In this document: one piece after another, positions 1 to 31,906 of the stretch
Layout: each line of letters starts with the position of its first letter
Numbering within the stretch: the stretch's first letter is position 1
IMG/VR virus record: IMGVR_UViG_3300048082_000027
Location: 1 to 31,906 of that record
Direction: 5' to 3' (one strand)
Length of the DNA: 31,906 nt
From: a virus
Lineage: Duplodnaviria; Caudoviricetes
Program-made: the position numbers and the translations under genes
Notes under the pieces: generated by a model
What the model was told of the DNA's origin: nothing
Seen by the model: the letters and a program-made list of their open reading frames with translations, nothing else
The model's database searches: none

Positions 1-1044
1 TTACTCCTTTTCACTCCCAATACTAAATAAATCTGTAATACCTTGTCTACTCTCCTTGTATAGGTGTCCATATCGGTTAATAGTCATTTTGATATCTGTA
101 TGTCCGACCAACCGACTTATTAAAAAGATATCTACGCCTTTATCGATTAACATTGAAACATACGAATGACGTAAATCGTGGAATGTAAACTTCCGTATAT
201 CAGCTTTATTTATGTAACGATATAACATTAAACGGTAACCAGTAATGGAATTGTACAAAGAACATCTATAATTTTCTTTTGTGGGGAACTCTAGCCAATT
301 AGGAATTGGAACTATCCGTTTAGAGTTTGGTGTTTTAAACTTATTGGATGATATTAACCTTTCTGTGATTCTTGTTTCCGATAAATGTAGTTCATTATCT
401 ATTACATCGCTATTTTTCAATCCCATCGCTTCACTGAAACGAAGTCCCGTGTAAAACAAAGTAGTTAGCAATAACTTAAACTCTTCATTATCTACCACCG
501 TCAAAAACTCTTTAAATTCTTTTTCGGTCAAAATAGTTATTTCTTTTTTTCTGTATTTTGTTTTATCTATGTACTTAAATGGATTATCTGCTTTTAGTTT
601 CTTTTTCACGCACCACCAAAAAAACGTACACAGGTCAGCTTCTAATTTATTTTTACTCTGGTCATTTAGTCCTGTTATTCCATTTTGCCATAAAGATACA
701 TCACTGTCAGTGATATTGTCTAATTTAACTTTATAAAATAAGCTATACTTTTTATAATTACTTTTCTTTAGCAACAAAGTATTGAAAGATAATTCTTGAT
801 TTTGTACTTTATTTGTCACCTCTTTTATATATAATTCGTAGGCTTCTTCAAAAGTCAGTGTTCTGTCTGATAGTTGCTTATAATTCAACCTTAATTCTGA
901 TACTTTAGCTCTTCCATCTTTTATAGATTTGGATGTAACGGTTTTTCTAATTCTTTTACCATTTAGATCATAACCAAGATTTACATCAAACTCATAACGT
1001 TTTTCACCATTTTTTAATGTTTTAGTTTTGTATTCTTTTGCCAT
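1..1044 (-). CDS. int: Tyrosine recombinase / phage integrase
   Basis: TGLRFSE (catalytic R), FHDLRHS (HxxR), LVGH and RYGHL (catalytic Y); N-terminal arm-binding-like domain; SD-like AAAGGGG upstream. Confidence 0.96.
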   Translation of the reverse strand: MAKEYKTKTLKNGEKRYEFDVNLGYDLNGKRIRKTVTSKSIKDGRAKVSELRLNYKQLSDRTLTFEEAYELYIKEVTNKVQNQELSFNTLLLKKSNYKKYSLFYKVKLDNITDSDVSLWQNGITGLNDQSKNKLEADLCTFFWWCVKKKLKADNPFKYIDKTKYRKKEITILTEKEFKEFLTVVDNEEFKLLLTTLFYTGLRFSEAMGLKNSDVIDNELHLSETRITERLISSNKFKTPNSKRIVPIPNWLEFPTKENYRCSLYNSITGYRLMLYRYINKADIRKFTFHDLRHSYVSMLIDKGVDIFLISRLVGHTDIKMTINRYGHLYKESRQGITDLFSIGSEKE

Positions 1045-1048
1045 ACCC

Positions 1049-1077
1049 TTGCCCCTTTTCTTTAAAATTGATATAAT
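1049..1077 (+). promoter_or_regulatory. Sigma-A promoter antisense to the cI-int transcript
   Basis: TTGCCC (1049-1054), 17-nt spacer, TATAAT (1072-1077) with extended -10 TG at 1069-1070; overlaps the integrase RBS. Confidence 0.75.
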
Positions 1078-1083
1078 AGGAGC

Positions 1084-1187
1084 ATAGTAAAAAAAGACTT
1101 AGCGTTAATATTTACTATGTTCCAAAATGATATTTGCCGATATCATTTACAACACTCCATTTGCCGATGGGGTGTTTTTTTATTTTT
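1084..1187 (+). ncRNA. Putative ~100-nt antisense sRNA with three hairpins, two with UUGCCG loops, ending in an intrinsic terminator
   Basis: Stems: GGAGCATAGTAAA/TTTACTATGTTCC (1079-1123); AAATGATAT-TTGCCG-ATATCATTT (1125-1148); AACACTCCAT-TTGCCG-ATGGGGTGTT (1151-1176) followed by a T-tract. Both mismatches are G-U wobbles on the + strand. Start site estimated from the -10. Confidence 0.7.
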
Positions 1188-1495
1188 TATTTTACTTTCC
1201 AATTAGAACCACAATTCTGACATACAGCAACCGTTTTGTACAAAGTTTTGTTAAATACGGTAGTTTTGCTACTCCCTACTTTGTTTTTTCTTCTAAAAAA
1301 CAACGATAGACCACCTGTCATCCCTATCTTAATAAGTTCAAAAATAAATTTCAAAGGAAATAATGACAATCTTATAATTATGTTTTGTCTCCTTTTTATT
1401 TTATAAGAGGTTTTGTTTCTCCCAATTGTAGCACTTGCCTCTCTTTCAAATGTGATGTTGCTACTTCCACAGTTTGCACAATGTATTTTATTCAT
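1187..1495 (-). CDS. Zn-ribbon (two CxxC) membrane-associated protein in the lysogeny module
   Basis: CANC near the N terminus and CQNC near the C terminus flank a hydrophobic segment. ATG at 1495 follows SD-like AGAGGGGTGG and is preferred over 1516. Confidence 0.75.
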   Translation of the reverse strand: MNKIHCANCGSSNITFEREASATIGRNKTSYKIKRRQNIIIRLSLFPLKFIFELIKIGMTGGLSLFFRRKNKVGSSKTTVFNKTLYKTVAVCQNCGSNWKVK

Positions 1496-1556
1496 TTTCC
1501 ACCCCTCTTTCTCCATACTTTTCTTTTTTATATAAACACTATATAAGTGTGTTTAC

Positions 1557-1994
1557 CTATTTATTTTCTTTTGGGTAAAGTTTAACTAGTTCTGTTAATC
1601 TATCATTAGCTAACTGTTTACCTTTATCATCACAATCAAGATAATTTTCCAGTAAATTATACGTATTTTCATCAAACCAACCTTTCACATCGTCAAGTGT
1701 TTTACGTTGCATATTTACTTTTTGTTGAGGTGTGGCGGAAGAATAAAATTCTTTTAACATTTCTTCTTTCCCTTTTTTATCCTCTACCAAATCAGATTTT
1801 TCTATTCCGAAATAATTAGCTAACAATTCTATTTTATCTATTCTTGGGTACTTCTTGGCATTGATCCATTCTGTAAAAGTTGAGTATTTTAAATCTAAAG
1901 CAGAACATACATCATTTCTAGTTTTATTTTGTTCGCGCATATATCTTTTTATGTTGTTAGCCATTATTTGTTTGTTACCTAAATTATTACTCAT
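1557..1994 (-). CDS. CI-like XRE/HTH repressor, no recognisable S24 peptidase domain
   Basis: HTH segment ...STFTEWINAKKYPRIDKIELLANYFGI; divergent from the cro-like gene; SD GAGGTGA. Confidence 0.9.
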   Translation of the reverse strand: MSNNLGNKQIMANNIKRYMREQNKTRNDVCSALDLKYSTFTEWINAKKYPRIDKIELLANYFGIEKSDLVEDKKGKEEMLKEFYSSATPQQKVNMQRKTLDDVKGWFDENTYNLLENYLDCDDKGKQLANDRLTELVKLYPKENK

Positions 1995-2015
1995 TTCTAA
2001 ATCACCTCTAAATAT

Positions 2016-2044
2016 ATAATATATTAAAAGTGTAAAAAAATCAA
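2016..2044 (-). promoter_or_regulatory. Leftward (repressor) promoter
   Basis: Minus strand TTGATT, 17 nt, TATTAT upstream of the repressor. Confidence 0.6.
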
Positions 2045-2094
2045 TGATATTTTAATTAATTACACTAAAAGCGTTGACATGACGCTTAAAGTGT
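2021..2094. promoter_or_regulatory. Operator cluster: 13-bp imperfect palindromes ACRCT-N3-AGYGT
   Basis: ACACTAAAAGCGT (2062-2074), ACGCTTAAAGTGT (2082-2094) and degenerate ATATTAAAAGTGT (2021-2033) overlap the two divergent promoters. Confidence 0.8.
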
Positions 2095-2102
2095 TATATC
2101 AT
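2074..2102 (+). promoter_or_regulatory. Rightward early lytic promoter
   Basis: TTGACA (2074-2079), 17 nt, TATCAT (2097-2102), with operators on both sides of the -35. Confidence 0.82.
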
Positions 2103-2125
2103 TGGGTTGCAAGGAGGTGATGAAT

Positions 2126-2353
2126 TTGGAAATGTACACTCTAAAAACAGCCAGGAATAAAAATGGTTTTAGTCAGCTAGAGGCTTCAAAACTAATAGGT
2201 ATAAGTAAGTATACACTATCAAACTATGAATGTGGTAAATCATTCCCTGATGTTCCGATTTTAAAAAAGATAGAAAAGGTGTACGGGGTGACGTATGAGC
2301 AACTTATTTTTTTAAACAACAATAACGCTAAAAGCGTAAAAGCTAATGGATAG
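2126..2353 (+). CDS. Cro/Mor-like HTH regulator
   Basis: XRE HTH (SQLEASKLIGISKYTLSNYECGKSFPD). SD AGGAGGTGA favours TTG 2126 or ATG 2132 over 2102. Confidence 0.88.
   Translation: MEMYTLKTARNKNGFSQLEASKLIGISKYTLSNYECGKSFPDVPILKKIEKVYGVTYEQLIFLNNNNAKSVKANG
2325..2337. promoter_or_regulatory. Distal operator inside the 3' end of cro
   Basis: ACGCTAAAAGCGT, with perfectly symmetric half-sites of the same 13-bp motif. Confidence 0.72.
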
Positions 2354-2397
2354 CACATGCACGGCAATGCGAATAACCACAGGAAGGGGTAAATAAA

Positions 2398-2580
2398 GTG
2401 TTAACGGCTAAAGACATACAAAAAATATTAAAAGTTGGAAATGATAAATCGTATGAGATTATTAATAAATTAAAGCGAAATAATAAACTCGAATATGACG
2501 AGGTTAGGATACCGAAAAGAATTATTAAAGAACACTATCATTTGAGTGATGAAGAAATCGAAGAAGCATTACAAAAATAA
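2398..2580 (+). CDS. Excisionase-like small HTH protein
   Basis: MLTAKDIQKILKVGNDKSYEIINKL resembles the Xis/HTH_17 pattern; position after cro. Confidence 0.65.
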   Translation: MLTAKDIQKILKVGNDKSYEIINKLKRNNKLEYDEVRIPKRIIKEHYHLSDEEIEEALQK

Positions 2581-2595
2581 ACAAAGGAGAAGAAC

Positions 2596-3273
2596 ATGAA
2601 CGAAATCAATATTGTAATAGAAAATAATCAAGTATTGGTTACTAGCAAAGAAGTGGCAAGAGATTTTAATAAGGAGCATAAACACGTTTTAAGAGATATT
2701 GATAGCTTTAAAAAAGATGTGTCCAATTTTGGACTGATGTTTCAAGAAACAAAATTACCTGATTCTTACGGCAGGAATCAAAGAGTGTACCTCATGAACC
2801 GAGATGGCTTTAGTTTACTGGCAATGGGGTTTACAGGAAAAGATGCATTAGAGTGGAAAGTTAAATATATTAATAAATTTAATGAATTGGAAAAGTTACA
2901 AGCGAATACGAATCTTGGTTATATCGTGCAACTACAATCTAACGTGCTAGAAATGCGTAAGGAAATACGCCAATTACAAAAAAAAGCAGATGTAAATAAA
3001 GAACTGCCTGTTGCACAAGAAGCTTTAGAATCAAGATTATATACAACTGAAGAAATTGCATCAGAAATGAATATTTCTTCCGCAAGAGCATTAAATAACA
3101 TCCTACGAGAAGCGGGGGTCCAGTATATGCAGAAAAAACACTGGAAATTATACGCTAAATATAAAAACAAAGGGCTTAAAGATATGTCTTCGTTGGCTCG
3201 CTCTCAAATGTGGACCGCTAAAGGTAAGCAGTTTGTACAAGAGCTATTAGAAGAGATGTACAGAAGTGAGTAA
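2596..3273 (+). CDS. Rha-family regulator fused to a KilA-C/ANT-like antirepressor domain
   Basis: N-terminal TSKEVARDFNKEHKHVLRDI...MNRDGFSLLAMGFTGKDALEWK (Rha); C-terminal YTTEEIA...LNNILREAGVQY...WTAKGKQF (KilA-C-like). Confidence 0.88.
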   Translation: MNEINIVIENNQVLVTSKEVARDFNKEHKHVLRDIDSFKKDVSNFGLMFQETKLPDSYGRNQRVYLMNRDGFSLLAMGFTGKDALEWKVKYINKFNELEKLQANTNLGYIVQLQSNVLEMRKEIRQLQKKADVNKELPVAQEALESRLYTTEEIASEMNISSARALNNILREAGVQYMQKKHWKLYAKYKNKGLKDMSSLARSQMWTAKGKQFVQELLEEMYRSE

Positions 3274-3278
3274 TATCT

Positions 3279-3440
3279 ATGCCAGAGAATAAAGAGTTAC
3301 TTGAATACACAGCGATGGTCATTAAGGTATTTATGGATTTAGAGTTAATTAATGAGGAAACCACGGTAAAGGAATTAGCATTAGTTATTGATGAGTCTTG
3401 GTTAATCGCAGATGCTAACCAAAAGGTAATTAAAAATTAA
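3279..3440 (+). CDS. Hypothetical protein, 53 aa (not in the ORF track)
   Basis: Hand-translated MPENKELLEY...QKVIKN; fills the operon gap; weak SD. Confidence 0.55.
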   Translation: MPENKELLEYTAMVIKVFMDLELINEETTVKELALVIDESWLIADANQKVIKN

Positions 3441-3456
3441 GAAAGGGATAATACAT

Positions 3457-3615
3457 ATGGAAAATAAAACAACAATTGATGTTTTAATTCAAATTCTTAC
3501 AAAGCGTATCAACGACTCTTTGGGAGATGCAAGTTATTTGCCGGTTAATACAGCAGAATTGGTAAATGCCCTAGCGAATTTGATAGAGGCTAGAGCCGAA
3601 ATTGAAAGAGGTTAA
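3457..3615 (+). CDS. Hypothetical protein, 52 aa (not in the ORF track)
   Basis: MENKTTIDVLIQ...EIERG; SD AAAGGGA. Confidence 0.7.
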   Translation: MENKTTIDVLIQILTKRINDSLGDASYLPVNTAELVNALANLIEARAEIERG

Positions 3616-3638
3616 TCATTAAAGAAAGGAGAAACCGC

Positions 3639-3716
3639 ATGCCAGCATTAATAGTAACAGTAGTCGCATTAGTAGTATCAATAGCAAACTTAACATGTTG
3701 TTTGTTTAGAGATTAA
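3639..3716 (+). CDS. 25-aa single-TM peptide (not in the ORF track)
   Basis: MPALIVTVVALVVSIANLTCCLFRD; strong SD AAAGGAG. Confidence 0.65.
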   Translation: MPALIVTVVALVVSIANLTCCLFRD

Positions 3717-3732
3717 AAGGAGGAGAAACAAA

Positions 3733-4020
3733 ATGAAATACACATTAGAGGATTTTAAAAACAATAAAATTGCAGTATGGGTAAGAAATGAAGTAGAGTA
3801 TGGTCAGTTTTGTATTTTTGCAAGAGGTATGGAGTGGCAGGACGGGGAGCTTGTACATGAGTACACACCAATTTTCCCTTGTGAGATAGCTGTCGGTTTT
3901 AGGCATTACGATAATTGCACGATGACGTTTGACGATATAAAAGGATTTCATTCCCAAGGAAGTCCATTTATATATAAACCAGTAACGGTAGATGAATTAA
4001 AAATAAGCAGTGGAAAATAA
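3733..4020 (+). CDS. Phage hypothetical protein
   Basis: Strong SD AGGAGG; 95-aa ORF. Confidence 0.75.
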   Translation: MKYTLEDFKNNKIAVWVRNEVEYGQFCIFARGMEWQDGELVHEYTPIFPCEIAVGFRHYDNCTMTFDDIKGFHSQGSPFIYKPVTVDELKISSGK

Positions 4021-4064
4021 AAAAAAATCACCTACGGCAATAGGTGACTAAGAGAAAATAAATC
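4019..4064 (-). ncRNA. Putative ~45-nt OOP-like antisense sRNA with a UUGCCG-loop terminator hairpin
   Basis: TCACCTA-CGGCAA-TAGGTGA (4028-4047) preceded by A9 (4019-4027) forms a hairpin plus U-tract on the minus strand, directly downstream of a consensus minus-strand promoter. Confidence 0.72.
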
Positions 4065-4070
4065 AATTAA

Positions 4071-4099
4071 ATTATACATCACAAAAAAGGAGATGTCAA
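4071..4099 (-). promoter_or_regulatory. Perfect-consensus sigma-A antisense promoter
   Basis: Minus strand TTGACA (4099-4094), 17 nt, TATAAT (4076-4071). Confidence 0.82.
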
Positions 4100-4101
4100 A
4101 A

Positions 4102-4299
4102 ATGACAGATTTTGAAAAACAACAGGAGTATATAAAATATCTAATCAAGGTCCACGAAGCTAGTCTAGAAATTGCTACCTCTGTAGCAGATAAAGCACAT
4201 CATTCCAGAAGAATAATTGCACTTAGAGAACAGTTAGAAAATAATCAATTGTACGTTAGAGCGTACGAGAAAGACTTAAAAGGAGCGCACGGAAAATGA
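4102..4299 (+). CDS. Hypothetical protein
   Basis: SD AAGGAG spacing favours ATG 4102 over 4093. Confidence 0.7.
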   Translation: MTDFEKQQEYIKYLIKVHEASLEIATSVADKAHHSRRIIALREQLENNQLYVRAYEKDLKGAHGK

Positions 4300-4469
4300 A
4301 AAAGCTAATTAAACAATGGCGCTATGAAATTGTAATGGTATTATTCGTACTCTTATTAATGTCTACCATAAGAGGTTGGGTAGCAGCAAAGGCATATGAA
4401 ACTAATTACCGTATGTGTCAGTCAAACGTTGAGGAGATTAGAGAGCTTTATAATAATAAAAATAATTAG
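4296..4469 (+). CDS. 57-aa protein with an N-terminal TM helix (not in the ORF track)
   Basis: MKKLIKQWRYEIVMVLFVLLLMSTIRGW...; ATGA overlap with the upstream gene. Confidence 0.7.
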   Translation: MKKLIKQWRYEIVMVLFVLLLMSTIRGWVAAKAYETNYRMCQSNVEEIRELYNNKNN

Positions 4470-4485
4470 AAAAGGAGAATCTAAA

Positions 4486-4752
4486 ATGAAAATGTTTAGA
4501 AAAGAAGATTTACGACCTGACTATTTAATATTGATGTCAGACGGGGATTTATATAGAGTAGTGTATACCAGATGCGAGGGTAGGATTGGTGTTAGCCAGT
4601 ACGGCACATTTGAGATAAACCTTCTTGACGATAACTTACGGTTGGACGATGGTAACGAAGTGTTGGAAATCTTTGGCAAAGTTCAAGGAAACAGAGCCTA
4701 TAAAAGGGCGACATTCAACAGGGAACTTTTATGGGAAAGAGAGGACACGTGA
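4486..4752 (+). CDS. Hypothetical protein, paralogue of the next gene
   Basis: SD AAAGGAG before ATG 4486; MFRKEDL...RELLWERE. Confidence 0.75.
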   Translation: MKMFRKEDLRPDYLILMSDGDLYRVVYTRCEGRIGVSQYGTFEINLLDDNLRLDDGNEVLEIFGKVQGNRAYKRATFNRELLWEREDT

Positions 4753-5144
4753 TGTTTAAAAAAGAAGATATTAAAGTTGATTATTTATTAGAGATAAGAA
4801 GAGGGATAGATAAGTTTTTAGTCAGGGTGTGCTATGACATTTACGATGATTTAGGGGTTGAGAATCACCACTTTGGGTTTGATATTTCATCTCTTGATGA
4901 TGTACTAACGTATGGAGCTTGCGTAGTGACCAAAATTTATGGGCGGGCTGTTCGCATTCATTCTCATAAATTATCAACAATAGGAAGGGAACTTCTATGG
5001 GAACGCCAAGAACCTAAAAAAATGGTTGCAGGCGAAATTTTGGAAAAGTTAGGGTTTACCCCAGAAAATTTCAAAACCAAGGCAATGACAGTTGAAGAAA
5101 TATGTCAAGAGTTAGGTTGTGAGGTGGTGATAGTAGATGAATAG
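4752..5144 (+). CDS. Hypothetical protein, paralogue of the previous gene
   Basis: MFKKEDI...RELLWERQE plus a C-terminal extension; start overlaps the upstream stop. Confidence 0.75.
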   Translation: MFKKEDIKVDYLLEIRRGIDKFLVRVCYDIYDDLGVENHHFGFDISSLDDVLTYGACVVTKIYGRAVRIHSHKLSTIGRELLWERQEPKKMVAGEILEKLGFTPENFKTKAMTVEEICQELGCEVVIVDE

Positions 5145-5448
5145 TTACGACCAACAAAGGGAAGTTGAAACAGAAACAGAATCCTTGAAAAGGTATGATG
5201 ACACAGTTTTGTATTACGAAAATCGAATAGAAAATTGTGATAATGCTATCAATGCTCTATCAATAGCTAGAGCGCACGTTGCTTTGGCGATTGACGAAAC
5301 ATATGGGATATTAGAATTAGTCAAAATGATTGAAAGTCTAAAAGAACAATTAGCAGAAATCGAAGGTCACATGCGAACATACAGAGAAATGAAAAATTAT
5401 TTTGTTGAAGCATATAAGTATCTGACAGAAAGGAGTGATGACTTATAG
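5137..5448 (+). CDS. Helical/coiled-coil hypothetical protein
   Basis: SD GAGGTG; overlaps both neighbours. Confidence 0.7.
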   Translation: MNSYDQQREVETETESLKRYDDTVLYYENRIENCDNAINALSIARAHVALAIDETYGILELVKMIESLKEQLAEIEGHMRTYREMKNYFVEAYKYLTERSDDL

Positions 5449-6104
5449 GACTACCAATATTAGTTTTAGGCGAAAGCGGAAGTGGGAAGACCGCTTCATT
5501 AAGAAATTTTAAGCAAGATGAAGTTATCATACTAAATGTTGCTAACAAGAGATTACCATTTAAAAAACAACTAAACACTGTTAATTTAAGGCAATGTTCA
5601 TACTCGGAGCGATACACAACAATCAAGCAAGCCATTGCTAAAAATCAAGACAAATACAAGGTGTTTGTAATTGATGACAGCCAATATCTAATGGCGTTTG
5701 AAATGTTTGACAGAGCCAAAGAAACAGGGTTCGGAAAGTTTACAGATATTGCACAAGAGTTTAAACAGTTGTTGGATTTTGTACAGGTATCAACAAAGGA
5801 TGACGTGATTGTGTACTTAATGCATCATGTTGATGTTACAGAAACTGGAAAAGTCAAAGCTAAAACAAGCGGTAAGATGATTGATAGTCAATTAACTTTA
5901 GAGGGTCTGTTCTCCATTGCATTAATGACACATTCGTATGATGGGAATTACAAGTTTCTTACAAAAACGAATGGATTTAATCCCGTAAAAACACCATTAG
6001 AAATGTTCGAGGAAACTGAAATCGATAACGATTTAAAACATGTTACAGAAGTAGTTAGGGAATATTACGATTTAGGAATTAAGGGAACTAGCAAGGAGGG
6101 ATAA
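5445..6104 (+). CDS. P-loop AAA ATPase (AAA_24 / Sak4-like recombination protein) with a probable ATA start
   Basis: The frame extends 72 codons upstream of the listed 5661 start to ATA-GGA-CTA-CCA, giving (M)GLPILVLGESGSGKT (Walker A); Walker B FVIDD; SD AAAGGAG. Confidence 0.82.
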   Translation: MGLPILVLGESGSGKTASLRNFKQDEVIILNVANKRLPFKKQLNTVNLRQCSYSERYTTIKQAIAKNQDKYKVFVIDDSQYLMAFEMFDRAKETGFGKFTDIAQEFKQLLDFVQVSTKDDVIVYLMHHVDVTETGKVKAKTSGKMIDSQLTLEGLFSIALMTHSYDGNYKFLTKTNGFNPVKTPLEMFEETEIDNDLKHVTEVVREYYDLGIKGTSKEG

Positions 6105-6105
6105 A

Positions 6106-6597
6106 ATGAATTTGTATCAAATTAATCAAGAAATCGAGTCATTGATTAATGAAGAAACTGGAGAAATTACAGACTTAGAAAAGTTACAGCAACTTAATAT
6201 TGACAAGGATGTAAAAATCGAGAACATAGCGCTATTTATTAAAAATTTGGAAGCTGAAACTATGGCGCTAGACTCTGAAATCAAGAATTTACAAGAACGT
6301 AAAAGTAGTAAAAATAAAAAGGTTGATTCATTGAAGAAATATTTATCTACATTTATGCAAAGTGAAAATAAAACTAAATTCGAAACTCCAAAAGTTAAAT
6401 TAGATTTTAGGAAGTCGACTGCTTTAAAAATTGAAGATGAAGAGGTGTTAATGTTGCATCTAGAAGCAAAAATTCCAGAATTATTAAAAACTAAAGTAAC
6501 AAAATCAGTTGACAAAAAAGGTTTGAAAGAGTTTTTAAAAACAGAAGAAATCAACGGATGTTACTTAGAAGAAAAACAAAACTTACAAATAAAATAA
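6106..6597 (+). CDS. Siphovirus Gp157-family protein
   Basis: MNLYQI...KIENIALFIKNL...LQERK...LKKYL...FRKS...DKKGLK...EKQNLQIK pattern. Confidence 0.85.
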   Translation: MNLYQINQEIESLINEETGEITDLEKLQQLNIDKDVKIENIALFIKNLEAETMALDSEIKNLQERKSSKNKKVDSLKKYLSTFMQSENKTKFETPKVKLDFRKSTALKIEDEEVLMLHLEAKIPELLKTKVTKSVDKKGLKEFLKTEEINGCYLEEKQNLQIK

Positions 6598-6614
6598 GAA
6601 AGAGAGATATAAAA

Positions 6615-7157
6615 ATGAAACCATTAAATTTAGATAACGTAAAAGAAGCAGAAGATTACGAGCAATTACCAGCAGGTGGATATATTGCAAAAATTACCAA
6701 TGTAGAGGATGAACCAAACAAAGAGTATTTGAAAATATACTTCGATATCGCAGAGGGTGACTTCAAAGGACACTATCAGAAAATTTGGGAAAACGCTAAT
6801 TTTTGGGCAGGAAACTTTATTCGCTCATACAAAGAAAAAGCGTTGCCGTTTTTCAAAAGCTTTACCACAGCAGTTGAAAGCTCAAACCCTAATTTCAAGT
6901 TCAATTTTGATGAAACGACATTAAAAGGGAAATTAGTAGGTATCGTATTACAAGAAGAAGAGTATCGTTCTAATGATGGCGAATTAAAAACAAAGTTAAG
7001 CGTTCAAGAAACAAGGTCAGTTGCAAGCATTAAGTCCAAAGAATTTAAAGTAAAACCAAAGAAAACTTTGAATAACACAGCTCCACAAGCTCCCGCAAAC
7101 ACAATTGATAACTCACCTCACACTTTCGAAATCAAAGAAGACGATATCCAATTTTAG
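6615..7157 (+). CDS. Putative ssDNA-binding protein (DUF669-like)
   Basis: LPAGGYIAKI N terminus; low-complexity linker and acidic aromatic tip EDDIQF; lies in the recombination module. Confidence 0.7.
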   Translation: MKPLNLDNVKEAEDYEQLPAGGYIAKITNVEDEPNKEYLKIYFDIAEGDFKGHYQKIWENANFWAGNFIRSYKEKALPFFKSFTTAVESSNPNFKFNFDETTLKGKLVGIVLQEEEYRSNDGELKTKLSVQETRSVASIKSKEFKVKPKKTLNNTAPQAPANTIDNSPHTFEIKEDDIQF

Positions 7158-7162
7158 AGATT

Positions 7163-7627
7163 ATGCAAATACAAATTGATTCGAGGGAAAAAGAGGTAGC
7201 TATAGGCAAGATTTTAAAACATTTTGATGATAATGGGGTACAACATTTTAGATCGAAATTGTATGCAGGGGACTATATGTCTCTTGCGAATCCTCATTAT
7301 GTTATTGACCGTAAACAAAATTTACAGGAGTTAATAGGCAATGTTTGTCAGCAACATAAACGCTTTAAGAACGAGATTAAACGAGCAAATGAACTTGGTA
7401 TCAAGATATGCGTTTTAATCGAACACGGAGCAGATATAGCCTGTCTAGAGGATATTAGGGGTTGGGTTAACCCCAGAATAAAAAAATCACCTAAGGCAAC
7501 TAAAGGTGAAACTCTCTACAAGATATTAAACACAATACAAAGTGTTTACGATGTGGAATTCAAATTTTGTACGAAAGGTGAAACGGGATTAAAAATTATT
7601 GAACTATTAAAAGAAAATGGGGGTTGA
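7163..7627 (+). CDS. ERCC4/XPF-domain nuclease
   Basis: IQIDSRE...LYAGDY...IDRKQNLQEL motifs. Confidence 0.8.
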   Translation: MQIQIDSREKEVAIGKILKHFDDNGVQHFRSKLYAGDYMSLANPHYVIDRKQNLQELIGNVCQQHKRFKNEIKRANELGIKICVLIEHGADIACLEDIRGWVNPRIKKSPKATKGETLYKILNTIQSVYDVEFKFCTKGETGLKIIELLKENGG

Positions 7628-7629
7628 TT

Positions 7630-8331
7630 ATGGATAAAAAAGAAAGCTTTGTATTTTATAGGAGTTTCTACGAGTCACTAACCAAAATCCCTGATAAAGA
7701 ACAAAAGTTATTATTGTTTGAAGCAATCACAGAGTACGCATTAAACCAAAAATTAATTGATTTACACGGTTACTCGGAAGTTATGTTTCCGTTAATAAAA
7801 CCGCAATTAGACGCTACAAGTAAAAGGTATCAAAAATGCGTCGAAAACGGTAAAAAAGGTGGAGCTCCTAAGGGAAACCAGAACGCAAGGAAACAGTCAA
7901 AAAACAACCCAAAACAACCTAAAAACAACCTTAATGATAATTATAATTATAATGATAATGTAAATGTAGTAGTAAAAGAGGCAACTGCAAACAACCTCTT
8001 CATGGACTTTTGGAACAACTATGGTAGGAAGGGATTCATAGAAGACACTTATAAATATTGGTTATCATTGGATGTCGATAAGGAACTAAATAACGCAATT
8101 GTCAAGGGTGCTAAAAAATATTCCGAGATTACAGAAACGGTACGGATGAAATATCCAAGAACGTTTCTTGAGAATCAAATGTGGAAAGACTATCAAGATA
8201 AAAGTGAAACCAAACCAACAATGTCAACGAATGAACAGCTACTATATTTTTACGAAATGGGATTAACTAAAGAACAGTTATTAGCAAAAGGGGCGACTGT
8301 AGAAAAATTAAATGAATTAGGGATTGAATAA
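7630..8331 (+). CDS. Replication initiator / replisome organiser (DUF6291-like N terminus)
   Basis: KESFVFYRSFY...LFEAITEYAL...NGKKGGAPKGNQNA; internal DNA repeats; directly upstream of the helicase. Confidence 0.8.
   Translation: MDKKESFVFYRSFYESLTKIPDKEQKLLLFEAITEYALNQKLIDLHGYSEVMFPLIKPQLDATSKRYQKCVENGKKGGAPKGNQNARKQSKNNPKQPKNNLNDNYNYNDNVNVVVKEATANNLFMDFWNNYGRKGFIEDTYKYWLSLDVDKELNNAIVKGAKKYSEITETVRMKYPRTFLENQMWKDYQDKSETKPTMSTNEQLLYFYEMGLTKEQLLAKGATVEKLNELGIE
7891..7968 (+). repeat. Putative origin: AAAACAACC iterons plus an AT-rich tract
   Basis: AAAACAACC three times at about 10-bp period (7901-7930), followed by AAT-rich repeats, inside the initiator gene. Confidence 0.65.
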
Positions 8332-9560
8332 TGGACCGATATGCAAGGGATAACTGGGAAAGTGAGTTGTTGGGTATATTGGTCAATTATCCCGAATTGA
8401 TTGACAAGCTGAATTTCGCAGCAGAGTATTTTAAAAATAAACATCTCGGTAAAGTATTTAATTATATGAAGTTGCACAAAGAGTTAAATCCCGAATTGTT
8501 GTTGCGAGAATTAGAAGATGACGAGATAACGTTGTTGGTTGACATATACACGAATAATATTTACGACCAAGGTGCAGAAACAATGGCTGTTGGCTATGCA
8601 AGATTAATTTTAGAAGCCTATAAAAAAGAAAGTATTGATTTATTGGAACATCAAAGAAGAGCACAGTTGATTGATACAAATACATATTTTTTAAAACTAC
8701 AAGAAGTTAATGATTTAAGCGTCGAGTCAAATGTTGAGATACTAACAGACGAAGAACTGGAGGAAATTATTTTGGATGATAAAAAAGGTATCATGATTAG
8801 TCGGTTTGAATATTTATCAAGTAATTTGAAATTGGATAGCACGGATTTAGTAACGGTAGCAGGAGTCAGCGGGTTTGGTAAGTCAGCATTTTTATTAAAT
8901 CTTTATCAGAGCTTATCACAGGATGTGACAAATGGGTTTAAATGTCAGTACTTTAATTTAGAGGTCGCTCCAAAAGTAATGATTAAGAGAATTTTGGCGA
9001 TTACTAGCAAGCGTAAAATGGATGAATTTAATAAAGATAATTTGAATGAGGGTTTTGTGATTGATGCTAAAAAAGCAATACAAAATGATTCGTTTATCAA
9101 AAGTGGTTCTATGACCATCGAGCAATTGAAAGCCATTATGCTAAATAATCTGGATAAAGATAAACAAAATGTAATTTTTATAGATCACATTGGTTTGTTG
9201 GGTACGGATGAAAAGTCATATAACAAGAATGATTTTGACAGGACGACATACTGTATCAAAGAATTACGTAAGTTGTGCCTTGACCACAATGTGCTAATGT
9301 TTGTTGCAAGTCAATTTGACAGAGAGTCAGTTAAAAGCAAAAATATTTCAATGCATTCTCTAAAATCAAGCGGAGAACTCGAAAATAGCTCCACACACGT
9401 TCTTTTGCTAAAAGAAAGTACTAAGTGTATCAGTAATAATAAAACGCTGTACGAGGAAGTTATGATTGATATAGCGAAAAATAGGAATGGTCCGATTAAT
9501 CAATTAGACTATTATACATTCCAAAAAGAAAAACAGTTTTTTAAAGAAGCTTTTAGATAA
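8331..9560 (+). CDS. DnaB-like replicative helicase
   Basis: Walker A GVSGFGKS, FNLEV, IFIDHIGLL, VASQFDR, LKSSGELE, IAKNRNG. Confidence 0.92.
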   Translation: MDRYARDNWESELLGILVNYPELIDKLNFAAEYFKNKHLGKVFNYMKLHKELNPELLLRELEDDEITLLVDIYTNNIYDQGAETMAVGYARLILEAYKKESIDLLEHQRRAQLIDTNTYFLKLQEVNDLSVESNVEILTDEELEEIILDDKKGIMISRFEYLSSNLKLDSTDLVTVAGVSGFGKSAFLLNLYQSLSQDVTNGFKCQYFNLEVAPKVMIKRILAITSKRKMDEFNKDNLNEGFVIDAKKAIQNDSFIKSGSMTIEQLKAIMLNNLDKDKQNVIFIDHIGLLGTDEKSYNKNDFDRTTYCIKELRKLCLDHNVLMFVASQFDRESVKSKNISMHSLKSSGELENSSTHVLLLKESTKCISNNKTLYEEVMIDIAKNRNGPINQLDYYTFQKEKQFFKEAFR

Positions 9561-9574
9561 AAAGGAGATTTAAT

Positions 9575-9967
9575 ATGAAAAGAGTAGAAAAATTAGTACA
9601 TGAAAATAAATTCGAATTGGACCCGTCCCAAGATACACCGTTCTTGAGCTTAAAATGTCCGAGAGATATGAATGATGAGGGAATTAGAAATTGGCTCTTA
9701 GAAGAACTGCCAGAACCAAAGGAGTTAACTGTATTGGAGTTGGAATTAGCAAAGTATTTTATAGAAAGTGGTTTTAAATGGGTCGCAAGAGATAGAGGGG
9801 ATGGACTGTATGTTACCCGTAACAAATACTTGGATGAAATAGATGATGGCGAATACATGGAATTATACGGATTCCTTGACCTATTTCCTTTTGTCCAACG
9901 GTCAGATGATGAGCCAACCAAATTACAAGATTTAATTGATAATTGTGTAGTATATGAAAATAAATAG
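9575..9967 (+). CDS. Phage hypothetical protein
   Basis: SD AAAGGAG; GFKWVARD motif recurrent in Firmicute phage proteins. Confidence 0.72.
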   Translation: MKRVEKLVHENKFELDPSQDTPFLSLKCPRDMNDEGIRNWLLEELPEPKELTVLELELAKYFIESGFKWVARDRGDGLYVTRNKYLDEIDDGEYMELYGFLDLFPFVQRSDDEPTKLQDLIDNCVVYENK

Positions 9968-10081
9968 TAAGAGTAACAAGATTGAAACAAATAAAAAAGT
10001 AGTGACGACTACTAAAAAATAAAAAAAACGAAAGGAATATAATTCTAGATAAATGGCGTGCACGTCGTAATATATAAAAAA

Positions 10082-10915
10082 ATGAAAGTATTAAGTTTAT
10101 TTGACGGTATCAGTTGCGGTCAAGTCGCATTAGAAAGAGCTGGCATTAAGTGTGATGAATACTACGCTAGTGAGATAAAAGATAAAGCCATCACAGTAAC
10201 ACAAGAAAATTACCCCGATACCATCCAACTAGGGGATGTCAACAACTGGAAAGATTGGGAACTACCAAAGGTTGATATGTTAATTGGAGGAAGTCCATGT
10301 CAGGATTTAAGTATTGCAATGAAAAATAGACAGGGTTTAAAAGGGTCAAAATCAAAATTATTTTATACATATGTGGATATTCTAAAGAGCGTAAAGCCCA
10401 AGTGGTTCTTGCTAGAAAATGTAGCTAGAATGTCACAGGAAGATAAAAAAATAATAACTGATATTTTGGGCGTTGAACCTATTCGCATCAACTCGAAATT
10501 AGTTTCAGGACAATTGCGAGATAGATTATATTGGACTAATATACCCGGAATTACACAACCGCAAGATAAAGAAATATTGTTACAGGATATATTAACAAGT
10601 GGATTCACTGACAGAACGAAATCGAGAGCGATATTAGAAAGTGAAAGTCGCCCTTTAATTGATAAAGAAAAAATGTACAGACGGTACAAAAAAACTGGTT
10701 TTACAACAATCGTTTACGAAAACAGCGTTGAAGACACGACGAATATTAGGTACTTTAACCAAACGGAATTAGAGAGATTGCAGACATTACCTGATGGATA
10801 TACTAGTTCGCTTACAAGAAACGCTGCAGCATCAGTTATCGGTGCTGGTTGGACTGTTGATGTGATAGCGCATATCTTTAGTTTCATACCTAAGGAGGAT
10901 GCCAATAATGACTGA
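10082..10915 (+). CDS. DNA (cytosine-5)-methyltransferase, orphan
   Basis: Motif I VLSLFDGI, IV GGSPCQD, VI LLENV, VIII QLRDR, IX ELERLQ, X IGAGW; no adjacent restriction nuclease recognised. Confidence 0.93.
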   Translation: MKVLSLFDGISCGQVALERAGIKCDEYYASEIKDKAITVTQENYPDTIQLGDVNNWKDWELPKVDMLIGGSPCQDLSIAMKNRQGLKGSKSKLFYTYVDILKSVKPKWFLLENVARMSQEDKKIITDILGVEPIRINSKLVSGQLRDRLYWTNIPGITQPQDKEILLQDILTSGFTDRTKSRAILESESRPLIDKEKMYRRYKKTGFTTIVYENSVEDTTNIRYFNQTELERLQTLPDGYTSSLTRNAAASVIGAGWTVDVIAHIFSFIPKEDANND

Positions 10916-11282
10916 AAAACAAATTATAAAGATTATCAAAGACTACAATAACCTTTGTAAAAATATAAACACTCTATTCAATGATGCAAGGGAAGAACAT
11001 CAAGAATGCGAAAATAAAACAATTGATTATTACCATACCTTAGAGCTAGAAAAGCTAGATTATCATCAAAGGGCTAAATTAACTACCCAACAGCAAAAGA
11101 ACTTGATCAAACGTCGTAAGTGCAAAGATTACATAGAATTCCTTACACCGCTTAAAAAGTGGTTAGGTAACGGTCAAACGACACATACAAATAATCAGTT
11201 AACGCAAGCATTACGTGAGATGGAGAGAGTTGTTAATAAGAGGGATGGTAGGAAATATCAAAAGAGGAGTAAGGAGGAATAA
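10908..11282 (+). CDS. Phage hypothetical helical protein
   Basis: SD AAGGAGG favours ATG 10908; DYYHTLEL...RRKCKD. Confidence 0.72.
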   Translation: MTEKQIIKIIKDYNNLCKNINTLFNDAREEHQECENKTIDYYHTLELEKLDYHQRAKLTTQQQKNLIKRRKCKDYIEFLTPLKKWLGNGQTTHTNNQLTQALREMERVVNKRDGRKYQKRSKEE

Positions 11283-11284
11283 TA

Positions 11285-11647
11285 ATGGAGCAAGAATTAG
11301 TATCAATAGAGATTATGAGAGATATTTTATATAATCAGTTTCTTGAAAATGGTCACATGCGTACAAGAAAGAGCGAACGAGTATTGGAACTTAACAACCA
11401 ATCGGTATTAGATAATTTCGAGATTTATATAGGTATGTTACGTATACACCTAGAAGAAGCAAATGAATTCGCTATGAAAGAAATCATGATGAATTATTGC
11501 ATTTCTAATGGGGAATTCGAACAGACAGCTAACAATTTTAAACTCTTAAATACTGAAGAAACACTAGAATCATTTAGTAACCTTATCAAAGCAATGGAAT
11601 ACTTTTTAGAAAAGGGGAAGAAGGAATACAAAAATGCAAGTAACTAG
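11285..11647 (+). CDS. Hypothetical protein
   Basis: Strong SD AAGGAGG. Confidence 0.72.
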   Translation: MEQELVSIEIMRDILYNQFLENGHMRTRKSERVLELNNQSVLDNFEIYIGMLRIHLEEANEFAMKEIMMNYCISNGEFEQTANNFKLLNTEETLESFSNLIKAMEYFLEKGKKEYKNASN

Positions 11648-12137
11648 AATGAGTAAACAAGAATTATTAAAAGAAGCTAAACCAATATCATTTAACACCG
11701 AGATGGTACGAGCAATATTGGATAACAGAAAGACGGTTACTATGAGAAAGATTAAAAACATCCCCAAAAATTATGTTTGGTTCAGGTGGGATGAAGATGA
11801 AGATGAAACTTTTGGTATAACAGATGGATGGCGAATACTAGAAAGTATACGAGTGAAACCAAAATATAAAACAGGCGACATGTTACAAGTTATCGAAGTC
11901 GTCAATGACAAGGAAATACCCCTTGAGATATTTTTGAAAGTAACAGCTGTTAAAGTAGAAAGGATGGAAGACATCACCGAGGAGGAAGCTGTCAAAGAGG
12001 GTTTTATAACAACATTTAGAGACGGTTTGTACATGACCGCCAAAGAAATGTTTTTAAAAGTGATGATGGATATATACGGTATTAACGATGGTTATGTATA
12101 TGTTTATGAGTTCGAAAGGATAGAGGTAGAAAAATGA
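11634..12137 (+). CDS. ASCH/PUA-like phage protein
   Basis: KPISFNTEMVRAILDNRKTVTMR...VKVERMEDITEEEAVKEG...VYVYEFERI. Confidence 0.72.
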   Translation: MQVTRMSKQELLKEAKPISFNTEMVRAILDNRKTVTMRKIKNIPKNYVWFRWDEDEDETFGITDGWRILESIRVKPKYKTGDMLQVIEVVNDKEIPLEIFLKVTAVKVERMEDITEEEAVKEGFITTFRDGLYMTAKEMFLKVMMDIYGINDGYVYVYEFERIEVEK

Positions 12138-12355
12138 ATAAAGACCTAGAATGTTGCCCTTATTGTGGGTGTGATGAATATTACTGGCTATACCGAATTA
12201 CTGGAGAGGGAAAATATATAGTCCGATTTGATGGCGAAGAAGCACTTGATGGTAGTCTTCACGATGGGCTACAGTACACTCGCAAAAGCAAATATGCCCA
12301 TTGTGTTAATTGCGGTGAAGAATTATTCAAAGCAGAAGGAGAACATGAAAGATGA
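12134..12355 (+). CDS. Zn-ribbon protein
   Basis: CPYC and CVNC pairs. Confidence 0.72.
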   Translation: MNKDLECCPYCGCDEYYWLYRITGEGKYIVRFDGEEALDGSLHDGLQYTRKSKYAHCVNCGEELFKAEGEHER

Positions 12356-12582
12356 AATTAAATAAAAAAGCATTATTATTTTCAGAAGCGTTAAAGGATG
12401 TTATGAACGAAGAAATTGGCGTAGACAGGCTAGAAGCAACAGAAGATTTTACAGCAATATTATTAGGAGTTAAATACCTATTCAACATCTTAACAAGCCA
12501 AGACTTAGATATTATAGATATAACACACATGTTAAACAAATTAGCAGTATTACATGTCTTGGACGAAGAGGAGGAGAAATAA
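12352..12582 (+). CDS. Hypothetical protein, tandem paralogue A
   Basis: EDFTAILL...THMLNKLAV. Confidence 0.75.
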   Translation: MKLNKKALLFSEALKDVMNEEIGVDRLEATEDFTAILLGVKYLFNILTSQDLDIIDITHMLNKLAVLHVLDEEEEK

Positions 12583-12810
12583 ATGAAAATTATAGAGAAA
12601 ACAGAATTATTTTACGATGCATTATATGAGGTTATGGCCAAAAAAATAGGAGAGGAAAACGGTGACTTTGCAGAAGATTTCACAGCGATGTTATTAAGTT
12701 TAAAAGGGTTATTTGATGCTTTAGTAGAAGACGAAACAAAAGACCTTATAGATTTTATACATATCTTAAATAAGTTAGCTGTACAGTATCTAATATCAGG
12801 GGAGAATTAA
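12583..12810 (+). CDS. Hypothetical protein, tandem paralogue B
   Basis: EDFTAMLL...IHILNKLAV; SD GAGGAG. Confidence 0.75.
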   Translation: MKIIEKTELFYDALYEVMAKKIGEENGDFAEDFTAMLLSLKGLFDALVEDETKDLIDFIHILNKLAVQYLISGEN

Positions 12811-12811
12811 C

Positions 12812-12979
12812 ATGGGAATTTGGCAAGTAATGATGATTGTGTTGTTGTCTCTAGAGTTATATAAAAATTACGCACATGACGGCGAATTAAAAGAAGAGAG
12901 TTATTATAATTTCAAGCTAACGTTAATAGCGTTATCTATACTAATGTTTATTTTAACAGCAGGTGGGTTTTTTGGATGA
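12812..12979 (+). CDS. 55-aa two-TM protein (not in the ORF track)
   Basis: MGIWQVMMIVLLSL...HDGELK...LTAGGFFG; SD GGGGAG. Confidence 0.72.
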   Translation: MGIWQVMMIVLLSLELYKNYAHDGELKEESYYNFKLTLIALSILMFILTAGGFFG

Positions 12980-12994
12980 AGGAGGACTAACAAA

Positions 12995-13426
12995 ATGAGA
13001 GAAATATTATTTAAAGCAAAAATTAGAGTTAAACCAAATAGTGTTTACTATAATGCGGAAGAAAAAGAATTTCTAGAAAGTAAATTGCATTCAGTTGATC
13101 GGATGCATTTGTTTGATGATGGTAGCGTCGCAATCGTAGCGGTCACAGGTGATAAAACTGCTATATTAGCACCTGCTAGTTTCTGCGATATCGAATTATT
13201 GCAATACACGGGTGTTAAAGATGAAAATGGTCAAAAAATATTTGAGGGGGATATTTTACAAGAACAAGAATTAGAAGATGACGAACGCGAATGCTATGCT
13301 ATTAAATTTGACTCAGGCGTATTTTATATGACTAATGATAATATTCAATACGAAATAGAGTACGCCGAGCAATTTGTTAAAATCGGCAACATACACGAAA
13401 ACCCAGAGTTATTGGAAGGAAACTAA
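12995..13426 (+). CDS. YopX-family protein
   Basis: MREILFKAK...LLQYTGVKDENGQKIFEGDIL...IGNIHENPELLE. Confidence 0.92.
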   Translation: MREILFKAKIRVKPNSVYYNAEEKEFLESKLHSVDRMHLFDDGSVAIVAVTGDKTAILAPASFCDIELLQYTGVKDENGQKIFEGDILQEQELEDDERECYAIKFDSGVFYMTNDNIQYEIEYAEQFVKIGNIHENPELLEGN

Positions 13427-13429
13427 AGA

Positions 13430-13588
13430 ATGGATATAATTGCAGTTTTGTTTGTGATAGTAACGTTTACTTTATGGTTTGGACTCATTCGTCTCACTAT
13501 TAGGGGACATACACGCTTAAATAACATTGTGATGACCATAGGCATATTACTTCAGATTATATTACTTATTTTATTGATTTGGTTTTAA
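13430..13588 (+). CDS. 52-aa two-TM protein (not in the ORF track)
   Basis: MDIIAVLFVIVTFTLWFGLI...GILLQIILLILLIWF. Confidence 0.65.
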   Translation: MDIIAVLFVIVTFTLWFGLIRLTIRGHTRLNNIVMTIGILLQIILLILLIWF

Positions 13589-13603
13589 AGGAGGAATGAC
13601 GTT

Positions 13604-13915
13604 GTGAAAAGACAACACCAAAAATTAAAATATGAGGGATTTGAAGAATATTTTGAAAGTAGCTATGAAGTAAATAACGGTTATCAATTTATATTCAAAT
13701 TCCCCAACAATTATGGCGCTAGTGTAATATCACATGATGGGAGTTATACAAGTCAAATAGAGCCATTCGAGTTAGCAATGACATACAAAGATAGTTTGTG
13801 TGTTATGACAGATTCAATTAACGGTGTGATGACACACCTTGCTAATGACGATGTGCTTGAACTATTAGACTCAATAAAAAAGATAAAAGTTTGTGATTTT
13901 GATGAGGAGGACTAA
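13604..13915 (+). CDS. Phage hypothetical protein
   Basis: FKFPNNYGASVI...FELA motif; SD AAGGAGG. Confidence 0.78.
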   Translation: MKRQHQKLKYEGFEEYFESSYEVNNGYQFIFKFPNNYGASVISHDGSYTSQIEPFELAMTYKDSLCVMTDSINGVMTHLANDDVLELLDSIKKIKVCDFDEED

Positions 13916-13917
13916 CA

Positions 13918-14025
13918 ATGTACATTAATTTATTTTGGATAGGAGTAGCAGCGACAATCATGTTTGAGATAGGGTTGGTATTTCTTGCGGTAGGTATTAG
14001 TTATGTTAAAGGAAAGGTTAAATAG
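13918..14025 (+). CDS. 35-aa single-TM peptide (not in the ORF track)
   Basis: MYINLFWIGVAATIMFEIGLVFLAVGISYVKGKVK; SD AGGAGG. Confidence 0.7.
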   Translation: MYINLFWIGVAATIMFEIGLVFLAVGISYVKGKVK

Positions 14026-14035
14026 GGTGATAAGT

Positions 14036-14173
14036 ATGCTTTGGATAGTGATAATACAAATGATTTTTACAGCATTGACGTACTTTTTCGGAAATACTCA
14101 AGGGTTAATATATATGTGTACTCTTTTGATAGTCAATGTAATATATCACAGAAGTAATAGGGAGGAACTGTAA
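14036..14173 (+). CDS. 45-aa hydrophobic peptide (not in the ORF track)
   Basis: MLWIVIIQMIFTALTYFFG...; SD GGGTGA; fills the gap between neighbours. Confidence 0.62.
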   Translation: MLWIVIIQMIFTALTYFFGNTQGLIYMCTLLIVNVIYHRSNREEL

Positions 14174-14175
14174 AG

Positions 14176-14568
14176 ATGAAATACATATTAGATGATAAAG
14201 AATATCAAAAATTGCACCAAAGTAACACGGATTTAAAAAAGCATAATAAAGTTTTAACAGAAAAAATAAAAGATTTACAAAGTCAATTGGATTTACAAGA
14301 TGAAGTAATAACAACCACAATAGGAGAAAAGTCAGCTGAAGATATGTTTAAGGAATTAAGTTATATTGAAATCTGCTATTCCCCCGAGATGATTGCATAC
14401 CAACATTCTAAAAACAAGCAGGTGTATATAGAATTCTTACTACTGTCAAAATGCATAAATATTTTTAGAAATCAAGAAACTGCTACCGCTGTTGAAGAAA
14501 TGGCATGTTATATAGGTGTTGATGAAATAAAAGCCATAAATAAACAAATACAAGAGTTGGGGTGGTAG
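14176..14568 (+). CDS. Hypothetical protein with an N-terminal coiled coil
   Basis: SD GGAGG; ends AINKQIQELGW. Confidence 0.72.
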   Translation: MKYILDDKEYQKLHQSNTDLKKHNKVLTEKIKDLQSQLDLQDEVITTTIGEKSAEDMFKELSYIEICYSPEMIAYQHSKNKQVYIEFLLLSKCINIFRNQETATAVEEMACYIGVDEIKAINKQIQELGW

Positions 14569-14570
14569 TG

Positions 14571-14759
14571 ATGAAAAATAAAATATTAGCAACATTTTGG
14601 ACATTGATCATTACGCTAGACATAGTTGGATTCATATTGTTGGCAGTGTATGGCTTTAATGTATGGATAGCCATGGCAGTATGTGGGTGCAATATGTGTG
14701 TGTTATGGTATTGTCTGTACGATTCATTAGAGGAGGACAAAAGAAATGCAAAAAGATAA
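14571..14759 (+). CDS. Two-TM membrane protein
   Basis: Two hydrophobic segments and a charged tail; start uncertain (14562-14571). Confidence 0.65.
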   Translation: MKNKILATFWTLIITLDIVGFILLAVYGFNVWIAMAVCGCNMCVLWYCLYDSLEEDKRNAKR

Positions 14760-14964
14760 ACTTCAACAATGCCCATTTTGTGGGTGCAAAGTACATAATA
14801 GATTTGCCGTCAAAGGCATGTTCACAGTTATATGCAGTGGTGACGATTGCGGAGCAGTGGTATCATTCTTGGACACACATAAAAAGTCAGCTGTAGCTAG
14901 TAAATATAACAAAAGATATACGGGCGAAGAACCATCGTTTAAGAGGTCAATTAATGATGAGTAG
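14746..14964 (+). CDS. Lar-like (restriction alleviation family) Zn-finger protein
   Basis: LQQCPFCG...VICSGDDCGA...KYNKR. Confidence 0.68.
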   Translation: MQKDKLQQCPFCGCKVHNRFAVKGMFTVICSGDDCGAVVSFLDTHKKSAVASKYNKRYTGEEPSFKRSINDE

Positions 14965-15394
14965 GGCGAAACAGGATCTGCAGGATTGGGCAGGATGGAA
15001 ACGGACAGTTAGTTTACTGCAAGAAACCAAAGCACTAATACAAAACACAACACTTGGTATTCGTTACGATACTGATGATATGCCGGGTGGGAACCATCAA
15101 TCAATACATCAAAAGATGGCAAGAATAATCGAGGAAGTAGAAAAATATGATCACGTGATTGGTCAGTATGAATTTTTGATCAATAGGTTAGAGTCAGGTA
15201 TAAATACGTTGTTAACAAAAGATGAGAAAGAGGTAGTGATTATATACGCAAACAATCAAACATCTGAAAAGAGAGAGGTAGAGGCATTAGTTAAGGGTTA
15301 TTCCCGAGCATCGTATTATAGGATACTGGATATAGCTATTGATAAACTGGATAAAGTATTACAACCCCTTGATACTAAATTGATACTAAAATAG
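14954..15394 (+). CDS. Late transcriptional activator, RinA/ArpU-like
   Basis: Last gene before the terminase; C-terminal sigma-region-4-like HTH (LTKDEKEVV...GYSRASYYRILDIAIDKL). Confidence 0.72.
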   Translation: MMSRAKQDLQDWAGWKRTVSLLQETKALIQNTTLGIRYDTDDMPGGNHQSIHQKMARIIEEVEKYDHVIGQYEFLINRLESGINTLLTKDEKEVVIIYANNQTSEKREVEALVKGYSRASYYRILDIAIDKLDKVLQPLDTKLILK

Positions 15395-15413
15395 CCTTAT
15401 TTAATGATAAAAT
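15369..15413 (+). promoter_or_regulatory. Late promoter: tandem 11-bp activator sites plus extended -10
   Basis: TTGATACTAAA twice (15369-15390) and TGATAAAAT (15405-15413). Confidence 0.72.
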
Positions 15414-15455
15414 GTTAATATAGAGTTTTTGGGCAAAGGCTCTACAACAACATTT

Positions 15456-15490
15456 AAAAAAGGACATTCAATACGAGTGTCTTTTTTGTT
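15456..15490 (+). terminator. Intrinsic terminator-like hairpin, possibly bidirectional
   Basis: AAAAAAGGACATTC-AATAC-GAGTGTCTTTTTT. Confidence 0.7.
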
Positions 15491-15566
15491 TTACACAGCG
15501 GTATTGGTTTGTTCTCCTTCTCCAGTATCGCTCTGTAAGATATAAACTAAGAAAGGAGTGGAGTTG

Positions 15567-16031
15567 ATGGCAAAATATCAAGAATGGCTTGAACCCGAAG
15601 CTTTATTAAAGTTAGAAGGCTGGGCAAGAGATGGTTTAATCGACGAGCAAATCGCAAGTAACATGGGCATCCGTAGAGAAACCTTAATTGACTGGAAAAA
15701 GAAGTACCCTAACATATCTAACGCCTTAAAAAAGGGTAAAGAAGTAGTTGATATCCAAGTTGAAAATGCACTCCTTAAAAGGGCTCTTGGCTATGAATAC
15801 GACGAGGTGACCACGGAAAAGGGAGCAATATCTAAAATCGTGACTAAACAAATGGCGCCAGATACTACAGCTCAAATATTTTGGTTAAAGAATCGTCGAC
15901 CTGATAAATGGCGTGATAAACAATCGCTAGAACATAGTGGTAATGTGGATATTAAAAGACAATACGAGCAAATGACCGACGAAGAGTTAGAGGAATTGGC
16001 TAAACGATATGAAAAAGTCAATAGCGCCTAA
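15567..16031 (+). CDS. terS: Terminase small subunit
   Basis: HTH (WARDGLIDEQIASNMGI), VENALLKRALG, PDTTAQIFWLKNR; upstream of terL. Confidence 0.88.
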   Translation: MAKYQEWLEPEALLKLEGWARDGLIDEQIASNMGIRRETLIDWKKKYPNISNALKKGKEVVDIQVENALLKRALGYEYDEVTTEKGAISKIVTKQMAPDTTAQIFWLKNRRPDKWRDKQSLEHSGNVDIKRQYEQMTDEELEELAKRYEKVNSA

Positions 16032-17427
16032 TAAAATTGATTATCTAATAATCCAGAGGACATTAGCAATACGTAAGGCTAGGAGTAATTTCTGGTCTTT
16101 TTGTCATTTGTTGTATCCTGATTTTTACAAAGTAGACAGGCACTATTTGCGTGATCTTTGCGATACATTACAAGCGTTTTATAACGGCGATATCGACAAG
16201 CAAATATTAATCATCAACATGCCCCCTAGGCACGGCAAAACCTTTACAGCAAGGTTATTCGTATTGTGGGTATTTGGGCAAGACTCTACTACTAAGTTTA
16301 TGACAGCTTCTTATAACCAAATATTGAGTAGTTTATTTGCACAGCAGACACGTGACGGGGTGTTGGTCGAAAACGAGAATATCAGAAAAGAATTTTTCAC
16401 TGATATATTCCCGGATGTAAAAATAAAATACGGCGACTCGGCTAAAGGATTTTGGAGCTTGGAGGGGTCAGAAGAAAAGAACTATTTAGCAACATCTCCC
16501 AATGGTACAGCCACAGGGATAGGAGCAAATTATGTACTTGTCGATGACATCATTAAGGATAGAGAAGAAGCTTATAACGATAGAGTGAAAGAGAGTCACT
16601 GGGAATGGTATAACAACACACTGGTTCAACGTATGGAAAAACCAAGAAAACAAATATTGATTATGACACGTTGGGCTAGTGATGATCTAGTTGGCAAAAT
16701 GCTAGAAAAGAAAAAAGATAAATGTCATGTGATTACTTACAAGGCGGTTAACGATAACAACGTCATGTTATGCGATGAAATTATGACATATTCTGAATTG
16801 CAAGACGTTACTGCTAACATGGGTGCAGACATTGCCAGTGCCAATTACCAACAAGAGCCGATAGACATTAAAGGGCGCTTGTACAGTTCGTTTAGAACCT
16901 ATAGCAAATTACCAGTTGATAATAATGGTGATAGTCTGTTTGATGGTATTTACGCATACACGGATACAGCAGACGAGGGCGACGACTACTTATGTTGTAT
17001 TGTCTTTGGTGTATATAACCATGAGGCGTATATATTGGATATACTCTTCACGAGGCAACCTATGGAGGAAACCGAACCGATGACAGCCAAGGTATTGCAT
17101 GAAAATGATGTAAACGTTGCTAGGTTTGAGTCCAACAACGGGGGTAAAGGTCATGCAAGGAATGTTGATAGGCACTTAAAAGAAGATTTTGATAACTATT
17201 ATACCGATATAACTTGGTTTCATCAAAGCAAGAATAAAAAGGCACGTATCTTGACTAACGCAACATGGGTAATGAAACACATACATTTCCCTAATGATTG
17301 GGCAGACAGATGGTCAAAATTTTACAACTCTATGGTCAAGTATCAAAGAGAAGGGAAAAACAAACACGATGATGCCCAAGATGCAATAACAGGTGTAGCA
17401 GAAACAGTAATAGGAGGTAATTTATAG
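16009..17427 (+). CDS. terL: Terminase large subunit
   Basis: INMPPRHGKT Walker A, VLVDD Walker B, MTRW, nuclease motifs DTADEGDD and HDDAQDA. Confidence 0.96.
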   Translation: MKKSIAPNKIDYLIIQRTLAIRKARSNFWSFCHLLYPDFYKVDRHYLRDLCDTLQAFYNGDIDKQILIINMPPRHGKTFTARLFVLWVFGQDSTTKFMTASYNQILSSLFAQQTRDGVLVENENIRKEFFTDIFPDVKIKYGDSAKGFWSLEGSEEKNYLATSPNGTATGIGANYVLVDDIIKDREEAYNDRVKESHWEWYNNTLVQRMEKPRKQILIMTRWASDDLVGKMLEKKKDKCHVITYKAVNDNNVMLCDEIMTYSELQDVTANMGADIASANYQQEPIDIKGRLYSSFRTYSKLPVDNNGDSLFDGIYAYTDTADEGDDYLCCIVFGVYNHEAYILDILFTRQPMEETEPMTAKVLHENDVNVARFESNNGGKGHARNVDRHLKEDFDNYYTDITWFHQSKNKKARILTNATWVMKHIHFPNDWADRWSKFYNSMVKYQREGKNKHDDAQDAITGVAETVIGGNL

Positions 17428-17428
17428 A

Positions 17429-18976
17429 ATGGGGTGGTTTAAGACTATGCTAAAAAGTTGGTTGGAAATAACAGAAAATGGTGGTCAAACTTACACGATA
17501 AATAGTTTGTATGATTACCAAGGTAATGCAATTAAAAATAAAATATGGTACCGTGGCGATCCTTACGAATTATACCAGTTTTACAGTCAATCACAGAACC
17601 GCGATGCCTCTTTTTGGTCGGTGGTATCGCAAGCCAGAATTACCCCAAGGATGATACACACAGGGTTACCGTCGTTAATCGTTGACACATTAGCAGGTAT
17701 CATTGTCAGTGATTATAATGGGGTAGAAATTGATAAGAAAAAGAATGACGACGGAGAAGTTATTGAAAGTGAGTATCAAAAAATATGGGATGAAATAGAA
17801 AAAGACAATAATTTCGATGACTTGCTAGAAGAAGTAATCACCGTATTACTGCACACCGGGGATGGTGCATTTAAATTCAGCCTGGATACTGATATTACAG
17901 AACAACCTATATTAGAATTTTTTTCAGGCGATAAAATAGAATTTGAATATAATCGTGGTAGATTCCAAGAAACTATATTTAAAACTAACTATACAATAAA
18001 AAATAAAAAGTATGTACACTTAGAGCGATACGGGTTTGGTTATATAAAACACGAATTGCGAACGTTTAATGATGATAAAGAGGTACCGTTATCAACAATT
18101 CCCGAACTGGCAAACCTACAAAACGTTGCGTTTGGCGGATATCGAGAAGATAGCGAAGGCAATGTAATAACCAAAGGGACATTTAATATGTCAATCCCCG
18201 TAATATTTAAAAAGAGTTCAAAGTTTAAGGGTAGAGGGGAATCGATATTTGATAAAAAGATTTCTAATTTCGATGCTTTTGATGAGATTGTTTCACAGTG
18301 GCTAGATGCTTTTCGTTCTGGGAGGGCAAGGGAGTATATTCCAACTTCGATGATACCACGTTCTAAAGAAACAGGAGAATTGCTACGTCCTAATCCATTC
18401 GATAGTCGATTTATACCAGTTAATAAAACAAGTTTTGACGAAGGGAAAGCTGGACAAATAGAAGTTGTACAGGCCGCTATACCGTCTGAAAATTATCTAG
18501 AATCGTATATAACGATATTAGATTTATGCTTGCAAGGGGTAATTAGTCCTAGTACATTAGGGATTGATACTAAAAAGTTAGACAACGCAGAAGCACAGCG
18601 AGAAAAAGAAAAAACTACTTTGCAAACCAGGGGGCGATTGGTAACTAAATTGCGTTCTGTTATTCCCGAAGTGGTCGAAGTTGCGTTGAATATCCATTAT
18701 TTAAAAACAAATAAACTACCACCAATTGATTTACCTATTGACGTTAATTTTGGAGAGTATGCTAATCCATCATTTGAGGCTGTTGTGGAAACCGTAGTAA
18801 AAGGTAAACAAGGACAAGTTATGTCGATAAGGAGTGTCCTGGATGAATTATACGGAGATACAAAAGACGATGTATGGAAGAAAGAAGAAGAAGCTAGGAT
18901 AAAAGAAGAGAATGGCATTATGCAAGTTGAGGAACCCACAGTAACCTCTTACGACGGTGAGTTAGATGTCGAATAA
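17429..18976 (+). CDS. Portal protein
   Basis: 515 aa directly after terL; GRGESIF, ISPSTLG, VNFGEY features. Confidence 0.85.
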   Translation: MGWFKTMLKSWLEITENGGQTYTINSLYDYQGNAIKNKIWYRGDPYELYQFYSQSQNRDASFWSVVSQARITPRMIHTGLPSLIVDTLAGIIVSDYNGVEIDKKKNDDGEVIESEYQKIWDEIEKDNNFDDLLEEVITVLLHTGDGAFKFSLDTDITEQPILEFFSGDKIEFEYNRGRFQETIFKTNYTIKNKKYVHLERYGFGYIKHELRTFNDDKEVPLSTIPELANLQNVAFGGYREDSEGNVITKGTFNMSIPVIFKKSSKFKGRGESIFDKKISNFDAFDEIVSQWLDAFRSGRAREYIPTSMIPRSKETGELLRPNPFDSRFIPVNKTSFDEGKAGQIEVVQAAIPSENYLESYITILDLCLQGVISPSTLGIDTKKLDNAEAQREKEKTTLQTRGRLVTKLRSVIPEVVEVALNIHYLKTNKLPPIDLPIDVNFGEYANPSFEAVVETVVKGKQGQVMSIRSVLDELYGDTKDDVWKKEEEARIKEENGIMQVEEPTVTSYDGELDVE

Positions 18977-20225
18977 AAATGATGAAGTAAATGTTCAAAA
19001 GGATATTGAACAGCAAAGGCGAAAAGCTACTAATGATGGTTATAGCTTAAAAGATATCTTTGTCGAGATGGAACTGGAGCTTGTCGCATCGTTAAAGCGT
19101 AATTTAAAACGCCATCTCAAAGAAGAAATAAAAGAGGGGTTTGCTTGGGAACAATGGCAAAAGGCTTCGTTAAGAGATATTAATAGGTTTAGGAAAGAAA
19201 ATAAAGCTATTATCGGATCGTACAGCAAGGAAATTGAAGACACCATAAACGAAGTGCTATCAACTACATATGATAACCAGCTAATCCGCAAAGATGATGC
19301 TGGTTTTTCTTTGTCACCAACAGGTACAGAATTAAAAGAGTTGGAAAAATCTCCTATCTCTATGCCTATAAGTGACAAAAAAATGTTACCAGGTACTACG
19401 CCACCCCTTGAAAAGAGTTTCTTTGGTGTTAATGATAGAAAAATGAAAGTTTTAATTACGGAGATGGAAAGTAGTTTTAAAGAAGCGCAAGGAGCTGTAT
19501 TTCGCAAGGCAGAGGATGTTTATAGAAAAACAATATTTAACGCTTCTATACAGTTGAATGCTGGAGCAATCACGTTACCAAAAGCTATTGACTTAGCGGT
19601 AAAAAACTTTTTAAAACAAGGTATTAACTGTATACAATACTCCGATGGTCGAATGGTCAATATTGCAACGTATGCAGAGATGGCGTTACGTACCGCATCC
19701 CAGAGGGCTAAATTTTTAGCAGATGGGAGTAAACGGGCGGAGCAAGGGGTTTATACCATATTGGTGTCAACACACAACACTAGTTGTGATAAATGTTTAA
19801 AATGGCAGGGTCAAATATTAATTGATGATGTGTTTAGTGACCTGTCCACTGATAAAGCCAACGAGCTGGCAAAAGAAACGGGTTATGCATTATTATCTAC
19901 TGCTGTTGCTGATGGGTTATTACACCCTAACTGTCGTCATTTGTTAACAACATACTATCCTGGTATATCAAGAAAACCACCAACTACAGATGAAAAGTTA
20001 GCTCTCAAGAATTACCACGCCGAACAAAGGCAAAGAATGCTAGAAAATAGGATTCGCCAAGCTAAGCGTGAAGTGCATGGGTATGTAGATGAGGTTAATG
20101 TTAGTGATGCTAAAAATGAATTACGTTCCTTACAAAAAGAATTGAGAGAGCATTTAAAAGATAATCCACAACTTAGACGTGCTAGCCACAGAGAAAAAAT
20201 ATATTTGGAAGAGGTGAAAACATGA
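18966..20225 (+). CDS. Minor capsid / head morphogenesis protein (Phage_min_cap2 / MuF-like)
   Basis: YAEMALRT, STHNTSCDKCLKWQG, GLLHPNCRH, QRQRMLENRIR. Confidence 0.88.
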   Translation: MSNKNDEVNVQKDIEQQRRKATNDGYSLKDIFVEMELELVASLKRNLKRHLKEEIKEGFAWEQWQKASLRDINRFRKENKAIIGSYSKEIEDTINEVLSTTYDNQLIRKDDAGFSLSPTGTELKELEKSPISMPISDKKMLPGTTPPLEKSFFGVNDRKMKVLITEMESSFKEAQGAVFRKAEDVYRKTIFNASIQLNAGAITLPKAIDLAVKNFLKQGINCIQYSDGRMVNIATYAEMALRTASQRAKFLADGSKRAEQGVYTILVSTHNTSCDKCLKWQGQILIDDVFSDLSTDKANELAKETGYALLSTAVADGLLHPNCRHLLTTYYPGISRKPPTTDEKLALKNYHAEQRQRMLENRIRQAKREVHGYVDEVNVSDAKNELRSLQKELREHLKDNPQLRRASHREKIYLEEVKT

Positions 20226-20383
20226 AACAAGTAGAGTGTATCAAAGAGTATTACGACACATTATTAAAGAAAACCATCGAAGTAGGTGAAAAGTTCGAGG
20301 TCAATGAAAAAAGAATGAAAACACTTATTGATAATGAAGTAGCAAAAGAAATTAAAAAGGAAATTAAGAAGACAGATAAATAG
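20222..20383 (+). CDS. 53-aa hypothetical protein (not in the ORF track)
   Basis: MKQVECIKEYYD...VGEKFEVNEKR...; SD GAGGTG; ATGA overlap. Confidence 0.72.
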   Translation: MKQVECIKEYYDTLLKKTIEVGEKFEVNEKRMKTLIDNEVAKEIKKEIKKTDK

Positions 20384-20398
20384 CTGTCTTTTTATTTT
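20369..20398 (+). terminator. Intrinsic terminator-like hairpin
   Basis: AAGACAG-8 nt-CTGTCTT followed by TTTATTTT. Confidence 0.6.
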
Positions 20399-20455
20399 GT
20401 CCAATCACGATACGACACTAAACTGTGCGTGGTTTAAAAAACTAGGGAGACACCC
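20398..20455 (+). promoter_or_regulatory. Structured leader upstream of the scaffold gene (GP20-motif-like)
   Basis: Interleaved pairings TGTC/GACA and AATCACG/CGTGGTT, then a GGG-AGACA-CCC mini hairpin before the SD. Confidence 0.45.
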
Positions 20456-20478
20456 GAAATAACAGGAGGAATTACACA

Positions 20479-21093
20479 ATGAAAGAATTTTATGAATTAG
20501 ATTTACAGCTTTTTAATGATGGTGACACAGGGGATGGTGGTAGCAACCAAGACCCACAAAATCCGCCTAACACCACTCCATCAACAAAAGTGGAAATTGA
20601 TTACGACAAAATTGCAGACACGGTTAGCAAACGTAATGCAAAAACGGAAGAAAATATTTTAAAAAGCTATCTAGAAAAACAAGGTCTGACTGGCGACGAT
20701 CTAAATCAGGCTATCACGAATTTTAGAGAAACAAAAGCCCGTGAGACAACAGCCAAGCAAGAAGAGTACCAAAATGTTTTAGCCGAAAACAAGGCACTAA
20801 AAGAAAAAGCAATGAATGCTGATATCACTACTCTTGCCCTGACTTTGAATGTTGATCCTGGAAAGACAGCCTCTTTATTAAAGGTTATCGACCGTACCAC
20901 ATTTGTAAATAAGGACGGTACAACGGACCAAGAGAAGTTGAAAACGGCGATCGAAGAGGCCACAAAAGAGTTTCCAACTTTATTAAAAGAACAAGGTACT
21001 CAAGGATTTAGACAAATTGGGGGTACCGGCGGAAACGGGCAGAGCACTACAGGGGGCAATATTTTAGCTTCCGCATTCGGGAACAAAGATTAA
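20479..21093 (+). CDS. Capsid scaffolding protein
   Basis: LDLQLF N terminus, low-complexity linker, coiled coil, FPTLL...GF; directly before the major capsid gene. Confidence 0.85.
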   Translation: MKEFYELDLQLFNDGDTGDGGSNQDPQNPPNTTPSTKVEIDYDKIADTVSKRNAKTEENILKSYLEKQGLTGDDLNQAITNFRETKARETTAKQEEYQNVLAENKALKEKAMNADITTLALTLNVDPGKTASLLKVIDRTTFVNKDGTTDQEKLKTAIEEATKEFPTLLKEQGTQGFRQIGGTGGNGQSTTGGNILASAFGNKD

Positions 21094-21115
21094 ATAAAGA
21101 AAGAAGGTATAAAAT

Positions 21116-22015
21116 ATGGCGATATATGATTACGCAGAAAACTTTATGAGTGAGATCGAAAGAAAGTACCAAAGAGAATTAACGTCTTACTTTTTAGAGA
21201 ACTCAAACCCACATGTGAAATTTATTAATGCACAGACGATTAAGTTACCACAATTAACAGTGAGTGGTTACAAGGATCACAACCGTAATGTAATGGGATT
21301 TAACACTGGATCATTAAAAAATAGCTGGGTACCTAAAATATTGGAGCACGACAGAAATATTGAAATTCCAGTTGACCCAATGGACATTGACCAAACAAAC
21401 CTAGTATTAGAAATGGCTAACATTCAAAACATTTTCGAAGAGGAACAAGCGATTCCTGAAACGGATTCATACCGTTACTCAAAACTTTATGATGAAGCTA
21501 CTACTTATAAAGATAACGGAGCACATATAGATAATGAAATTTTAACAGAAAGAAATATATTATCGTGGTTCGATGACCGAATGGCAGAAATGGATGACGT
21601 AGGAGTACCATCCGAAGGACGTGTATTATGTGTGACTTCTGCGGTACATAAATTATTAAAAAATGCAGAAGGAATACAAAGAACATTAGGTGTACAATCT
21701 AACAATGGTAAGATTGACCGTCAAGTGTATTCGTTGGATGACGTGGAAATTAAAAAAATACCGTCAGCAAGATTTAAAACAAAGTATAACTTTACAGATG
21801 GTTGTGTCCCTGCTACAACTGCAAAACAGATTAATATGATGTTAATCCATCCGTCATGCCAAGTTACACGCAAAAAATATGCGTACATAAAAGTATTTAC
21901 TCCAGGGCACGACTCAAGAACTGCGGATAAATATGTTTTACAAAACAGAAGCTACGGTGATACTTTTTTATTGGAGCTTAAGGCTCCTGGTATTGCGTTC
22001 AACGTAGAAGCTTAA
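21116..22015 (+). CDS. Major capsid protein
   Basis: 299 aa after the scaffold; IKLPQL...HDR...VDPMDIDQT...PETDSYRYSKL. Confidence 0.9.
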   Translation: MAIYDYAENFMSEIERKYQRELTSYFLENSNPHVKFINAQTIKLPQLTVSGYKDHNRNVMGFNTGSLKNSWVPKILEHDRNIEIPVDPMDIDQTNLVLEMANIQNIFEEEQAIPETDSYRYSKLYDEATTYKDNGAHIDNEILTERNILSWFDDRMAEMDDVGVPSEGRVLCVTSAVHKLLKNAEGIQRTLGVQSNNGKIDRQVYSLDDVEIKKIPSARFKTKYNFTDGCVPATTAKQINMMLIHPSCQVTRKKYAYIKVFTPGHDSRTADKYVLQNRSYGDTFLLELKAPGIAFNVEA

Positions 22016-22026
22016 GGAGGGTTAAC

Positions 22027-22335
22027 ATGCAAGCAGAAAAAAGAAATAAAGTATATACAATTACCGAGCAAGAAAAAGATAGGTATTTAAAAGAGGGTTT
22101 TAATATCATTAAGGATGATGGAACTATAGAACAATCTCCTGTTACAAAGATTAGCATTGCCAAGCACGCAGAAGTAACAGCTGAAAAAGATGCAGTCATT
22201 GAAAAACTAGAGAAAAAAATAAAAGAGCAAGAAAAAGTCATTAAAGCACAGGAAAAAGAGTTAGTTGCACTTAAAAAAGAAGATATACCTAAAAACGAAG
22301 AAGTACCTGAAAAAGATTCTAAAAAGGGAACTTAG
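22027..22335 (+). CDS. Head-region hypothetical protein with a coiled coil
   Basis: Strong SD AAGGAGG; position after the capsid gene. Confidence 0.7.
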   Translation: MQAEKRNKVYTITEQEKDRYLKEGFNIIKDDGTIEQSPVTKISIAKHAEVTAEKDAVIEKLEKKIKEQEKVIKAQEKELVALKKEDIPKNEEVPEKDSKKGT

Positions 22336-22707
22336 GTGACTTGTATGCTATATGCAAATGCGAAGTACTACAAAGACACCTTTTTAGGTACTGCAATACC
22401 TGATGAACAACTAGAAAAAGCATTGTCAAACGCTCAAGATGATATAGATAGTTTGACTTTTAATCGTATTGTTGCAAGGGGTTTTGACAACCTCACTGAT
22501 TTCCAACAAACCAAAGTAAAAAAAGCAGTTTGTCAGCAAGCTGAATTCATGTTCACGCATGGTCCGTATCTCAACTTACCAGTATCTAATTTTAAAGCAG
22601 GTAGCGTATCAATGTCCCTAGAAACGAAAGAGGTCAACGGAATTAAGACAGATGACAGCGTTCTTAATTTATTAGACCAGACGGGCTTAAGATGCCTAAG
22701 GCTATAA
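22336..22707 (+). CDS. Head-tail adaptor protein
   Basis: YANAKYY...IDSLTFNRI...VKKAVCQQAE...GSVS; gene order. Confidence 0.75.
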   Translation: MTCMLYANAKYYKDTFLGTAIPDEQLEKALSNAQDDIDSLTFNRIVARGFDNLTDFQQTKVKKAVCQQAEFMFTHGPYLNLPVSNFKAGSVSMSLETKEVNGIKTDDSVLNLLDQTGLRCLRL

Positions 22708-23036
22708 TATCATCCCCGTTGCCATTTCCTACGTGGGAAGCGGTGGCGGAGATTAAGATATATCAAACCCAAAATACAGAGGACAGCGGTACGATTGAAA
22801 CACTAATTTACGAGGGTAAGGGCATATACGACGAAAAGTCAAGTCAACGATTTGATAAAAAGTCGCACTTGATACAAGTCACTGGGAAGCTAATCATCCA
22901 AGGTGACGTAAAGATAGAAAATCAATTACAGTTTGAGGGTTATGCCATGGTTAACGGGCAAAAGACAGGTATCTACACCTGTTCAAAAAACCGAATGTTA
23001 GGCGTTGTCTATAGTACGGAGTTTGAGCTTAAATGA
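22692..23036 (+). CDS. Putative head closure protein
   Basis: Size and position in the neck module. Confidence 0.6.
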   Translation: MPKAIISSPLPFPTWEAVAEIKIYQTQNTEDSGTIETLIYEGKGIYDEKSSQRFDKKSHLIQVTGKLIIQGDVKIENQLQFEGYAMVNGQKTGIYTCSKNRMLGVVYSTEFELK

Positions 23037-23410
23037 CGAAAGTCAAAGTAAAGGTCAAGTTGGATAAAAGCAAGCTAAAACGCTTAGAAAAGGCATCGGA
23101 AACAGCTTTGAAATTGACCGCCGAGGCTATACTTGCTGACATCATTACTAGGCAAGTAGTACCATTCGAGGAGGGTGAGCTGTCAAAAAGTGGTGATGTC
23201 GTCGAAGCCGAGGGTATATATCAAATTATTTTTAGCACACCGTACGCAAGGCGCTTATATTGGCATCCAGAGTATAATTTTAGAACTGATAAGAATCCTA
23301 ACGCCGAGGGTAAATGGATGGATCATTATTTATCTGGTGAGGGATTGGAATTTGTAATTACAGCATACATGACCTTTTTTAAGCAAGAAGCAAAGGGGTT
23401 GATTACATGA
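23033..23410 (+). CDS. Neck protein (Minor_capsid_2 / HK97-gp10-like)
   Basis: VPFEEGELSKS...TPYARRLYW...NPNAEGKW. Confidence 0.8.
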   Translation: MTKVKVKVKLDKSKLKRLEKASETALKLTAEAILADIITRQVVPFEEGELSKSGDVVEAEGIYQIIFSTPYARRLYWHPEYNFRTDKNPNAEGKWMDHYLSGEGLEFVITAYMTFFKQEAKGLIT

Positions 23411-23796
23411 TACTTTTAAAAGACATCAAAAATTACATGAAAGAGACCATTGACTGTCCAGCTTGGGGAATTAGCAAAAGAGATAGCACCGATGCAAAGT
23501 CTATTACGGTGTATGATACACAAACATTGCCACCCACCATTAACATTGGTGGTCTGCAAAATACTAGGATAGACAGTAAAGCAGTATCTATTTTAATACA
23601 TTGGGGAAAAAACCCCACCGAGGCAGAGTTAAAGGCAAATGAAGTCTTTAATTTTTTCTTTGGGAAAGAGCATTACATACAAGGGCACCGAATTGTTGAT
23701 ATCAATTTTAGACAGGGAAAACCTATCTTTCTTGGTACTGACGATAACGGTGTTTTTGAATATACATTGGAATTAAATTTCAAATACATGAAATGA
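23407..23796 (+). CDS. Tail terminator / completion protein (Minor_capsid_3-like)
   Basis: PIFLGTDDNGVFEY; directly before the major tail gene. Confidence 0.72.
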   Translation: MILLKDIKNYMKETIDCPAWGISKRDSTDAKSITVYDTQTLPPTINIGGLQNTRIDSKAVSILIHWGKNPTEAELKANEVFNFFFGKEHYIQGHRIVDINFRQGKPIFLGTDDNGVFEYTLELNFKYMK

Positions 23797-23812
23797 AATA
23801 GGAGGAAAGAAT

Positions 23813-24262
23813 ATGAGTGATTTTGAAGGGGCGTATCCTGTTAATGCCCTTATTTTTAGGATAGGAACAAAAGGGAGAGCTAGCGGAGAAAAAGATATGT
23901 TAGAAGTTGCTGAAACGACTAGTGTTGAACCGAAATCCGAAGCTTCACTAGAAGAGTGGACACCCATGAATATGGGTGGTTGGGGAAAAGGTTTAGTGAC
24001 ATCGAGAAAATACTCGGTGGATGTAAAAGCTAAACGAAGTGTTGGAAACCCTGGTAATGATTATGTGTACGGTTTGGCGTTTAATATTGGCAGAGACTGT
24101 CAAACAGTCGCTGAAATTGAATTTCCTTTCGAAAAAAAGAAAATTGTTTTTGACTGCATTGTTGACGTTACAAACATGGGCGGAGGAGAATCAACGGATG
24201 TTTCAGGATTGGAATTTACTCTCCATGGTGATGGCATCCCGAAGTGGGTTAATATTGTTTAG
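23813..24262 (+). CDS. Major tail (tube) protein
   Basis: 149 aa; GW..LVT...KRSVGNPGNDY...GGGEST...LEF...G.P; gene order. Confidence 0.8.
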   Translation: MSDFEGAYPVNALIFRIGTKGRASGEKDMLEVAETTSVEPKSEASLEEWTPMNMGGWGKGLVTSRKYSVDVKAKRSVGNPGNDYVYGLAFNIGRDCQTVAEIEFPFEKKKIVFDCIVDVTNMGGGESTDVSGLEFTLHGDGIPKWVNIV

Positions 24263-24274
24263 GAGGAGAAAGAA

Positions 24275-24604
24275 ATGGCAAGAAAATACGATATTATTGA
24301 AAGATTAGAAGCAAAGAATAAAAGACCTTTCATAGTCATTGGTAAAGATAAAACTTTTGAAATAAACACAGAAAAAACCAACGTGTTAGGTATCTTCGCT
24401 ATGGCACGAGATGTAGACGAAGACAATCCAGAAGAACAAGCGAAATTGACAGATAAAATTATTAAGAAGGCGTTAGGAAAAGAAGCTTTTGAATGCATTA
24501 AATCAATGTCTTTAACGTTCGAAGCGGAAAATTATATTGTCGAAACAATTATGGCTGGGATATCTGGCACAGAATTAGACGAGGTGACACAGGCGGGAAA
24601 GTAG
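24275..24604 (+). CDS. Tail assembly chaperone (gpG-like)
   Basis: Between the tube and tape measure genes; ends in the slippery sequence G GGA AAG TAG. Confidence 0.8.
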   Translation: MARKYDIIERLEAKNKRPFIVIGKDKTFEINTEKTNVLGIFAMARDVDEDNPEEQAKLTDKIIKKALGKEAFECIKSMSLTFEAENYIVETIMAGISGTELDEVTQAGK

Positions 24605-24939
24605 AAAAGTGGTATGACATGTTTGATGACTTTGATGCGATAGAACAGTCATTTGCTAAACAATATCCGCAGAAGGATTTGTACGCTAATGATATGGATT
24701 ACAAAGAATTTATCGTACTCCTTTCAGGCTTGGACGAAACAACACCTTTAGGAAAACTGGTAATCATACGTTCGGAAGAAGATCCCGAGGTTATAAAGAC
24801 CTTTACCAAGGTTCAAAAACGCATTCGTGACGATTATCGTAATAAAAAAATGCGAAAAGAGGTTAGTGTAATGACTGACGAAGAAAGAAAAATGAGAGCA
24901 AGAGAACTTTATAATGATTTTGTACAAAAATTCAAATAG
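24595..24939 (+). CDS. Tail assembly chaperone -1 frameshift extension (gpT / Gp15-like)
   Basis: The -1 frame is open from GGG AAA GTA GAA AAG TGG TAT GAC ATG; WYDMFDDFDAIEQSFAKQY...TPLGKLVIIRSE; no strong SD before ATG 24619. Confidence 0.82.
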   Translation, partial: GKVEKWYDMFDDFDAIEQSFAKQYPQKDLYANDMDYKEFIVLLSGLDETTPLGKLVIIRSEEDPEVIKTFTKVQKRIRDDYRNKKMRKEVSVMTDEERKMRARELYNDFVQKFK

Positions 24940-24970
24940 GCACAGCACAGTGTCTATTTTTCTTTTTATA
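24934..24970 (+). terminator. Intrinsic terminator-like hairpin before the tape measure gene
   Basis: AAATAGGCAC-AGCACA-GTGTCTATTT followed by a T-rich tract. Confidence 0.65.
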
Positions 24971-24990
24971 TTTGAAAGGTAGGTGATTAA

Positions 24991-27900
24991 ATGGCAGATG
25001 ACGACAGTGTAGGAAAAGTATCATTAGACTTTGAAATAAGTTCCGATTTAGAAAAACAAACCAAGAACGCAGGAAAAGTTTTGGCCGAGAGTTTCGAAGA
25101 AAATTTTCAAAAATCAATGTCTACAATGTTTGATAAAATTGGTTCTAGTTTAAGCGACAGCATGAAAGTAATTCAAGACAGCATGTCGCAGGCATTAGAT
25201 GCAATGATAAATAAACTAGAACAATCGATCAAACGGATGACCGAAATGTTTAAGGATATAAGAATCAAGCAACCAGATCAAAATTTTACTGTTCCAACTT
25301 CAAACGTCAGCATACCACAAACTACGATTGCTACACCTAAAATTAGAGGTCCTCCCGTTGCTGATGACATACAAGCTGATTACTTATTGAACAAAATGAA
25401 TTTAATAGGGGAAGAAATGGATGCGCTAAAAAATAAATCGTATCCTCTTAAGGACGCTTTAAAAGATGCCTTAGATGGTTCAGACGAAGCCAATAAATTG
25501 CAATCGCAACTTCTCAAAATAGAGCAACGACTTAACGAATTACGTTTTAAATTTGACCAAGTTGGTGCATCTTACGACGCTATTAATAACAAACAATTGA
25601 ATTTAGGAGGCGAGCAAGTTGAACAAGAAATAACAATCTGGGCACGATTGAAAAACATGATTGAAAGTGTCAATCTTAGTCTTGGCAAAGTTGTAAAAGG
25701 CTTAACGGGACTTGGAGGGCGCTTTAAACAAATTGGTAAGCAATTGGGAAATGTCATTAAGAAAATAGGTTCATTAGGAAAGGGTATAAAAACAGTATTC
25801 AATAAACTGAACCCTTTTTCTAAGGGGTTAAACAATGTAGGTAATTCTGCAAATAAATCTGCTCTAAATTTTGGTAAATTAACAAGAAGTTTAATAGTTT
25901 CAAATTTAATCATGAGTGGTTTAAGACGAGGAGTTAGAGCTCTATCGACTAGTTTATGGAATTCTTTAAAGGCTAACGACCAGTTTAATCATTCTTTAAA
26001 TCAAATTAAAACTAATCTCCAAGTGGCGTTTATGCCTATCTATAGTGCTATTTTACCAGCGCTAAATGCTTTAATGTCCGCTTTGGTTACAATTACATCG
26101 ACAATTGCTAATTTCTTTAATGCTTTGTTTGGGTCGACGTATAATGCATCCTTAGCTACTGCAAAATCTTTAAATACTGCGACGGGAGCAGTAAAAAAAT
26201 ATGGTAAAGCAGTCAAAGAAGTTAATAACTCAACAGGATTGGACGAACTGAATATTGTGAGCCCAAACCAAGAAACGCCAGATAATGATTCTGGTGGCGG
26301 AACTGGCGGCGGTGGATTAGTTAACGGAAACATGGGCGATGGTGGTGCGAGTGACTTTGCACAAATGATAAAAGACGCATGGGCAAATGCTGATTTTACA
26401 GACATCGGAAGAATCGTAGGGGAAAAAATAAACAGAGCGTTAGAAAGTATTAATTGGACTAAAATACAAGCCACTTTAGACAAAATAGCAAAAAGTACTG
26501 CGACTTTTTTAAATGGCTTCATTGAAGCAACCGACTGGACTTTAGTTGGATACACATTAGCACAAGGAATTAACACCGTTTTTAGGACAGCTGATACATT
26601 TGCAACTAATTTTGATTGGAGTAATTTAGGCAATGCAATTGGTGACGGTATTAACGGGGTACTTAACAATCTGGATTGGGGCGCAATAAAAAGTGCGTGT
26701 ATAAACGTTACAAAAGGTATAGCTGATACGTTAAATAGCGCCATGAAAACCATAGACTGGGGACTGGTGGGATACAGCTTTGGTCAAGGAATCAATACCA
26801 TTTTTGACATAGGTTATACGTTTGTTAGTACATTCGATTGGGGATTGTTTGGTTTCTCAATCGCAGAAGGGATAAATGGAGCAATTCATACAATTGAATG
26901 GGGCAAAATTGGTAAAACGCTAAGCGACGGTACTCGTGGTCTATTAAAATCACTTATTGAATTTATAACCAATTTAGATTGGGGAGCGCTTGGAAGAGCT
27001 ATTTTCGAACTGTTAGCTAGTATTGATTGGTTTGGTATTATTGCTGATTTAGCGTTAGTGATAGGTACGGCTATCTTAGGGATACACATTGCATTGTTCT
27101 CTTTCATCGCAGAAGCAGTAGGAAACATAGGTAATTATTTTGCCGAAAAAATCAAGGAATGCGGTGGTTACATTATAATTGGACTTTTCAGAGGTATTAT
27201 CGATGCGATGGTTGGTATTAGTACTTGGTTATATAACAATTTAGCAAAGCCGTTTGTTGATGCATTCAAAAAGTTGTTTGGTATTAACTCGCCGTCAACC
27301 GTTTTTGCGGAATTGGGTGGTTTCATTATGCAAGGTTTACTAAACGGTATTTCTGCTTTGATAGCTTTGCCAGCAGAATTGTTCATGATGATATGGGACG
27401 GTATTAGCGCAATATTTACTAATGTCGGCTCGTGGTTTGACGAAAAGTTTACCGGCGCAAGAGAAGCAGTCTTTTCCGCATTTTCAAGTGTGGGACAGTA
27501 TTTTGGCAATGTATGGCAAGGTATTAAAGATGCTTTTGGTAACATTACCGGTTGGTTTAGAGACCAATTTTCAAGAGCTTGGCAAGCTGTCAAGGACGTC
27601 TTCAGTTCAGGTGGAGCGGTATTTTCAGGCATAACAGACGGGATTTTGAACGGGCTAAAAGCTGTAATAAATGCACTGATTAAAGGTATTAACAGCATTG
27701 TCGCTATACCATTCAATGGGCTTAATTCGGCCTTGAATGCACTTAGAAGTTTGAGTTTACCAGTTATTGGTGCGCCGTTTGGTTTTTTACCAACTATCGA
27801 TGTACCAAAAATACCTATGCTAGCACAAGGTGGATACGTTGAAGCTAATACACCACAGCTTGCAATTATTGGAGATAACAAACACCAAGGAGAGGTTGTA

Positions 27901-28134
27901 GCTCCAGAAGATAAGTTATTTGATGTTAATATGAGAGCCTTGAAAGAATTTGCAGGTAATCAAAATAATGACACATCTCCAGAAAGTATTGAGTTATTTA
28001 AAGAAATGGTAATGTTGATGAAAGAAATGATACGAGCAATTAATGCAATTGATTTATATATAGGTGACCGAGATATCGCTAGAGCAAATCGCCGAGGGCA
28101 AAAGCAACTAGGTCATAATTTTGAGGGGTGGTAA
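24991..28134 (+). CDS. Tail tape measure protein
   Basis: 1047 aa, helical, periodic Trp/Phe repeats (DW..G), GINSPSTVF, IPMLAQGG. Confidence 0.93.
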   Translation: MADDDSVGKVSLDFEISSDLEKQTKNAGKVLAESFEENFQKSMSTMFDKIGSSLSDSMKVIQDSMSQALDAMINKLEQSIKRMTEMFKDIRIKQPDQNFTVPTSNVSIPQTTIATPKIRGPPVADDIQADYLLNKMNLIGEEMDALKNKSYPLKDALKDALDGSDEANKLQSQLLKIEQRLNELRFKFDQVGASYDAINNKQLNLGGEQVEQEITIWARLKNMIESVNLSLGKVVKGLTGLGGRFKQIGKQLGNVIKKIGSLGKGIKTVFNKLNPFSKGLNNVGNSANKSALNFGKLTRSLIVSNLIMSGLRRGVRALSTSLWNSLKANDQFNHSLNQIKTNLQVAFMPIYSAILPALNALMSALVTITSTIANFFNALFGSTYNASLATAKSLNTATGAVKKYGKAVKEVNNSTGLDELNIVSPNQETPDNDSGGGTGGGGLVNGNMGDGGASDFAQMIKDAWANADFTDIGRIVGEKINRALESINWTKIQATLDKIAKSTATFLNGFIEATDWTLVGYTLAQGINTVFRTADTFATNFDWSNLGNAIGDGINGVLNNLDWGAIKSACINVTKGIADTLNSAMKTIDWGLVGYSFGQGINTIFDIGYTFVSTFDWGLFGFSIAEGINGAIHTIEWGKIGKTLSDGTRGLLKSLIEFITNLDWGALGRAIFELLASIDWFGIIADLALVIGTAILGIHIALFSFIAEAVGNIGNYFAEKIKECGGYIIIGLFRGIIDAMVGISTWLYNNLAKPFVDAFKKLFGINSPSTVFAELGGFIMQGLLNGISALIALPAELFMMIWDGISAIFTNVGSWFDEKFTGAREAVFSAFSSVGQYFGNVWQGIKDAFGNITGWFRDQFSRAWQAVKDVFSSGGAVFSGITDGILNGLKAVINALIKGINSIVAIPFNGLNSALNALRSLSLPVIGAPFGFLPTIDVPKIPMLAQGGYVEANTPQLAIIGDNKHQGEVVAPEDKLFDVNMRALKEFAGNQNNDTSPESIELFKEMVMLMKEMIRAINAIDLYIGDRDIARANRRGQKQLGHNFEGW

Positions 28135-28138
28135 AAAA

Positions 28139-28510
28139 ATGGGTGCAAATATAGTAGTTAATGGTGTACGCTTACCAGAACCTGACAGGGGTTTCAAAGT
28201 AGTTGTATCTACAATGGTCAACGTAGGCAGAAATGCAAACGGTGTGATGGTGGGCGAAAAAATAGGTAGAGAAATATATAAATTAGACGGCCTGAAATGG
28301 TCGTTTTTAACTGCCCAACAATGGGCTTCGATATTACAAGCTGTCAAGCCATTTTATGTAAATGTTACTTTTACAAACCCCGAAACAAACCAACGAATGA
28401 CTGTGCGTATGTATCCTGGTGATCGAGATGGCGAAGCCCTGGATTCTAATAACGGGGTAATAGAAATGTACAAAAATTGCAAAGTAAACTTAATTGATAA
28501 AGGGGGATAG
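28139..28510 (+). CDS. Distal tail (Dit-like) protein
   Basis: Follows the tape measure gene; GRNANGVM...KWSFLT...MYPGDR...VNLID. Confidence 0.7.
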   Translation: MGANIVVNGVRLPEPDRGFKVVVSTMVNVGRNANGVMVGEKIGREIYKLDGLKWSFLTAQQWASILQAVKPFYVNVTFTNPETNQRMTVRMYPGDRDGEALDSNNGVIEMYKNCKVNLIDKGG

Positions 28511-28513
28511 GGG

Positions 28514-30829
28514 ATGTTAAGCGTAACCGAAGCATACAAAGAACAAATGCGGGGTGAGCGTAACGCCCCACATGTAAGAATTACATACGATTTTGTTAAT
28601 ACACGCGCACAAAATGGCGCTGTTTTTAACAGGTCATTGTCTAAGAATTGTATCTTTTTGGGCAATGACCCACAGCTATTAACAGCTGGGAATAAACCAG
28701 TATACACGTACGTAACAGCTGAAAAGGATCGTATGCCAACAGGTGATAATAATAATTTTAGAATAATACCTTATGGTGACTCTCCCCTATATAATGAACA
28801 AGATAAAGTGATATCAGAAACTTTAAGCGGTGAGGATGGTATGTTTACTATTCCTCCTACTATCGTTTTTGATTTTGATTCACCACAAGAATTTTTTGGT
28901 TTTTCCATTTTGTTTGACTATTTTGGTGGCGGTTATGCGACTGATTTTGAGTTGCATTTTATCAAAAATGGTAGTGCGACGGAGGTAACGTATGTAACTG
29001 ATTGTAACTCAAGTCAATACGTACTAGAAAATATTGATAAAACTGATATTGTGTCAATTAAAATAGTAATAAACGCTTGGAGTCACCCACATCAAAGGGC
29101 TAGAATGGGAACAATCGATTTTGGAGTACAGATGGAAATTACCAATCATCAACTTAGTGACAAAGGAGTCACACATAGTCGTAGTATTGACTTATTAAGT
29201 ATCGAGTTAAGCCGAAATGAGATAGACTTTAATATTACTAACTTAGAGGGTGATTTTAATGCATTAAACCCTACTGGGTTATGGCGTTATGTAGAGCCTA
29301 ATCAAAAGGTGGTGTTGGAATATGGGCGAGAAATAGACGGCGTAATTGAGTGGTTAAAGGCAGACACGTTGTATCTAGACGGTAACGCCACTGCTGATTC
29401 TTTAGGTGTTAGTTTTTATGGGCGAGACAAATTGAGCTCGCTAGAACATGAGTGTTATGGTGCGCCGATTTCCGAACATGATAAGCATCATCCACGTGGG
29501 ATCTCACTTAGTAATTTGGCTAAAATAATTATTGATGACTACCCGGAAACCATTCCATATAAATTAGATCCTTGTTTAGATACCATATATACAACTGCCA
29601 GATTAGATATCATGGACATCAAAGAGGCGTTACAATTAATTGCCAACGCAGGGCATTGTATTTTATACACCGACCACAACGGAGTGGTTACTTTTAAAAA
29701 TGCATTAGACCCTATTATAACTGTTTCTGATAACGGGGGATTAGAACCTTTGAGTAATACGCAAAGAGCGTTTAACGATATCCGATTACCGACACAGTCA
29801 TATGTTGTTGCAGATAAAGATTACATCACTACAAATGGCACAATGCTTATCGCCAGTGATGATTTCGACCAACTGCAGACAACTGGCTTTATTAGTAAAA
29901 ATGTATCAAATAGTAATGGTATATTTGCGATAAAGCCAACAATCACTATTAGTTACTCTATCCCTACATCAATATACGAACTGCCTATTGTATTTGATAA
30001 TGTAAAAAATGAGTATGCGACGAGCTTTAGTGTTACTTACCAATTTAACAACCAAACGGTTGATACTGTCAATGTAACTAATAATACACAGGTTAGATAC
30101 TCCGTTTTAAAAAACGTCGAAAGATTAGACAAAATCATTATTACAATCAACAGTTGGTCTAAACCGAACCAAAGGAGCGTGGTCAATCAGATAAACGGAG
30201 GTCGTGTTAACGATTTTTATCTAGATTTTAATAATGCAACGCAAAAACCAGTCGTAAGCAGTATCGATAAAATCAAACAGATTGACATTAGTTTTTTTGT
30301 ATTGCAACCGGGAGTTGAAACAATAGAGGTTGAGGGGTATTGTTCGAGGGTCGAAAATGGGAATGCGTATTATAAAATAACCCATGAGCCAGTTTTTCAA
30401 ACAGTACCGAGCTTTGATATTAACGTATCAGTCAACGGGATATACGCCATGTATCCAACATGTACAGAATTTTCGATTCGTTGGACTTCACCCGCAGAGC
30501 CGCCAAAAGTCACACTGGTGGGAACTAAGATAGACATGGTAGAACATATAAATAGTGTCGTTTTTAACCATCATGGGATCACTAAGACATTTAGAAACCC
30601 GTTGATAACCAGCAGAGAACAATCGGAATTGATTGCGAGATGGCTATACGATTACATAGAAAAAACCAGTACATTTAACGTACCTTACAGAGGTAATCCT
30701 GAAGTTGAACCATTTGATGTTATATACCTACAATCACAATTCGAGGATTATGTAGTGTCTAGAGTAAAATCGAATACTATCAACTTTAACGGTGGTATGT
30801 CTGGGGAAATGGAGGTAATTAAATTATGA
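28514..30829 (+). CDS. Tail tip / baseplate hub protein with a duplicated internal domain
   Basis: 771 aa after Dit; EALQLIANAG and YRGNPEVEPFD hub-like motifs; two similar beta-rich segments. Confidence 0.72.
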   Translation: MLSVTEAYKEQMRGERNAPHVRITYDFVNTRAQNGAVFNRSLSKNCIFLGNDPQLLTAGNKPVYTYVTAEKDRMPTGDNNNFRIIPYGDSPLYNEQDKVISETLSGEDGMFTIPPTIVFDFDSPQEFFGFSILFDYFGGGYATDFELHFIKNGSATEVTYVTDCNSSQYVLENIDKTDIVSIKIVINAWSHPHQRARMGTIDFGVQMEITNHQLSDKGVTHSRSIDLLSIELSRNEIDFNITNLEGDFNALNPTGLWRYVEPNQKVVLEYGREIDGVIEWLKADTLYLDGNATADSLGVSFYGRDKLSSLEHECYGAPISEHDKHHPRGISLSNLAKIIIDDYPETIPYKLDPCLDTIYTTARLDIMDIKEALQLIANAGHCILYTDHNGVVTFKNALDPIITVSDNGGLEPLSNTQRAFNDIRLPTQSYVVADKDYITTNGTMLIASDDFDQLQTTGFISKNVSNSNGIFAIKPTITISYSIPTSIYELPIVFDNVKNEYATSFSVTYQFNNQTVDTVNVTNNTQVRYSVLKNVERLDKIIITINSWSKPNQRSVVNQINGGRVNDFYLDFNNATQKPVVSSIDKIKQIDISFFVLQPGVETIEVEGYCSRVENGNAYYKITHEPVFQTVPSFDINVSVNGIYAMYPTCTEFSIRWTSPAEPPKVTLVGTKIDMVEHINSVVFNHHGITKTFRNPLITSREQSELIARWLYDYIEKTSTFNVPYRGNPEVEPFDVIYLQSQFEDYVVSRVKSNTINFNGGMSGEMEVIKL

Positions 30830-31233
30830 CATGGGTTGAACCTAAAATTAACTGGGATGGAAATCCCGAAGAACACTTCAATATAGAACCTGATTATATT
30901 CGCATCAAAAATAATATTGAGTTTTTGCACGAATTGGGTTGTAAGCTGTATCTTAATTTTAATATAAATGAGATGCGAGACGTCAAATTAGGTGATGTTT
31001 TAACAGTTAGTTCTTTTAATACGGTGAGTGATAACGTAGATACAGTAATTCAAAATACTTTTATTCCCCAAGGATACACAAAAGTAAAACCAAGAACGGG
31101 GAACGGAGTTGTCTGGAGTTTTACAGAATTAAATACGTTAGAAAATAACTTATTAGAATTAAACGATATATTACAATTACAAAAAAATGCCCGAAAGAGA
31201 TTATCTTTCAGGTTAGGAGGAGGTAAAATATGA
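30826..31233 (+). CDS. Minor tail protein
   Basis: MTWVEPKINW...DYIRIKNNI...ELNTLENNL...LSFRLGG. Confidence 0.65.
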   Translation: MTWVEPKINWDGNPEEHFNIEPDYIRIKNNIEFLHELGCKLYLNFNINEMRDVKLGDVLTVSSFNTVSDNVDTVIQNTFIPQGYTKVKPRTGNGVVWSFTELNTLENNLLELNDILQLQKNARKRLSFRLGGGKI

Positions 31234-31724
31234 GCTTAAAAACAGATTATAAAGACGATATACCAAAGACTGCACAGCGGAAATACGAGTTGATTAATAA
31301 CGATGACGGAACTGTATCTTTAAAGGATGTTACCGAATATACACAGGTAGGTGATACATTTGGTGCAGGTGACATAAATACCATTACCAATGCGGTTAAC
31401 AATTTAAATAGTGATGTGTTATTTACGACCGCCAACGTAAATAACGGTGTAACATCGTTTACTGTGCCAAACATTAATAAATACAGGGTTTTACTTGTTA
31501 GATGTGGCGCATCGTTAAACAATACTACTACCGTTAATCTACCACTGACACCTAATGTGACATCGTACAACACAACGGCATTCATTGCTAATGACGATGG
31601 ATTAGCGTTCGCAGCAATGATTTCTATCAGAATAACAGGTGTCAATTTAACCCTTAGTCGCCATTGGATAAAGGGTTGGCAGGACTCGCAATTAAGAATT
31701 TTTGAAATAGTAGGATTGACATAA
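31230..31724 (+). CDS. Putative short tail fibre / receptor-binding protein
   Basis: LKTDYKDD...N.DGTVSL.DVTEYTQVGD.FGA.DIN N terminus plus a beta-rich C-terminal domain; last tail gene. Confidence 0.6.
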   Translation: MSLKTDYKDDIPKTAQRKYELINNDDGTVSLKDVTEYTQVGDTFGAGDINTITNAVNNLNSDVLFTTANVNNGVTSFTVPNINKYRVLLVRCGASLNNTTTVNLPLTPNVTSYNTTAFIANDDGLAFAAMISIRITGVNLTLSRHWIKGWQDSQLRIFEIVGLT

Positions 31725-31906
31725 TGGAAAATATAACAAAGAGTTTTAATAGTCTTATTGCCGTGATTGCAACAGGGCTTATTTACATGCTTGGTGGCTG
31801 GGATATATCGATAGCTGTTTTAGTGGTATTTTTGATACTAGATTACGTGTCTGGTATTTTGAAGGCAATTATAAATAAAGAATTATCGAGTGCTATCGGA
31901 TACCAG
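31724..31906 (+). CDS. Holin (Phage_holin_4_1 type), truncated by the window end
   Basis: Hand-translated MENITKSFNSLIAVIATGLIYMLGGWDISIAVLVVFLILDYVSGILKAIINKELSSAIGYQ. Confidence 0.88.
   Translation, partial: MENITKSFNSLIAVIATGLIYMLGGWDISIAVLVVFLILDYVSGILKAIINKELSSAIGYQ

Follow-up and report, generated by a model that had tools for sequence, protein, structure and literature searches.

Two separate backward-facing cassettes predicted to encode cis-antisense RNAs before the integrase and an early lytic gene of a phage

Antisense RNAs against prophage integrase genes (int) are already known. Mapped transcript starts in Streptococcus pyogenes show them upstream of four prophage integrases (SP119_SR034/071/086/106, 82-89 nt; PMC6431027), and in Lactococcus lactis MG1363 they were reported against int in 6/6 prophages (PMC4829306); the sections of both reports on these RNAs propose silencing and give no mechanism. 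Among plasmids, ColE1 RNA I, which controls the replication primer, is described in its source's account of RNA structure as an RNA of ~100 nt with three stem-loops and kissing loops (PMC8683028), and pSK41 RNAI is complementary to the leader of its target, not to the ribosome-binding site (RBS), and induces a stem that hides the RBS (PMC5703833). The 48-nt RNAII of pMV158 targets repB and is encoded inside the operon, shortly before the translation start, its promoter lying where the target gene begins; it lacks a U-turn and its loop kissing is dispensable (PMC4485353). OOP of the enterobacterial phage lambda is a short antisense RNA within the early operon that overlaps the 3' end of cII and, going by the title of a reference cited in the same paper, works via RNase III (PMC7067206). 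For the low integrase level of temperate Firmicute phages while the repressor is made from the same transcript, we found no explanation in the literature searched.

We analysed the window, i.e., the full 31,906-nt phage stretch on which all coordinates are numbered. It holds two separate cassettes of promoter, hairpin and terminator that face backward, one before int and one before an early lytic gene (Table 1). We consider it fairly probable that they make cis-antisense RNAs and that the int RNA works through an anti-Shine-Dalgarno (anti-SD) switch, each RNA being predicted to act only on its adjoining gene. The int locus thus offers a concrete, testable candidate mechanism, in which an RNA shaped like RNA I would drive an anti-SD switch. 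An Rfam scan of the window at curated cut-offs returned no family, with weak SpF11, PyrR and hammerhead matches below cut-off, and blastn against INPHARED gave, among the matches listed, cI and Rha pieces only.

Table 1 Features of the two cassettes and of their neighbours in the window
Feature	Position	Strand	Remarks
Tyrosine integrase (int)	1..1044	-	phrog_1, E 6e-55; PF00589; int antisense RNA predicted to act on it
Antisense sigma-A-type promoter	1049..1077	+	-35 at 1049-1054 on the int RBS; TG at 1069-1070; -10 at 1072-1077; 10/12, extended -10
int Shine-Dalgarno (SD) region	1050..1056	-	sequence element; pairing partner of the anti-SD
Anti-SD in int leader	1078..1084	-	between antisense -10 and predicted RNA start
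H3, long 5' hairpin	1083..1119		mRNA form can reach 1079-1123, holding the anti-SD
Predicted three-hairpin antisense RNA, ~100 nt	1084..1184	+	order H3-H2-H1-U run; fold z -4.28
H2, perfect palindrome	1125..1148		loop TTGCCG/CGGCAA; folds on both strands
H1, terminator hairpin and T-run	1151..1188	+	hairpin 1151-1176 with the loop of H2
Zn-ribbon-like ORF (1187-1516) and cI-like repressor (1557-1994)	1187..1994	-
CGGCAA in weak 3-4 bp stem	2358..2371	+	between cro and xis-like gene; possible trans target only
Small HTH protein, xis-like by position (putative label)	2398..2580	+	phrog_989, unknown function
Predicted ~47-nt antisense RNA	4018..4064	-	5' tail rich in A and U, then terminator 4049-4026 (loop UUGCCG) and U run; z -5.27
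Antisense promoter	4071..4099	-	12/12 consensus; -35 between SD and start codon of ORF 4102
ORF 4102-4299; small membrane-type ORF 4296-4469, overlapping it	4102..4469	+	no family; lytic cassette predicted to act on both

Three of the four hairpins that the initial annotation had described as sharing one loop exceed chance. Those at 1125-1148 (9 Watson-Crick pairs), 1151-1176 (10 pairs, with G-U on the + strand only and a T-run behind) and 4026-4049 (first placed at 4028-4047; 9 pairs on the - strand, T-run behind) carry the loop TTGCCG/CGGCAA, and the fold z of the confirmed hairpins is -4.64 and -5.27. The fourth, at 2358-2371, is ruled out as a stable hairpin by its z of +0.87/-0.86 and by pair probabilities of 0.05-0.15; neither an opposing promoter nor a T-run was called there, and no similar element follows cro in L420, which has the nearest cro homologue. 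As a word, the hexamer is not enriched (11 occurrences in the window against 8.6 expected), but stems of at least 7 bp closing this loop number three, whereas 200 shuffles gave 0.01 on average. Correcting for the post-hoc choice of loop, any one loop was common to three hairpins in 3/60 shuffles at stems of at least 7 bp and in 0/300 at stems of at least 9 bp. The two opposing promoters, their -35 elements on the RBS or start region of the next gene, the T-runs behind their hairpins and the TTGCCG loop of lambda t0/OOP (at lambda 38613) were all borne out, and the reading as cis-antisense RNAs with kissing-type loops is supported for the predicted RNAs. The hairpin H3 and the anti-SD are additions to that annotation.

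In both cassettes the opposing promoter and the terminator lie within the leader of the target gene, as in plasmid ctRNA-type regulators. The ~100-nt RNA is likely transcribed and is predicted to repress int, in the manner of plasmid copy-number control; its analogues in S. pyogenes and L. lactis are transcribed. The S. pyogenes sRNAs also lie upstream of int on the opposite strand, and their promoters have the same layout (extended -10, -35 at 17 bp); at prophages 315.1 and 315.4 the -35 falls on the RBS/start region and the terminator loop holds CGCCAA or CGACCAA. The S. pyogenes and L. lactis RNAs differ in having two main hairpins, whereas the window int RNA has three with twin loops, and in carrying the CGCCAA-type word on the antisense side. 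ColE1 RNA I resembles the int RNA in shape, sharing an A-run, a terminator hairpin, a second hairpin with an equal loop, a third hairpin and the length, and ColE1-family loops include CTACCAA, CTGCAA and CGGCAA. It regulates a primer for replication and no gene, however, and the RF00106 RNAI model matched neither the window nor the phage loci at E<=1. A match to ctRNA_pND324 (RF00238) at 1069-1152 reached 35.7 bits against a cut-off of 45 (E 0.0062), and three homologues also have sub-threshold matches; since the score is below cut-off, the int RNA is not a member of that family. Both ctRNA_pND324 and pSK41 RNAI, the latter with two stem-loops, have plasmid rep targets, unlike the integrase here.

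We show that the anatomy of the int cassette is conserved. Across 52 homologous elements the promoter TTG stands at 17 or 18 bp in 16+11 and is absent from offsets -3..-1 or +2, and H3 keeps its position. In 37 homologues, 220/222 positions of the H2 stems are Watson-Crick (detection favours good stems), and in H1 G-U pairs fall on the antisense strand 38 times against 2 on the sense strand. Many distant integrases have no such upstream layout, and a search of 401 genomes of the order returned, above E 1e-60, only three integrase relatives, all already known.

What is new here is that the two int loops are identical in most homologues and change together. H1 and H2 loops were identical in 16/24 homologues (permutation mean 2.7; L500 and L572, with a mis-called H2, left out). 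Within families of H2 stems, 16 identities compare with 8.3 (p=3e-5, by a permutation that ignores relatedness). A further 9/11 homologues agreed, counting L625 by direct display (8/11 as computed, L625 being indexed one base off). The int elements use at least 10 loop sequences; both loops are inverted together in L492/L573 and L499/L641, single-loop inversions also occur, and flips leave the promoter and T-run in place. Of the matched pairs, 8/16 have no flanking bases in common and some share 1-3. Selection holds the two int loops equal, as their covariation shows, and the most likely reason would be that a kiss could then begin at either of them. The broader claim of selection on the loop thus stands between the two int hairpins, where the loops covary, and not beyond that pair. 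By comparison, the loops do not co-vary in 7 ColE1-family plasmids, where one of them stays the same while its partner varies. Read with the closing base, H1 and H2 give U-UUG, which makes them candidates for the YUNR U-turn motif (PMC4485353), and the loop at 4035 gives A-UUG, UNR only.

The switch that we infer for the int leader depends on the anti-SD, which lies largely outside the antisense RNA because it is sited between the -10 and the predicted start. Its 7-bp pairing with the SD has a probability of ~0.6 in the free leader and ~1.0 when the antisense RNA is modelled as bound. Flank covariation of the pairing is 77/150 against 62.8 permuted (p=5.5e-4, by a permutation ignoring relatedness; set excluding five mis-called elements, 15 second-subfamily loci and 2 without an anchor), with 73% paired against 38-53% when slid; the anti-SD core was itself part of the search pattern and may be kept as promoter sequence instead. 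Modelling the RNA as bound to 45 leaders (excluding five mis-called elements and at least 7 leaders without a called SD) lowered SD accessibility in 23, raised it in 4 and left 18 unchanged, among them a subfamily whose leaders have a second hairpin that hides the SD. The combination known from pSK41, an RNA complementary to the leader and not the RBS plus an alternative RBS-hiding stem, is predicted in the window and in 23/45 leaders. At equilibrium the SD of the free window leader is ~60% hidden, the hidden form being the minimum-energy fold; therefore the ON state rests on folding order. Transcription attenuation of the pT181/pIP501 type does not fit the window, which has no U run behind the anti-SD:SD stem and no called sense-strand terminator in the int leader; some homologues do carry a U run there.

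We propose that the leftward cI transcript continues into int. The cI region is the likely source of such a read-through mRNA, in a putative operon, and no minus-strand terminator was called between cI and int. On the nascent mRNA, H3 would fold first and sequester the anti-SD, so that the int ribosome site would be open. The antisense RNA would dock via its two equal UUGCCG loops and unzip H1-H3, and the freed anti-SD (1084-1078) would pair with the SD and turn int translation off. A new infection could then give a burst of integrase before the antisense RNA accumulates, and in the lysogen int may stay low while cI is expressed.

At 4018-4099, the ~47-nt RNA probably dampens leaky expression of the early genes that follow, much as pMV158 RNAII does for its target. 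The two RNAs are alike in length, AU-rich 5' tail, terminator and position; they differ in target, here a predicted phage early gene, and in the kissing-type loop of the lytic cassette. Lambda OOP shares the TTGCCG terminator loop and the place within an early operon, but does not face a leader. TTGACA stands at 17 bp in 8/15 homologous lytic cassettes, and G-U pairs in 44 lytic-type cassettes lie on the antisense strand 39 times against 2 on the sense strand. In L001 a copy 93% identical, with loop CGCCAA, adjoins the homologue of ORF 4296 directly.

The same cassettes might act without any anti-SD switch, if the opposing transcription itself represses the gene, through collision or an occupied promoter across the RBS region, or if RNase III cleaves the duplex. 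We regard this as rather unlikely. Strong consensus promoters on the RBS, the high predicted stability of the full cis duplexes, the precedent of OOP and the 18/45 leaders without a predicted switch speak for it; interference alone leaves the two-strand perfect H2, the matched loops and the anti-SD covariation unexplained. That the hairpins are plain terminators, with loops matched by local duplication or template switching and no regulatory role, is highly improbable. The 1-3 flanking bases shared by some pairs and the single-loop inversions, which show how readily hairpins mutate, are consistent with it, yet H2 stems are inherited while their loops track H1, and dedicated promoters are conserved 45-100 nt upstream of each terminator. 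In boxB/nut-type hairpins, the loop keeps one sequence and one orientation on the nascent transcript. The suggestion of a boxB/nut-like site is disfavoured because the loops flip orientation among homologues while promoter and T-run stay fixed, and the loop is not fixed, with its many states and inversions. A dimeric phage or host protein that binds two equal loops (boxB/CsrA-like), the loops co-evolving with it, is very improbable for the same reasons and given that ColE1-family antisense systems use the same loops, even though identity is confined to the loop, with unrelated stems and half of the matched pairs sharing no flanking base.

The phage-wide RNA circuit that the initial annotation had built on the shared loop found no support in the comparison, with int and lytic loops agreeing in only 2/15 phages (permutation mean 0.93, p=0.23; five mis-called elements and three spurious lytic calls excluded) and in 0/7 additional ones. 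L001 and L253, for example, combine the lytic loop CGCCAA with int loops CTGGCAA/CTTGCAA. CGGCAA is a common loop, also found in ColE1-family plasmids and lambda t0, and we propose that TTGCCG/CGGCAA recurs because kissing-type loops would be drawn from a small repertoire that includes it. Immunity RNAs that pair in trans, of the P1 C4 / P4 CI type, are rejected as a model, as no operon target sites track the loops except in the window, L411 and the L257 lineage, and the window has no C4 Rfam match. It is still conceivable, though improbable, that at least in this lineage the int and lytic RNAs also kiss the xis-like leader and the lytic cassette in trans, coupling int to early lytic transcription. 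All loops of the window agree, as do the int and lytic loops of the L257 lineage, and L411 repeats its H2 loop CCGCAA in a hairpin that adjoins the SD of the xis homologue. Apart from the loop counts, this reading is opposed by own-loop hairpins in 1/16 against 0.68 with swapped loops, by a site missing from 9/11 xis-like genes, by CGGCAA in 5/8 further lytic cassette calls, and by a predicted trans pairing of only 6-9 bp and 6-7 kcal/mol, against 56-118 kcal/mol in cis.

The constraint that keeps the two int loops matched is a strong one. The natural loop versions are ready test material for two-loop antisense recognition and might yield orthogonal RNA switches for Gram-positive hosts. A long shot is that the twin loops serve as a specificity code, through which, in the lineage of the window and L411, the int RNA would silence int in cis and also act in trans against the xis-like leader, while early lytic mRNA with the same loop would soak it up on induction; if true, this would be an all-RNA switch between integration and excision. 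Relatives of the HTH protein match HTH_17 below cut-off. No further xis homologues with DNA context were found; the lead from L411 is thus based on two phages. In L411, the closest relative, a 6-bp hairpin before the xis-like gene bears the phage's own int loop, and the same one-base loop difference separates L411 from the window at the int and the xis sites.

The early region of this temperate phage (a 31.9-kb record) holds int, a Zn-ribbon-like ORF, cI, cro, a small HTH gene, xis-like by its position, and a Rha/Ant gene. The nearest integrases in named genomes belong to Beduini massiliensis, an Erysipelotrichaceae MAG and a genome labelled Clostridiaceae, all three found in one draw from the Erysipelotrichales, and we therefore infer a host in that order. 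Judged from sequence, the phage is predicted to use plasmid-type countertranscript control twice and locally, at int and at a lytic cassette before ORF 4102. The hairpins H1, H2 and that of the lytic cassette, which the initial annotation had joined by their common loop, proved to be real, and both opposing promoters were found, whereas its fourth hairpin, between cro and the xis-like gene, has 3-4 pairs and a fold no more stable than that of shuffled sequence. Three hairpins with any common loop arose in 0/300 shuffles for stems of at least 9 bp and in 3/60 for stems of 7 bp. A further hairpin, H3, completes the predicted int antisense RNA of ~100 nt (order H3-H2-H1-U run), and the predicted lytic RNA is ~47 nt long. 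The H1 stem is similar to the Rfam SpF11 terminator (26 bits, E 0.48).

Features of the window and of the relative L411 (positions in nt)
Feature	Position	Strand	Remark
int	1-1044	-
SD of int	1050-1056	-	int mRNA leader
int antisense promoter	1049-1077	+
anti-SD	1078-1084	-	int mRNA leader
int antisense RNA	1084-1184	+	predicted
H3	1083-1119
H2	1125-1148
H1	1151-1176
SpF11-like stretch	1146-1182	+	H1 stem
Palindromes (13 bp each)	2021, 2062, 2082, 2325		near cI/cro promoters and cro end
Fourth CGGCAA site	2358-2371
Hydrophobic frames	3639-3716, 13428-13590, 13918-14030		between early genes
Lytic hairpin	4026-4049
Lytic antisense RNA	4064-4018	-	predicted
Lytic antisense promoter	4099-4071	-
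Hydrophobic small gene	4296-4469		overlaps ORF 4102
Three strong hairpins	15390-15560	+	between ORF 14954-15394 and terminase small subunit-like ORF
L411 CCGCAA hairpin	about 1380-1350	-	abuts SD of xis homologue

Both units recur in homologues. A -35 starting TTG lies at 17 bp spacing in 16/52 int-type elements and at 18 bp in 11/52, and at the neighbouring offsets (-3 to -1 and +2) in none of the 52; TTGACA occurs in 8/15 lytic cassettes despite differing stems and downstream genes. Non-Watson-Crick pairs of H1 in 37 homologues are G-U 38 times on the antisense strand and twice on the sense strand, and in 44 lytic-type cassettes the counts are 39 and 2; this excess points to folding of the antisense strand as RNA in both unit types. 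Among 401 Erysipelotrichales genomes, the leader pattern turned up in 35 and its reversed control in 2; not every one of the 35 is such an element. In IMG/VR, the A-run/CGGCAA/-10 pattern occurs in an estimated ~920 stretches, and 40/75 distinct ones carry a stem of at least 7 bp. With the loop left free, 23/80 strong terminal hairpins had TT..G loops, most commonly TTGCCG. The same cassette also forms another large class (L131-L251), which precedes late-regulator-like genes of presumed ArpU/RinA type and has loops including GAGAG, GCGA and CGTGT. A single-hairpin version exists in near-identical copies with the loop inverted (L554 versus L572/L586), before a 45-aa ORF and not an integrase.

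H1 and H2 carry the same loop in 16/24 distinct homologue pairs (permutations averaged 2.7 and reached at most 10 in 100,000 runs, with relatedness only partly controlled); within H2-stem families the permuted expectation was 8.3 (p = 3e-5). A second set, from genomes, gave identical loops in 9/11. The matched loops come in ten sequences, half of the matched pairs in the first set have no flanking base in common, and in L492/L573 and L499/L641 both loops are inverted in near-identical stems. At sequence level this matching rule is robust. As its putative cause we favour nucleation at either loop, which would allow faster binding, over a protein dimer or gene conversion. The predicted int RNA is laid out like ColE1 RNA I, with two equal loops; in seven ColE1-family plasmids the terminator loop is CTACCAA, CTGCAA or CGGCAA and the second loop is constant. 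The lambda t0 loop is TTGCCG, as the initial annotation had stated for OOP/t0. Given its presence in these plasmids and in t0, TTGCCG/CGGCAA belongs to a small common stock of loops. The similar hexaloop UUGGCG of CopA/CopT nucleates loop-loop kissing. The title of Asano 1998 names rUUGGCG.

At int, the SD lies outside the span of the predicted antisense RNA, and the seven bases from the antisense -10 to the predicted RNA start form the anti-SD of the int mRNA, which in predicted folds pairs with either extended H3 or the SD. Binding of the antisense RNA would move the anti-SD from extended H3 to the SD, closing the int ribosome site. When binding was modelled, anti-SD/SD pairing in the window rose from ~0.6 to ~1.0, and among 45 leaders SD accessibility fell in 23, rose in 4 and was unchanged in 18, although the loss of upstream partners by itself tends to increase downstream pairing. 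The flanks of the anti-SD/SD helix are paired in 77/150 cells against 62.8 permuted (p = 5.5e-4), with one position alternating G-C, A-U and C-G. Against such a switch, the leader without bound RNA already has a closed structure as its lowest-energy fold, and the core of the anti-SD belonged to the search pattern. No U run follows the anti-SD/SD stem in the window, so the predicted target there is translation, not termination. By analogy with plasmid control, int might be expressed in a burst upon infection and kept low in the lysogen. In a second leader subfamily (L254, L263-L265, L492, L524, L529, L544 and others), the SD is masked by an additional hairpin with a T-run behind it, an arrangement similar to pT181 stem-loop IV; a -10-adjacent segment can pair with the 5' arm of this hairpin.

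The predicted lytic-cassette RNA matches pMV158 RNAII, a 48-nt RNA with an AU-rich tail and a terminator (PMC4485353), in size and shape. Thirteen cassettes were picked for a TTG -35, and in 9 of them the gene faced is small and encodes a hydrophobic stretch; in the window this is the second gene downstream. The placement resembles that of antitoxin RNAs, and the likely role of the cassette in the lysogen is to damp leaky expression of early or harmful genes. Hydrophobic ORFs of 30-80 aa are faced by the cassettes of the window, L253, L254, L257, L261, L268, L332, L333, L653 and L655, and an HTH of xis-like appearance by that of L666.

The initial annotation had proposed a phage-wide circuit in which the shared loop couples the two units. 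The int and lytic loops match in only 2/15 phages (expected 0.93, p = 0.23) and in 0/7 further ones, while CGGCAA occurs in 5/8 further lytic cassette calls irrespective of the int loop; the predicted gain is 6-7 kcal/mol in trans versus 56-118 in cis, in a folding model that ignores kissing loops. In its favour, the H2 loop of the closest relative, L411 (CCGCAA), recurs there in a 6-bp hairpin adjoining the SD of the xis homologue, and the window likewise has CGGCAA before its own xis-like gene. No antisense promoter was seen behind the L411 hairpin. However, 9/11 xis-like genes are without such a site, and a search for further relatives with DNA found none beyond the window and L411. A loop circuit is improbable in the window's lineage, and two local units are the favoured reading. 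Antisense RNAs at prophage integrases are on record for S. pyogenes (PMC6431027) and L. lactis (PMC4829306). Our literature search, largely outside subscription papers, found no matched loops or anti-SD switch at phage integrases; what is new here is a predicted variant of plasmid-type countertranscript control at phage int and lytic genes, with a twin-loop rule.

Elsewhere in the window, four related imperfect palindromes are likely repressor operators; the cro homologue of L420 retains the counterpart of the last. The three strong hairpins (-52 kcal/mol) upstream of the terminase small subunit-like ORF are possibly a late leader. Three places carry very short ORFs for hydrophobic peptides, with good ribosome-binding sites; the first is conserved in L001.
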